A stretch of 63,973 nt of DNA, the filler included, from Lenisia limosa (lineage: Eukaryota; Protista; Breviatea): the NCBI GenBank assembly GCA_001655205.1. It is 12 parts of 12 records of this genome, joined end to end, with 100 filler letters (N's around TTAATTAATTAA, not from the genome) between each part and the next. Parts side by side here need not be neighbours in the genome. Positions count along the whole stretch, not along the records: positions 29,362 to 50,444 come from LPNZ01010942.1; 11 more parts are not named here. One strand, given 5' to 3'. Shown here one piece after another: positions 1 through 63,973 of this stretch (its first letter is position 1; the number at the start of each line of letters is the position of its first letter). Made by a program: the position numbers and the translations under genes. The notes beneath the pieces are model-generated. The model did not search any database. It saw only the letters and a program-made list of their open reading frames with translations, and was not told the DNA's origin.

Positions 1-58
1 TCGTGTGGCTTTTTTGTGTCGTAAATTTTTTTATTTTACCCCTCCCCCACCTCCAGGT

Positions 59-2463
59 TGTTCGAAAAAGCCAACCTCTCAGCGGAGGGATTTGTTCGGC
101 AGTTCCCGGAACGGATAGACTGGATTACGCCGGTACTCTCAAACGCCCTTGATAATTCCTCCGGTTTGCTTTTAAAAGGTTGTGATTTTCCTATTTTGTT
201 TCTTCTTTCCTTTTTAAAATAATAGTAGTGTGTTTTCATTTAAACTCGTGTATTACTAGCCAACACAGTTCATTTTGGGCTTTTGAATACATTTTCCCAT
301 TATGTCTCTCCCCCCCCTGTCCTGAGATATCTTATCTTCTTTCACTGACTGGGATGTCTTCTTTCACTGACCTGGGATATCTTCTTTCTCTCTCCGCTCT
401 TTTTTATTAAATTTTGTATTAATATAAGAGAGTATTGCATTATAGTATAATAATAACGATTTAGCGTACCCCGAGTCTACCCGGGTGACCCTGTCCAATA
501 TGCTTTTCAAAGTTGGCACTTGAAAATGTTTCCTTTAATGATGATGATGAATTTTTTCTCCTTTGATGAAAGCAATAGTGTAATTTCATAAAAATTATTT
601 TTTTATATTGAATTATACATAAAAATGATTAATCTCCGTTGATTATTTCGAATCGAAATTCGGTTATATGATTAGAAGGGCCATCAAACTATTTGCTTGT
701 TAATTTCTAATTTTCTCTGTACAGAATGTGTATTATTTGTATTTTTTTCTATCTTTAATTATTTGGCAAGTGATTGGGTGTTATTATTCTATCATCCAAT
801 ATCTCTTATAAGTGTGATTGTGTGGACGCTTCGGCCAGATCCTTATTTTTTAATTCTCTATATTTGATACATTTAACAATCTTGTTTTCAAAACAAAATG
901 ACCACCCCCCNNNNNNNNNNNNNNNNNNNNNNNNNNNNNNNNNNNNNNNNNNNNNNNNNNNNNNNNNATATTAAAGATATTAAACCACCCTCAGGCACTT
1001 CTCCATGATCATCTTTCGGCGTCTAATAACTGGTATGGAGTTTGGGGGCGAGGCGCACTACTCTTCTTTTTCATTTCAGCTTTGTGTTATTTGCAATGTG
1101 TATTATAATTTTCCTCTTTTTTTTGCAATAACGTCTGGCCAGGTTCAATGATCTTCACGAAACCACCCAGTCATCAAATATCAATGCAAGTAGTAAGAGG
1201 AGGGGGGGGGGTGATAGAATGTATCTACTTACATGTATATGATATGCATATGATATATTACAATACGTTTTACCTTTCCAATATACGGTAAATGATTAGG
1301 TGAATGAACTAATAAGACCTCTTCTTAATATTTTTAACTATTTTAGTGCAATCCCTGCATATTTCGCCAGACCTACGAGGTCATGAAGCGCTTGTTTCAC
1401 CCCAAACCCAAAATTTGCTCAACTTTCTTCAGAGTAATACAAGCTTCGATATAGGTTTGTTCCTCTGTTGAGTTATCCGGAGCTTTGTAATTATTATTGG
1501 TTTATATCATATCATATAACAAAACAATATGCATAGTATATTATAATTATTCATGTAATATATAGCTGTATTTAATAGTTCACCATAGGATGTTTTTTTT
1601 TTGTTATCATATGTTGCCTTGATCCACCCAGAGCCAGTTCTTTCGACGCTTGCTTCACTTGGTCTTTCATCTTTCGTGGTAAGGGGGCGGGGTATTGATT
1701 CGATGTTCATGGTGGAGATGCATTATTTGTAGTAGGGTGTGAGAAGGTGGAATATTTGATATTTCATGTGGGAGATTAGGTGTTCATCGTTTAGCTATAT
1801 GATATAGAAATGAGAAATAAAGCAAGGTGAAATCTGGCCGAAGCCGGCCAAAGCACCACGAATAAGAAGTACGTATGATATGCTCTAGAATAAGAAGCGA
1901 TTTGGTTTTTCATCTTAGTTGGTTTGGAGTGAGGGGAGTTGGTAGAGCGAGGGGGATCAAATGAAAATGGGGGTCATTTACTCGTTTATGATATGTAGTA
2001 TTTAATAAAAACGTCCTCTCCCCCTAGTAACTTGTGTAGGCAGTAGCCTTGGAGGCACGTCCTGAGATAAATGCCCCTGTTTATCTAGCAAGCTTGGAAG
2101 CTCGCGGATCCTCTGTCGGTGGATTTCATTCTTTTGTTTAAGCCTCCTGCCCAATAGTGTTCCCACCTCAACTGCCACAAAAATATCAACATATCTTGGA
2201 TTTATTGAGAAATTCTGTCCTTATTGGGGAGAGCGTAAGGAAACCATGATTATATCAAGATGTGACTTTAATGACCGATTTGTCATTTCTACAGACATCG
2301 CACTAACGTAAGTCCAGACCCCTATCGACGAACCGAGTCTCTTTGCCTTCCTCCAGCCTGACGCTCTCGTTGAATCGGTCCTTTCTGACGTTGAAATGCT
2401 TAATGGGTCTATGCCTTTGTTACAGGCCTCGATTCCTCATTTGAGCCAGCAGGGGTTGAGAAT
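59..2463 (+). CDS. Multi-exon hypothetical protein, partial
   Basis: GT-AG bounded open segments, e.g. ccag|gttgttcgaa (LFEKANLSAEGFVRQFPERIDWITP), YVALIHPEPVLSTLASLGLSSFV|gtaag, and PIDEPSLFAFLQPDALVESVLSDVEMLNGSMPLLQASIPHLSQQGLRM|gtgcg. No family recognised; exon linkage not verified. Confidence 0.5.
795..850 (+). repeat. Dispersed non-palindromic repeat family G (atccaatatctcttataagtgtgat…gcttcggccagatacaaccttgttttatttctcat)
   Basis: Related copies at 1807-1845 (inverted), 2598-2632, 3284-3325, 7787-7830 (inverted), 58756-58830 (inverted) and 62357-62425. Confidence 0.7.
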
Positions 2464-2530
2464 GGTGCGTCCATGGGGGGGGGGGGNNNNNNNNNNNNNN
2501 NNNNNNNNNNNNNNNNNNNNNNNNNNNNNN

Positions 2531-2542
2531 TTAATTAATTAA
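2531..2542. other. Artificial scaffold-joining linker TTAATTAATTAA flanked by N runs (first of 11)
   Basis: Identical 12-mer with stops in all six frames, centred in ~100-nt N blocks, at 2531, 3925, 6702, 10439, 15218, 21964, 29306, 50489, 53497, 54676 and 57876. Gene content changes abruptly across it. Confidence 0.97.
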
Positions 2543-3030
2543 NNNNNNNNNNNNNNNNNNNNNNNNNNNNNNNNNNNNNNNNNNNNGAGGTTACAATAAA
2601 GGCCAGATACCGTATTTTTTATTTCTCAATGCCTTATATTAATAGTTATGTATTGAATACAAGAGAAGGTAAACACATGAGGAGCATATGTCGGGGAAGA
2701 GTCTTGAAGCGTTTTGGGTCATACTAGATGCTCTTTTTTTTGGACAATAAGATTCAAAAGTTAGAGATGGATCTTTTGCAGAGCATGATGCGGNNNNNNN
2801 NNNNNNNNNNNNNNNNNNNNNNNNNNNNNNNNNNNNNNNNNNNNNNNNNNNNNNNNNNNNNNNNNNNNNNNNNNNNNNNNNNNNNNNNNNNNNNNNNNNN
2901 NNNNNNNNNNNNNNNNNNNNNNNNNNNNNNNNNNNNNNNNNNNNNNNNNNNNNNNNNNNNNNNNNNNNNNNNNNNNNNNNNNNNNNNNNNNNNNNNNNNN
3001 NNNNNNNNNNNNNNNNNNNNNNNNNNNNNA

Positions 3031-3880
3031 GACTGCACACACCATGGACACGTGCTGTCCCTGCACCTGGCTGCCAGAGGCGAGTTCATCGCTGTGGGCG
3101 ACTTGATGAAGAGCATTACGTTGCTGAAGGTCAAGGTGGGAGGGGTATCGTTGTATTGTTATTTTGTTTTTCTGTGTTTTGATTCTATTGTTTTATGATT
3201 TGTGATTATGATTACATTGTTTTATTGTGGATAATATTGGATAAAAGGTTAATGGGGAGGGGCTTTTTGGGGCTTTTCTTGTTGGCTTCGGCCGGATACA
3301 ACCTTGTTTTATTTCTCATCTCTATTTGATATATTATACACGTAGTATTTATACATGTGTGGTATGGATAAAAAAGTCTCACGCGCCAGGATCCTGACGC
3401 CATTTTGGAGGAGGTTGCGCGCGATTTTACTCCAAGGTGGGGGGTGGCGCTTCTGTTATACTAGGGCTTCAAGGTGGGCAGGGGATTACTTGGGAGTTTG
3501 GTATTTTGTCTTTATGGTTTCAAAAGAGACTTTACTGCAAAAAAAGGTTCCCTTTGTTCCCGTTGGTTCACTTTGCATTAAAGGGGTCCCCTAGATTATT
3601 TTTTTTTTTTGTTTCCTTATTTCTTTTTTCAAAAATCGTACTTATTCTGTTGCATCGAGGGCTTCCCTCCTGTCCGAAAAAGACCGGTAAAAATCGGCAT
3701 TTATTGAAATTTTGTCTTTTTTTTTTTGGGGGGAGCGAAGTGAAGTCAACAATAATATTTTAATAATTTTTGGTTACATTCTAACCCCATTTTCACTTAC
3801 TTCATTGACTCGATTAGTTGGGTGACGTCCATTGTGGCTCTTAGTGACTCCTCTGTGCTTGCTGCAGACCACAACAACAA
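3031..3880 (+). CDS. DDB1: DNA damage-binding protein 1 (C-terminal CPSF_A-type beta-propeller), two-exon fragment
   Basis: CTHHGHVLSLHLAARGEFIAVGDLMKSITLLKVK matches the DDB1 GDFILVGDLMRSV region. The second exon, WVTSIVALSDSSVLAADHNNN (~3818-3880), matches WMSAVEILDDD..LGAEN. Confidence 0.85.
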
Positions 3881-3980
3881 NNNNNNNNNNNNNNNNNNNN
3901 NNNNNNNNNNNNNNNNNNNNNNNNTTAATTAATTAANNNNNNNNNNNNNNNNNNNNNNNNNNNNNNNNNNNNNNNNNNNN

Positions 3981-6657
3981 AGGGGGCGGATGGAGTCCTT
4001 CCGGCTCACCAGGCCAGACCCTCTGGATGCCGAAACTGACGACGAGATCGAGAGTCTTGGCCTGGTCAACAGCAGACTGCCGTCGGCACCCGGGGCTTTC
4101 GGCCGGCTTTTCCTCCGTGCCGTGGCATGTTGTCATTCGGTGGTCACCGAAGTGGACGAGGATACCGGCGGTNNNNNNNNNNNNNNNNNNNNNNNNNNNN
4201 NNNNNNNNNNNNNNNNNNNNNNNNNNNNNNNNNNNNNNNNNNNNNNNNNNNNNNNNNNNCGTAAATTTAGCTAAATTTAAAAAAGTGCACTCGGCAAATA
4301 AATTTTTTTATCAAATTTTAACAAATTTTAAGTACCTCCTCCAGAGGAGCTACTTAAAAATTTTGGCTCGGTTCTCGTCTCCAATTTCTCATCCATTTGC
4401 TCAAGCTTTGATTAACATTTGCTCCTTTGATATGTACCTATACAGCAACCTTTGCAGAACCTTTGCACATAATCTGGCGATTAGTATCAAGTATATCAAG
4501 TGCTTGTAGCAACATCAGATTGCTTATCGAGTTGAAGAGGAATTTTCATGAAACTTAGCTGCCGAGTGCTCATCCTTAAATTTACCTCAAATATTGTTGA
4601 CACAATTTACGATTCAAAATTTTAGCTAAATTTACGTCAAAACTTAAACCCCGAGGGCACCCTTATATGATATGATAGCTTTAATATAATATCGTATAAT
4701 ATCGTATAATATAGTATAATATAGTAATGTTAAGGGGGGGTTATATGATATGCAGTATTTTATAAGGGGCCGTTCGGATAAATGAATTTTTCGTACTGTT
4801 ATAAAATGACAATGTACCGTCCTTCCTATTTCCCTGCTGTTGACCTGCTTAGAAATCGACTACAATGCACAGTCCCCTGACGAAGAAGCCCTGGTCTCGG
4901 CTGCTGCCAGGAACGGCTGGAAGCTGCTTAAAGCCAACGGAGCTCTGTAGGGGGGGGAGGGGGGGGGGTGAAATTTGATATTTATGAAACAAAAAAACCC
5001 AAAACCAACTGTTGGCTTGGGGGAGGGCTAGAGTTTAAAAGCTAGCCAAAGTTGATTCTGGGGTACCCCCCCCCCCAACCTCACATTTACTCTCAATCTC
5101 TTATTTGTGTTTGGAGTTTCAGATTTTTCGGTTTGGTATTAGCACCTTTACGCTCATGTTCTTCATCGAAATTTCCTTCATTTTACGTCGGCCAACAGAG
5201 TTGATTTGGGTTTTTTTTGTTCCATACATTTTCCAATTTTACTCCACCAGCGTGGAGGTGGAGGAAGCCGGAACCGTCAGACGATACGAGGTCCTTGCAA
5301 CTCTCGAGTTCAACAGCGACCGCAAACGCATGAGCGTTCTTGGTAAGGGCTTTACTGTCTTATTTTACAGTGACCAGGATAAGTCTTGACCTATTTCCCT
5401 TGGGAAATCACATAGCAGTCAAGACTTATCCCGGTCACTGCATGTTATAGTATTAAGTGGGGGTAATACTACGCCTCTCCTAATTGAGTTGATTTTGGGC
5501 TTTGTTTCATACATTTCCCAATTGACCCCTTTGTGTCTAGTTTTAGCGTTGCTTGCTCGTGTTTGTTATTGCTTGTTTTTGTTTTTTTTGTTGGAGTTTC
5601 AGATTATTCGGTTGGTGATAGTGCCTTTACGCCAATATTCTTCATGGAAGTTTCCTTTGTTTTACCCCCNNNNNNNNNNNNNNNNNNNNNNNNNNNNNNN
5701 NNNNNNNNNNNNNNNNNNNNNNNNNNNNNNNNNNNNNNNNNNNNNNNNNNNNNNNNNNNNNNNNCCACTAGTGCTCTTTACCAAGGGCGCTGACATCACC
5801 ATCTTCCCCCTTCTTGCCGGTGGGTGGCATTGATGGAGAAAGAGGTTTTTTTATCGAGGGCTTATCGAGGGTTTATCGAGGGTTTCTCAGGGATTATTTG
5901 GGAAATCTGACAATATTGTATCTAACCAACAGAATTGAAGTTTTTCATTTGATTCATTATATTTTCCCCTTCGATTTTGCTTTTTCTTTTATGTTTCAAA
6001 ATTATTTCCAGGGTTCCTCCAATCTGAATTGAGACATATTGTAACGAGAACCCCATTTCAAACACTTGAATTNNNNNNNNNNNNNNNNNNNNNNNNNNNN
6101 NNNNNNNNNNNNNNNNNNNNNNNNNNNNNNNNNNNNNNNNNNNNNNNNNNNNNNNNNNNNNNNNNNNNNNNNNNNNNNNNNNNNNNNNNNNNNNNNNNNN
6201 NNNNNNNNNNNNNNNNNTCCCAGCCAAGGTACCACTTATCATCATTAACACCACCTTATCACCCTCCAGGACGGATTAAGAACCTTGTGTGTTTGCTGCA
6301 GAGTCGTGCCTGCTGACGAGTATGAGTCTTGGAAGCCTCGATTTGACGACGCATTGGCCAGTATCGAGGACAGAGAGGACAAGGTAGGGGGATAAGGAGA
6401 TTAAAATAAAAGAGGACATTTAAATAATAGAATATGGGGATACATACGCGACTCTAAACAAACCATCTGAACTCTTCTTTCGGGGGCTGCACTCGCAATA
6501 CGGGACTATATTTCTTGATAAACCCTCGAAAAAAACTCCTAAAACATCGATAAGTCCTCGATTCAATCTGGAGAGAGGCCTTATTGCTTCTAGGTTGCCG
6601 CCATATCCGCGGAGCTGGAGCACAACATGCATCTTCTCGGCTGTACTGCAGTAGAGG
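3981..6657 (+). CDS. P4-type ATPase (phospholipid flippase), nucleotide-binding domain fragment, at least 6 exons
   Basis: Exon peptides: FLRAVACCHSVV; YNAQSPDEEALVSAAARNG; YEVLATLEFNSDRKRMSV; LFTKGADITIF; DGLRTLCVCCRVVPADEYESWKPRFDDALASIEDREDK; LLGCTAVE. These are hallmark P4-ATPase motifs in the correct order. Confidence 0.93.
4260..4636. mobile_element. ~380-bp MITE-like element with CGTAAATTTAGCTAAA terminal inverted repeats, in a flippase intron
   Basis: cgtaaatttagctaaatt at the left end and ttttagctaaatttacg at the right end. An inner gtgcactcggca/gccgagtgctca inverted pair is also present. The left flank is an N gap, so no TSD can be read. Confidence 0.6.
5190..5250 (+). repeat. Intron-end repeat family A (…cagccaacagagttgattttgggc…tttgtttcataaattttccaattttactcccc…ag)
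   Basis: Related copies near 10-58, 4947-5016 (inverted), 5480-5525, 7400-7500, 9615-9677, 10295-10394, 15753-15810, 18228-18345, 20745-20835, 21190-21249, 40348-40490, 53075-53200, 53835-53937, 54040-54090, 54900-55010, 57575-57605 and 62750-62816. Confidence 0.85.
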
Positions 6658-6759
6658 NNNNNNNNNNNNNNNNNNNNNNNNNNNNNNNNNNNNNNNNNNN
6701 NTTAATTAATTAANNNNNNNNNNNNNNNNNNNNNNNNNNNNNNNNNNNNNNNNNNNNCC

Positions 6760-9700
6760 CCCCCCCCCCCACATTGAGCGTTCAAAGCGGTCAGTAGCTC
6801 AACCAGGAAGCTCCTCATAATGGGCAGGGCGTAGGAGGGCACCTTTGGCGCTAATGAGGCAAGCAAGGATATGACTGCAGCCTGGGGGGAAGGAGGTGTC
6901 AGTGGATATGGGATAATAACCACTGGATCTCTTTGACCCTAGTTTCAATAGAGACACTGCAAAACAAAAAACAGGAAAATATAGGAGCTTCTTACCGACG
7001 CTGTATTATTATATACATACCTACATGCAATACATGATTCATATGGACTACAATGGTCATTATCAACAATTGCAATATTTATGATTCATATAATATTCAT
7101 CAACAATTGTTTGCCTTAACACTCCGTGGAAATGTCAAAAGACATCTACTAACATGGGACTAGAGTTCATATTGCATCGTAGCATGTACATACAAATACA
7201 CCACATTCCGATCCCCCCAGACTCTGATTTCTGGAGAGGGGTCGTGGGTGAGAGGCACCAGCACCTGCATAGTTTCAACCTGGGCAAGGAACGACGAGAA
7301 CTCCAGGCCTAGCTCCTTGAAGACCACTGGGGGAATAGATTATGTTTATATTTTCAATCAGTCAAATGTATGTTATGAAGCTATCAGGATCCGGCGGTTC
7401 AGAGGGGGGAAAAAATGGAAAATTTTTGAAACAAAAAAAAAGCCCAGAATCAACTCTCTGCTGACAACACACAAGGGTGAAAAACAACAAAACAAACGAC
7501 GCTCATGAAGGGAGGGGGGGGAGTAGAAAAAGAATGAAAACAGGCTTCATGAAAATTGGTTGAGAAATAGCAATGCGAATGAGAAGACAACTGACCACAT
7601 CATTCAAGCGAATACTAATGAAGAAGCATATAGAACAGCATTAATAACACGCCCCTCACGTAGTCTGAGATCGACGGACGTGTCAGCTACCACCACTTCC
7701 AAAAGATGGCTGAACAGCGAGTACACACATCTCTGGACCTGCAAAAATCATATTATAGACATTTCTGGACCTGCAAAATCATATTACGGACAAATGAGAA
7801 ATAAAAAAGGGACTAACTGGCCAAAGCCCACCATCAAATGAAGGGAAATAATAGGCACTCAAGATAAGACCGATCATAACAAGTAATATGGAGGGGGGAA
7901 TAACAGCTGGTAGCAGGTCAAACCGTCCAAGTTATGAGATACTGGATTAGTACTATTATTTCTTAACAATAATGCCAAGATGATATGTACACGGTACGGT
8001 CCTGCTATTTCCCCCCGTACAGTAGCGGGAGAAGTCTCCTCTGCAACACCCAGTCTCAGGGCATGGAGGGTCAGTTGGACAGCCTGAACGGTCAATAGGA
8101 CTGTAATGATAAATGATACCATGTGCAATAGTAATACATGAAATATTTGGCAGAGGAGGTAGTGAGTGTCTGGGGCTTCACTTCGGTTCGAAAAAGTCCG
8201 CTAAAATATCGATAGTTTTTGGAAATTTACTTTTTCGAACCGGAGTATCTGGCCAAAGCTATCCACCAAGATTGAGGAAATAAGAGCCTGTTGAAGAATG
8301 CCCCCCCCCCCNNNNNNNNNNNNNNNNNNNNNNNNNNNNNNNNNNNNNNNNNNNNNNNNNNNNNNNNNNNNNNNNNNNNNNNNNNNNNNNNNNNNNNNNN
8401 NNNNNTGCGGACTAATTCGTCAGAGATGTGAAAAGGATTAATTATCATTAATATTTAAAAGAAAGAACTGATTATTGCTCATGTTCTTTACAACGCGAAA
8501 TGCCTTTTTTCGCTCCATGTAGTGTCTATATATCACCAAGGTTCAAATCCAATACATGACTACCAAGTTTCACATTCATCTTGACTGCAAAGTAGGCCCG
8601 CAAACCTCACGCACGAACTGCAACGCTCTGCCTGCTGTCTGGTCCACAGATCGCACCAAAATAAGGGCCTGTTGAAATGAGTACGTTTTGTCACAGCAAG
8701 AACCATGTTTTGATTTCATAAAAGAACAGCCCAAAAGACTACCATCCATAAAATAACCTCTCCTTCCATATAAGGCAAGCCTACTTGGCACAAAACGTCA
8801 CTAGGCGGCATTTGTCTTCTTGGTGCCTTGTTTCCTCCCGACCCGGGAACTACTGTGTGGGAAAGAGAGAGAACCTGGGGGGGGGGGGTAAGCTTTCAGA
8901 TATACAGTACCCCAAGAGATCATCTTTTTGAAAGCAGAATGTTACCATCACGTCAAAATGAAATAACATATTTTGTTGAGTAACTAATGCACTGCCTTCC
9001 TCCAGTAAGCAAATATATAAAATGAATAATAATCAAAGATTCGCATCCCCCATCTTCTCTCCTATAAACAAATAATTGAAAGAAAAGAACAAGACAAACA
9101 CTCCTCTACTCAAAAAACAATAACTCTCCTTTCATTAAACACCACCTTTGCAGCACGTGCCAGCGCCCGCTTGTGGATGAGAGGCCTGAGTGCTGGCAGC
9201 GCGGCGGCACACTACGGGGGNNNNNNNNNNNNNNNNNNNNNNNNNNNNNNNNNNNNNNNNNNNNNNNNNNNNNNNNNNNNNNNNNNNNNNNNNNNNNNNN
9301 NNNNNNNNNNNNNNNNNNNNNNNNNNNNNNNNNNNNNNNNNNNNNNNNNNNNNNNNNNNNNNNNNNNNNNNNNNNNNNNNNNNNNNNNNNNNNNNNNNNN
9401 NNNNNNNNNNNNNNNNNNNNNNNNNNNNNNNNNNNNNNNNNNNNCGTCAGAATATCAATACTCGGACTGAGGGAATCGGAGAGCTACACGGGGTGAGAAA
9501 TGATGATGATGAAAAAGGGCTGTGAAACAATCAACACGATTGGCATTGGACCTACCTGTTGACCAAGGGAGTTGACAAGTTCGTTTAGAGCCTCATAAGC
9601 GGGGGTCACGGTTTCTGGGGGGATGAGGGGAAACTGGTTCATTTATGAAACAAAAAAATTCAAGTCAACCCCCCCACTATCAGTTTTCTTATTGAGTAAT

Positions 9701-10294
9701 TGGTCGTAAATAACGTCAATGACATTTCGCACAAAGGGACTGTCAACATCAGACATAGCCTGGAAAGTTAGTTAGGATAGGGACGTAGCCTTGGGAAGTT
9801 AGTTAGGATACGGACGTAGCCTGGAAAGTTAGTTAGGATACGGACGTAGCCTGGAAAGTTAGTTAGGATAGGGACATAGCCTGGAACGTTAGTAAGGATA
9901 AGGCTGAAGAAACTGTATGTGAACAGAACGTTAGCGCCGTTTAAGAATAGGAATGTATGTATATTAATTAAGAAGTTTTTTTTGTGTGTTTGCGATGTGA
10001 TTTCCGTATGTCCATAACAAAAGGAATATCGTGAACTAGAAGTTTGTAAGGATTTAATAAGGGTTAAAGGAAGATTGAGATTCATACCTCAGGATTGTAT
10101 AAATTCAAAAGAAATAATTACGATTCCATTTCAATCCGATTAAGAATGCTATCTGGGAGAACCCTTCACAAGACCCACTGCAGTAATTTTGGCAGCAGCC
10201 GGGAGACAGTGGGCCATGGCCCGTTCAGGGTCCTTCTTCATGGAGCTGAACAGAAACTCCATAGCTGTCACCAGGTGATGCTCTTTGAATGTGT
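6760..10294 (-). CDS. TOR: TOR kinase N-terminal HEAT-repeat region, partial
   Basis: Minus-strand exons in order: DTFKEHHLVTAMEFLFSSMKKDPERAMAH (10179-10294); AMSDVDSPFVRNVIDVIYDQLLNKK (9678-9759); ALQFVREVCGPTLQS; LFSHLLEVVVADTSVDLRLLVFKELGLEFSSFLAQVETMQVL; ISLLASLAPKVPSYALPIMRSFLVELLTALN. Co-linear with mTOR [54 protein letters not shown] and NPAFVMPFLRKMLIQILTEL. Confidence 0.85.
9752..9902 (-). repeat. 30-bp tandem repeat x5 spanning a TOR branch point/acceptor
   Basis: Minus-strand unit tatcctaactaactttccag-gctatgtccc; one unit is 31 bp. Confidence 0.95.
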
Positions 10295-10494
10295 CTGGGG
10301 GTGGGGGGTAAATTGAATAATTTATGAAACAAAAAAAAAGCGAAAAATCACCTTTGTTGGCTGATAACACACGAGGATTGATAACAACAAAACANNNNNN
10401 NNNNNNNNNNNNNNNNNNNNNNNNNNNNNNNNNNNNNNTTAATTAATTAANNNNNNNNNNNNNNNNNNNNNNNNNNNNNNNNNNNNNNNNNNNN

Positions 10495-11286
10495 AACATC
10501 CGCATAATCCCCATCCCCAGCAGCCCCATCATCAGGACCAGAGCGGTTACAATGTGCATCAGAAGAAGTCCACAAATCCGATCAACCAGTTGGCTGACTC
10601 CATGTCCAATTTGATGGGCGGTCTTTTCGGCAAGAAGAAGAAGAACCAGCCACAGCCCCAACCTCAACCCAATATGCCTCCTCAGCCAAATCAGCCCTAT
10701 AATCCCCAGAATAACTACCCTGGCAACCAGCCTCAGCCAAATCAGCCGNNNNNNNNNNNNNNNNNNNNNNNNNNNNNNNNNNNNNNNNNNNNNNNNNNNN
10801 NNNNNNNNNNNNNNNNNNNNNNNNNNNNNNNNNNNNNNNNNNNNNNNNNNNNNNNNNNNNNNNNNNNNNNNNNNNNNNNNNNNNNNNNNNNNNNNNNNNN
10901 NNNNNNNNNNNNNNNNNNNNNNNNNNNNNNNNNNNNNNNNNNNNNNNNNNNNNNNNNNNNNNNNNNNNNNNNNNNNNNNNNNNNNNNNNNNNNNNNNNNN
11001 NNNNNNNNGTCAGCCAAATCAGCCATATAACCCCAGCTACCCTGGTAACCCCCAGCCGAAACCTAATATGCCCTACAACCCCCAGCCTAATATGCCTCAG
11101 CCGAATCAACCCAGTATGCCCCCTCAACCAAACCAGCCGTACAGCCCCAACTATCCTGGTAACAGTCCCCAGCCACACCAACCTGGTATGGCTCCTCAAC
11201 CGAATCAACCGAACCAGCCCTACAATCCTCAAAACAATCAGCCTTACAACCCTCAGGGACCGCAGCCAAACCAACCTTATGTTTGA
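10495..11286 (+). CDS. C-terminal Pro/Gln/Asn/Tyr-rich low-complexity protein tail, partial with internal gap
   Basis: Open frame with QPNQPYNPQ-type repeats after LMGGLFGKKKK, ending in a TGA at 11284-11286. Confidence 0.75.
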
Positions 11287-11783
11287 GGAGATTATTATTC
11301 CCTTTTATATTTCTTGTGAATTTGAATTTGCGCTGTGAATTGTTGAAGTTTTCTACTAATTTCTATTTGTTTCACCAACCTTTCTTTTTTTTAACCTTTT
11401 CAGTATCCTGCTGCTACCGCACCCCCCATGTAGACTGTTCGTTTGCTATATTTATATTTGTGTTTTCTCAAACTTAGACGGAGTAGAATTTGTGTCTATC
11501 AGCCTTTTGGTCTTAAGGGCTGTCTTTAATGCTATCTTTCGATATCGATATATAATTATATAGATGAAATACATATTATTGCGTGCTATTTATGTGCTAT
11601 CGATCTATCGATTATAAACAAACATATTAATTTGTCGGTAAAAATAACTTAACTGAGATCTTGCGCGCACGTTGACGTTCATATATAAATGACTCGAATC
11701 ATTTACTCTTTTTCCCTTTTGGCAATGTTATTGCTTGTGTACTGAAAAAGAGAAAAGAAAAAGAGCGTAGTTGACTGTAAAAA

Positions 11784-12619
11784 ATGGAAGAAAACGCACA
11801 AGATGTGCATGATGATCTTCAGGAGTTGGAATGTCGCGTTTGTAGATGGTCAGTCTTCTTCTCTACTTTGGTTTCATCATGTTATACTTGAAGCATTCTG
11901 TATCTTTAGTGAAAAGGGGACAAACCGACTTATCACCCGATCACCTTCAGCCGCCATTTTGAAATCAATCTTACTCCAGTAGCCCCGCGGATGAGGATGA
12001 GTGCCTTGTTCAACCCTGCCTTTGCAAGGGATCTGTCGCTCATGTCCACTCCTCATGTTTATTGACATGGCTTGACCACAGCCGTACAACCAGTTGTGAA
12101 CTTTGCAAGTATACATACGTGATCAACAGAGGTTTGTGGAGTGGCATTTTGCTTTATCGTATGACTGACTCAAGTTGGTTGCATATCTGCTTAAGTTTAA
12201 TACTATTAACCAGTTTCCACAAAATAACCAGTGAGGCAATGTTGGGTTGGGTGTGTTGTGGGTTACTGCTATGCGTTAGACCTATTCCGACTCAATGATA
12301 GCGGAACATCAGCTGAATTGTGTTTAACTGACTGATCACACATATAACGGGTTGGATTGAAGTTGAAATAAAATCCGTTCTATTGTGGAGTGAATATAGT
12401 GTGTAGTAGTTGGGAGTCAGAATAACTTTTTCAGAACCTATTGCCAACGCACCTGTGATTGTCCCACCCCACCTCATTCTCCAAACCATCCATGAGTATA
12501 AGTCCTTCATTCAAAAAACAGCCCTTGGCATTATCGTAAGTGGAGCGGTGTTTCTTTCCCTCCATTTTCTTATTGCTTGGCTGATGTGGGTGGACAGCTT
12601 CGGCCAGATGCTTTTATAA
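11784..12619 (+). CDS. RING-CH (MARCH-family) membrane E3 ubiquitin ligase
   Basis: Spliced CRVCRCSPADEDECLVQPCLCKGSVAHVHSSCLLTWLDHSRTTSCELCKY is a C4HC3 RINGv motif. Downstream segments are hydrophobic (IVSGAVFLSLHFLIAWLMW). Confidence 0.88.
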
Positions 12620-12692
12620 GGAATAATCGCGTCTGTATTGATTGATTCTTTTCTTTCTATTCCTTCTTTTTCACTTAGCAGAAGGATATCAC

Positions 12693-12794
12693 AGGGCTTC
12701 ACTTCGGTTTGAAAAAGACCGGCAAATTATCGATAGTTTTCGACGACTTATCGATAAATTCAGTCTTTTTTTTTCGAACCGAAGTGAAGCCCTA
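12693..12794. mobile_element. ~100-bp hairpin MITE family P (TA-GGGCTTCACTTCGGTTCGAAAAAGAC…GTCTTTTTCGAACCGAAGTGAAGCCC-TA)
   Basis: Long terminal inverted repeats. Other copies at 8172-8246, 13041-13139, 13571-13660, 14349-14442, 14902-15025 (two partial), 21591-21689, 50694-50791, 54269-54350, 58078-58175 and 60995-61091. Confidence 0.88.
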
Positions 12795-12884
12795 AATATC
12801 ACAAAAGAAAATGGAAATAAACATGCTCAAGATTCAGAACTATGCTAAACGACCGTTTTGATGATCATCCCTGACCCCGTAGGG

Positions 12885-14865
12885 CCTTCCTGTTATCACG
12901 GTGATCTTGACAGCAACAACAAGACCGTTGTTTTTAGCCCCTATTGACCTCTCGGACTTCAGCTGGCCGTTCAGTGATGCGTGGGTGTTGCTTCCGTGAA
13001 AGTTATATTTGCCCTTTGACCAGATACATCGTGTTACAAGTAGGACTTTACTTGGGTTCAAAAAAAACTGAATTTCTTGAAAAATCCTCGAAAACTATCG
13101 ATATTTTACCTGTCTTTTTCGAATCGAAGTGAAGCCCTAGTTATCAGCTCTCGTTTTTATATTGATTTGGCGGTGTCGCTACCCTTAAGTTAAGTTTCGT
13201 AGTGCTTGGCGTAAATGACATTCTAAAAGTCCTCTTTAATCCACCCGCCCNNNNNNNNNNNNNNNNNNNNNNNNNNNNNNNNNNNNNNNNNNNNNNNNNN
13301 NNNNNNNNNNNNNNNNNNNNNNNNNNNNNNNNNNNNNNNNNNNNNNNNNNNNNNNNNNNNNNNNNNNNNNNNNNNNNNNNNCCTTTGTTCTGTTCGCTCT
13401 GCTCGTTCTTATTTCAACGCTTTCATCAGGAGTTGAGAAGTGGAAGGTTTGAGGGGCATAAGCGGACAGTGGAAAGTGGGAACTGTTTGAATTCATCTCG
13501 CTAAATGAAGTTTTTGTATAAGAATATGGAATTAGAGTCAAGAAGGTTTGGTCTTTTCTCTGTGCTATTTCCTTCACTTTTCGGTTCCAAAAGAAATGGA
13601 AGTCGATATCGAGAATTGATCGAGAATTCAGTCTTTTTTTGGAACCGAAAGAAAGCCCTACTATTTTCCCATGAAAAGAGGCAAGATGTTAGCTTTGAAC
13701 AGATTTGGTCATTTTGTTCTTTTCTTGACCCTCCAGTCTTCACTTGCACCCCATCCCAATACAAACCCGGAGAGAGCGACTGTGAGTCTTTCTTCTTGTT
13801 CTTCTTGTGGTAAAATTAGGGCTATTGACAAAATTTGAAATTAAAAATGTCTGAAATTGAGTTTACAGTACAATATATTCACATTTATCAATTAATTGCA
13901 TGGAGCCCTAGGTAAAATGCTTCAAAAGCGACTATCAATCTATCTTTTTATTCGAGAGTTGTCATTAATTATGTAGGTGATGATGAAATTTGCCTCATAC
14001 AAGGCTGTAGATCCATCTTACGAGGGGTTTTCTGCCAATTTCTGTGTCAACCCATTTGTTCCGGTAAGTTGGTTCATTGCTCTCTTTTTGGGAATGCAAT
14101 TGAAAAAAATATAATCATAGGAAACAAGAAAAATACATAAGGATACCATCAACAAATATTACCATTCCCCTGCGCGCATACTCCTTCATAGTTTAACTGT
14201 TTTTTTACGCTCCACTGATATCGCGGGTGTCATGCGAACTCGTTGCCTATTGTCCTAATAATATCGATATCTCCATGCGTTTTTTGAGATGTGCATGCGT
14301 CTTTTCGATTTGTCTTCTCGATGCGTTTTTCGACTAGGTCGTATTTGTTGGACATCATTTCGGTTCAAAAAAAAAGACTAACTTTCTCGTTAAATCTTCG
14401 AAAATTATTTTACCAATCTTTTTCGAACCGAAGTGAAGCCCGAGTTGGAGAGTGGAGACAGTTCTCATGAACAGGTGGACGACCAGTTCGTGTCAGCGAT
14501 GATGGCAGTCATGCGAATGGACAAGGTGGTGCTCGAGTTCAACACCACTCTCTCCGCTGTTGTCAGGGTGGGGGGTACAATGAAGCAAATTTCGATGAAG
14601 AATATTAGCGAAAAAGTACTAATCACGAACAGAATAATTTTCGAGGGGGTAGAGGTGGGGGTAGGGCTGTTTTAGATCCATTAGTTGTTATCTTGCCTTC
14701 TTTATATGGAGAAGGCTGGTAAAACAGTACTATATTCTTGAAATATTACCAGCCTTTCATTATACCGATAGGTCCCAAACCTCCTTCTTTTAACACGATT
14801 CAGGCAAAACGAATGGGCAAGCTTGCCACCAAGAAGCACTTCTCTACAATGCTCACACTCATTGT
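12885..14865 (+). CDS. Multi-exon hypothetical protein, partial
   Basis: Candidate exons KAVDPSYEGFSANFCVNPFVP|gtaag, VDDQFVSAMMAVMRMDKVVLEFNTTLSAVVR|gtggg and AKRMGKLATKKHFSTMLTLI|gtgag. No family recognised. Confidence 0.45.
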
Positions 14866-15404
14866 GAGCCGGAATTGCATTCGTATTCTTTAGTGATAGT
14901 TGGCTTCCCTTCGGTCCGAAAAAGACCTATAAAATATCATATTTATCGAAAATATTCGGTTGTTTAGCCCCAGGGATAGGGTTTCACTTCGGTTCGAAAA
15001 AGACCTGGTATTCCCAAGATATCAACACCAGTTACTCTCTTTTGAGAATAAAATACAATAATCTAAGGATACACCGTTATATCATAAATGAAAATACAAT
15101 AATCCATGGATACTATATATATATATGCATATGTTTTATGGGGTAAAAAAATCTCTGTGACATCCTCAAGCGANNNNNNNNNNNNNNNNNNNNNNNNNNN
15201 NNNNNNNNNNNNNNNNNTTAATTAATTAANNNNNNNNNNNNNNNNNNNNNNNNNNNNNNNNNNNNNNNNNNNNTAAGAGAAGGGAACAGAAGAAGGTGCG
15301 GGGGAAGGGATAGAGTCGCAAAACGATCGAGAGAGAAGAAAAGGGTAGTAAAACAAGCGAATTCCAAAAAGCAAGAACTAGAAATGAACACAAATCCCAA
15401 CGCC

Positions 15405-18400
15405 CCACCTTCATTTTGCCCAATTTTGCGTTAGCCAAATCGGCAAGAGACACGACCTTTCCAGAAATAGCCTCCTCATCAGGACTCATGACCGCTCCCT
15501 CTGAAAGCGTCTTCGCCTTTTCGAGTGTAAGTANNNNNNNNNNNNNNNNNNNNNNNNNNNNNNNNNNNNNNNNNNNNNNNNNNNNNNNNNNNNNNNNNNN
15601 NNNNNNNNNNNNNNNNNNNNNNNNNNNNNNNNNNNNNNNNNNNNNNNNNNNNNNNNNNNNNNNNNNNNNNNNNNNNNNNNNNNNNNNNNNNNNNNNNNNN
15701 NNNNNNNNNNNNNNNNNNNNNNNNNNNNNNNNNNNNNNNNNNNNNNNNNNNNGAATCTTTATGAAACACAAAAAGCCCAAAATCAACTCGGTTGGCTGAC
15801 AACACACAAGGGTTGATAGCTTGATGAAGAAGATTTAAGTATGAGCGTTGAGAATCTCTTGATCCAAGAGGATGATCCTCTTATTTATTGTAAAGGCGCT
15901 ATTAACCCCCCAGAAAACGCCACGCACAACATTGGAGTCTTCGTCCTGCGTCTCNNNNNNNNNNNNNNNNNNNNNNNNNNNNNNNNNNNNNNNNNNNNNN
16001 NNNNNNNNNNNNNNNNNNNNNNNNNNNNNNNNNNNNNNNNNNNNNNNNNNNNNNNNNNNNNNNNNNNNNNNNNNNNNNNNNNNNNNNNNNNNNNNNNNNN
16101 NNNNNNNNNNNNNNNNGTACAGCATGACGCTCACCTGGGGATAGAAGGGCAAGTCGTGGGGGAACTGAATGAACGCAAATCGCTGTGTGTCTGGGGCCAG
16201 GGCGGTCTAAGGGGTCAGATACATTACAATATAATACGGACACTGAAGAAAGATGTGCTACCCCTGAATAAATCCTCAACTTCCTAACCCCTCCCCCCCA
16301 CGCCGTCGTTGTTTGTGAGAAGGGCCGCTCCCGGAGAAAACAAGTCATCCAAAATCTTTTCAGCAGCACCCTCTAAATTGCGTTAAAAAGAAAAGACTGC
16401 AATGAAAGGGCTGAATAAGGACTAACACAAATGAACAATGGAAATATATTTTCCTGAACCCTTGCCCAAAAAAAGGACCAAACTAACCTATTATTGGACC
16501 TTGTAATTGTTCTTATTTTGAATGTTAACTACACAATATTTTTTTTTTGTCGCATTTTAATGTCATAAAAATGTGACAGTAACACCTCGACACCCTTCCC
16601 GACCTCTTTCCTCGGCCTTGGCGAAGTTTTTGATACTCTGTTCAGGCCAGGGGATGACATCGGGACCTCTGCTGCCGTCCTGATGTGTCATAAATGTAAT
16701 GATGAATTCATGTAATGTGTGTTATACTCTTCCTCAGTATACCCTCAGTATACCCTCAGTATGGTATCCCTATGTGTTATTTGTTTCCTCAGATTTCTNN
16801 NNNNNNNNNNNNNNNNNNNNNNNNNNNNNNNNNNNNNNNNNNNNNNNNNNNNNNNNNNNNNNNNAATGTATACTATTTCTCTTGTTAACCCCCGCCCACA
16901 GGAACCCATTCGCCCCGGTCGTTGTGAAGCGGAATCTGCTCAACCTCCTCCATTTGCTACTCGGGTAAACGGTGCTGTCTTTCAACATGGTTACCTCAGG
17001 GCCCAAGGAACACGTTGAATTACTATCTTGATCCCCAGACATACATCAGGAGAGCCGCCAACATTGGCGGGAGCAGTGAATTTGNNNNNNNNNNNNNNNN
17101 NNNNNNNNNNNNNNNNNNNNNNNNNNNNNNNNNNNNNNNNNNNNNNNNNNNNNNNNNNNNNNNNNNNNNNNNNNNNNNNNNNNNNNNNNNNNNNNNNNNN
17201 NNNNNNNNNNNNNNNNNNNNNNNNNNNNNNNNNNNNNNNNNNNNNNNNNNNNNNNNNNNNNNNNNNNNNNNNNNTGTTTTCTGCACCTCTCCTCCCCCAC
17301 TATTCCTTTGGGCGTCAGCAGAGAAGGCGACAGCGCCATGTACGGCAGCACCACGTCCTCCTCTGCCCCTTCCGCGACCGCGACCTCTTCCGCGCTCCTC
17401 TTTGAAGGGCATCTTCGGCTACAGACTTAAGGCCCGCTCGGGGTGATTCAATGACCATGTTGAAAAGCAAATTTTACTATTATTAAGATACAGCAAAAAC
17501 ATATGATCGTCTGTATGTGAAGCGAGATAATGCAGACAAGTAGTCAGAAAAATCCAGACAAGTCTGCAACAAGAACAACAGCATACCTTTGCACTGTCAA
17601 TAACCTTAACTCGGGTCTGAGGGGCTTTTGGTTTGAAGGCGCCCTAGGTAGTTAGGATTGTAAGATAAATGGATCGCAACGTACTTATGGATGATCATCG
17701 ATGAATCGAAAAACACACATTTTACATAATATAGCAGAGGATACTATACTATCAAAACTATAGAAAATATGATATGCATGAGTGATCAAGACCAATCAGT
17801 ATACCATGCCGCGCGCTGCAGACAAGGCGCCACCGCGTGCCCTCAGAGCTGGGGGGCTTCCGCGACCTGCCGGGGCTCCCCTGGGGGGTAAATCACAACA
17901 AAGAAAGTGAATGTCTGAACGAATATCGTTATTTAAGGCAATAATCAACAAGATTGGTCAACCATTGTAAAACGAACGAAACATGATAAAGGATAAAGGA
18001 TATTCCAGTAAAGGTATCCTTAGATATCATAATCAAAATAAGATTAGAAGACCTCCTTCATTATGTTCAAAAAGCAGACAAAACAGAACATTTCAAGAAC
18101 AGTCTGTATTGTGGCCGAAGGGTGTCATCACAGCCCGGTACCTTGGAGGAGGGGACCCTCGCGAGGCTGGGCCGCCCCGGGGTGCGCCGCCGCGAGGAAC
18201 TGAACCCCGTCCGCGGGCTGGGGGGATAAAATGGCAAAATTGTGAATAATAATAATAAAAAAGCCCAAAATCAATTGGCTAGAAACACATGAAGATTGAA
18301 AACCACAAAACAAACAAAGCACAGCCTGCCGAATCCCATCTCTCCAGGAAGGGGGGGGGGGATATTGAAAATAGCGATGGATGATGGGTGAGGAACAAAA

Positions 18401-18900
18401 CAAAATAAATGAGCTACATGAAAAAGGGATATTAAAAAAAGGTAAATGTATCTGCGATGATTTGAGATAGAGGAACGATAGCAAACAAAACGTTTGTTTA
18501 TAACGCCAATATTGGCATCAATCAGAACAGAGGGGGGGGGGGACCGTTTAGAGGCACTTTTGTGACGGGAGATTGCCTTGTATTTGGTGGTATATACACG
18601 GATATACCATAGGATGTGTTAATGGGGGAAACTAAAAAAAAATTTCCAGATAGCAAACAAATGTCCAACACAAATAATGAGGGATTGCGAAAAACAATCA
18701 TCCTCATTACTTGGGGAGACCGAATGTAACTATAAGACTCATTGAAGATCAATAAACACAAAGGGGTTATACCTTCAGAATCACACAGTGTGAGAGCGTG
18801 ATACTATATTGGATTCAATGCAACAGTCATGAAATGCATGTCGCATACCTTTGCCTCTGCCGCGAGGAGGCACTCCAGGTTCACTCTTGATGGGCACAGA
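15405..18900 (-). CDS. Probable RNA polymerase III subunit RPC4 (C53)-like protein, 3' end missing
   Basis: RG-rich N-terminal exons (ERGRGRGRGRGRGGRGAAVHGAVAF) and a distal exon VVSLADLANAKLGKMK|gt resembling the RPC4 C-terminal L..L..G..GK..V.KSG motif. The following KSG exon would lie beyond the scaffold end. Confidence 0.45.
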
Positions 18901-19276
18901 GTCTCCCATAGTGACTTAAAAGGGTACTAACCAGGCTAACTGCTGCCGTGAAGAGTCCGAGAAAACTTGGGGGTATCACATGCACAGAAGAGGGATACTG
19001 TTGGGAGGGAAGCAGAGGTGGTTGTGTTGTCGGTCTGCTGAGCTGAGCTTCTACACCAGTTTTTCTTAATGTTCACAATGGCTGATGGCAGAAGAGGGAA
19101 ATAATTGTGAAAACCAGAGGGTAAAATAGAAGAAAACGTGAATTGATTCTACTTCTTGTCTGAAAATTGATCTTTAAAACACCCTCTTATGATCTAGTAA
19201 AGACGACAAATATCAACGACATATTGTAATAGTACTCGAATCGTGAGGGTTACCTGTTTTTTTGTTCCCCAAAATC

Positions 19277-21800
19277 ATGCTGGGCAGACTGTAAGCTAAA
19301 GCCGTGTTTTAGGCGTTTTGTAATGACTTCAGACAAAACAAGATCCTTAATCGGCCGGAAGCCGTCAGTAAGGTATATGAAGCTACCAACCAGGATGCGT
19401 GGGGCGCCAGATCCACCCTCATGAATGAACTTGCTGAAATGACGTACAACAGGTAAGGCCAGGTACATGTATAGACCTTTTATTTTCGCAGGGTCCAGTT
19501 TGATCAGATTCTCTCCACCATCTTCCTTCGTTTCGACGAAAAGGGCAAGAATTGGAGGGCTGTAATGAAGGTTTGTGACTGTTATTATTGGGCCGCTGAT
19601 AATTTACAGGCTCTCCTCCTCCTGGAGTATCTTGTGAAGGGTGGATCAGAGGACGTTGCAAAGTTCGCTTTGGAGCGCATCTACGCCATTAACACGCTCA
19701 AAGTAGGCGGTTAAGAGTGGTGGAGAACTGTTAATCTACTTGATAAAAAAAAGAGATTCATTATTTCGGATTTTAAAATGTCCATACTGTAGAACGATTA
19801 TCGTAATGCAACTCTCTTGGACTTCTAACAACATCATATATTTGCTACTTCATAAATAGAGTTGGCTCAGATACCATTGTTACAAGATGTCATTGTTGTT
19901 ATTCCATTTTTTATCCCGTAGTCTCGGCTTTTTAAACATAGATCCAGAATAATACCAACCCTTTACCCTCGAAAAGGACTGTTTTTTCTTGATATGATGG
20001 AAGTTAGACATTTCAAATATTTTGAAACAGTTGAAGTCTATCATGTTTTACAAGAATTCCCCCTCACTCATTCCCATCATGCAAGTATATAACTTCTCCC
20101 CCAGTCCTTCAATTACGTGGACCCAAAGACGCAGACCGACCACGGACTCAGCATCAGAACCCGTGCCGGAAAGGTCGGTAATGGCGAGCTCTATGTTCTT
20201 GAGCAAAAATCAGGATATATAATCCTTGTGATTCGTAATAGAGCATAAATAATATTCCCAGCTACGGCAGATCTGTATATATTGCTGTATCAAGAGACGT
20301 ATTTCGAGATGATGTAAATCGCAGAGTTCTTTGACGTTTCTTTGACATTTCTTCCTTGAAATGGAGAGTATAGATAACAATCTAACATGAAGCATTCATC
20401 CTGGTGTTCTGAGAAGAATCCCAGTCACTTGTTTACCACTCCCCAAGACAGTATTGACCTCTTCAGCTCACCGAGCTCCTCCAAGATAAGGACCTCTATA
20501 ATGACGAAAGGGAAAAGGCCAAAAGAAATAAAGACAAATTCCATGGTGGGGTTAGGATTATACTTAGCAATTTCTGGATATTTAGTATTTCAAGGGACAT
20601 TTTCGATTTTGATGGGTAACAAAGGCGTAGCCTTGTAAAAGAGTCGCAATATCCATCAATGCAAAAGAGTTGCAATATCCATCAATTACACATCTCACCC
20701 AGGTTCCTATTTGACTCCTCTCCCCTCCCTATCAATATAGTGTTTTGTTTTTGTTTTCAAGTCAAATTTTAGCCAACAGAGCTGATCTTGGGGTTTTTTT
20801 TTACCCAAAACAAAACATTCTGTTACCCACCCTAGGATCTGGTCCGTCGGCAGTCGGAAGCGGGTCGTACGCCCAGTCGCCTGGGGGCAGCAGATATGGC
20901 GGGTTCAGTTCCCAGGATGCCAGGAAAGAACGTGGGTGGATTGAGAGCTATCATAGATCTAAACACATGACTTTACTTACTGTTTAGGTGCACCAACACC
21001 CATTGAAGCTCCCAAAGAGGACGAGGAGACAAGTCTCCATCATCCCAACAACGACACTGTCAAAGTCGACCTTTTTGCTGCAGCCACTTCAGACAATTAC
21101 TCTGACACAATGCAAGGTATTCCGTTGTGCTACTGGTATTGCCTTGCTTGACACCGTTGTTCACCACCCACAACCCCTACCCCTAATATCTTGATTTTGG
21201 GCCTTTTTTGTTTCATAAATTTTACAATTTTACTCCCCCCCCCCCCCCCNNNNNNNNNNNNNNNNNNNNNNNNNNNNNNNNNNNNNNNNNNNNNNNNNNN
21301 NNNNNNNNNNNNNNNNNNNNNNNNNNNNNNNNNNNNNNNNNNNNNNNNNNNNNNNNNNNNNNNNNNNNNNNNNNNNNTTTTTTTGTTTCGTAATTTTTTT
21401 TAAATTGTGCCCCTCCCCCTCACGCCTACAGCTCCGCGGCCGCCTAGTAGGGGCTCAGCTGACGACCCGTTTTCGCCCATTCCTGATGCCGAGCACACGC
21501 CACCCCCTGTTAACTTATTTGACGAGGTTCTCGCCCGTGACCCTTGTTTGCTGGGGAGAGGAAAAGCAGAATGTGTTCCATATATAAAACTAGAGCTTCA
21601 CTTTCGTTACAAAAGGCTGACAAAATATCGATATTTATCCAGGATTTATCGAGAGTTCAGTCTTTTTTGGAACCGAAAATGAAGCTCTACTCCCAAACAT
21701 GGTGTCTAATGGGCGTTTTCTTACTCCTCCAGCTCCCCAAGTAGACCCCTTTTCCACACCCGACATATTTTCCTCCCCATCTCCCGCTACTGCTGGTATG
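19277..21800 (+). CDS. Epsin/epsinR-type ENTH-domain clathrin adaptor, 3' partial
   Basis: ENTH exons: SKVYEATNQDAWGARSTLMNELAEMTYN; EKGKNWRAVMK; ALLLLEYLVKGGSE; DHGLSIRTRA; LTELLQDKDLYNDEREKAKRNKDKF. Then YGGFSS and a tail with DLF and DPF motifs. Start codon uncertain. Confidence 0.92.
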
Positions 21801-22019
21801 GGTGACATGATGCATAGCATATTGCCTGGAAAAGCTCAATAACAGAAACATAGTGTCAGTCTCTTTTGGTACTGCGCGGACCTTTCCTTTTGCAGACTAC
21901 AGGTTTCTACTGACCCCCCNNNNNNNNNNNNNNNNNNNNNNNNNNNNNNNNNNNNNNNNNNNNTTAATTAATTAANNNNNNNNNNNNNNNNNNNNNNNNN
22001 NNNNNNNNNNNNNNNNNNN

Positions 22020-23803
22020 CTCCGACCCCCATATTGCTCCTCCATCGCAAGATGGAAGAGACAGAAGAGCTGAAATTGCTCATTCGAGAAGAGACGCGGT
22101 GAGCCTCATGTTACATCTCTAATTACAAGCACTGAATTTTCAGTAGTCCTTATGAATATTTCTCCCCTATTACCCTCACCAGCCCCGCCCATGGTCATCT
22201 CAATATTCACCCCTTTTTCTTGTCCTCTCATCGTCCTCAAACCTCAGTGACACGGAGTCCATAAAGACTGAAATCAGTTCTCGTGAGTAGTGTTAATTGG
22301 AACGGATGTGACAATTTGATGGTCCTGGACGGTTTCTCTTCTATTTCCCGTATGTAATTTGTATTGTCTAAACTTGCTTTCAACCACTTTTTCACCACCT
22401 CAGCTGTATCGGATTCTGGAGAAATCAACCCGGCAATATATCGATTTCAACTCACCGGTGTTGTGCGAGCCAAACGCCAGGAATTAATGAAAGGTTGGCA
22501 TTGACTCAGCATCAGCCTTCAAGACCTTGAGCATGGACACACAATCAATACTTACAAAATATCGATATGTAATAGTATAGTATATAGTATTATTGAGAAG
22601 AATGACATGCCATCGTAGTATGACATTGACCGGGTGTCGGCAAAGTCCCCATCGAGCCACAGATCAATGTCTGACTCGACGCCATCGATCTTCTTTCGGT
22701 CAAGTGTCAACCATCAGAAGACGGGGGGAAGGCTTGGAGGTGGTAGCTGCACGCTTCCTAGCACTAGTTCGGGTACTAGTGTCCAATGTTGTTTCATATC
22801 TTGAAAAAAAGCGATGTTAACCACACTTTTGCAGCTAAATCGTGTTTTTTTTTCTCATAATGGCAATTTTTTTCAAATAAATATGACATTTTTCATATAA
22901 AGTATGATATGTCAAAAAAATATATATATGATATAGATATCATATATAGTATTACTTTTGCAACATTTAACTCTTAATAAGTGTTTCCTTCCGTTTCCTC
23001 CAAATGTGACTGCTTTGATAATACGATTCATTTGGTAGACAGAAAAATTTTCTAGTTATGGAAAATAATAATGAAGGAAACAAAGAAACAAAGGAATACA
23101 CCATAAACACCTTTTTTGAAGGGGAAATATATTTGAAAATAATCTTGTGAGAATTGAAAACGAGACCTAGAGGTGAAAAGTGTATGTTTTGTACTCACTC
23201 GCTCTCGCTCTCACCCCCCCCNNNNNNNNNNNNNNNNNNNNNNNNNNNNNNNNNNNNNNNNNNNNNNNNNNNNNNNNNNNNNNNNNNNNNNACATTACAA
23301 TTTAGTACATGTTTGACTTTGATTTTAGAGTTTGGTACCTGCGTTCTTTTTCTAAAATTCTGCATAATGCAGGAGAGTATATTTCCAATGATACATTCAA
23401 CAGACTTGTCTTTGCACTTCAGGTTTCTCATTTTTTTGTAGTTTCACTGACAATCACACACTCACACATACCACATTATGCATATCATATGTATAGTATA
23501 CATATGATATATCGATAGTATATCTATATATCTAGTATATAAATATTTAATGCTCCGGACATCATTCAGAATTCACCGGATACATTAAAACTCCCGGATA
23601 GCGTGAATTTTTCATGTAAAATTTTGCTTTTTATTACGAAAGAATTAAAGGAAATTAAACAGGTTTTAACATTTTTACACTTTAACCAAGAGGCACAAAT
23701 GAACACGAGAAGCGACTTTATTCTTGTAGGCTCTCTAGAAAAAGATGATCAGCCTGCTAACCCTGGGGTTGTCTCCTCAATGAAAGATAAAAAATTGAAG
23801 TGA
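22020..23803 (+). CDS. Multi-exon hypothetical protein, 3' part
   Basis: Several AG/GT-bounded open segments ending in SLEKDDQPANPGVVSSMKDKKLK*. No family recognised. Confidence 0.35.
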
Positions 23804-25058
23804 TAGATTTCAACATAAAACTCCAAATAACTCACTTGGAATTTACAGCCCTGGCTCCAAACTTTCCTCTTTGGATGACGCCACCGCATTCCTCCGAGGT
23901 TTTTAATTTTAGTTTAATTGTATATAATAGCAGCTTTGACTACATCTGACAGTACTTAGATGGGGTTTGGAGAATTTCCCTAAAATCACCTTTAATTGGA
24001 CTCCCCGCTTTAAAAAGGTTTTTACCCCATCAAAATCCATGCCTTGCCTGATCCCCTGTCATCTTTGGATTCCTCTTTGCTTTGGCTATTTGATGGTGAA
24101 TTTTGAGAGAGAAATGCTCCAAATACTGGAAAGAAAAATAAGCATACCTGGGGTGAAGGCGACTCGAGAGGAATCGGCCTTGGAGGGGTGCGGAGAAATA
24201 AATGACGTATGCTGGAATAATCTAGTCGAGGCAGGTGTGCCGTGCCGTCTTCGGGTGAGGGCAGGAGGGNNNNNNNNNNNNNNNNNNNNNNNNNNNNNNN
24301 NNNNNNNNNNNNNNNNNNNNNNNNNNNNNNNNNNNNNNNNNNNNNNNNNNNNNNNNNNNNNNNNNNNAGCACTTTCTATGAGTGCAAACTTTCCCAGATA
24401 GTTGCCGTTTATTCCTTGAATGTGGCCTTATAAAACAGCTTCGTGTGTTTTTGGCAGTATAAGGGCTTCCAACAATGTGCTCCCAAAGATTGAGGATGAG
24501 GAGGCTCATAATACCCTTGTCCTGTCCCACCGTGGTAATGGGGGGTGGACAACTTCAGGGTATTCGGCTCCTAGATTAAGGGCTTGAATCTGGTATCCGC
24601 CGGGTAGATGTTTTCTTCGAGAGAAATGAAAGAGGCTTTGACCAACAATAGCACATCATAGGTAGATACCGTTGACGCCATCAACCGAAGTACCTTCAGC
24701 TCCCCTTTCTTCCATATGGGTTGTGGTGAACGCAAGAAAGGGTAAGCCTAGGTCGAAATGATATTATCTTTAAAAGTGAAATGTTTCCTTACATCCCAGA
24801 AGTAACACTCCTCTCTGCAAGGAGTTCAACACTTTCGAGAGAAGCCTGCAGCCATAGACACGCCTGCCTTATTTGTATGCGCCAGGGTCACCTGTAAAAG
24901 CCTGTTTTAAGGTAAAACAGGGCCCTATTAAGGCTGATTAGTTGTTGGTACATTCATGTTTTCAGTCTTTTCTCGGTGCAAGTCTCATCAAAGTAAAGGT
25001 GCAATAACAGAACAACTCTTGACAATACACAGGGCCCCGGAGGACCGAAGGCAGGAAT

Positions 25059-27641
25059 TTGTATGTCGCTATGGCCGACTACGATGCCTACTACGGTTCC
25101 GGTATGCGGAAAGCAATTGACCCAAGAGGTGAAGAATTATGGGACCGCCAACTAGCACCCTTCCCTATACTTCCTTATTACAAAATCAACCTGATGATTA
25201 TGGAACAAGAAATGAAAAATTCTAATTTTGAAGAGCGGGATTTTGATTCTACAATCCTGTGGAAAGGTGCTGATTTTGGCATTAAGGCCGCTGCTGTTAC
25301 CCGTAACAAGGTACAAAAATAACCAATGCCCAAGTCAATACGAAATTGATTTCTGACGCCTATAAGACATTAAAAAAGTCTGGTACTGTCGTTGGGGTTG
25401 CGTCTCTGCCTGCGAGGGCAAATATTAACCCTGTCGATGTTGTGATCAAAGAGATTCCACGTATGAAAAAGACGAACATTTTCCTAATTTTAGACGGCTC
25501 CTATTTCGGTGAAGACACTCTGAAACTTTGATCGAACATCTGGTCTTACCCAAATGCTCCTGGATATGTGCTTATCTCAGCTAAACTCTCGGGTGGTAAA
25601 TGCTATTTGCTTCTCCCTAAACCGTCTTATTATGTCATCGCAATGCGTATATACATTCCGACTGCTGAAAATAAACTTGCGGACTCTGCCTCACGCAATG
25701 ATTTGCTTGCTGCAGAATAATTTGAGTTCAAGTTCCTGAGGAAGTATGGACTCTTTCTTGAGCCACCCTTTTTATCTGGCTTCAACTATGTTAGCTTGTT
25801 GTTTCTGATTGTGTTCTGGTGGTATGTAAATGTATGAAATTATGTTCAAATTCTGTGGATTATGTGTTCAAATTCTGTGATTCTTTGTGCAATAGAGCTG
25901 TAGNNNNNNNNNNNNNNNNNNNNNNNNNNNNNNNNNNNNNNNNNNNNNNNNNNNNNNNNNNNNNNNNNNNNNNNNNNNNNNNNNNNNNNNNNNNNNNNCC
26001 CCACTATGGACTGGAGCGGAGTCATTTAGGTGTATCGTTTATGATTGAAACATAATAAAATACGCAATTTTTTGCCTCTGAGACTGAAATTTTATAGTTT
26101 GCGTTTGAAATTTTATAGTTTGAGTCAGAGGTATAATAGGGAATTCAATTCAACATAGAATCTTCAGATAAAAATATACTATATAATATGCATGATATGT
26201 ATATCGGACAAATAACAAAACCTTTAAATTTGTATAAGTGAGATAAAAACTGGAGGTTTTCTTTCAATTTTGGGCACAAGAGTTTCCTTAAATGTGTCTC
26301 AACACGCAAGGACTTCTTTGCTATCCTGGGCTGACCTCCTTAAAAACCCTCAATGGACTGGTATTGTTACTCTGGACCCACCTCGTCGTGTCACAAGCCA
26401 AGATGACCCACTTTGGTGTACGAATGCGTCATCCACTGGTATTGGTGGATTTTGTCCTTCCCAAAAACTCTTCTTCACTGCTTATGTTCCCCAGAATGCA
26501 AATTCACTACACATTAACGTTCTTGAATTATTAGCAGTACGGGTGGGCCTTGCGGTTTTCGGGAGTCCACGCACATCTATTCTCGCCGGCTGTGACAACC
26601 AGAGTGCAATTTCGTGGTTTAACCGGTGGGTGCTCAGCCAATCTGGCAAACTCCACTGCCGTAAACGCTATCTGTCGGGACATTAATCGCCGCCTCATGG
26701 ACTATCAAAGTTCAATGTATCTCACTTACATTGCTACTGAGAACAACATCAAGGCGGATGTGGCTTCGCGCCCCGAACTTTCCCATTTTGAGGACTTCTC
26801 CAGGGTACCCATTCCCTCTGACGCTTGGACATTCTAGTCCAGTAGTTGTATCTTTCATTGCCCTTTCGATTCATTTATCTGATATCACCGGATTACATGC
26901 CACTTACAAATAGGTTATTCACTTGATTTGATTAACTTCCTCATAAGGATATGCACACGAACTGGAAAAGAAGAGAAACAAAATCAAGAAGATGGGTGTC
27001 AGAAAAACCACAACCAAGACATATGGATCCCGTGTTCGCAGTTACAAGTACATGTACATATATGTGTACAGAATTAGGATACAATGAATTCCCGATGACT
27101 GATGAGAAGGTTTATGGCCATATATAACTACTTCCTGACCTAACTCTGGATTGCTCATGGTTCATCAACGATCAAAAGCGCGCAAACTATTGGTGGTTAT
27201 ATGTCTGCTCTCGCACGATATGCACTAGAAAATGGCCAAGAACTCCCAACGAAGAACAGATTTGGTCCAGCTTCAATGGTTAAGAGTAGTTTTACTAGGA
27301 ACTCGAAGCGGCCCGAACCTTCAGTTACCAACGAACGATTTCAAAGATTATTTGCCCTGTGACAGCAATTTTAGCTCTCCATGAACAGTCATGCAACAAT
27401 GAAAAGAATACCCATCGTGCCTTATTTGCTTGGCCATCAGGGAGCCTACTAAGAGTGCGCTATGTATGACATCCTCCGTGCAGATTTAGTCAAGACTGGG
27501 TTTTCTGAAGATGAGGCCAAACTTTTCACAATCCATTCCTTCCGCCATACCAGCACGACCAATATGACTGGAACTGAGGAGAAAAAGATGAAACGTGGAG
27601 GCTGGAAGTCCATTAGGATGCTTAGGAAGTATGACCATTGA
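25059..27641 (+). mobile_element. Degenerate DIRS-order (tyrosine-recombinase) retroelement: RT N-terminus, RNase H, tyrosine recombinase
   Basis: RNase H motifs TNASSTGIGG, HINVLELLAV, CDNQSAISW and YIATENNIKADVASR (26410-26780). Recombinase TIGGYMSAL (~27185) and HSFRHTSTT...RGGWKSIRMLRKY (27530-27635). RT-start-like ILWKGADFG / INPVDVVIK / FLILDGS (25250-25500). Stops and frameshifts throughout. Confidence 0.8.
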
Positions 27642-29781
27642 TTGAGATGTATAAAATATATGGATTATCTGTGCTTCCGTGATTTTGTTTGTATTTTCGG
27701 GTTGGTGTTCTGGGTTTTTCAAGCCCTAAACACAATCGTCTGACATGGTTGTCCTCCTGACACTGCATCAAAATCAGCCATTTGTCAACGTGTTAAGAAG
27801 TCTGTTCAGCGGATTTAGCAGGACTTGCCCATAACACGCACTCACTTTGTTGATGAAGCTGTGCCCTCCCCCCTTATGATGACTTTAGACTTCAGACTAC
27901 ATCGACCTTGAGACCCTTGGTTTACTGGCTGAGGCTGGGATCACCGTACACGATTATTCCGACATCAAACGAGGAGTTCACCACTCGAGCAGTGTTAATC
28001 TGATCGTTGTCGCTGAGAAGCGTGACAAAATGGAGGCTGAGTTTGGTACCTACCGCCTTTGGACCAGAAGGATTAACGAGGATGGGTTTATGGTAGTTTG
28101 TTTGTTTTGTTTCTTGTTATTTCTGATTTCAATTTATAGAACATTTATGATCCCTGATTTCATAAAGGTATCCGCAATTTTTAGTTGAGAAATACTAGAT
28201 TCCTCTATCAGAACGTATGTCTAAGAACTACTTTTTTTGCCCAGAATATCACAATACTCAACAGCCAAATAGCGGTCAAGAACGAATCGCTTCTCCTTTG
28301 CGGTCCAATTATGGCTTGGTGCTTTAAGGTTGTCCCAATTTTGACACCAACAACATTAGTGTTAATTAAAAATCGGACAGGACAGTGAGTCAACTGAGAA
28401 CAGCTTATCACTAACACATATGTACATAGTAAAGATATGTATCATAAACGCTTGTGGTCCATTATTAATCGATTAATTAGGTCATTAATTGTAGTTTTGA
28501 GTTTTAAAGCCGGAGAAACCAATTTTTAGCTCAGTTTTCATACCACATTCAATTTCTGGGTTGTTTTATTCTTCTTGTTATTGCACACAAATATTCTTAC
28601 TTCCTTCTATGTGATGCTGTGGTAAGGTGATACGTAATTGAGATCTGTTCCAAGATGTCGATATTGTGAAGGTAAAAATACAGTTATCCTCGGAGGAACC
28701 AACAGACTCGGAAACTTTTGGGTTTTCCTGATAAACTCTCTGGGGGGCGGGGGAGGGACTTTGTTAGGGAAGCAAATTTTAGATGTACTTAAAAAGTGTT
28801 AGATATTTCTAATAGTATTTGAGCAAAAGGAGTGGTCCATTAATCTACTGTACCCTTATATGGCTTTAATCGTTTAATCTCATCAAAATCAAAACCATGC
28901 CTGATCCCCTGTCAGCTGTCAACTTACCAAGGACAGATTGTTCGAATGGCTTTGGCGCTACCGAAGGACTTCCAACATTCAGTCGACTTGACTAAGTCAC
29001 TGACAGGTTCCGGTCTTGCTTACCAGACCACTTCTCAGTCAGGAACATAGTTTCCCTACAGTGGGTCCCCTTCCCCCATTTATCCTATATGATACATGTA
29101 GGTGTCAACACTACAGTAGGACTCCCTGCTACAGGATTTCGAGTACTCGTGGCGTCTTTGACAAGAAGAAGAGCAGCTAGTTATTAACGTTCATAGTAAT
29201 CCCATTCTCATTGGTATTTCTATCACCAATATAGTACACACACATACATACATACTCTATANNNNNNNNNNNNNNNNNNNNNNNNNNNNNNNNNNNNNNN
29301 NNNNNTTAATTAATTAANNNNNNNNNNNNNNNNNNNNNNNNNNNNNNNNNNNNNNNNNNNNGAAACAAAAAAAGATCAAAAGACCCGCAAAAAAGACAGA
29401 GCTGGACAGAGCAGGGTCAGGGCAAGGGGGCAAGGTCAGGGGTGAGGAAGGAAACGGGGCTGCGGTTACCGGCACGCACCGGCAATATTCCGAAAAAGGT
29501 CTTCCCGAAATACCCCTGGTGCCTTTCAGCCAAAAACCATGGACCGTCGTCTCCCTTCATAAGTCAGATCAAAGATCGTTGGTTAAGACGTGTTCGAGCA
29601 GGGAAAAATAAGGAGTCTAGATTTTTGGAGTTGTCATATCACTGAGAGCACCCCCCTTCACCACCACCCCTACCTACAGCAGCTGCTTACCACCACCAAC
29701 CAAAGAAGGGAAAGTTTGGGGATTACAGTGTCACTCACTCAACAACCTGCTCCCTTTTGCTTTGTTCCCCACGCACAACCA

Positions 29782-32730
29782 ATGTTCCCCATCCTATTGC
29801 TTATGTTGGTGGTAGCCAATGGCTTTATCCTGCAAAACCAAAATGGAATCCATTTTGATGATCTTCATGTGGCAAAGGTCACCTTCTCAGATGGGAGCGA
29901 GAGTAGGCAGCTATTGAGGATGCAAATAGTCAGACTATACTCGTTCTAGCACTGGGGGATGACTGATTGGGGAGTTTAATTATACATTCCATGAGGTGTT
30001 ACCTACACCCCATGATACATTTCTAAGGAAGGTTCCCAGCCATGGATTATACTTGGTTATATATTTATCTATCAATGCTCCCCAAGATAGGTCTTCAGTC
30101 TTCGGACAGATAAATCCTTTATTATTCTTGTTATCTCTACTCTCAGACCAAATGGACACTTTTTTTTTCACAATATTAAGTGCAAATACAACTATATAGT
30201 ACATATGTTTATAGTCTTTGGGTTATTTCGTCTTGATAATACTTTACAGTTTCAACAAGGCCACATAATGAGACGGAAATTGCCGAAATTGCACTGGTCA
30301 CACACAAGCAAAGTATGATAAGGGACCAATTCCCCTTTGTGGCAGTGATGCCAAAGATTCTGTTTTCTTATTTTTCAACATAGTAGTATATGATAATAAA
30401 TATCAGAGGATTTTGGGCATTATTTGAAGGATTGGTTGTTTAGTAGTATTAAAGTTCCTATTCAGATCGCCTGGTGACGCCGATGCGACAAGATTTGGAA
30501 ATGTCGATGATGGGCGGTTCCCTCTCTGGCTGGGCTCTCCCTTCTTCTTATTGCAGTTACGCACCTTCAGAAGCAGTGGGTGGGACATCGTTAAAGACTT
30601 AATCGATAAATTCGATGCATGTTTTTGGAATGAAACCCCCACCCATCACAAGAGAAATTGGCAATCCGGCGCTCAGGTCACGAACTGAGCCACATTCCTG
30701 TGAGCTTCACTGATTTGGAACTTTTTCTGAACCTTGAATCTCTTCATTTTGATATCAGGAGCATCGTAGTTGATATAACCGTTTTATATTGAACGCACTA
30801 AACTCTTTCATAGCTTTTAGATTTTTTCTTACCCACATCTTCGAGTATGTCGAATATTAAATAACAATTTTGTAAATTGATTCATTATCGTAGATCACCC
30901 CCTACACTAACACCAAATTCTCTTCTTGATAATCGTTGTGATGAATTAAAACGATCAATAAGAAACGCTCAAAAACACACACATGGCCCCATGGTCTATA
31001 ACACATGCAACTGAAGGGGGTTGTCGAATAGTCGCGGGCCTGTTCGGGTTCAAGGGACACCGGTTGAGTACCGGTTGCCAAATTCTCTACCATGTGGATT
31101 CAGTGAATGTCCCTTTAATGGTCCAGGTTTTGAGCGGAGATAGTGTGAAAAGCAGATCTGCTGAAGGTACTGACCCACAATTTTGAGCTCTATTTGTTTC
31201 ATCCACTGTATTGTGTTGGCTATACTTGCTCAGAACAATTAATAACATGCAAGGGTTTCCTTCAGGGGAAAACAGACTGTTTTTGAAAAACATTTTGTTT
31301 TACCCCCCTAAAGGAAACCCTTGCGTTATTGACCCAACCTACATGTACATATCATATATGTTTTGACGTAACAGTTCGTGACCTCCTGAAGTTGATGGGG
31401 AGGGACACGATGCATTTACTCCGGTCCTTCACGGTTGGTTACAAGGAGATAGGAATAATAAATGACTACTTCACATTATGAGTATTATCCAAATGAGTTT
31501 GGTCAAGGTGTTGATATGATATAGTTTATCTTTTCTTCTTAGAGTATTGCATAACATTTCCAAAAGGAACTTGGTTTATTGTTTAGATTATGGAGGTCAA
31601 TTGCACGAGGCCAACTAATACAACAAGCGCTATTGTCATGCCATACATCCAGGTATGTTATTCACTCGAAGACCTTTTCCAAAGATTGTTTTTGTTGCTT
31701 TGTTACTTAAACGTTCACTTTTTTTTTGGTAACAATTGTTGAAATCATGTTTTTTTTTTATAAATCAACTTTTATTGAGTCTTTTGGGTATGTCATCCCA
31801 TTTTTAATTTATGAAATGTTATGATCAGGTCGGAGCTTATCTCGTTCAGTGTAGCTTTAAACCTAACAGAATTTAGGTTCCTGTTTATGCAGGCTACAAA
31901 ACAACCTACGGAGCGTTTGTGAAAATGCTGGAGGGCCAAGCGGGCTGTAGGGGGGGGGGGGNNNNNNNNNNNNNNNNNNNNNNNNNNNNNNNNNNNNNNN
32001 NNNNNNNNNNNNNNNNNNNNNNNNNNNNNNNNNNNNNNNNNNNNNNCGGCTACCTGGAAAATGGAGTTCAAGACGAGTGGAAACTTGTCACGAAGCAGCG
32101 TCAATACGCGGGTCATGGATATGATCATTGCACCACGGGGCTAAATGCTGATTCCCCTTCGCTCACTGTATGTTTTTGCCTTGCGGAATATTTGACTTTG
32201 CCAGTTGCTTTGCGGTAATGTAAATCAAATACTTTATTATTTTACCTAGCCCACGTCTATTTGCTATTTGTCGTATTTTTCACTTTTCATGCTCAGATCA
32301 GTTTTGTATTCATATTATCTTTATTCAATTCGGGGCGTTGACAGGGTTTTTTTCAAAAGTCGGTTTCAAATTCTTGTCTTAGTAGTGTATTTAGGATACA
32401 TAAAGCTCTATACTTAGAATTAAAAATTTTTTTACGTTTAATCCCTTTTTGAAGTCTATTTGTTGATTAATAAGAATTCTTAGGAGATATACTGGATAAA
32501 ATGTTTCAAAGCATAAACAAGACAAAGGCAATAGAATTACCAAAAAAACCAAAGTTTTAAACAACCGCATTTCCTTTAATTTACAGTGGTCAGAGTTTAC
32601 CTAAATTTCCGTTGTTTCACTCCCCCTAGTTACGACTCAAGTTTGCACTTCCAATGGTGGTTCTGGCTGATATCTCCGAGCCGGAGGATTGGTGGTATTA
32701 CCCAAGGGTGTCGGTCTAATGATATAATAT
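29782..32730 (+). CDS. Multi-exon hypothetical secreted protein
   Basis: Signal-peptide-like MFPILLLMLVVANG start, followed by GT-AG bounded open segments (SPGDADATRFGNVDDGRFPLW; VPVYAGYKTTYGAFVKMLEGQAG|gtaggg; LRLKFALPMVVLADISEPEDWWYYPR). No family recognised. Confidence 0.45.
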
Positions 32731-33159
32731 CATTCTTTATTTATTATGTTTTGCAAAGAAAAATCTCATTCGGAGCTTGAGGTATTGATATAAACAAGTT
32801 TAGTATTCTCCCGAGTTTAAAGCGAAGTACTATCTAATACATACTTTGTCTTGCAATATTTGGTTAGAGAGCTTTTTGGAATTCATGACACAGACATTTA
32901 ATCATTTAATTTTTTAATTTTGGGAAAGGACAGTGAAAGGGCATGTTGTGAATCAGTTGGGGAATCTGCAATCAGGAGCGAAATTCAGTTGATTTGCAGA
33001 TTTGCAAGGGAGGGGCGGGGCAGAGGGGGCGTGGCAAACAGTTGTCAAGAGCAGATAAGTGGATAGAGGATAGAGTTCGCGTTAGAGTTTTTTTATTTGA
33101 TAGATATTGTAATATTGTTGTATTGTTGTGAATTAATAGAGAGAGGAGGAGGTAGAAAA

Positions 33160-36100
33160 ATGAACAAGATAGGAATGTTTGTCTTCTTCCATGCTACAGC
33201 GCTCTTCCTTTCGCTCTTTTTCCCTGTTTCAATGGGCAAATGTCCGTTCGCCAACCTCATCAACAGCAGCGACCCTCATTCCATGTTCCACTCTCCTACC
33301 AGTCCCTCTCCCAACCATTTTGGGTCTGATATCGTGTCTGGAACCGCGAGGACGGTATGTGCAGGAAGGAGCTTTTAGTAACCGTATGATAAACATGAGA
33401 TTTGAGAGGGTAAGTCATTTACGTGAGCTTGAGCATTTGGGGGTCTTTTTACAGCCAAGGTGAAGGACTTGGCGGAGCAGCGGAAGCAGTTGAGAGACCA
33501 GAGCAACTTGATTTGGCACCATGAGGAGATAGAAAGGTTTGCACTGAGGTTCCTCAAGATCAACGACAGTATTTTATTGTTAGCTCGGAGTAGAGAGCAA
33601 ACAGGGATTTCGTTCTACTTTATTGTCCTCGTTTCTCTAAATGAACTTCAATCAATTTGAGTGGTTGTGGTTTATTTGGCTTTATAGATCCACTAATGGA
33701 CCTTGAAAGAATCCAAAATAGCCATCAGAATCATAACAATTCAAAAGTAATTAACGTTACATCTATCCAGCATAGTCAGTCCTTTTATTTCCCAGTTGGT
33801 ACACGCTGTCTTGGGCTCTGGATGAGGAATGGCTCATGATCGAAGTCATTGCTGAAGCTGAGGGCTATATCGGCTTTGGAATTGGTGACGTCATGATGCA
33901 GTGTGCGGGGTGTTATTCAAAGGTAGAATGTTGGTAGCACTTTGTAGAGGAAGGGCTTTGTTTTTTCTCACCCGTCAGTAATTTGGATCTTGCAATGTGC
34001 ATGTTCCCCCCACGAGCTGATGGTACGACTTGTGTATTTTTGTTGGTATTCTTGTTTCTCATTATTATGTTCAGTCATATTCTAGAATAATAATTCAAAC
34101 CGCATTCAGCTGCTGATAATCTTTATTTGTAGCATTCTGCCTTGACGGATGGGTGGATGGCATGGAATTTGGCGTGTCCGATGTTGTCCTTGGAGGCTCG
34201 GATAATATACGAAACTGTTCCGCGTATGGGGGGGGGGGGATGNNNNNNNNNNNNNNNNNNNNNNNNNNNNNNNNNNNNNNNNNNNNNNNNNNNNNNNNNN
34301 CACAACCAAATTGTATGTTCACTCTTCAGTGCGGCGGATGATAAGTTGCTAATGTGCTCTTTCCGCCGCCCTATTGAGGCCTTTGATAAGTACGACCAGG
34401 TTTGTGGTGGGGGGACGCAAAAAGTTGTTGTTTAAAAGATAATAATTTGTCTAACACCCGACAGCCAGTCAATGTTGATAGTCCAACCAAGGTGTCATAC
34501 GCCATCGGAGGATTTGGCGAACAACACGGCTGTTTCGACCGAGGAATAGTTGACGTGGGCGGATACTATTTTAGCTTTTGTTTTTGTATTATGACGACAA
34601 TGACAAAATGACCTTTAGAGCGATGTAAACCATTTAGATCAATTTTGGTGGAGACCACCCCGGTATTGATACTCATTCTTCGCTTTTACTTAGGAAGATT
34701 GCTATCACACTACACGGGTATGTTGCTGCAAGTTATTTTGCCCAAAAATGAATACTGTATACCCTATTAAGTATTTGCTTCTTTTGCTGCATCGTGTTTC
34801 AATATATTGGATCTCACAACGGTAACCCATCTTTTGGGAAAACTGAACCTGAAAAAAGTTTTCAGCTCTGACTAGGACAGCCAAAACATTGATTGAAACT
34901 CACCCAGAAATCACTTTCCGAAGCAATCTTTTTTCTTCTCACAACTTAGAACGGTTATGATTGCCACATGGGGCCTTTTCCTTTTACTTGGTGTTTATTC
35001 TGCTCGATTTGCGCGGCATACAACCTGGGGGTGTGAGGGTTATCTCTGAAATTTACAAAGTCTGTCGCGTTGAACTATTTGTAGAACAGTCAAATACGGT
35101 CATAATATGTAATCTGACACTTCAGGATCACTCTGCATAAGAACATCCAAGCCATTATGACGTTTGGCACTCTCCCAATTACCGTAGTGATGGCTGTTAT
35201 TCAAGTAGGGGAGGGGAATCGAAGATGTCAATATTCTTGCTTTTTTGGCACAAATTAATGTAATGGTATTTGTGTTACTCGTTTAGGAGAGAATGGGTCT
35301 TAGCTCGTCCACTCATGCTATTTTTGGTTACACCACGCTGATTATTTCGTGGACTGTTGGTATGCTGGCTGACTGGTTATGTCGCCTGTTGATATGCTGG
35401 CTGACTGGTTATGTCATGGACCTGGCTGACTGGGGGAAGATACAGTAATTGGTTGTACCAGCATTGTCTCTTCAGTTTACAGGATCCAAATGTGGATGCT
35501 ACTAACTTCTTAAGGATTCGGAGGCACCCTCTTGTCATTTTCCAAAAAAGCCAAAATTGCGGACATGATTTCTGAAGAGGTTTGTGTTTACCATCCGTGG
35601 GGTATCCAACTTTGCTGTCAAAGGGTCTCTCATCATTTTTTAGAAAGAGTTACCCCTGAAAAAAGGCATCAAAGTCAAGCTCGGGTGGGTTCCCAGCTTA
35701 TCTGATCTTCTCACACCCACAATAGTCGTGCTGTGTCAGGCAGACATGCAACACTGCGGATGTTCCATCGCTACGGTGGCGCTTCAGTCATGATCCTTGC
35801 TTTTGTCACTATTTATTTTGGCATCAGAGTGGGGGAGGGGTCACTACTTTGGTATACCCAGGAATATTGAACTTGTAGTAGTGTGTTTGAGTTCCACTTA
35901 TGTGTCTTACCTCCTAGCACTGTCCAGATAACGTGTACCTCCAGTTACCTTGGTTGATGTGGGTAGTAGCCATCGTCGTTTGCTTCATGCTAGCCGAACT
36001 ACAGAGGAAATCGTTGGTGAAGGGTCTAAGGCTTGAGAGGGTGATTCTCATTTCAATAGATACCTTGCTTTTCCCATTATGTGTGGACACAGTGAATCTA

Positions 36101-39100
36101 CTAATAACATGGTCCTTGACCCTTTTAGGTATCGTGGTTACCAAGCTGCTGACCCCTCAAAATCTATATCCGACCACTCTTCTGCTTTAACTGTGCCTTC
36201 CTTCAACTCAACCACACATCCCAACTTATTCGGTCTGAGGAGTCTTGGCTGAGGGTATTCATTGATACTACAATTCAAATAAATAAAAACATATATATAT
36301 GTACATAACAAAAAAACATACGTCTGATGATTGGTTGTGTTTCTGATTCAAAACTATAGAACACCTGGGGGTATCAACGGCCAAATTCAATCGTCAAGCT
36401 GGGGAGTTCCTGGAATCGAACATTCTTGAAGCAACATTGGTAGGCGTGATTGATATTGAACAATAGATGATGGAGAAGACTGGTTACAAAATGATACATA
36501 TGAGATCATTTTTTTGCAGTTCCTCAAATCGTTCATACATTTCCATTTACAATCGGAATGAACTTACCCTGTAGTTATCAGCAGGCATCAAGAGGTTTTT
36601 GGTGGAAGTGCCACTGGAAAGAGGGGCGATCAAGGTTGTTCCTGGACAGCATTTCCTGATACGGTAAATGGGCTTGCTTCTGCGTCTCAATGAATTAATC
36701 GCTCTTAATGCTCTTACGGGTTGTCTCAGAGTGGGAGAAGAAGGCAAAATGGCTGTAAGACCGTACTCAGTGCGGAGTATCGATGCCGGCACCAAGCTTG
36801 AGTTCTTCATCAAGGTTGGTTTGAGAAATGTTTTGCAAGTGCTTCCGAACCAGATCGGCCTGATTCAGAAAGATGTACTGATAAACAGTCTGAGTGCTAG
36901 TATATCATATGTAAAGCTATAACCACAGCATAATAATATTGCATTATCTTTGCCTTATTTCCCCTAATACCTGAACTCAACAAATAGAATGTACCTGGTG
37001 GAGAAGTCTCACCCCAAATCTTTAATAAAGAGCCCAGTGACACCATTCAAATTGCAGGTGGGTGGGTGCAATAGTATCCTTTGTTCGACTTTGAAGAGCA
37101 TTTGCTCTTAATATTTCTTGCTGGTTCCTATTCCGTCCTTTAACGAAAGCAATGACACTATTTAGGTCCGCATGGACTTCCACCTTTCATTGATATCACA
37201 ACCAGCAAGTCATTCTGTGAGTCGAGACATTTCATACTAAAAGACTTATACAAAGGATGGGTGCAGCTATCATACGATCAATCTGATATCCTCAATAAGC
37301 TATGTATTTGGGCAAATACAACTTGAATCCATTTCAATAAAAGCTATCAACCACAATCAGAATGGATGTTTTTGACAGTCATAGGCTTCATAGGTGGCGG
37401 TACAGGCATGGTACCCCTGATATATTTGATTGAAACCTTGGTGAAAATGATGAAGAACGAAGGGTACTCGCAGAATGAGGGTGTTACACTCTCTGCCGCG
37501 GACTTTGACTTCACCTCCAGTTCGGGTGTTCTGCTACCTGCTTCGGTTACTACTCCAAGAATGTAGGCATATCTTACTTGAGATGTGGAGTAAGACTTGA
37601 AAACTATCGATAATTATTAAGAATTTATCAAAAGTTTTTCACTCTTTATGGCAACGCGTAACAGCCCCTTCAGAATTCAGATCAGAAGAGTACCCAAAAG
37701 GACAAAATTTCTCTTTACATTCTTTTTAGAATCGATATTTGCTCTTTTTTCTGGAGTAAAGCCTGATTTATTGATTAGATCGCCAGACCTCACACCATCC
37801 GCAGTCCCTCTCCTCAATGGACAAGTAGGTGACTTTCTTCTTTTAAAATAGAACCATTCACAGTCTTGTTTTTAAGATGATACTTCTTCTTATTAATGTT
37901 TTTAGCGCGCTGAACCTTTGTATTTAGACAGTGAAAAAAGTTTGAAGGATATTGGTGTTTCAATTATCCTTTACCTTTAGCTTTTTTATTTACTTCTTTT
38001 GGGCTACTATTAGCCTTTCACTCCCTAGAAGCGGAGTTTGAGATAACTATTAACTACATTTGTCGGACCCGTGCAGATATGGTTATGCTCCCCATGCTAT
38101 ATGAGGTTGTTAAGACTGCGGGTCCTAAAATCAACATACACCTCCATCAGATCATCTCACAGGTATGTGGGTTGTTTTCCATTCGTCTTTGATCTTCAGC
38201 AAGCAATATGACATTCACTTGACAGGTTCCACGCTTCTCTTCCGCTCGTCCTTCTGTCCACACACTCATTTCCAATGTGGGGGGGGGNNNNNNNNNNNNN
38301 NNNNNNNNNNNNNNNNNNNNNNNNNNNNNNNNNNNNNNNNNNNNNNNNNNNNNNNNNNNNNTAGGTGAAAATTATTACACTATATTAATGATCAATGTTT
38401 GTTCTCTTGATATTGGTGATGATTACGTTGTTATGATCAAAGGTTCGTTCTATTGATATTGGTGATGATTACATTGTTATGATCAACGTTTGTTCTATTG
38501 ATATTGGTGATGATTACGTTGTTATGATCAATGTTTGTTCTATTGATATTGGTGATGATTACGTTGTTATTCGATATTATGTAAGATTTACAGTGACCGG
38601 GATAAGTCTTGACCGATTTTCATTGGGAAATTACATTGCAAATCGGCCAAGACTTATCCTGTTCACTGTACAAAAAAATAGAGAAGCAGCCCTTGAGATA
38701 GTTCATATCCTTTAATAGCGCAGATCGACTCCCTCCCGTCGTCTACGTACTTCCTGGTGGGAGGGCTTGGCTGAAGTGCAATGGATACTTCGAACTCATA
38801 CAAGTAGAGAATAGGGAATAATGATACACGTAAAAGGACAGTATGGAGGACTTACATGGTGAAGGCCTATTTACCGTCCAGATCTGTGGCCCACCTGCAA
38901 TGGAACTCGGACTCATGGCTGAACTTGCTTTATTAGGGTTTGTTTTTCTTTTTAAATTGTTTTTGAAGAAGCATTTGCCACTATTTAGATGACGTTTTGT
39001 GCACGGAATGTAATTAATTATGATTCCACACTCTGATTGCTTAGTTTTAACGTCCATCTTCTTGACGAGTCCACTTTGCCAACAAAAAGCCCAGTAGGGA

Positions 39101-39924
39101 GTTTCACTAGTGAATCTGCACTTACTTTAATATTAGGAGGCCCAAGAAAAACCTTGCTCCATTACGACGCCCGCCTCCATGGATAAGTCAAAAAGTCGCC
39201 CAGGCTACTCCATGGAGCAAATTCGAGATTCAGTGAGTGGGGGTTGCGTTGTTTTGTTGATTAATTCAATGTCTCACATTTATATAATGAAAGCCTTTTC
39301 ATGCATTTTTACCGGTTTAGAAGGGGCTACTAATTGCGATCAACGGTCTTGTCTACGACCTTCAGTCATTTTCAGCCACCCATCCAGGCGGGGAAGGTGG
39401 GAAGTCACTTCAGCGAGGGCGTTAACTTCTCACCTGTTAGATATTCTTGAGGCCTACAAAGGACAGGATGCAACCGCTGCGTTTGCATCTGTTGGTCACT
39501 CTCAGGTTTGTGGATTTTGGGTTTTTTTCCTTACTTTGATTGTGTAGCACGCTATAATGCTAATGGAGCGCTATTGTGTCGGTATCCTAATGTAGTCTTT
39601 TATCCGATAAGGCGATGTTTTTTTCCAATGTGATATGATGTTTTGATACGAATTGGGCTGACTTAGTACTGTATGTTAGACCTGTGGGTTGGTGCACCTT
39701 GTAATTCCTTCATTTTGTCAGTCTTGCACAATCCAGAGTCGATCAGTGAGATCAATTGGTCACGGTGCTGAATTTTTTCAAAAGTAAGTAATTAGAATAG
39801 AATTGATTACTCTGATAGTTTGGATGGTCGACCCCAGGTGGCGGCTCAATCAGTCATCCACCCAGAAACCCAAAGAGATAAACCCAAATCATCAAATCAT
39901 TGCTTGGAGGCACATGGGCATTGA
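33160..39924 (+). CDS. Signal peptide-DOMON-cytochrome b561-FAD/NAD(P)H reductase (b5 reductase type)-cytochrome b5 fusion protein
   Basis: DOMON: YTLSWALDEEWLMIEVIAEAEGYIGFGIG, CSFRRPIEAFDKYD, VSYAIGGFGEQHGCFDRG. b561: THAIFGYTTL, MFHRYGGASVMILAFVTIYFGI. FAD: VPGQHFLIR, RPYSVRS. NAD: GGGTGMVP, CGPPAM. b5: INGLVYDLQSFSATHPGG, GQDATAAFASVGHSQHAIMLMERYCVGIL. Confidence 0.8.
38388..38569 (+). repeat. 45-bp intronic minisatellite x4
   Basis: Unit atgatcaatgtttgttctattgatattggtgatgattacgttgtt, head-to-tail with no spacers. Confidence 0.95.
38591..38668. mobile_element. ~78-bp Tc1/mariner-type MITE family C (TA-CAGTGACCGGGATAAGTCTTGACC…CACTG-TA)
   Basis: Inverted-repeat hairpin with CAGTG ends and TA flanks. 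Other copies at 5368-5440, 52031-52111 and 61419-61478. Confidence 0.85.
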
Positions 39925-40153
39925 TTACATTACATTGATAAGGCCACTCTCTACCTCACAGCGATCCAAACAGACTTCTTCCCTGAAGGCCCAAAATCCG
40001 TAACAGCTGAGAATGCGTATGGATACTCTGCGAAATAAAAGTACGATTTACTATTTGATATGTTTATTGTTGGAAACATAAATGGAACTGATGCAGAACC
40101 ACAAACACCCACCTGTGGAAGACAGTGTAATAGATTTTGAAGTGTAATACGCC

Positions 40154-41560
40154 CTAAAAAGTGAACGAGTAAGAGCGTGGCATGGTAATTGTATCATATT
40201 TTGTCACCCCAGGACCCTCCAACTGCGGGTCATTTGTGCCCGTAGACTCGCCAAGGCCGACCCTGATCCCGTGACTGTCAGTCACCCTGTAGACTGCCAA
40301 AGAATACCCCGATGTTGCGCAGTCGGAAACTGTTCCAAAGTCCAAACCTGGGGAGGGTGGAGTAAAAATGGAAAATTTATGAAACAAAAACCCAAAATCA
40401 ATTCTGTTTTATGAGGGTTGAAAGAAACAAAACAGACAAAGACCAGGCCAGTTGCATCTGCAGCACCGCATCGAACCCACGGAGGTTAAACACATCCATC
40501 ACTCCAACGAACCCGCGGAGGTTAAACAAATTTTATTTGGACACAATAACAAAAATTCAACTAATCACCGTTTTGTATCCCAAAGTAGACCTGAGGGGGG
40601 AGGGGGTGCGTGGGAAGGAATGAGAATAAGACCAACGGAATTGCACATTAATTCAACTCCAACCTCCGTACTGGCCATCCCGTCTGTTAGAAACCAGGGT
40701 GCCGGCCTTGATACATCTTTGCGTCAGTGTCAGCCTGGGGTATGACCAAGAATAATCTGTACAGTTTGGGAAATAATCGCTTGGATAGCAAAAAATGCAA
40801 GGGAGGGATTGTTTTAGATTCTTAAAGTCCCACATCTGGGGAGTAAAACGCCTGTATTTTGGTGCATGCACCGTCATAAGTGTTTTCAGGAGCGAAGGCA
40901 TGTGTCTGGATGAACATTTCTGGGACCTGAGGGGTCAGGGTCAGTTTAAAACAAGCATTTGGTGAAAAAGACCATTTTGACTTCGGTCCCACCTGGTATC
41001 CATAGATGTAGTTTGTTTCGTTGGCTATTCCACCGATGACAACACTGGGTCGGAAGGGCAGGTGCCGGACTGGGACACTGAACGTGCTCGTGGCGTAGAG
41101 ACCCTCGCCAGATACAACCTGCATGAATTATCGGAGCTTCGCTGAGTATAATAACAATAATATTTTGACAATCCAGCTGCTAACCTCATTGCTTGGGTCA
41201 TACAACCAGTTGCTTGGTGGGAAGGTGTCGACAGCCTTGCCCACAACCATGTAGTTGCCATCAAGGAGCCCAACAAGGCAGAACACCTCCAATATCTGCG
41301 GTCTGTTAATGCGGCCCAAAAGCCCGATATAATGTCAAAATTAAAACATCCGATTGCTTTTTTGGATCCAATTTAAGCTCCCTTCTATCTACCATCATCT
41401 TCTTCTACCATCATCTTCTATCTGTCATATGTACATCATCTGGCAGTCAAAACCACTTACCACGCCTGTCTTGAGCTGCACTCTATACTGCCCGGATGTG
41501 GGGGCGTTATCACAGTGCCTGATTAAGGGTATCTCCTCAAGGCTTGTCACCTGAAACTAT
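40154..41560 (-). CDS. Multi-exon hypothetical protein (beta-rich, possibly extracellular), 3' part
   Basis: Minus-strand exons with ccccag acceptors: LDFGTVSDCATSGYSLAVYRVTDSHG...YSFTF*; STFSVPVRHLPFRPSVVIGGIANETNYIYGYQVGP; ILEVFCLVGLLDGNYMVVGKAVDTFPP. The 5' extent is unresolved. Confidence 0.55.
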
Positions 41561-42752
41561 TAAGTCTTACATTGTATTATATTTGGCTTTCGTAGACAAC
41601 CCTTTATGTACATAATCTTATCTGATTTATACCCACTCGTCGATAATTGAACAACGAGTAGTTCTGACCCCCCCACTCTTGAAGCCAGTGTGGTGATGTT
41701 AGTTTCTAGGTTGATACCTACAGAGTTAAGTGATTACCAAGAGGTCTGGTCCTTGATAATTGATAGCAGTGAGTTTTACCGGCAGAGAAGAAAAGAATTG
41801 CTAAAAAAACGCTATAATCTCAAAGTGGAAAAACTATTTGACTCCACAGTAAGCAGTCCCACCGTTAACAAAAACTTCAGTGGCAACGAGCTTCTCAACA
41901 ACTGTTCCACCTTGCTTTCTAAAATCCATAGTCAGATTTATTCAATTGTTCAAATCGTTTTTCAGTGCACGAAAACATCAGACCCTCCCTCCCTTACTGG
42001 ATAAAGAAAGCAGCGCTAAAGGGCACCAGGCAGAGGCCTACGAACAAAAATAGTTTCACCAGCTTCATTGTGTGTGAGTTTTTTTCGAGTGGAGCTGGAG
42101 TAGGGGTGGAAGAGGAGGCTTGGGGGACTTCGGATTATACTTCAATTATCACTGTAAAAGTTTAAATAGCATTAGTACGGTGATTATACGGGTTAAACTA
42201 ACACCATTAATAGTGCTTGCTTTGAAACTAACGGAACATAAGGTAAGAGATATATACACCCCATGCTTTGGAATATTGCGGGAGCCGTGTCTTGTGGCTT
42301 CTGAAACTCTTTTGCTTTTTTGCGCTGTCTTCTCTCTCGATCAAACTCACAGCCACCGCTTCTTCCCTCCTCAACTTGGCAATTATCACTGCGCAACATA
42401 ACTGCAATCAGTCGCAATACCAGCTTCCTACCTATAGAATATTCTTATATAACATTGTTAATATGTTAATATAATCTCAACCAAAAGCCAATCCAAGTTT
42501 TCCTTCAGTGACAACAGGTAGGCAGTCACTGCAGTGCGTTTATTCCAGCTGAAATCACATTTGGATGAGATATTGTGCGGTCGTATGTCTGATTCATGCT
42601 CTACACTCTTGCCATTACGATGAGCTTTAAGGAATATATATTGGGTGAATAATGAATTGATTACTTTTTCTTTCGCCAGTTACAACCTTTACTTTTGCTT
42701 TCGTCAGTTACAACCTTTGCTTTTCTTCTTATGTTCATAGAGCGCCAGCCGA

Positions 42753-45700
42753 ATGCTTTGGGTGACTGTTCTGTGCATTGCGTTCAGGTGATATGAATGG
42801 AGTATTTGCATCATATATGGGGGCACTCCATCACTATTCATACTTTCTTGGGGGGGGGGGGGNNNNNNNNNNNNNNNNNNNNNNNNNNNNNNNNNNNNNN
42901 NNNNNNNNNNNNNNNNNNNNNNNNNNNNNNCTTTCAAAACCAGTAAAAGTGGAAAGTCCTCGATATACTCCCAACTCCTCGTGGAATGTGAGGTATGTAA
43001 CACCAACCAGATAGCAACGTATCAGAAAAATCCCTTCAAGCACCCATTACATGGCGCTCTAATTTATTAGGCCGAGGCTGAAGCGCAGTGTCAAGGCAGT
43101 CTTGAAGTTTGAGAGTTGTCGCAATTGTTGCGTTTTTTTGAATAGTTTTCTCTTTGCATCAGATTGCTCTTTATTTTTTTCATTCCATAGGATCTTCAGA
43201 GTCAATTTGCAAAAGAACTCAGTGTGAGATTGGTAAACTTGTTGTTTTTGCTCCAAAGTATTTGAGCTTAGAGAAATAAAGAGGAATAATGATTCAGCTT
43301 TATTCCATCGCTTCGTAGAAATTGTCGTACTATGATACGATTTTTGTATCATCACCCTACACTGTAGCGAAATTTTATCAAATAATAGCACACCTTTCAT
43401 AACGTTGGTTTAGTGGGCCAATGAAGACAATCAACGTTCAGTTGAGGTATGTTTAATCCTCTTCAATCACTATATGTTCAGAATTTCGCATTCATACTTC
43501 TTTTAATATCTTGGTTTTATTTATTTTTCGGGTTGAAAACACAATGCCAAAAAGAATTTTTAAAAAACCCAATGCAATTATCAGTGTTGTTCAGTCTATT
43601 GTCTACTCTCATGATACTGTAGACGATCAAGAATGATCTGATGCACGATCTTCATGTGAGTTCTGGAATATTATATTTTTACTGTCATATGTTGGTACCT
43701 GAGATTACTAAAATCTATCATGTTTATATAACTTTTGATTGGTCGCCTCTACTATATCATATGATATTGGTTAGTCTCCTTCATGTCCTATCCACACTTT
43801 ATTTGAATACTGCTGCTGATATAATACCTTTCCAGCGATTGAAGCAAGAGTGCAACCAAGACCTAAAAGTGGGTGGCTGGGGGGGGGGGGGGNNNNNNNN
43901 NNNNNNNNNNNNNNNNNNNNNNNNNNNNNNNNNNNNNNNNNNNNNNNNNNNNNNNNNNNNNNNNNNNTCATTTTTCAGCGTCAAGGGCTGGAGTTTCGCC
44001 AAGATATTAAGGTAAAAATCTCTAATGCATGAGATAGCAATGCAATATTTGGTGCAAATAACCAATTCCGTTTTGTCACAAATATTCGCCTTACTGCCAT
44101 TTAGAGAATTCAAGAAGACCATAACCGTGAACTTAATGTAGGCTATTGAGACTGATAATTGTTAGTGTTTCTTGAGGTGTTATGTCCTCGCTTTACCATT
44201 CATATCTTTGGAATAACCATTCAGCGGCTTCAAATCAGTCATCAGAATCATGTAGAAGTTGGTGGTGATTTTCTACATGCATTAATTGTCTCACTGGGGC
44301 GGTATGGCTTATATCTCATGAACAGTGTCAAATTTGTTTGATTAATTACTATAAATAGTATATCATATCTTTCGCTTTTCTATTTTCCTTCTTCATTGTT
44401 TAGTCATTGAAAGCAAAGCACCAACAGGAAATCGAAAAGGTCTGGAGGTTGATATGAGCTGAAAACGGGAGGAATGGTATATTCTCTCTTTCTTTCCAGA
44501 CTAATTTTTGTAGGTTACAGTACATGGAGAATCTTACGAGGTTGGTCGGGTTGAACTTCATTGTTTTTCAAACTATAAGACATTAATTTGTCATTTTCGC
44601 AACATTTTACTGTTGCAGGACTTGGATCGGCACTACCGCCAAGAAGTGGAGGTTATTGGGCCTCCAGTTCACCTTGGGAGTAATACATAAAAAAATCTTC
44701 TCGGGGGTTTATTTGTTTTTTTGGAATAAAATGAGGCTCTTGCTATAAAACTTGTAATTTTGGTGGCAAATAGTGAGTCTAAACTGAACCCTTAATTATG
44801 CCAGTCTTTGTATGAGTAGCCTTGATATTGCCCACAGACATTGGCAGCGTTTGCGAACACCAATGCCCGATTTGTGCATAGAGAGCTGTTCACTCGCGAC
44901 CTTTCAATAGGGCCCCTCGTTATCTATGTCCACAATCGTCCACACTATTTGAGGGTAGGCTTCTCACAAAATATTCTTCAAAACGGAGTTCTACACTTTT
45001 TATCTGTATTGGCTTCTTTTTCATATAGTATGCATATATTAATATCTCATATGATATACTATGTGTATGTTCTGCCATATCCAGGAGTGGATATGGCGGA
45101 GTGAATTTTTTTGATTGATTATTTAAGGATGTTCAGAGGGACGAACGAGTAAAAAATGACGTTCCAAAAATTCCCATGTGTATATCATATGATATACATA
45201 TATTACACCATTTACCGTTCCCCAGCAAGTCCTTAGTAGCCTTAAGGATGTTGTGAATATCAATAAAACCGAACTGATTATATCCCATGACGGGCTTTCG
45301 GATCAGATGAACGCCCTGGTACAAACCATTGATTTTATGCCTGTTGGAGGGGAAGGGGGTACGAACTTGATTTCAGTTTAATAAACCATTGAAGATTTGG
45401 ATAATGTATCATGTTACATCTAATTGCCTACAGTACATGCAATTAGTACATCCGAGCCGTCTACACAGAGGCAAGGGACTCAAATCTCATTGGTGGTATG
45501 TGGGCTATTATCCTGTGGCTGAATTGAGAGAGGTGGTTGAAGTACATATTATCATATAGCAATATAGTATGTATTGTGATATATAATACATAATATAGTA
45601 TATCGTATAATATGATATATACAGTTATGTACATACATATACTATGTGTTCAAACAATCAAGAAAGGGTGCCCTATCTGCTATTCAGATCGGGGAACCAT

Positions 45701-47309
45701 TGTGTATAATATTCCGCTGTTTACGCCGAAAAGCTGGGATGTAAACCAATCCACTGACTATTTTCAGCACAAGTGTGATTTCAGCAAATATAGTTGGTTT
45801 CTTCGTTTATTTGCTTCGTAAATGGTCATTAACACTTCTTCAAGGTGGCTGATGTCCAAAGTGTACAATGAATTCTATGAGAGCTATGACGGCTTTATAA
45901 CGTTCATAGAGGAGGACCATGTGTTGTCTCCTGACTTCTTACTCGTTAGGGGGTGAATCAGACACTACCTCATCTTCACTCTTTTTTTATTAACCCTAAC
46001 TAATGATTTGATTGGTAGCCTGAACTCATTTTTTATTCAGGTTCAATCTGCTCTGCAAGACACCCTTCGCATGTTACCCCTCGAGAAGCGAAAGGAGTTC
46101 TGGGGTGGTGCCCTCTGGTCTTTCGAACTGTTTGGGGGGAAGAGGGTGTCATTTTCCTCGACATATTTTGTGCCTCATTGAGGGGCGTATCATGCTTTTG
46201 GTATGTCGTCAGCTCAATGATGCAATGCTTCGATCTTGTCTTTTTTTAATATCAACGATATATCTCATCATTTTATTATTTATGAAATATTGACACATTC
46301 AGTGAAGCACAGCCCGAAATTATGGAAGCGCAATGGGGATTATTCAACACTGGGTTCTTCTACAGCAAGTTGGCGCTGATCTATCCTGACATCAATTTCT
46401 AAGATAAGTTAACTCATAAATGTCATGACTTGACCAATATTATATCACTCATCCATAGGGTCTATGTCTGACTTAAGTCATGTGAATGGAGAGGGGGGGG
46501 GNNNNNNNNNNNNNNNNNNNNNNNNNNNNNNNNNNNNNNNNNNNNNNNNNNNNNNNNNNNNNNNNNNNNNNNNNNNNNNNNNNNNNNNNAGAAGTACATT
46601 CGGCTCTTCTTCGAATGTGATGATGGTGAGGGGCAATAGCATATTATTCTAAGGGTAATATGTTGAGATTGTTTTGAATTATCAAATAGTATTTGCGCTG
46701 AGATGATATCATAATTATTATGATCTGTCGTTCATACTTTGTGTTTAACAGCCTTAAACACTCACATCCTCAGGGTGGGACGTATGTGTACACTGGATGA
46801 TCCGCTGGGAACTACTACCTGGACGTTNNNNNNNNNNGACTGAACAAATCGTGGGTCTGGTTCAGTTCAGTTCATAAAATCTCGTCATAAATTTGCCACT
46901 GTTTGTTGACCCTATCTTCCTTCTACTTTCAAATGTTTGTATCATTACTCCTTTTTCACTTAACTTTAGTTTGACGAGCTACAATTCGACCAAATGGTGA
47001 GCATAAATCTCTTATGTTTCAGTCGTAGAGTACTAGCAGCATACACCATATTACGATGCGGTGCTGCAAAAGCGACTGGCCGGGGCTTTNNNNNNNNNNN
47101 NNNNNNNNNNNNNNNNNNNNNNNNNNNNNNNNNNNNNNNNNNNNNNNNNNNNNNNNNNNNNNNNNNNNNNNNNNNNNNNNNNNNNNNNNNNNNNNNNAAC
47201 CTTTGAACCGCTTTCGTTGGTAGTTGAATGGCCAAACATGGCGCTTCCTCGTGAAGAGTGCTTGACTCTTACGCCTCCACAGTTCAGCGGTGTGGGTGTG
47301 GGGCTGTAG
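42753..47309 (+). CDS. GT16/MGAT2-like Golgi GlcNAc-transferase, copy 1, with micro-exon-encoded stem
   Basis: Anchor-like MLWVTVLCIAF, then micro-exons, then VIYVHNRPHYLR, ELIISHDGLSDQMNALVQTIDFMP, KSHWW, FIEEDHVLSPDFLL and GWDVCVHW, ending LTPPQFSGVGVGL*. These match MGAT2 VHNRPEYL, SHD, HHWWW and LEEDHYLAPDF. The true start may be upstream. Confidence 0.8.
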
Positions 47310-47579
47310 CAGCGTTATTTTTTGATTTAAGGATAAATATGGTATTGTTTGTATTCTGTTCTAAATGTATTTTAGAATGATAAGGGAACAGGTATTAACT
47401 TTGGTTTTGATTCTTTGGGAAGGGGATAAAAAAAAAAAAGAAAACCTATTGACTTCTCAATAGCTAATCAAAAAACGTTTCCACGGAAAGAAAGTTATAA
47501 TGTAATAGTATGTCAAACTGTGCACCTGGCATCATTGTGGAGAAAGATGTGAAACTAGCATAATAAAATGAGGACAAGA

Positions 47580-50400
47580 TTAGTGGTGTCGGCCGTGGTG
47601 GTCGTTGACCATTTTCGGCGGTGTCAGGGTCTTGCAGTCCTCACGGGGGTGCAGTGGCTCCTCCGGCCACTGCAATACCATAGTTGACTCGTCAAATGTT
47701 CGTGAAGTGGAAATCGTCTGGAGCATGAGAGGTTCTTGTTAAAGTGAAATGTAGATGTTACCACGGGTGTATCAGAACTTTATTGAAATGAGAAATCAAT
47801 ATTATAGTTCAACGAAGTTTCGCCCCTTACCATGTTTGCGAACTTGAGATCGTCATACTAAATCGTTACGAAATACACAGAACACAAAAAGGGAACTGGA
47901 TGAAACAACAAACTGAACTGAACCAGACCCACGATTTGTTCAGTTACGTGCAGGCCAGTGCGGCCGACATTTCGCACTCTTGACAGACGAGGGTGCAGGA
48001 AACGTCCAGGTAGTAGTTCCCAGCGGATCATCCAGTGTACACATACGTCCCACCCTGAGGGTGTGAGTTCATTTTCAGCCTTCTTAGTTGTTGAATATGC
48101 TTACCATCATCACATTCGAAGAAGAGCTGAATGTTTCGTTTGATACTCTCGTACATTTCTCTGAAGAGGGGTAAAGGCAGGTTGTCATTTTTATTAAAAT
48201 GCTAAAGAGTTTAGACTACCACTGTAATACACCATCAGTAACTATGCCTTTCACAGAAAATTGAGGAAAGTGCGTACCGTCGGTAGAAAAACCCGGTGTT
48301 GTATAGGCCCCACCGCGCCTCCATAATATGCGGCTTCTGGTTCCTGCTTGGTGAGTGCCAAGTAACAAGGTTGAACAAGGACATCGACCATGGGGTAACA
48401 CCCCCACTGACAGTTCGAATGACCACAGGCAGCCCCCCCAGAAGTCCTTTTTTGTTTCAGCCGGAAACTCGTCAATTGTTTTCTCCAGCGCGGATCGGAC
48501 CTATCGCGTTAACCATATGGCGGCTGTTTGGAGGGGGTTTGATTGATTGTAAAAAGACAACCCTTTTAGAAGTACCCATATAGCATTGAAGGGACCCACG
48601 AGTAGGAAGTCAGGAGCCAACAAATGGTCCTCTTCTATGAACGTGATGTACCCGTCATAGTTCGGGTAGATTACTTCATACACCTCGCTCAGAAGCCACC
48701 TGGGGAATGAGGGAAAGTAATTAACACCCAGGAGCCCGTAATATTTCAGCACTTAGTACAAAATGAGCTAAATACAGCTAAGTGCTGAAATGTTACGGGC
48801 TCCAGAGGAAGTTGCAACCCAACACCTCACTTACCACCAGTGTTCCTTCAGTCCAAGGCCACGATAGAATCGGCTCGGATGAATGAGTTGACGATACTGT
48901 CAGGGTAAAACAAACGCCTACGATACAGACAAAAACCGATGTCAAGTCACCCACTTCTACGTCTTGTATGATTGATGTCTTTTTTGAAAAACTCAAAAGA
49001 GTCTTCCACAACCCTCTTCTTGTTTTGCTATGTCTGATTTTTAATTCTGTCACCAAATATTACAATTATGCATGTATACAATGGAATTATATGATATGTA
49101 CATACAGAGTATGATACTCTCCCTCCAACAGGCATAAAATCAATGGTTTGGGCCACATCATCCATTTCTGGAGACAAGCCGTCATGGGATATGATTAGTT
49201 CCGTTTTGTTGATACCGACGACATTGCGTAAACCGTTGAGTACACTCTAGAGGGTATAAAACAAGATTGATTGTATTGGCTGAACTATGAAAAAACAAAA
49301 CAAAGACCGTCAGTTCAAGAAAGATGAAACATGAGCAGAAAACTGTCTTACTTTGAAGTAAAGCGGACGATTGTAGACGTACAAGACAATTGGGCCTATT
49401 GATGGGTCTCTGACAAACTTCTCGCTGTTGATGAAGTGGGCTCTTCGGTTTGCGAATCTTGACAGCCCCTTAATAATAAATCAATGCTGCTCATTTGGCT
49501 GATTTTTTAAATCAAAGGATGGGCGGAGGGAATACTGAAGAAAAAGGCCGCGATGCTGAGGCACTGGAAGCTGTATCAAAAGGCTGGAGTTTCGCCAAAT
49601 ACAACAGCCTCCTCCCTACCTCAACTTCTAATAAATACAATGGCCTCCTCCCTACCGCAACTTCTAATAAATACAATGGCCTCCTCCCTACCTCAACTTC
49701 TAATAAATACTGGCTGTCAATTGTCTAGATGATCAGAACAGCATACTCAGGAGGAGACTTACCTTCGTGAGCCCTTCACACTGCTTCTCCAAATTCAACT
49801 CCACCTGTACAGTCAGGGAATTGGAAAAGGACCGTTTTTGTTCAGTAATCTAGTCAGTTTTTGTGTCTGACATTGCCTTCATCTGTACACAGCTTTCTTT
49901 GCACCTTCCTCATATGATACACTCTAACTTGAAAACCCTCCCCAACCGTTTTTGAGGAACTCTCAGATTTTTGTGATGTTTCGTGAATCTAAAGTGATAC
50001 ATTGGTAACAAGCAAAATGTCAAAAAAAAAAAAAAAAAAANNNNNNNNNNNNNNNNNNNNNNNNNNNNNNNNNNNNNNNNNNNNNNNNNNNNNNNNNNNN
50101 NNNNNNCAGCTAACATCAATAAGATTTCATTCCCACCTCCTTCACTTGCGACAGCTGATTGATGATAATGGGGATGACAACCACATTGAAGCAGAGGAGA
50201 ATGATGAAGGCATACCTACGGAATAAACAGCAAACTCAAAGAAGCGCTTAGAAGATAATAATCATTATTTCGACAATATTACCAAGCATACTGCAAGAGA
50301 CTCATAGTAAGAACTTGTCAGTTAATGGGGCTCTTAGGAACCCTGCTGTGTAAGCAGCTACACGCACTTCTTCGCTAAGGCCCACCGCGCTACCGTTGCT
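47580..50400 (-). CDS. GT16/MGAT2-like glycosyltransferase, copy 2, 5' truncated by scaffold end
   Basis: Minus-strand exons: FVRDPSIGPIVLYVYNRPLYFK; YRQLIHPSRFYRGLGLKEHWW; YDGYITFIEEDHLLAPDFLL; GWDVCVHWMIRWELLPGRFLHPRLSRVRNVGRTGLHV; ending PREDCKTLTPPKMVNDHHGRHH*. Each pairs with a copy-1 exon. Confidence 0.82.
48731..48803. mobile_element. 73-bp hairpin (ggagcccgtaatatttcagcactta…taagtgctgaaatgttacgggctcc) in an intron of GT16 copy 2
   Basis: Near-perfect 25-bp inverted repeat; only one copy in the window. Confidence 0.6.
49597..49709 (+). repeat. 36-bp tandem repeat x3
   Basis: Unit aaatacaatggcctcctccctacctcaacttctaat. Confidence 0.92.
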
Positions 50401-50919
50401 CTATTATTGTCTTCAATGTTGCAGTGAAGGGGGGGGGGGGTAAGNNNNNNNNNNNNNNNNNNNNNNNNNNNNNNNNNNNNNNNNNNNNTTAATTAATTAA
50501 NNNNNNNNNNNNNNNNNNNNNNNNNNNNNNNNNNNNNNNNNNNNAAAATGGAGTTATGAAGTAAGCAAAATCCTGAATCAACTCTGTTATTGGAGGTGGG
50601 GGACTCCATAATATGGGTGAAAACGGAAATTAGGGGTGTGAATGAGTGTAAGTGTATGAGTGTGTATTGAATGAGTGAGTATATTCATTGCCCAAGGACT
50701 TCACTCGGTTCGAAAAAGACTGGTAAAATATCGATAGTTCTCGAGGATTTATCGAGAAATTCAGTCTTTTTTCGAACCGAAGTGAAGCTCTTTACAACCT
50801 GTCCTTATTTTGCAGGTTTTGCAAACTAAAATTTTCTTGGCCCATACACACTAAATAAACCACCATAGAGAATGATTATGTGTGGAGGTATGTCTAAGTG
50901 TGAATAAGTGTGTATTGAA

Positions 50920-53035
50920 TTGAGTGAGTGATTGCGCATTGCTCCAACCGAAAAGGGCACAACATTGCCGGAAATGGAAGACGGGGCAGGGTCGAGCGTG
51001 ATAGTAGCCCGTGCTGACATGTGTGTAACCGTGTTGTTTGCTTGGTCAATCTGGAGGGGGGTGAGGAGGACGACAGGAGTAAAAATGGAAATGGATTACT
51101 GAAAGCATTGGANNNNNNNNNNNNNNNNNNNNNNNNNNNNNNNNNNNNNNNNNNNNNNNNNNNNNNNNNNNNNNNNNNNNNNNNNNNNNNNNNNNNNNNN
51201 NNNNNNNNNNNNNNNNNNNNNNNNNNNNNNNNNNNNNNNNNNNNNGAACAAAAAAAGGGGGCCCATAGAGAGTCGGGGAATATGGGAACAGAAGTCGAGC
51301 CGCAAATACTATCATATCATATCATATGTATTAGTTTTTATAGTGGACCTTATACAGACAAATATACATATATTATGCACATATACATATGTATAAGGTA
51401 TACTATAGCGTGTAATATACACATTAGATATATGATATATTATCAGCTTACTAGAAGAATTTGGGGGACCGGCAAAACAGGGTCATCATTGTTGAACGTT
51501 TGTGCTGGCACTGGCGTTACTATCTTGATAGCAGTTGGAAGAGACGTTTGAACGAACGTTCTAGGGAGATTGTAAGTAGGCTCCGTGCAATTAAGTCTTT
51601 TTCGAACCGAAATGAAGCCTTCACCAAGACCTTAGCCTACAAGCACTGTGAGGACGTCGACGATGACGAGAAACAGATATCATAGGCCCCTGCGCTGGTT
51701 GCTGGTACCTCAAGGATGGCCACCTGGTGAAATGACTCTTTTTGAGGAATTTTTTTAACAAAAAATTCGATGACCGCATCACTATTATGTAGAAAGCTGT
51801 GTACAGAGTTGTAAGGCAAATGATTGGGTGAATTAATGCTTCATGACAAGCCTACACACATTATTACTAAAATATGTAAAAAAAAAATCACGACACACCC
51901 ACATCCATAAAAACGTGGAGCAGATTTAGCTCAACCGGTGGGGTTGTCATATAGCTTGCTGAGAAGTGTCTGGTCAAGATGAGTTACAGAACAGCCAATA
52001 GAGAAGTAGAACAACAGAGACAAAGACATACAGTGACCGAATAAGTCTTGAACGATTTTCCTGAGGAAATATTATCATTTAGCAAATCGATCAAGGCTTA
52101 TCCCGATCACGATATATTAGTGTAATTATAATTGTTTTAAATACGGGCATTTTCCCTTTTTCCCAAACTCACGAAGATGAGAAGTGCCGGCCATCAACTC
52201 CAATAAAACAGCCCTCGTCTGAGCATGATGTGGGGTAAACGCTGTCCACAACCTAAAGATATTGGCGGGTTATTTTTTAATTTTTAAGACGGAATGTTTT
52301 TTTTTTCTATTTGGTAATTCTTGTGTTATATTGTTCCAGTTTGTTTTTAAAGCATCTCTTTTGCGTATTTAAGACTTTACGAGATATCCAATTGCCATTT
52401 ATGTGATATTTTCTTGAAACCCACCATATTTTTTATGAATTCATCCTGTACGTACAAATATGTCTATGATTAATATATACAACATCTTTGTAATACCACG
52501 ATGGCACCTATAAAGTAGTTCTATTTTTTCTTCACATCCAACATATCTTCATCTCTTGTTATGTATTATATATATATCATATAGCTACATGTAGATCTTA
52601 TTTGTCCAATATTTTTTTGTAAAAAATACATATTAATTACAATAATATAATCCCATGTTTCCTTGACTCACCATATCTTCGACCCGGACAGTAATGGTGT
52701 TATCATTGAGGTTTTCAACAGGGTAAAAGACTTGGCCATCAAGCGAGATGTCCAGCTGGAGTAGTAAGTACATATATAAAGACGATCAAATCAATATCAC
52801 GTAAAAGAAGGATATATACGAATCGATTAAATGATTAAAGTCAAAAAGACAGAATATCCAGCTAAAGTGGTCAGTGTATGGGAAATGCCCAAGTAGCGAT
52901 ATACATAAAAAAAACAGAAAATCGAAATATGCATGACTTTTCAGCGGCTAATAAATGTGTCAATAAATGTGCCCACAGTATACTCCACAACGCTGCTCTC
53001 CGGCGGGGACGGTAAGGTGCATTCCGTGTTACCTA
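50920..53035 (-). CDS. Cell-surface protein fragment with Ig-like/IPT-type beta segments
   Basis: Minus-strand exons GNTECTLPSPP, LDISLDGQVFYPVENLNDNTITVRVED, VAILEVPATSAGAYDICFS and IDQANNTVTHMSARATITLDP. The SLDGQ.F segment recalls the IPT/TIG S.NG..F motif. Confidence 0.45.
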
Positions 53036-53627
53036 AAACGCATTAAATAGGCAGGAAGGAGGGGTGGTGGTGGTGTAAAATTAGACAATAATGAAACAAT
53101 TCCATTATCAACTCTTTTGGCTGACAACACACGTGGTTTGAGAACAACAAAACAAACAAAGCCTAGGCCAGTCACTTCTGCAGCACCGCATCCCATCTCC
53201 AGCGTACATAAAATAGAACGCTGTACTTGTATTTCATATCTGAGCCCCCACTATACTATTCATCCCTACCAGTAAACCTTATACCCAGGGCTTGCCTAGG
53301 GTCAGAAAAAAACCGGCAAAAAAAAACTGGCAAAAAAAAACCGGTATTGTCTTAATTGGGACCGAAGGGTAATTATACCCCTTATACCCTCCCCACCAGA
53401 GGCGTCAAAACTAGCTGTACTGAAACTGACTTGCTCAATACCCTCATTTTTGNNNNNNNNNNNNNNNNNNNNNNNNNNNNNNNNNNNNNNNNNNNNTTAA
53501 TTAATTAANNNNNNNNNNNNNNNNNNNNNNNNNNNNNNNNNNNNNNNNNNNNGGGGGGGGGGGGGCAAGGAATAAAACAAACCCTCACATCTCAGTTATC
53601 CCTTCTATCCCCACTTAACACCACCTA

Positions 53628-54562
53628 GATCTACCCCCAGAACGACAGAAAGAAGTCACATTGGCTCTGCGAACGCCTAGATATTCCGGCCAATACTGTG
53701 TTCTCTCTCATACCCAAGGCTGGAAGTGGGTGGGGGGTTATATACTCTTGGTTTTATTGTGTTGTTTTTAACAGCTGTGTGTTTCCGAAATACTGCCAAC
53801 ATAGTTGATTCGGGGTAACAAATTTGTCATTTCAGAAGCGACTGGCCTGGGTTTTGTTTGTTTTGTTATCAACCCTCGTGTGTGCCTGATTTTGAGCTTT
53901 TTTGTGTTGGGTAATTTTTTTTCAATTACACTCCCCCNNNNNNNNNNNNNNNNNNNNNGACCTTCATGTTCTGGCCACTGTTTGTGGGTTTGTAAAACGC
54001 TATCATGTATTGAAATAGTTGATTTTGCTTTATTTGTATGAGTGTTGTCATGAGTTGATTTTGGCTTCGTTTCATGATTTTTTTTTTCAAATAATGACCC
54101 CGCTAAACGCAACAGTTGTTGAGACTTCCCGCTTCCCGCAGCCGACCGTAATTCAGGACGCATTCATGAAGTACATCGACATTACGAGCCCTGTGGGGGA
54201 GGGGGGGGGTTAAGAGCAAGAACGTAATTGTATCAAATAATTAAGGAGGACAAATACAATAATACACATAGGGCTTCACTTCTTCGAATAATACCAGTAA
54301 AATATCGATAATTTTCGTGGATTTATCGAGAAATTCAGTCTTTTTTTAGATTAAATAAGCGGTTGCACAAAAATAATTTGGATTGAAAGGGGTTGCNNNN
54401 NNNNNNTGTTTCATTCATTAAATTGCCCAATTTCATCCCCCAGTCCGAGTACTCTCGCGTACTAGAGGACCACATCACAATCGTGGACTGTCTCCGGGAC
54501 TTCCCCTCTGTCCATCCCCCGCCCGAGTCCATTTTGGCCCTTCTCCCCAAGCTGGCTCCGAG
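53628..54562 (+). CDS. NADPH-cytochrome P450 reductase-like diflavin reductase, FAD/connecting-domain fragment
   Basis: IYPQNDRKK..LCERLDIPANTVFSL, FPQPTVIQDAFMKYIDITSP and TIVDCLRDFPSVHPPPESILALLPKLAP(R) parallel CPR VYPANDS, PCPTSYRTALTYYLDITNPP and LPRLQARYYS. Confidence 0.8.
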
Positions 54563-54631
54563 GTCTGGGGGTGTGGATGAAGAGGTCTGGGGATGTGGAT
54601 GAAGAGGTCTGGGGATGTGGATGAAGAGGTC
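54560..54631 (+). repeat. 22-bp tandem repeat x3 starting at a splice donor
   Basis: Unit gaggtctggggatgtggatgaa; the first copy spans the exon end ccgag|gtctgggg. Confidence 0.9.
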
Positions 54632-54869
54632 NNNNNNNNNNNNNNNNNNNNNNNNNNNNNNNNNNNNNNNNNNNNTTAATTAATTAANNNNNNNNNNNNN
54701 NNNNNNNNNNNNNNNNNNNNNNNNNNNNNNNGAGACACCCCCTTCACTGTCATCCTTGAAGCAAAGTCACCAATGTGGGTACCGTTTTTTGTTTGTCATT
54801 ATTGTCCAGTTAGTCACTTATATGATTTTGTTCCTCGTATCATCACCATTATCATCATCACCATCATCC

Positions 54870-55705
54870 CCCCCACCCATCTTCACTCGCGCTGCTGAAA
54901 GATTGTCAAAAGAGGCTTGGGCTCTGATTGTTTTGTTGTTCAACCGCATGTGTTGTCAGCTGCAACAGAGTTGATTGGGCTTTTTTTTTTGGTTTCGTAA
55001 ATCCCCCCCCCCCTCCCTTTCTTACACGCTATTTTTATTCATCCAGCCCTCTCACGAGCGCGATGGGAGTCTTCGAGCGGAATTTCAAGCGTTTCAAGGC
55101 GGCGATGAGGCTATTTATTGGTTGTGTATTAGTGGACATTTTGTGTACAATATAAATATCTAGGTTTTTACGTTCATCCCCCTCCATCACAACGGCGCAT
55201 CGACTTGAGATTCTTGTGTGGAATTCCCATATTTGACATGGGAATCCCACGATCCCATTCTCTATGGAATCTTGAAGACATTTATGGGATTCTCAAATCA
55301 TATATAATACATGTGAGGGAATCCGAAGTCGATGCGCCGTAGTGCACCAGCCCCCCACACCTCTTCTCCTCCTTCCATCACCCTTAGTACTCAATAAACC
55401 TAATATTTTTGCTGGCCACATCGAAAACGAAAAATTGAGAACAATAGGTAGGGGGGGGGGGNNNNNNNNNNNNNNNNNNNNNNNNNNNNNNNNNNNNNNN
55501 NNNNNNNNNNNNNNNNNNNNNNNNNNNNNNNNNNNNNNNNNNNNNNNNNNNNNNNNNNNAGAGGTATAGCAATTTGAAATAGATTAAAGAAAAAGGGTCT
55601 GGATCCGTCGACCCCATCACGTTTAAGAAATTCCTTATTTCCCAATCATGCCTTACAACAGTGAACACAGCTTTTCCCGTCCCTAAGCTCAACAACCATC
55701 ATTGA
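54870..55705 (+). CDS. Hypothetical protein, C-terminal exons
   Basis: AG/GT-bounded segments and a terminal DPITFKKFLISQSCLTTVNTAFPVPKLNNHH*. No family recognised. Confidence 0.35.
55192..55340. mobile_element. Hairpin element family F (acggcgcatcgactt…aagtcgatgcgccgt)
   Basis: Perfect 15-bp terminal inverted repeat. A degenerate second copy lies at ~55978-56080. Confidence 0.65.
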
Positions 55706-56641
55706 TGGCTAGTACGAAGTTCCCTGAATATTTACATGGGACTACTGAAAGGCGGAACATTTTATTACTCAGAGAGTAACCTAAAATGAACCCCTTAATT
55801 TCAGGGAAGACGAAGTATGGAAGAATAGAAGGACTAATCCAACTTAATCCACTCTCAGAATAACCTTCCCTTTTTTATACAACCCTGAGGTATGCCTAAT
55901 CATTTGTGCACTTCTCCCAATGACCCGCTCATAGGCTACTCTTGGATGTGTGAGACACCGGAGTGTTAGTTTTGGGCAACCGGCGCATCGACCTGGAATT
56001 CTTATGAAAATGTTGGAATTATCGTATTTCTATTTTACATGGTGGGATCCCATGGCATATAAGGGAATCCCAAGTCGATACAAGCCTTTTGTTAAAGTGG
56101 AACGGGACTATCATCCATCACCTAGAAAACATATTTTTACTGTTGCTTTCTTCCCCTTTCCCTGAAGTCACACCTCATCTAGTGGGTCTCCGAGCACCTA
56201 GTGTGTTCCGGGACAGGTGTCGATATATTTCATGCATATTATTTTTCTTGTTAAAAAATCTGCGCCCATTAGTTATCTTGTATAAAGTCATGGCAATGAG
56301 ACACACTGACACCCAAGACAACTTAATCCAGTGAAAATAATTATTGACGATACCAACTAACATAAAACGTTTAGTTGCAGAGGGAACTGATGGTTCACTG
56401 TAATAATCACAATGACTGATAGTCCAGTAAAATTGCATCTTGAAGATTCGATTGATAGCGGTGGACTTTGTCGTTCTGTGAACGTGAAAATAATTTGTAT
56501 TGTCAAAGTTCTGGGCATTATTGAAAATTATATTGTTTGCCTATGATATTTTTGATTATTATGATGTTTAAACCTGGTTCAAGCAAATGATTCTTCTGAT
56601 TATTTATTGATATGATGTTCTACGAAACTGATAATAATAAT

Positions 56642-56776
56642 TAGGGCTCTGTGCAATAATTGTTTTGAGGAAATTAATTGAGAAAGTTTGAAATGAAAGT
56701 GTCTGAAAAGAGGTTCTGGTACAATATGTCCACTTCAAATATTGAAAATAATTGTTCAATATTGCACCGAGCCCTA
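56642..56776. mobile_element. ~135-bp MITE family D (TA-GGGCTCTGTGCAATA…TATTGCACCGAGCCC-TA)
   Basis: Terminal inverted repeats with TA flanks. Related copies at ~57157-57287 and ~13815-13911. Confidence 0.75.
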
Positions 56777-59179
56777 ATAATCACATAATAGAGTTGAAAA
56801 AAGAGTCTCCAGCCGTACTTATAAGCGTTATTGGATTATTTATCAAATTTACAATGTAAAAAACCTACCAAGAGAAAATAATCCAACAAACAACTTTAAA
56901 TTAGCTATTCATATGTATATAACAGTCGAGTATTGTAATGAAAGTGTTAAAGCTAATGAAATTGTAAAACAAACCAGTAGTCACATGTAACTATGCTAGG
57001 TGGGACAAGGACCCATGGAGTACTAATATTCATCTAGACTTGAATTCCCTTATACCTCGCAATGATGTGTGATATGTACACGTATTTTTTATTATTAAAA
57101 GCTATTAGTGAAATAGTAGAACAACCCAGTAGTCCACCTAGATTTATTTAATATAGCAGGGCTCCATACAGTAATTTTTTGAGGAAATTAATTGACAAAA
57201 TTAGAAATTAAAATATCTGGAATTGGGTTCTCGTCACAATATGTCCGACTTCAAATATTGAAATTCTTTTTCGATTACACGGAACCCAAATAAAAAGCTA
57301 TTCGTGAACTAGTAGAACAAACCAATCCACCCACACATTCAGCACCCTTTTGCATGAGGTGGTTCGCAACGCCCAAGTTCCCTCGCATTGCAGCATAGGT
57401 AAGCGGGGTGTGTCCCTGTTTCATGAGTATTTGCGGAAATGTCGGCTTATTATTACTTATTATTTCGCTATTAGTAAAAAATTGGCTTATTCATGGATCT
57501 CCACCACCCCCAAAGCCAGATTCACGAAATATGTAGTATTTTTCCTCAGAATTCCTTCAAAATTCCTTCAAGTAAAAACACCCAGAATCAACTCTGTGCT
57601 AACATTTGAAAATAAAAAAATATCATAACTATAAATTCTCAATAGAAACTATGATCATAAAGAGTCTCTATTGAAACTAGGCGGTGTTCACAAGTAGGCA
57701 CGTAGAAAGCTCTGTGCATAGAGTTATATAAGGTAAATGATTGCAGAATTAGTAAAACACAATATCTCTTATAATCGTGATAGTGTGAACTACCTTATTA
57801 TTATATTTCTCATCTCTCTAGATTAAATTCANNNNNNNNNNNNNNNNNNNNNNNNNNNNNNNNNNNNNNNNNNNNTTAATTAATTAANNNNNNNNNNNNN
57901 NNNNNNNNNNNNNNNNNNNNNNNNNNNNNNNAGAGAGAGACCATTTTATACTGTATCATATCCTACACTCTACTTCTAAACCTCTCTCTCCCTCCCCACA
58001 CACACCAATCCAACACGCTCATGAATACACATTCTACCCCCACCATTTATTAGTTCTGAAACACAATAGCCTGTCACTAAGGCTTCACTTCAGTTCGAAA
58101 AAAGACTGAATTTCTCGATAAATCCTCGAATACTCTTCGATTATGACGGCCTTTTCGAACCGAAGTGAAGCCTTACCTGTCACCCCGCCCCGACCTGTTT
58201 CGGTTGCGCCTCGGGTCCCGGAGGCAGCCCTGGGTGCTCCGAAGGGTGGGAGGAGGCCTGAGGTGGCACGGGCCGGGATTGGCTCAAGGGAGCCTGGTTA
58301 CCTAGGTAGTCTCGGGGAGCAACGGCGTGGGGGTGAGACTGATCCCACGACCGCGGAGGCTGGGTTGGTTGCTCAGTTGTTTTGGGAAGCCCTAAATTAT
58401 GACTTTTTGGAATGGTTCAATCATTTGAATTGCAAAAAAACCTGGTTTAAATGATCTTATTCTCCTTCGTTTTTCAAGAATTGCTGTTTTGTGAAACATG
58501 GGGGCACACACACCACAGCTCAAACCTCATCACCTCTCTCACATTTTACAGCTCCCCACTCCATAAGCATTACCATAACCCATACATATTAAACAATATG
58601 GTACTAATGTGTATTTGATTCCCTTGTCTTGTATTGAATACATATTGTTTTTTAAAAAAACCCCAGCCCTCTCCCATACGTATTGGAGCGTTTGATGGTC
58701 TGACAAACTTCTTACGCACAACTGAAACCTGGCCCTATAAACGTTAAATTTAGCAATAAAAAAAAAAGAAGGTTGTATCTGGCCGAAGACGTCCACACCA
58801 TCACACTAGTAAGAGATATTGAATTATAGCATAATATAAATTTCATTTGCCTTACAACTAGGGATAATTATTGAAGTTAGAATGGTGTTTGTGATAGTAT
58901 GTAGGAAAAAAAAGAATGAAAAATGGATTACCGAAAAACTATCTCATTTTAACAGATATTAATTAGAGTATAATAGTAATCCAAAAGATTCCTAAACAAG
59001 AAGAAGAAACAAAATAAATGGTCAAAAAAAAAAAACACTCAAGAGGCACGAGTAATAATCCCGGTTCTCCATGAGAAAACACCACGAAAGTCTAATAACA
59101 GTAGTTTTACAAAAGGCAGCTTCCCCATCATCATTCCCAAAATAGAAACCCAATCCCTCCAAACATTCTGAATAACTTC

Positions 59180-62100
59180 TGTGAAGCTGTCTTCGTCCGA
59201 GTCGGATAGCGTCATTCTATTCAATCAAGGAGGTATTTTGATTGTATTATATTGATATTGCTCTTCTCCTCTGTTGAGTGATTCAAAAGGACACGATAAG
59301 TCCAGAGCCGTTAGGAGATCATGCTAGTTGAAGTGCAATACCCGCACTTCATCAAGAAATCAATCTAAGAATAATACTACTTTCGGTTTATACTGAAAAG
59401 AAGCAAGCTGGGGTCCATGGTGAGAAAAGTACATTCAGACTTAATAACTCGATAAATAAACCGAAAATTATCGATATAAATATGTCCTTCATAGACTGTC
59501 CTTTGTTTTGCACAATTCCTTTTCAAAACCATGCTCATTGTCAATAGTGCTAAAGAACGATAACATTCAGGACGTCTTCTCTCTGAAACCAACGTAATAG
59601 TGTTCACTAAATTCCCCAAGGCCACTCTGGGCTCCCCCTAGCTTGCATTTGTCGTTACTTACTTGACAGTTTATGAACATGAACGAGTCTAAGCGTGTTG
59701 ATATCCCCAAGGCAATGCCATCTCCTGAGGTCAGCTGTCATTGAGATCATGCCGCCAAAACCCCCAAGCCAACAGAGCTGTGGTTGCCCTCATTCAATCA
59801 TTCTTTAGTTATTATGTTGTCACATTTGCTTCTGGGGCATTTCAATATCTTGCTCCAGATATTCATTTGGCATGATCACTTTTCTGTCTAACCTCCCAGT
59901 CGCCTGTCTCGCAATCCATTGGTGCCCACCCTAGCAAGCCGCCTTCTCTTTCCTCAAGCGCTGCTTCAAAGGTTTGTCATGTGGATTTACACAGAACTAT
60001 AGAATGTGTATTATTTTTTTTAATGACATAAAAGGTAATAATTAAGTTTGCATCATTTCATCTTCTTACTTTACACTCACTTTCAACACACTGACAATTG
60101 TTGCTGGCGCTTATTTCACTTTTTTTTTCGAGCTGTTATCCCTTTGTCAATACTTATTGTATTTAGCCTTTTGTACAGCTTGCTGTTGTATATCTGATCG
60201 AAAATAAAATATATTTCGAGTATGTATTGTAACACCCTTTCATCATCTCTTCATTTAGCAAAACCAAAACTTGTATTCGATTATATACTATATTGAGATG
60301 TTATGTAAAGCGGCCATAATTAAAATCTGAATTTCTGTCACGTATTATTACCCCTTTACCCCAACATAAGCAACCTGCACGGACATTCAACATACCGCCT
60401 ACATATCATACCGCAGGCCCAGCTCAGACAACAGAGTCCACTTGTGCAGCAACATGCATTGCGTATGGCCCAGCAGTTTGCGAGCCCGAGAGGTGATTGG
60501 GATAGAGATATTGAAGAGCTTAGTGGGAGGGATATCAACTATTGAAGATTTGAGTTGGATAGAGACATAAATGGATAAAGGCATATTGTATTTGAAGAGG
60601 TGAGTGGGATAGAGACAAATTATCATTGAAGTGTTGGTTTGCCAAATGGTACAATACTACAACTTATTCATATACATTGATCATTTGGGCTTACTATTGC
60701 TTCCATAATGGGTCTCATTTCCCCCTGTAGGCGGACCTGTTTTTGCCCAGCGAGGTGCAACAGCAAGTCGAATGTTTGGACGCTCCCCTCCCTCATTAAA
60801 CCGTCCCTCCCCTGCCCAACTGAACAGACCATCACCATCATCCTTGAACCGCCCCATACCCACTGCGTTAACTAGACCCTCTTCCCAAGCCAGTCGTCCG
60901 TCCCCCAGCGCTTCACCCACAGTATGAAGGGGCTTAACTTGTTTGGGTAATGAGCTCTAAACCGAATCTGTACAGTGACTGCAATACGTTGACAAGGGTT
61001 TCGCTTTGGCTCGAAAAAGACAGGTAAAACATCGATGGTTTTCGAGGATTTATCGAAAAAATCCGTCTTTTTTCGAACCAGAGAGAAGCCCATCCATCAG
61101 ACTCGAACTGACCATCATATTTGGCCAAGACGTAACACCATTGTCCCTTCATACTGTATCTTGAATTCAGTTTCATTTAATCCCCTTAATACTTACATCC
61201 CCAGACCTATACAGCTGGATCTCTTATGGCCAAGTCAGCCCCTGTTACTCCCCCGAAATCCGCCCCACCCCGAATTGCCTCGCCCCCCGTTGNNNNNNNN
61301 NNNNNNNNNNNNNNNNNNNNNNNNNNNNNNNNNNNNNNNNNNNNNNNNNNNNNNNNNNNNNNNNNGGTATTGATATTGCTTGGGATAATGGTATTGTTGA
61401 CATAATTAGCAAGATATACAGTGACCCGTAACCATATGATTTCCCTAGGAAAATCGGTAAAGACTTATCTCGGCCACTATAATTAACAGTTCTATGATTG
61501 GGTAACTTGCAAGTTACCTACTATTTCATCACATTCTTTGCAATTTTGTTCGTAACGTTTCAGTTCTCCCAGCTCAACCTCATCAGTGTTTGACAAACTG
61601 GATTTCCTGAACTCTTTCAAAGCGCCTTCTGCAGGTATTTGGGTCTCGTTATGTCTCATAACTAGTGATTCACACCGATCCTGAAAATGATTGAATTTCA
61701 CGATTAATCATTGGTTTCTTCAAGTATTAAAATTTATTTAGGTAGATTTTAAGTGGCATCATTTTCCTGTTTAGATTTAACATGATTTTCTCTTTTCTTT
61801 CTTTGATTAAGTCTTTTTCTTTTTCTATTGACTAAGTCTTTTTTACGCTCTTCCCACTTTCTTAACCCAGCATGATATGTAGTTACCCCCAACAAATAGG
61901 AACTTTAATTCCCTCCTTCCCCCTTTATTAATATTAACCCCACAGGATCGGTGAGCCAAGGATCGCCCCCAAAAAGGAAGGGTAGCGCTCCGCCTCTTTT
62001 GACTCGAGGGCGAGGGCGGGGAGGTGGGAATGGCTATCAGTGCACTGTGTCATTTATTTCATTAGATTAGCTCTACAAACTAATATTCTGCTGTTTGTAT

Positions 62101-63695
62101 CATTTTTCTAATTATAAAATAAAATATTGGCAACTTCTGTTAATGTGGCTCCTCGCCTGCAACTTTGAAACAGGAGTGATAAGCCATCGTTTTCTTTTTT
62201 TAAAAGTTGGATAAATGGTCCTACCACTTGTGGGAGATCAAATGTAATATCATATATTATACATTGACCATAGCAAAAAAAGGGCTGAAAAATACATAAT
62301 ATGTAGGTAAACCGTTAACCAAGAGGATCTTATGAATACAGGAATACTTCACTTTAATCCAATATCGCTTATAAGCGTGATGAACGGCTTCGGCTAGATA
62401 CAACCTTGTTTTATTTCTCATCTTTTTACTACACAGGAATCTCGAAGGTAGGCGTTTCGCGGCGTACCAATGCTCCCCCTTCCCTGCACACCAGCTTGCC
62501 AAAACAAAACACATTGGGCCTCCCTGTATCAGGTTTGCTAAATCACATGATCTGAGTGTTTGTTAAGTGGAAAGTATCTGACTGTGCTGGGTGAAACGAA
62601 ACAACGTTAAAATGCCTTAGCTAGTCCCTTGTGAAGTAGATTTAGCTCCAGAGCAAAATTTATGAGAGATCTTAGCAACACAAGTGACTCCTTGACTATG
62701 GGGGAGACTACTGGCTATGATACCTGACCAGGGCACATGCCATTCTTGTTACATAGTTGATTTTGAGCTTTGTTTTTTGTTCCATAAAGGTTCCAATTCA
62801 CCCCTCCCCCCCCCCCNNNNNNNNNNNNNNNNNNNNNNNNNNNNNNNNNNNNNNNNNNNNNNNNNNNNNNNNNNNNNNNNNNNNNNNNNNNNNNNNNNNN
62901 NNNNNNNNNNNNNNNNNNNNNNNNNNNNNAGATTTCATGACTGCCACAATGGGACCGGAGGGAGTAAAAGTTGGGAGAAGGGGGGGACAGATTGAGCGTA
63001 ATGTGTAAGAGCTTAATAATGATATTTTTGTACGAAGAATAAGAGAGAATATGGACAGATAATCGCCAAGATACAATACAAGAGAAGAATAAGAGAGGCA
63101 ATACCGACAGCAAATCACAAAGTTTACAATACAAGAGAAGAATATCGGTCTAACAGGTAACGGATTTTGACTATTCCCTCCTTTAATATATCGTACAGTA
63201 TTCAACTTTTATTGCCCATTAACTTACTAACGCGCCGGTTTTGAGGTCGACTTACCAGACATTTTTCTCACATTTCAGATGGACGTTACAGAGCCTGAGC
63301 GAAACGAGGTGGAAATGAAAGCATGGCGTCAGTACGCTCCAGGCATGAAACCGCCCGTCACCAAATCCCTTCCGGTTGCTTCTGATTTAGGTGGGTTGCT
63401 AATTATTATTGTAAACAACACATACACTATCAAGCATATTACTAGTTTTAGCGTCGGTTGCTCGTGTTTGTCATTCTTGTTTTTTTTTGTTTTTTTGTTT
63501 GGAGTTTCAGATTATTAGGTTGGTGATTAGGACCTTTACGCCAATATACTTCATCAAAATGTCCTTCGTTTCACTCACCCCCCCCCCAGACGCCTCGAAA
63601 GTCCAAGATCTACCCGACCTTCTTGATAGTCGCCAATCGGAGAAAATGTCTTTTGCCCTCGACTATATGCTCATTGCTACTGCTTCTCCCTCGGG
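59180..63695 (+). CDS. Multi-exon Ser/Pro-rich low-complexity protein, partial
   Basis: Plus-strand exons RSPPSLNRPSPAQLNRPSPSSLNRP, SPSSTSSVFDKLDFLNSFKAPSA|gtatt, GSVSQGSPPKRKGSAPP and DVTEPERNEVEMKAWRQYAPG. This may be more than one gene. Confidence 0.45.
63498..63589 (+). repeat. Intron-end repeat family B (ttggagtttcagattatt.ggttggtgat…ttcttcatcgaaatttccttc…cccc-ag)
   Basis: Copies at 5110-5187, 5590-5669 and 63498-63589 (ending in an acceptor AG), plus an inverted copy directly after a donor at 14569-14640. Confidence 0.8.
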
Positions 63696-63973
63696 TAGGG
63701 GGTTGAAGTGCCTTCAACTTCTGGGTTTAATTGGGTAAGGTAGATGCACTCGGTAATAGTTGAAGTGGGTAAAAAGTAATTTTGGGAATTATGAAAGGAA
63801 CTGTGGGTTGGTAAAATGTTTCCGTTGGTAAATGCAGTTTTGTTGGGATAGGGGAAGGAAAAATTTAATTCTTTGACTTCTGAAGTAACTGAACTTTTGT
63901 TTAGGACTGGAAGAATCTATTGAATATTTTTAAACCTATTAGTATGATACGAATCATATGCTCATTGCTCCAG

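Follow-up and report, generated by a model that had tools for sequence, protein, structure and literature searches.

Does the breviate Lenisia limosa possess a membrane cytochrome of the CYBDOM kind that carries its own NAD(P)H input in the same chain? Eukaryotic trans-plasma-membrane electron transport is attributed to two distinct designs, NOX/FRE enzymes with a built-in NAD(P)H-flavin module and b561/CYBDOM proteins supplied by cytosolic ascorbate. In a stretch of L. limosa DNA (63,973 nucleotides, filler included, from assembly GCA_001655205.1; hereafter the window, along which all positions are counted), an earlier note had read a single gene in the order DOMON, b561, FAD/NAD(P)H reductase, and cytochrome b5.

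The gene is real. The whole coding model, joined by script, runs from 33160 to 40003 on the plus strand, as do all features described here except for the two strandless assembly gaps; it consists of 32 exons with 2,724 nt and 907 codons, separated by 31 GT-AG introns of 41 to 447 nt, and its frame crosses the joined exons without any internal stop to a TAA terminator at 40001-40003. Frame continuity, hydropathy, and motif positions were taken from this joined 907-residue model, and database searches were conducted at the exon level. GT..AG joints are visible for 15 of the introns in polyA-RNA contigs; the RNA run was small, and the splicing of the fused gene was read from several contigs, each covering part of the mRNA. 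Exons 1-2, 22-23, and 31-32, which lie outside the RNA-contig coverage, and two AATAAA elements were read from the DNA sequence alone. The model starts at the ATG at 33160, the first one downstream of an in-frame stop, and exons 1-2 (33160-33354 and 33460-33536), for which the phase-consistent splice choice with the top score was taken using the gene's own splice-site matrices, would encode a signal-peptide-like start (hydrophobic core at residues 4 to 22, hydropathy peak 1.88) and a spacer. At the other end, exon 32 (39838-40003) closes with the TAA stop, and an AATAAA follows at 40034-40039. The gene had been thought to end at 39924, but a stop there requires skipping of the exon at 39722-39783; since this exon would encode the last b5 helix, 40003 is the likelier end.

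The single chain that had been proposed is borne out by spliced RNA at both critical junctions. As seen in contig 3, a 482-nt spliced polyA contig, exons 12 to 17 are connected, that is, b561 helices 4 and 5, a linker, and the first FAD exons, in an open frame; a second polyA-RNA contig connects exons 24 to 30, running from the CGPPAM exon of the NAD half into the HPGG exons of b5. All named motifs, from the signal-peptide-like start to GHS, lie on the plus strand in the order originally described. DOMON, b561, NAD(P)H-flavin reductase, and cytochrome b5 all appear to be joined within one protein.

The FAD-binding half of an FNR-type reductase module was assigned to exons 16-20 (36360-36439, 36575-36663, 36730-36814, 36988-37057, and 37166-37216) from motifs, a profile search, and RNA. 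It contains PGQHF (VPGQHF at 36638-36655), RPYSVRS (36758-36778), GGEVS, and GPHG, and in RNA it is represented by the joint 36438/36574 and by contig 4, which covers part of it. The NAD(P)H-binding half was placed on the same grounds, with partial RNA, in exons 21-24 (37385-37562, 37779-37828, 38029-38162, and 38226-38276) and, with RNA, in exons 25-27 (38724-38756, 38882-38937, and 39045-39093), with GGGTGMVP at 37393-37416 and CGPPAM at 38885-38902. RNA covers 37385-37545 and displays the joints 38276/38724, 38755/38881, 38936/39044, and 39093/39137, and the exon 21 donor and exons 22 and 23 were selected by phase and splice score. This half also includes a low-complexity insert of about 50 residues, a NAD-domain insert that is absent from the relatives compared.

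Members of the FNR superfamily of the b5-reductase type carry the ordered motifs RxY(S/T), GxxS/T, GxGxxP, and CGxxxM. The same succession was found in the model, with RPYSVRS at residue 511, GGEVS at 533, GGGTGMVP at 573, and CGPPAM at 720. When a home-made HMM, built from six Escherichia coli proteins of the FNR family, was searched exon by exon, six of the seven flavin-module exons gave colinear matches (profile positions 19-39, 45-69, and 75-82 for the FAD exons and 111-134, 136-167, and 208-214 for the NAD exons). The individual scores were weak, up to 2.8 bits, but in 200,000 random draws, for each of which seven segments were taken from the six-frame translation of this DNA outside the gene, none equaled these matches in both order and summed score. 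No single exon matched FAD_binding_6 or NAD_binding_1 in Pfam. Support for the flavin module is indirect, coming from its four canonical motifs and the colinear profile matches.

Downstream of the reductase, exon 28 (39137..39232, present in RNA as a piece of contig 5) forms a linker into exons 29-31 (39321-39396, 39441-39505, and 39722-39783), which were assigned to cytochrome b5 from Pfam and RNA and in which both heme-ligating His are found, in THPGGE (39378-39395) and VGHSQ (39491-39505). Exon 29 exceeded the 23.7-bit cut-off of the Pfam Cyt-b5 family (PF00173) with 27.3 bits, over profile positions 14-36, and exon 30 scored 18.4 bits over the positions that follow, 39-57. RNA joints were observed at 39232/39321 and 39394/39439, and exon 31 probably encodes the last b5 helix, as judged from its frame, its GTAAGT donor, and an IG motif. 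By these matches and motifs, the predicted cytochrome b5 domain is well supported.

Relatives were sought with individual exons or short stretches. Exon-by-exon Pfam searches matched only Cyt-b5 and, weakly, DOMON; other families went unmatched there because the exons, at 17 to 59 residues, are too short. A sequence search of PDB with five exons returned nothing relevant, and when the stop-free region that includes exon 21 was used for a word search, the sole match was the ORF in the window itself. In scans of metagenomes, a spliced-junction 24-mer had no match and the exon 21 peptide had 600 pattern matches with none confirmed; the GGGTG exon had no usable match in the ESM Atlas. A phmmer search with exon 23 (44 residues) against 1.84 billion representatives gave just two matches, both to bacterial repeat proteins (Pfam SprB and others), which we rejected as spurious products of piled-up score. 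Hence, no homologue was found in exon-level searches.

The divergence of the flavin exons, too great for matches in Pfam or among PDB sequences, together with the long insert in the NAD domain, would suit a scenario in which the flavin module is catalytically dead, or in which the fused reductase and b5 exist but pass no electrons to the b561 hemes, working instead with cytosolic partners such as desaturases while the membrane part acts as an anchor. Nevertheless, the four cofactor motifs and both b5 His are intact, and the predicted topology (see below) places the reductase on the cytosolic face, adjoining the inner heme site. We consider such an uncoupled or dead module unlikely.

The junction between membrane part and reductase was read directly from RNA contig 3, which has joints 36012/36129 and 36231/36359 and keeps an open frame. 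These joints define exon 15 (36129..36232), a Ser/Pro-rich cytosolic linker that leads from helix 5 to the flavin module, and splicing of helix 5 straight to the FAD exon was rejected because this linker exon is seen in RNA. The spliced form has no stop codon between the b561 and FAD exons, where two separate genes would have been divided. If the exon 15 donor is left unused, the frame stops at 36250-36252, and an intronic AATAAA (36278..36283) sits 26 nt past that stop; a shorter isoform with DOMON and b561 only is therefore possible. It could even be the main product, an ordinary ascorbate-type DOMON-b561 protein, with the fused form reduced to a minor read-through or splice variant that yields little protein, and the low depth of the RNA contigs (about 7) is compatible with this. 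Against it, the sole RNA contig that covers this junction has 36231 joined to 36359 and continues in frame into the FAD exons, and exon 16 lacks any ATG-started frame. The short form could still exist, but that the fused one is of such minor importance seems to us decidedly unlikely.

A b561-like core was recognized from hydropathy, His residues, and RNA joints in exons 7-10 (34638-34717, 34950-35030, 35126-35204, and 35287-35359) and exons 11-14 (35515-35579, 35644-35684, 35726-35828, and 35918-36012), with RNA joints at 34716/34949, 35029/35125, 35204/35287, 35683/35725, and 35828/35918. Five hydropathy peaks fall within residues 222 to 408, and the only other membrane-like segments of the protein are Rossmann strands. 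The earlier note counted two His-bearing transmembrane exons; instead, candidate ligand His are present in four, namely His230, His262, His294, and His358, one on each of helices 1 to 4. Two of these, His230 and His294, are near the outer helix ends, and the other two, His262 and His358, are near the inner ones; such positions near alternating membrane faces of five helices imply pairing of helices 1+3 and 2+4. The support for the b561 core from helices, His, and pairing is indirect. The CYBDOM protein CRR has the same arrangement, with the His pairs 220-289 and 256-325 on helices 1+3 and 2+4 (PMC10784552), our comparison being by helix and depth and not by alignment. The loop between helices 3 and 4 has a long insert that is absent from the compared relatives. 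Lys and Arg residues number 16 in the inside loops versus 1 in the outside loops, and this bias puts the C terminus, the reductase, and b5 in the cytosol and DOMON outside; the predicted topology is thus DOMON outside and reductase and b5 inside.

The DOMON-like extracellular domain was assigned to exons 3-6 (33796-33884, 34133-34223, 34330-34399, and 34465-34554) from a weak Pfam match and RNA on exon 4. The position of this domain, between signal peptide and helices, agreed with what had been proposed, but its identity as DOMON is weakly supported, since Pfam DOMON was matched by one exon, exon 3, over positions 5-36 of the 124 in the profile, with an E value of 0.33 and a score of 11.6 bits, where the cut-off is 32.7. 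By position, Met131 (in DGMEFG) and His195 (in GEQHGC) are candidate heme ligands.

The low DOMON score would also fit an alternative in which the N-terminal domain is not DOMON and the membrane part, instead of being a heme-binding b561, is a different member of its clan with five helices (DUF2427/Ytp1-like); there would then be no trans-membrane wire. No single exon (24 to 41 residues) matched b561 (PF03188) in Pfam, and in the ESM Atlas, where a match counts as more than a lead from 0.9, the ten best named matches of exon 13 all belonged to PF03188 or its clan but scored 0.81, with Ytp1 and DUF4079 also among the rows. On the other hand, the four His have the membrane depths and the pairing that two bis-His hemes would require, DOMON is the sole Pfam match on these exons and starts near the profile start, and a DOMON-like domain between signal peptide and helices is what CYBDOM proteins have. 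We therefore regard this alternative as very unlikely. A membrane domain of the FRE/NOX type is likewise at odds with the data: Ferric_reduct was not matched in the exon-level Pfam scan, each of the four His has a helix of its own where FRE/NOX proteins have two His pairs on two helices, and RPYS stands in place of an HPFT-type FAD motif.

Two runs of N fall within the gene. Gap 1 (34243..34300) lies in the intron at 34224-34329 between exons 4 and 5, exon 4 ending at 34223 in RNA before the gap, and gap 2 (38288..38361) lies in the intron at 38277-38723. Both were closed with a gap-free contig of the same locus, L001 from ENA assembly ERZ3820729, which is 100% identical to all gap flanks: its positions 4910-4933 fill gap 1 and 8921-8973 fill gap 2, giving true sizes of 24 and 53 nt. 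A DNA contig of run X2 has the same sizes, so that the whole locus is present on two gap-free DNA contigs. That the N runs, for all that they lie inside the finding, joined unrelated loci into a chimera is extremely unlikely, as both contigs cross them with sequence identical to the flanks, an RNA joint links 38276 to 38724 across gap 2, and the b561-to-FAD joint is distant from either gap.

Taken together, we think it rather likely that the locus encodes one self-sufficient trans-membrane reductase of about 907 residues, driven by NAD(P)H and assembled from CYBDOM, b5 reductase, and b5 parts in the order signal peptide, DOMON, b561 with two bis-His heme sites, linker, FNR/b5-reductase FAD/NAD(P)H module, linker, and b5. 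Such a protein would work like FRE/NOX enzymes. Electrons would enter from NAD(P)H through FAD to the b5 heme on its flexible linker, pass to the b561 heme on the cytosolic side (His262/His358) and the outer b561 heme (His230/His294), and leave through a DOMON heme to an extracellular acceptor, e.g., a ferric chelate; cofactor binding, path, and acceptor are all putative. Because reductase and b5 belong to the same protein, NAD(P)H electrons might cross the membrane without ascorbate. The earlier proposal that the protein feeds an extracellular heme with electrons from an NAD(P)H input of its own is plausible in that it fits the predicted topology and the intact cofactor motifs.

NCB5OR (CYB5R4) and the heme-flavin part of nitrate reductase combine b5 and a b5R-type reductase with CGPPxM in one chain. 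These are soluble proteins with b5 ahead of the reductase, in NCB5OR in the order b5-CS-b5R, whereas in the L. limosa model b5 comes after the reductase, both are attached to a predicted membrane cytochrome with five helices, and no CS-like segment was found. CYBDOM proteins, which consist of DOMON and cytochrome b561, e.g., Arabidopsis CRR and mouse SDR2/FRRS1, share with the predicted L. limosa protein a signal peptide, an N-terminal extracellular domain that is DOMON in them and a weakly supported DOMON here, five helices with four His paired 1+3 and 2+4, and an intracellular C terminus (PMC10784552). However, known members end after helix 5 and draw electrons from cytosolic ascorbate, while this protein has about 500 more residues, holding the NAD(P)H-FAD reductase and b5, and a helix 3-4 loop about 30 residues longer. 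The eFRE-DOMON proteins of Naegleria, Albugo, and Phytophthora, eukaryotic ferric reductases, follow the logic proposed here, with an outer DOMON, a membrane domain holding two hemes, and an FAD/NAD(P)H module in the cytosol, all in one chain (PMC3591440), but they have a six-helix ferric reductase domain with two His on each of two helices, a NOX-type flavin module, and no b5, in contrast to the four His-bearing helices and the RPYS motif found here. Demosponge DspNOX unites a b561-like five-helix block and an NAD(P)H-flavin oxidoreductase in one chain (PMC9524095), yet, being a NOX, it has a ferric reductase domain of its own in addition to EF hands and a PAS domain, and it lacks DOMON, b5, and a b5R-type module. 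Cellobiose dehydrogenase uses a DOMON-type Met/His cytochrome as the outlet of a flavin dehydrogenase to extracellular acceptors (cited in PMC10784552); unlike the present protein, it is wholly secreted, has no membrane wire, and obtains its electrons from a GMC flavoenzyme that oxidizes sugars.

The gene probably represents a new CYBDOM variant. No description of this architecture was found in the literature searches, and we suggest, tentatively, that it may be the first NAD(P)H-driven CYBDOM to be described, a single-chain trans-membrane reductase with four hemes and one flavin whose origin was independent of NOX/FRE. If a CYBDOM does have an NAD(P)H-FAD-b5 input of its own, it would connect both designs of trans-plasma-membrane electron transport, as a self-sufficient membrane reductase that was assembled convergently, and in its compactness it would be a candidate for reducing extracellular iron or copper or for redox chemistry at the cell surface. 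If the reading is true, this natural fusion would be evidence that b5 reductase and b5 can supply electrons to b561-type cytochromes, a donor route that has not been considered for the ascorbate-dependent family.

The gene under study (33160-40003, plus strand) lies on a piece of eukaryotic nuclear DNA (29362-50444) with 41% G+C, nine N runs and short GT-AG introns. Two public sequencing runs of one 2016 study, X1 (polyA RNA, "metatranscriptomic") and X2 (DNA), also contain the same locus, and so does L001, a contig of ENA assembly ERZ3820729. The gene model was started from stop-free stretches and GT-AG sites picked by hand and was then corrected with 15 GT..AG joints from X1 contigs; sites without RNA were selected for a consistent reading phase and for their score in splice-site matrices derived from 25 supported sites of the same gene. 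The final model comprises 32 exons and 2,724 nt, that is, 907 codons with zero internal stops. Exons 1 and 2, the exon 21 donor, exons 22 and 23, and exons 31 and 32 were placed without RNA, and between 37545 and 38029, where several paths keep the frame, the model takes the best-scoring splice sites. The gene end at 39924 proposed in the earlier note is less likely than that at 40003: this stop is reached only on skipping exon 31, which has a GTAAGT donor and encodes the last b5 helix. An AATAAA is present at 40034, downstream of the model stop.

Two X1 contigs connect the modules of the gene. RNA contig 3 (482 nt) extends from 35683 to 36574 by way of 35725-35828, 35918-36012, 36129-36231 and 36359-36438, linking membrane helices 4 and 5, the linker exon and the first two FAD exons in an open frame. 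Likewise, RNA contig 5 (412 nt) links the CGPPAM exon to the HPGG exon, being spliced from 38276 through 38724-38755, 38881-38936, 39044-39093, 39137-39232 and 39321-39394 to 39439. The earlier note named a stop codon separating the b561 exons from the FAD exons as evidence against its proposed single DOMON-b561-FAD/NAD(P)H reductase-cytochrome b5 chain. The spliced form has no such stop: RNA contig 3 crosses the joint in frame, and a frame scan of the sequence revealed no ATG-started frame for the first FAD exon. If the exon 15 donor is unused, reading continues into the intron after the linker exon and meets an in-frame stop (36250-36252), followed by AATAAA at 36278. Alternative polyadenylation there could possibly yield a short isoform with DOMON and b561 only, which is compatible with the RNA contigs. 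DNA and spliced RNA both show the gene and its fusion to be real.

Both assembly gaps in the gene are intronic. L001 contains zero N and is 100% identical to all gap flanks, giving true sizes of 24 nt for the gap at 34243-34300 and 53 nt for that at 38288-38361, and an X2 contig agrees in each case. At the first gap, a GTATGG donor follows the last base of exon 4 (34223), and exon 5 begins at 34330; a 208-nt X1 contig has exon 4 at its center, with flanks of 24 nt and 92 nt, the sizes expected from exons 3 and 5 plus part of exon 6. The second gap is crossed by X1 RNA spliced from 38276 to 38724. Both N runs in the gene begin directly after a run of 10 to 13 G (34232-34242 and 38277-38287, among other gap edges), and L001 contains these G runs as real sequence. 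Apparently, the original assembler failed to read through poly-G tracts and left the scaffold gaps there.

For domain identities, each exon was scored separately. The C-terminal domain is solidly assigned by sequence to cytochrome b5: exon 29 alone reached 27.3 bits against Pfam Cyt-b5 (cut-off, 23.7; profile positions 14-36), exon 30 scored 18.4 bits (positions 39-57), and both heme histidines are present. Single exons of the flavin module gave no match to Pfam or PDB sequences. The module carries four FNR-family motifs in order (RPYSVRS, GGEVS, GGGTGMVP and CGPPAM), and six of its seven exons matched, in genomic order, a home-made HMM of six E. coli FNR-family proteins (Hmp, Fre, Hcr, YeaX, Fpr and PaaE) at positions 19-39, 45-69, 75-82, 111-134, 136-167 and 208-214, with weak single-exon scores (≤2.8 bits). 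Among 200,000 random control draws of seven six-frame segments from the same piece outside the gene, 0.7% were equally colinear and none was both equally colinear and equally high scoring. These indirect but consistent lines point to an FNR-family reductase.

The membrane domain has five helices. By the numbering of the 907-codon model, the candidate heme ligands of helices 1 and 3, His230 and His294, are close to the outer helix ends, and those of helices 2 and 4, His262 and His358, are close to the inner ends; the same pairing was reported for CRR, a CYBDOM (DOMON plus cytochrome b561) protein (PMC10784552). With exon 13 as the query in ESM Atlas, the ten best named matches were all PF03188-clan clusters (score 0.81, a lead only). 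Indirectly, the domain thus appears to be a cytochrome b561-like core. DOMON is the weakest identity: exon 3 matched the start of the Pfam profile at an E value of 0.33, and its site between signal peptide and helices would fit a CYBDOM protein. Predicted loops contain 16 Lys and Arg residues inside versus 1 outside; together with the signal-peptide-like start and five helices, this bias predicts an external DOMON domain, with the reductase and b5 on the cytosolic side, the location of NAD(P)H.

Several other features were recorded around these exons. A minus-strand neighbor (48504-49246) has two stop-free stretches matching successive positions (43-81 and 145-180) of the Pfam profile for MGAT2 (N-acetylglucosaminyltransferase II), which indicates that the host makes complex N-glycans. 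The intron before exon 25 holds an 82-nt palindromic MITE-like element (38589-38670; 37-nt arms, 86% complementary). X2 contig depth rises from ~38 to ~16,000 in the 200-nt bin containing it (38590-38789), and the element is therefore a very high-copy repeat of the genome. The same intron contains a 45-nt tandem repeat (38388-38570; 4 copies, 92% matches), which gives rise to a spurious open frame of 78 to 92 residues. Another repeat (35354-35415; 32-nt unit, 1.9 copies, 96% matches) starts 6 nt before the end of exon 10 and extends into the next intron.

Full-text literature searches found no description of DOMON-b561 fused to b5 reductase and b5. Database queries spanned 44 to 79 residues: phmmer with exon 23 against 1.84 billion representatives found no relative with this short query (two matches were rejected as spurious), nor did a word search, with sensitivity limited by query length, or two metagenome scans. 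With queries this short, all of these negative results say little about the rarity of the architecture. Two thirds of the design, on the outer side, match that of CYBDOM proteins, which draw on ascorbate (PMC10784552). DOMON-bearing eukaryotic ferric reductases share its overall logic but have another membrane domain and another flavin module and lack b5 (PMC3591440), and demosponge DspNOX illustrates that b561-like blocks can be fused with NAD(P)H oxidoreductases (PMC9524095).

Judging from the known roles of the component domains, electrons would pass from NAD(P)H to the FAD of the reductase module, then to the b5 heme, the inner b561 heme and the outer b561 heme, and finally through a DOMON heme to an external acceptor. 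The b5 domain follows the reductase and is joined to it by ~45 linker residues, an arrangement that could let it shuttle between FAD and the inner heme. Thus, the best reading of the gene's function is a predicted self-powered trans-membrane reductase.

Follow-up and report, generated by a model that had tools for sequence, protein, structure and literature searches.

The window, i.e., the whole stretch of DNA that was analysed (63,973 nucleotides, filler included), derives from the genome of the breviate Lenisia limosa (GCA_001655205.1), and the locus described here lies on its 21-kb piece from record LPNZ01010942.1 (positions 29,362 to 50,444). Two genes of glycosyltransferase family GT16 are arranged tail to tail on this piece. 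In the plus-strand gene, a frame that is open from the ATG at 42753 runs from a hydrophobic N-terminus through eleven phase-0 micro-exons (m1–m11) into the catalytic domain (exons c1–c8); the minus-strand gene is its paralog. The features and the evidence behind them are:

42382–42515, plus strand: untranslated exon at the 5′ end of the GT16 mRNA (RNA contig record 1, first piece)
42753–42787, plus strand: start codon and first 35 nt of the coding sequence (MLWVTVLCIAF and 2 nt; RNA piece 42739–42787)
42931–42992, plus strand: remainder of the hydrophobic N-terminus and linker (RNA contig, translation)
43071–43106, plus strand: m1, 36 nt, AEAEAQCQGSLE (AG/GT sites, translation, tail of RNA record 1)
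43191–43223, plus strand: m2, 33 nt, DLQSQFAKELS (last 15 nt are a loose RNA end before 43414)
43414–43446, plus strand: m3, 33 nt, WANEDNQRSVE (RNA contig start after the m2 end; exon-only depth)
43623–43655, plus strand: m4, 33 nt, TIKNDLMHDLH (exon-only RNA depth of ~5; AG/GT sites)
43836–43868, plus strand: m5, 33 nt, RLKQECNQDLK (exon-only RNA depth of ~5; AG/GT sites)
43979–44011, plus strand: m6, 33 nt, RQGLEFRQDIK (exon-only RNA depth of ~5; AG/GT sites)
44105–44137, plus strand: m7, 33 nt, RIQEDHNRELN (last 11 nt are a loose RNA end before 44225)
44225–44257, plus strand: m8, 33 nt, RLQISHQNHVE (RNA joint 44257>44404, GT..AG)
44404–44439, plus strand: m9, 36 nt, SLKAKHQQEIEK (RNA joints 44257>44404 and 44439>44514)
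44514–44540, plus strand: m10, 27 nt, VTVHGESYE (RNA joints 44439>44514 and 44540>44619)
44619–44651, plus strand: m11, 33 nt, DLDRHYRQEVE (RNA joints 44540>44619 and 44651>44838)
44838–46827, plus strand: GT16 (MGAT2-family) catalytic exons c1–c8 (RNA joints, contig pieces, open frame, Pfam PF05060, 5VCM)
44838–44954, 45226–45342, 45434–45495 and 45845–45944, plus strand: c1, c2, c3 and c4
46041–46129 and 46303–46368, plus strand: c5 and c6
46590–46625, plus strand: c7, preceded by 20 nt of the same exon in a gap
46774–46827, plus strand: c8, continuing across a gap
47850–50310, minus strand: tail-to-tail GT16 paralog (sequence comparison)
about 50214–50138, minus strand: predicted anchor exon of the paralog
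49804–49763, minus strand: m1-like exon of the paralog, counterpart of m1, with a conserved QC.G motif
49724–49692, minus strand: candidate 33-nt exon of the paralog, TIDSQYLLEVE, best matching m11
49468–49352 and 49246–49130, minus strand: c1 and c2 of the paralog

The intron that follows the untranslated exon (42516–42738) reads, as aligned, GT..AT at its ends. According to RNA contig record 1, the next exon begins near 42739, and the ATG at 42753 is the first one after an in-frame stop codon that lies shortly 5′ of it within the same exon. The exon at 42931–42992 has its first 11 nt inside the assembly gap at 42863–42930, with 11 letters standing between 42787 and 42931 in the RNA contig, and its 3′ end is in phase 0. 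The first-pass annotation had placed the micro-exons between a membrane-anchor-like exon and the GT16 catalytic exons; that order stands, but the anchor-like part is really split over 42753–42787 and the gap-spanning exon.

In order, the micro-exons measure 36, 33 (seven times), 36, 27 and 33 nt. All eleven are symmetric (phase 0-0), and each regular exon encodes one 11-residue repeat, just as had been read from the sequence at first pass. Together they specify 121 residues (11 × 11); with 363 nt, they represent about a third of the coding sequence (at least 1131 nt) of an enzyme of more than 377 residues. Introns within the array are 74–190 nt long; being short, and with splice sites presumably paired across them, they would make special recognition machinery unnecessary for such small exons. 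The assembly gap at 43893–43967, between m5 and m6, is wholly intronic (donor at 43869, acceptor AG at 43977–43978) and is left unbridged by the DNA contigs of run X2, which end at 43892 and resume at 43968. Since the known exons alone carry the frame of ATG 42753 to the catalytic exons, no hidden exon is needed there; an additional exon of a multiple of 3 nt inside the gap is possible. At the DNA level, the array went undetected by Tandem Repeats Finder and a repeat search, and an Rfam search of the piece gave no match.

On the plus strand of the 21-kb piece, 54 open frames of 33 nt are preceded by AG and followed by GT, and 12 of these fall within 43000–44700 as compared to ~3.7 expected. 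When scored mutually in register (BLOSUM62, leave-one-out), the eight 33-nt members reach +2.6 to +13.0; under the same scoring, 87 background candidates have a mean of −11.0 (sd 5.7) and a maximum of 7.5. The ten segments reported at first pass were recovered in full, with their positions, the AG before, the GT after and their translations, and one exon had been missed, namely the 27-nt exon m10 (44514–44540).

Expression was followed in polyA RNA contigs of run X1, a single small run with short contigs from the same study. These contigs splice the micro-exons to each other and to the GT16 exons, and the joint 44651>44838 both bears out the earlier claim that the segments are exons of the GT16 mRNA and rules out an array from a different gene; inclusion in transcripts, on which that claim had been made to depend, is hence found. 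Among the 15 of 27 joints listed are 44257>44404, 44439>44514, 44540>44619 and 44651>44838, all of GT..AG type. Loose contig ends support 43223>43414 and 44137>44225, and one RNA contig extends 33 letters past 42931–42990, which, together with depth arithmetic, fits 43069–43101 and hence the joint 42992>43071. The basis for the joints 43106>43191, 43446>43623, 43655>43836, 43868>43979 and 44011>44105, as well as for the gap stretch, is depth arithmetic. RNA depth multiplied by bin length yields 33-nt blocks at a depth of ~5 for the exons at 43414, 43623, 43836 and 43979, which means that the exons are covered and the introns are not; this exon-only depth also rules out DNA contamination of the RNA run. 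The arrangement as such is real and unusual, with the micro-exons joined to one another in their genomic order in polyA RNA.

Regarding the catalytic part, exon c2 alone matches Pfam PF05060 with 29.6 bits (cutoff 27, E 5e-7) and exon c4 with 21.9 bits, and a profile of c2 exons matches the human MGAT2 structure 5VCM (E 1.2e-9). The spliced protein aligns to the MGAT2 domain of protein P0001 (residues 184–371) and contains an E-E-D motif (FIEEDH, within FIEEDHVLSPDF) that is aligned to VEEDHLLFPN of P0001; this EED motif we take to be the counterpart of the one with which human MGAT2 binds metal. The protein also has HWWW and DD..WD blocks. Between the FMP and HWWW blocks, there is a gap of ~40 residues in comparison to P0001 and human MGAT2, and the C-terminus enters an assembly gap. 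Because of the missing ~40 residues, catalytic activity is only putative. In this family, it comprises the β-1,2-transfer of GlcNAc to the α-1,6 mannose arm of N-glycans. Judged by its sequence, the gene product is an MGAT2-type (GT16) Golgi glycosyltransferase with a predicted activity.

The neighbouring paralog follows the same exon plan, but possesses at most one 33-nt stem exon and no array. A protein search with exon c2 retrieved three distant MGAT2-family proteins only, none with an 11-mer stem, and a homologue search with the 92-aa stop-free frame surrounding c1 found nothing. In a metagenome scan, a single locus (L001) was obtained, which codes for an MGAT2 of the ordinary, animal-like type that lacks a repeat stem and in which c1 and c2 are fused; an ortholog of the array was not among the results. 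Literature searches on 33-nt exon arrays, on hendecads combined with exons, and on consecutive or tandem microexons did not find the arrangement described.

The 121 residues of the array carry a clear signature of an 11-residue repeat. BLOSUM autocorrelation gives z values of 6.3, 5.6, 3.2 and 3.4 at lags 11, 22, 33 and 44, respectively, and hydrophobicity power peaks at 3.65 residues (~11/3), a value reached by 0 of 1000 shuffles; the hendecad-like periodicity suspected at first pass is, thus, borne out. Power at 3.5 is below the shuffle mean, by which a heptad coiled coil is ruled out. Hydrophobic residues occupy position 10 in 9/9 and position 2 in 8/9 repeats, in agreement with the initial reading of these two positions, and position 6 in 5/9; where the latter is not hydrophobic, it is mostly His. 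Positions 10, 2 and 6 correspond to the a-d-h spacing (3-4-4) of hendecads, and the seam is continuous. The direction of the stripe stays within 150–210 degrees from m1 to m9 (~100 residues) and jumps to ~50–60 degrees at m10/m11; m10 (44514–44540) probably interrupts the helix register or forms a hinge in it. Within the array, there are 3 Gly and no Pro.

Lipid-binding helices of the apolipoprotein, perilipin, synuclein and LEA kind have as their hallmark a repeat of 11 residues with a period of 11/3. The period measured in the array would, hence, also suit an amphipathic helix lying flat on the luminal leaflet. However, 2–3 of the 11 positions are hydrophobic, the others being mostly Glu, Gln, Asp and Arg with a negative net charge, and such a face lacks the width for binding lipids and is too acidic, which renders a membrane-lying helix extremely improbable.

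Concerning its origin, the eight same-length phase-0 exons of 33 nt are homologous to each other, as judged from nucleotide identity and from their peptide scores relative to background. Exon nucleotide identity in register is 0.39 versus 0.31 (sd 0.014) for a codon-shuffled null, and intron–intron comparison within the array revealed no similarity; the weak likeness of the exons together with the unlike introns indicates that the duplications are old. The array may have arisen long ago from a 33-nt exon that, together with its intron, was duplicated serially in tandem. As one exon equals one phase-0 hendecad, each duplication would have added three helical turns, leaving both the frame and the coiled-coil register intact. 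Such a history could also have left behind a largely unstructured by-product of runaway exon duplication, loosely constrained in sequence and with no function beyond linking, considering that glycosyltransferase stems are often poorly conserved and that the paralog apparently works without an array. Yet 11 of 11 exons have kept open frames and splice sites, and the stripe of ~100 residues and the lack of Pro have persisted despite the lost similarity of the introns. Retention of these features while the introns diverged points to selection on helical structure and makes a merely neutral spacer very unlikely.

How the stalk is held depends on the N-terminus, in which Met1 is directly followed by a 16-residue hydrophobic run, i.e., no basic residues precede it; the run is followed by S-L-A (a possible cleavage motif), F-P-F and three Lys. 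The charge arrangement of type II anchors is governed by the positive-inside rule. By this measure, a hydrophobic run preceded by Met only and followed by small residues and a Lys-rich stretch is unusual for a type II anchor and would suit a signal peptide, after cleavage of which the protein would be soluble in the lumen or secreted, with the hendecads forming an N-terminal oligomerisation rod. Against this speaks that type II membrane topology is shared by GT16 enzymes and almost every Golgi glycosyltransferase, that the predicted N-terminus of the paralog has a longer hydrophobic run (~21 residues), and that Golgi anchors are short and their tails can be very short, e.g., 4 residues in MGAT4A (table in PMC13752275). 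The N-terminus is compatible both with a type II anchor and with a signal peptide; cleavage is regarded as rather improbable, albeit worth keeping in mind.

The reading we favour, with a probability of roughly 0.6, is that this expressed GT16 gene encodes a rigid hendecad helical stalk and oligomerisation module of ~15–18 nm that was made by serial exon duplication. Exons m1–m9 would form one unbroken α-helix of ~100 residues (~15 nm at 0.15 nm per residue), several of which might associate into a hendecad coiled coil that is almost straight, and the three cysteines in the stem would be available for interchain disulfides. Given that His, Asn or Cys frequently stands at position 6 and that the seam is narrow, the oligomer may be weak or pH-dependent. 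Exon m10, with its Gly and a one-residue register skip, could act as a hinge ahead of m11 and the catalytic domain. As a whole, the stem would serve both as a rigid spacer that keeps the catalytic domain off the Golgi membrane and as an oligomerisation module. Helical or coiled-coil oligomerisation modules are described for the stems of Golgi enzymes, namely for FUT8 (PMC9709245) and in a table of PMC13752275.

The first-pass annotation had further proposed that stalk length is tuned by exon skipping. Skipping of single 33-nt exons would generate isoforms with stalk lengths differing in units of one hendecad (1.65 nm), with altered reach or cisternal place. In favour of this, all 11 exons are symmetric multiples of 3, so that any 33-nt exon could be removed with the frame and the 11-residue register kept; micro-exon arrays are variably spliced in schistosome MEGs and SmVAL6 (PMC4015677); whether a type II Golgi protein localises to the rim or to the interior is set by the length of its luminal coiled coil (PMC13752275); and the estimated 15–18 nm come near the cisternal interior width of 14–18 nm given in the same source. 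However, the RNA gave no backing to this part: the joints listed (15 of 27, from the short contigs of one small run) all connect neighbouring exons, the two contig breaks are found within exons, 11 and 15 nt from the exon ends, and not at the borders, where a skipping branch would place them, and exon-only depth is even (~5) over m3–m6. RNA contigs drop rare variants, so this negative is absence of evidence and not disproof; skipping is, nevertheless, considered unlikely. Equally hard to credit, and if anything a little harder, is the broader idea that stalk length is set in 1.65-nm steps, as a genetically encoded glycosylation ruler, either by regulated skipping or by exons being gained and lost among paralogs or species; if it held, stalk length would move the enzyme from the narrow interior of cisternae to their wide rim or back, or change the glycoprotein substrates reached.

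Returning to the proposed rigid stalk, the length of its ~100–121 helical-repeat residues is near the cisternal interior width, and the neighbouring paralog has almost no such residues; the GT16 pair, thus, constitutes a natural experiment on stem length versus enzyme placement or substrate reach. The gene is also a very clean illustration of how a coiled coil can grow through exon duplication, as gain or loss of an exon keeps both the frame and the helical register. For genome annotation, it is a warning that eleven consecutive exons of 27–36 nt are easily overlooked by gene finders.

With MGAT2 (CAZy GT16, GlcNAc-transferase II), the protein shares the PF05060 and 5VCM matches, the EED, HWWW and DD..WD blocks, and the succession of hydrophobic N-terminal segment, stem and catalytic domain. 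It differs from the family in its 121-residue hendecad stem, with the N-termini of P0002, P0003 and locus L001 lacking such a repeat, in the absence of ~40 loop residues, and in the presence of two tail-to-tail paralogs. Among Golgi proteins, the proposed stalk resembles the stems of FUT8, MGAT4A/B, GPP130 and GOLM1/2, all of which have a luminal juxtamembrane helical rod for oligomerisation (PMC13752275; for FUT8, PMC9709245), and rod length matters for the placement of type II Golgi proteins within the cisterna (PMC13752275). In contrast to the human Golgi proteins listed in PMC13752275, where the coiled coils of enzymes span at most 61 residues and only non-enzymes exceed 100, an enzyme here carries ~100–121 residues, with a hendecad period and one exon per repeat.

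At the level of gene structure, schistosome MEGs have tandem symmetric micro-exons of ≤36 nt, similar to the 11 consecutive ones of 27–36 nt found here, and in SmVAL6, too, a conserved domain is encoded by large exons that stand alongside many micro-exons (PMC4015677). In MEGs, however, most coding nucleotides reside in the micro-exons, whose splicing is variable and whose products are small, secreted, variable proteins, whereas the micro-exons described here contribute about a third of the coding nucleotides, specify a regular structural repeat and show only adjacent-exon joints among the 15 of 27 listed.

The 54-bp exons of collagen are a further array with one repeat per exon. In the LRR and TPR genes of Ectocarpus, successive phase-0 exons of the same length each encode one structural repeat, as is the case here, and are expandable by exon duplication or shuffling without frameshift (PMC3341825). 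Unlike the Ectocarpus and collagen arrays, the one at this locus is built from an 11-residue helical unit in a 33-nt exon, is hosted by a Golgi enzyme, and is old and diverged instead of being dynamically shuffled.

The plus-strand GT16 gene of the window is an MGAT2-family gene with an array of micro-exons (m1 to m11) between its N-terminus and its catalytic part:

from 42753, plus strand: N-terminus, with Met, a run of 16 hydrophobic residues and a Lys/Ser-rich linker of 19 residues
43071-44651, plus strand: 11 micro-exons (36, seven of 33, 36, 27 and 33 nt) encoding 121 residues, i.e., 11 x 11
44838-46827, plus strand: at least eight catalytic exons of 54-117 nt each

The catalytic part is recognised by Pfam PF05060 and is similar to human MGAT2 (5VCM, E 1.2e-9); alignment to the MGAT2 domain of the comparison protein P0001 spans residues 184-371, with the EED block intact and about 40 loop residues absent.

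All ten segments named in the first-pass annotation are in place, each with AG before, GT after, an open frame and the peptide assigned to it, but the list was incomplete, as RNA shows an additional 27-nt exon at 44514-44540. On the plus strand of the 21-kb piece, 54 segments consist of a 33-nt open frame between AG and GT, and 12 of these lie inside the 1.7 kb of the array, where about 3.7 are expected. More telling than these counts is the mutual likeness of the peptides: compared in register (BLOSUM62, leave-one-out), the eight 33-nt array exons reach scores of +2.6 to +13.0 among themselves, the mean for 87 other candidate segments from both strands being -11.0 (sd 5.7, maximum 7.5) under the same scoring. 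The array pattern exceeds chance.

Splicing was followed with contigs of the polyA RNA run X1, which stems from the same study as the DNA, aligned to 41500-47400; 15 of 27 RNA joints were listed. Among those listed are the GT..AG joints 44257>44404, 44439>44514, 44540>44619 and 44651>44838 as well as 45342>45434, 45495>45845 and 46625>46774 in the catalytic part. In one RNA contig, exon 43191-43223 contributes its final 15 nt directly ahead of 43414, and in another exon 44105-44137 contributes its final 11 nt directly ahead of 44225. A third comprises 42382-42515, 42739-42787, 11 letters placed in the gap 42863-42930, and 42931-42990, followed by 33 letters that fit 43069-43101, corresponding to joint 42992>43071 by the aligner's "cut +2" convention and the depth table. 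The joints m1>m2, m3>m4, m4>m5, m5>m6 and m6>m7 lie outside the 15 of 27 listed and rest on depth arithmetic; in the bins holding the exons that start at 43414, 43623, 43836 and 43979, the product of RNA depth and bin length is that of 33-nt blocks covered about 5 times. Since such exon-sized blocks imply that RNA covers exons only, DNA contamination and unspliced RNA are ruled out as its source. The further possibility, raised in the first-pass annotation, that the array is part of a different gene and the start of the GT16 mRNA lies near 44838, is rejected, because the RNA places the array within the GT16 mRNA. All joints among the 15 of 27 listed connect neighbouring exons, and RNA contig breaks fall within exons.

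An in-frame stop lies just upstream of ATG 42753, and the frame set there reaches the catalytic exons with the known exons alone; hence, both sides of the unbridged gap 43893-43967 are in frame as they stand. At this gap, contigs of the DNA run X2 break off at 43892 and resume at 43968; the gap is intronic (donor 43869 before it, acceptor AG 43977-78 after it), and the table of between-joint letters holds no unplaced letters for a joint here. Conceivably, it hides an exon whose length in nt is divisible by 3. Runs of about 13 G (or C) adjoin gaps or the piece end at 42850-42862, 43880-43892, 46490-46501, 50430-50444 and further gap edges; such runs probably arose as sequencing artefacts at contig ends and are not genomic, and the G runs at gap edges lie outside exons. 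At the 10-N gap 46828-46837, the RNA contig continues for 255 letters without a place on the window, the first of which encode a peptide that matches the C-terminal block of a GT16 paralog (..LHPRLSRVR..); more sequence is missing here than the 10 N would imply.

Several other elements occur nearby. The 5'-UTR intron 42516-42738 reads GT..AT, not GT..AG, as the RNA contig aligns, and contains a 28-nt tandem repeat (2.3 copies, 42661-42724). Upstream of the 5' exon, RNA contigs cover 41500-41893 at depth 2-4, possibly from another transcript, overlapping a 104-residue open frame (41690-42004) without family match. Farther upstream, plus-strand open frames at 37327-37563 and 39137-39544 show a weak, below-cutoff cytochrome b5-like match (PF00173, E 0.017) and a GGTG..P motif that recalls flavin reductases, and could be part of a redox-enzyme gene next to this one. 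The palindromic motif TATCATATGATATAC occurs nine times within two mismatches (0.03 expected), including 43752-43769, 45042-45059, 45180-45197, 45598-45620 and 36900-36914, with 8/8 matches inside the GT16 gene being intronic. DNA contig depth reaches 258 at 45046-45242 and 3770 at 47016-47212, compared with about 32 elsewhere, which, together with the recurrence of the motif, suggests small high-copy (MITE-like) elements.

The 121 stem residues include no Pro and three Gly, whereas Glu, Gln, Leu, Asp, Arg, Lys and His are abundant. The sequence is most similar to itself at lags of 11, 22, 33 and 44 residues (z 6.3, 5.6, 3.2 and 3.4), and its hydrophobicity power is highest at a period of 3.65 residues and shows no peak at 3.5. 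Hydrophobic residues occupy repeat position 10 in 9/9, position 2 in 8/9 and position 6 in 5/9 cases, the remainder at position 6 being mostly His; a, d and h of a hendecad have this same 3-4-4 spacing. Plotted in an 11/3 frame, the hydrophobic stripe points in a constant direction (150-210 degrees) through m1-m9, a length of about 101 residues. At m10/m11 it turns by about 110 degrees, since their neighbourhood of 12 + 9 residues lacks one residue of two full hendecads; a Gly is present in m10 as well. From this pattern, we infer that the stem would form one continuous helix of about 15 nm (at 0.15 nm per residue; PMC13752275) in a nearly straight coiled coil, with a putative hinge preceding the catalytic domain.

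Alternatively, the rod could be the oligomerisation domain of a soluble protein, with the N-terminal hydrophobic stretch as a cleaved signal peptide, in line with the S-L-A motif at the N-terminus, the Lys residues after the hydrophobic run and the absence of a basic residue ahead of it. As for a stalk, a helical Golgi enzyme stem that oligomerises is described for FUT8 (PMC9709245), and in plant GNTI a stem motif drives homomeric complexes (PMC10715278). According to a 2026 study, type II proteins reach the cisternal rim by the length, not the sequence, of their luminal juxtamembrane coiled coil, interior widths of medial and trans cisternae are 14-18 nm and, in the human list, enzyme coiled coils have at most 61 residues, only non-enzymes exceeding 100 (PMC13752275). 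Measured against these values, the predicted stalk of 15-18 nm would be unusually long for an enzyme and near the rim-sorting threshold. Tuning of its length by micro-exon skipping is conceivable but speculative.

The array exons are weakly alike in register (0.39 nucleotide identity versus a null of 0.31, sd 0.014), their introns show no similarity, and neither TRF nor a second repeat search detected a DNA-level repeat over the array; thus, the duplications are old, and open frames, splice sites and helical pattern have persisted through the time since then. The paralog bears on their origin:

47850-50310, minus strand: second GT16 (MGAT2-family) gene, tail to tail with the first
49724-49692, minus strand: candidate 33-nt exon of the paralog, TIDSQYLLEVE

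Its first two catalytic exons have the same 117-nt lengths as those of the plus-strand copy (54-69% identity), and a predicted anchor exon and an m1-like exon sharing a Q-C-x-G motif are present. The micro-exon array is absent from it, the single candidate 33-nt exon being the top-scoring background segment and closest to m11 (5/11 residues). An m1-like exon together with one m11-like candidate suggests that the ancestor had m1 and m11, while m2-m10 would have arisen in, or persisted only in, the plus-strand copy. In the paralog's stem intron, a 36-nt tandem repeat (49597-49710; 3.2 copies, 94% alike) starts within the candidate exon's 3' end and donor site; it resembles a duplication that arose locally and recently at the edge of a micro-exon.

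A literature search found no paper on 33-nt exon arrays, one-hendecad-per-exon coding or such a glycosyltransferase stem. Among the closest known arrangements are the 54-bp exons of collagen. Others are the schistosome micro-exon genes and SmVAL6 (PMC4015677) and the one-repeat-per-exon arrays of Ectocarpus LRR/TPR exons (PMC3341825). The array is a genuine and tidy piece of gene architecture, moderately surprising, and a variant on known arrangements.
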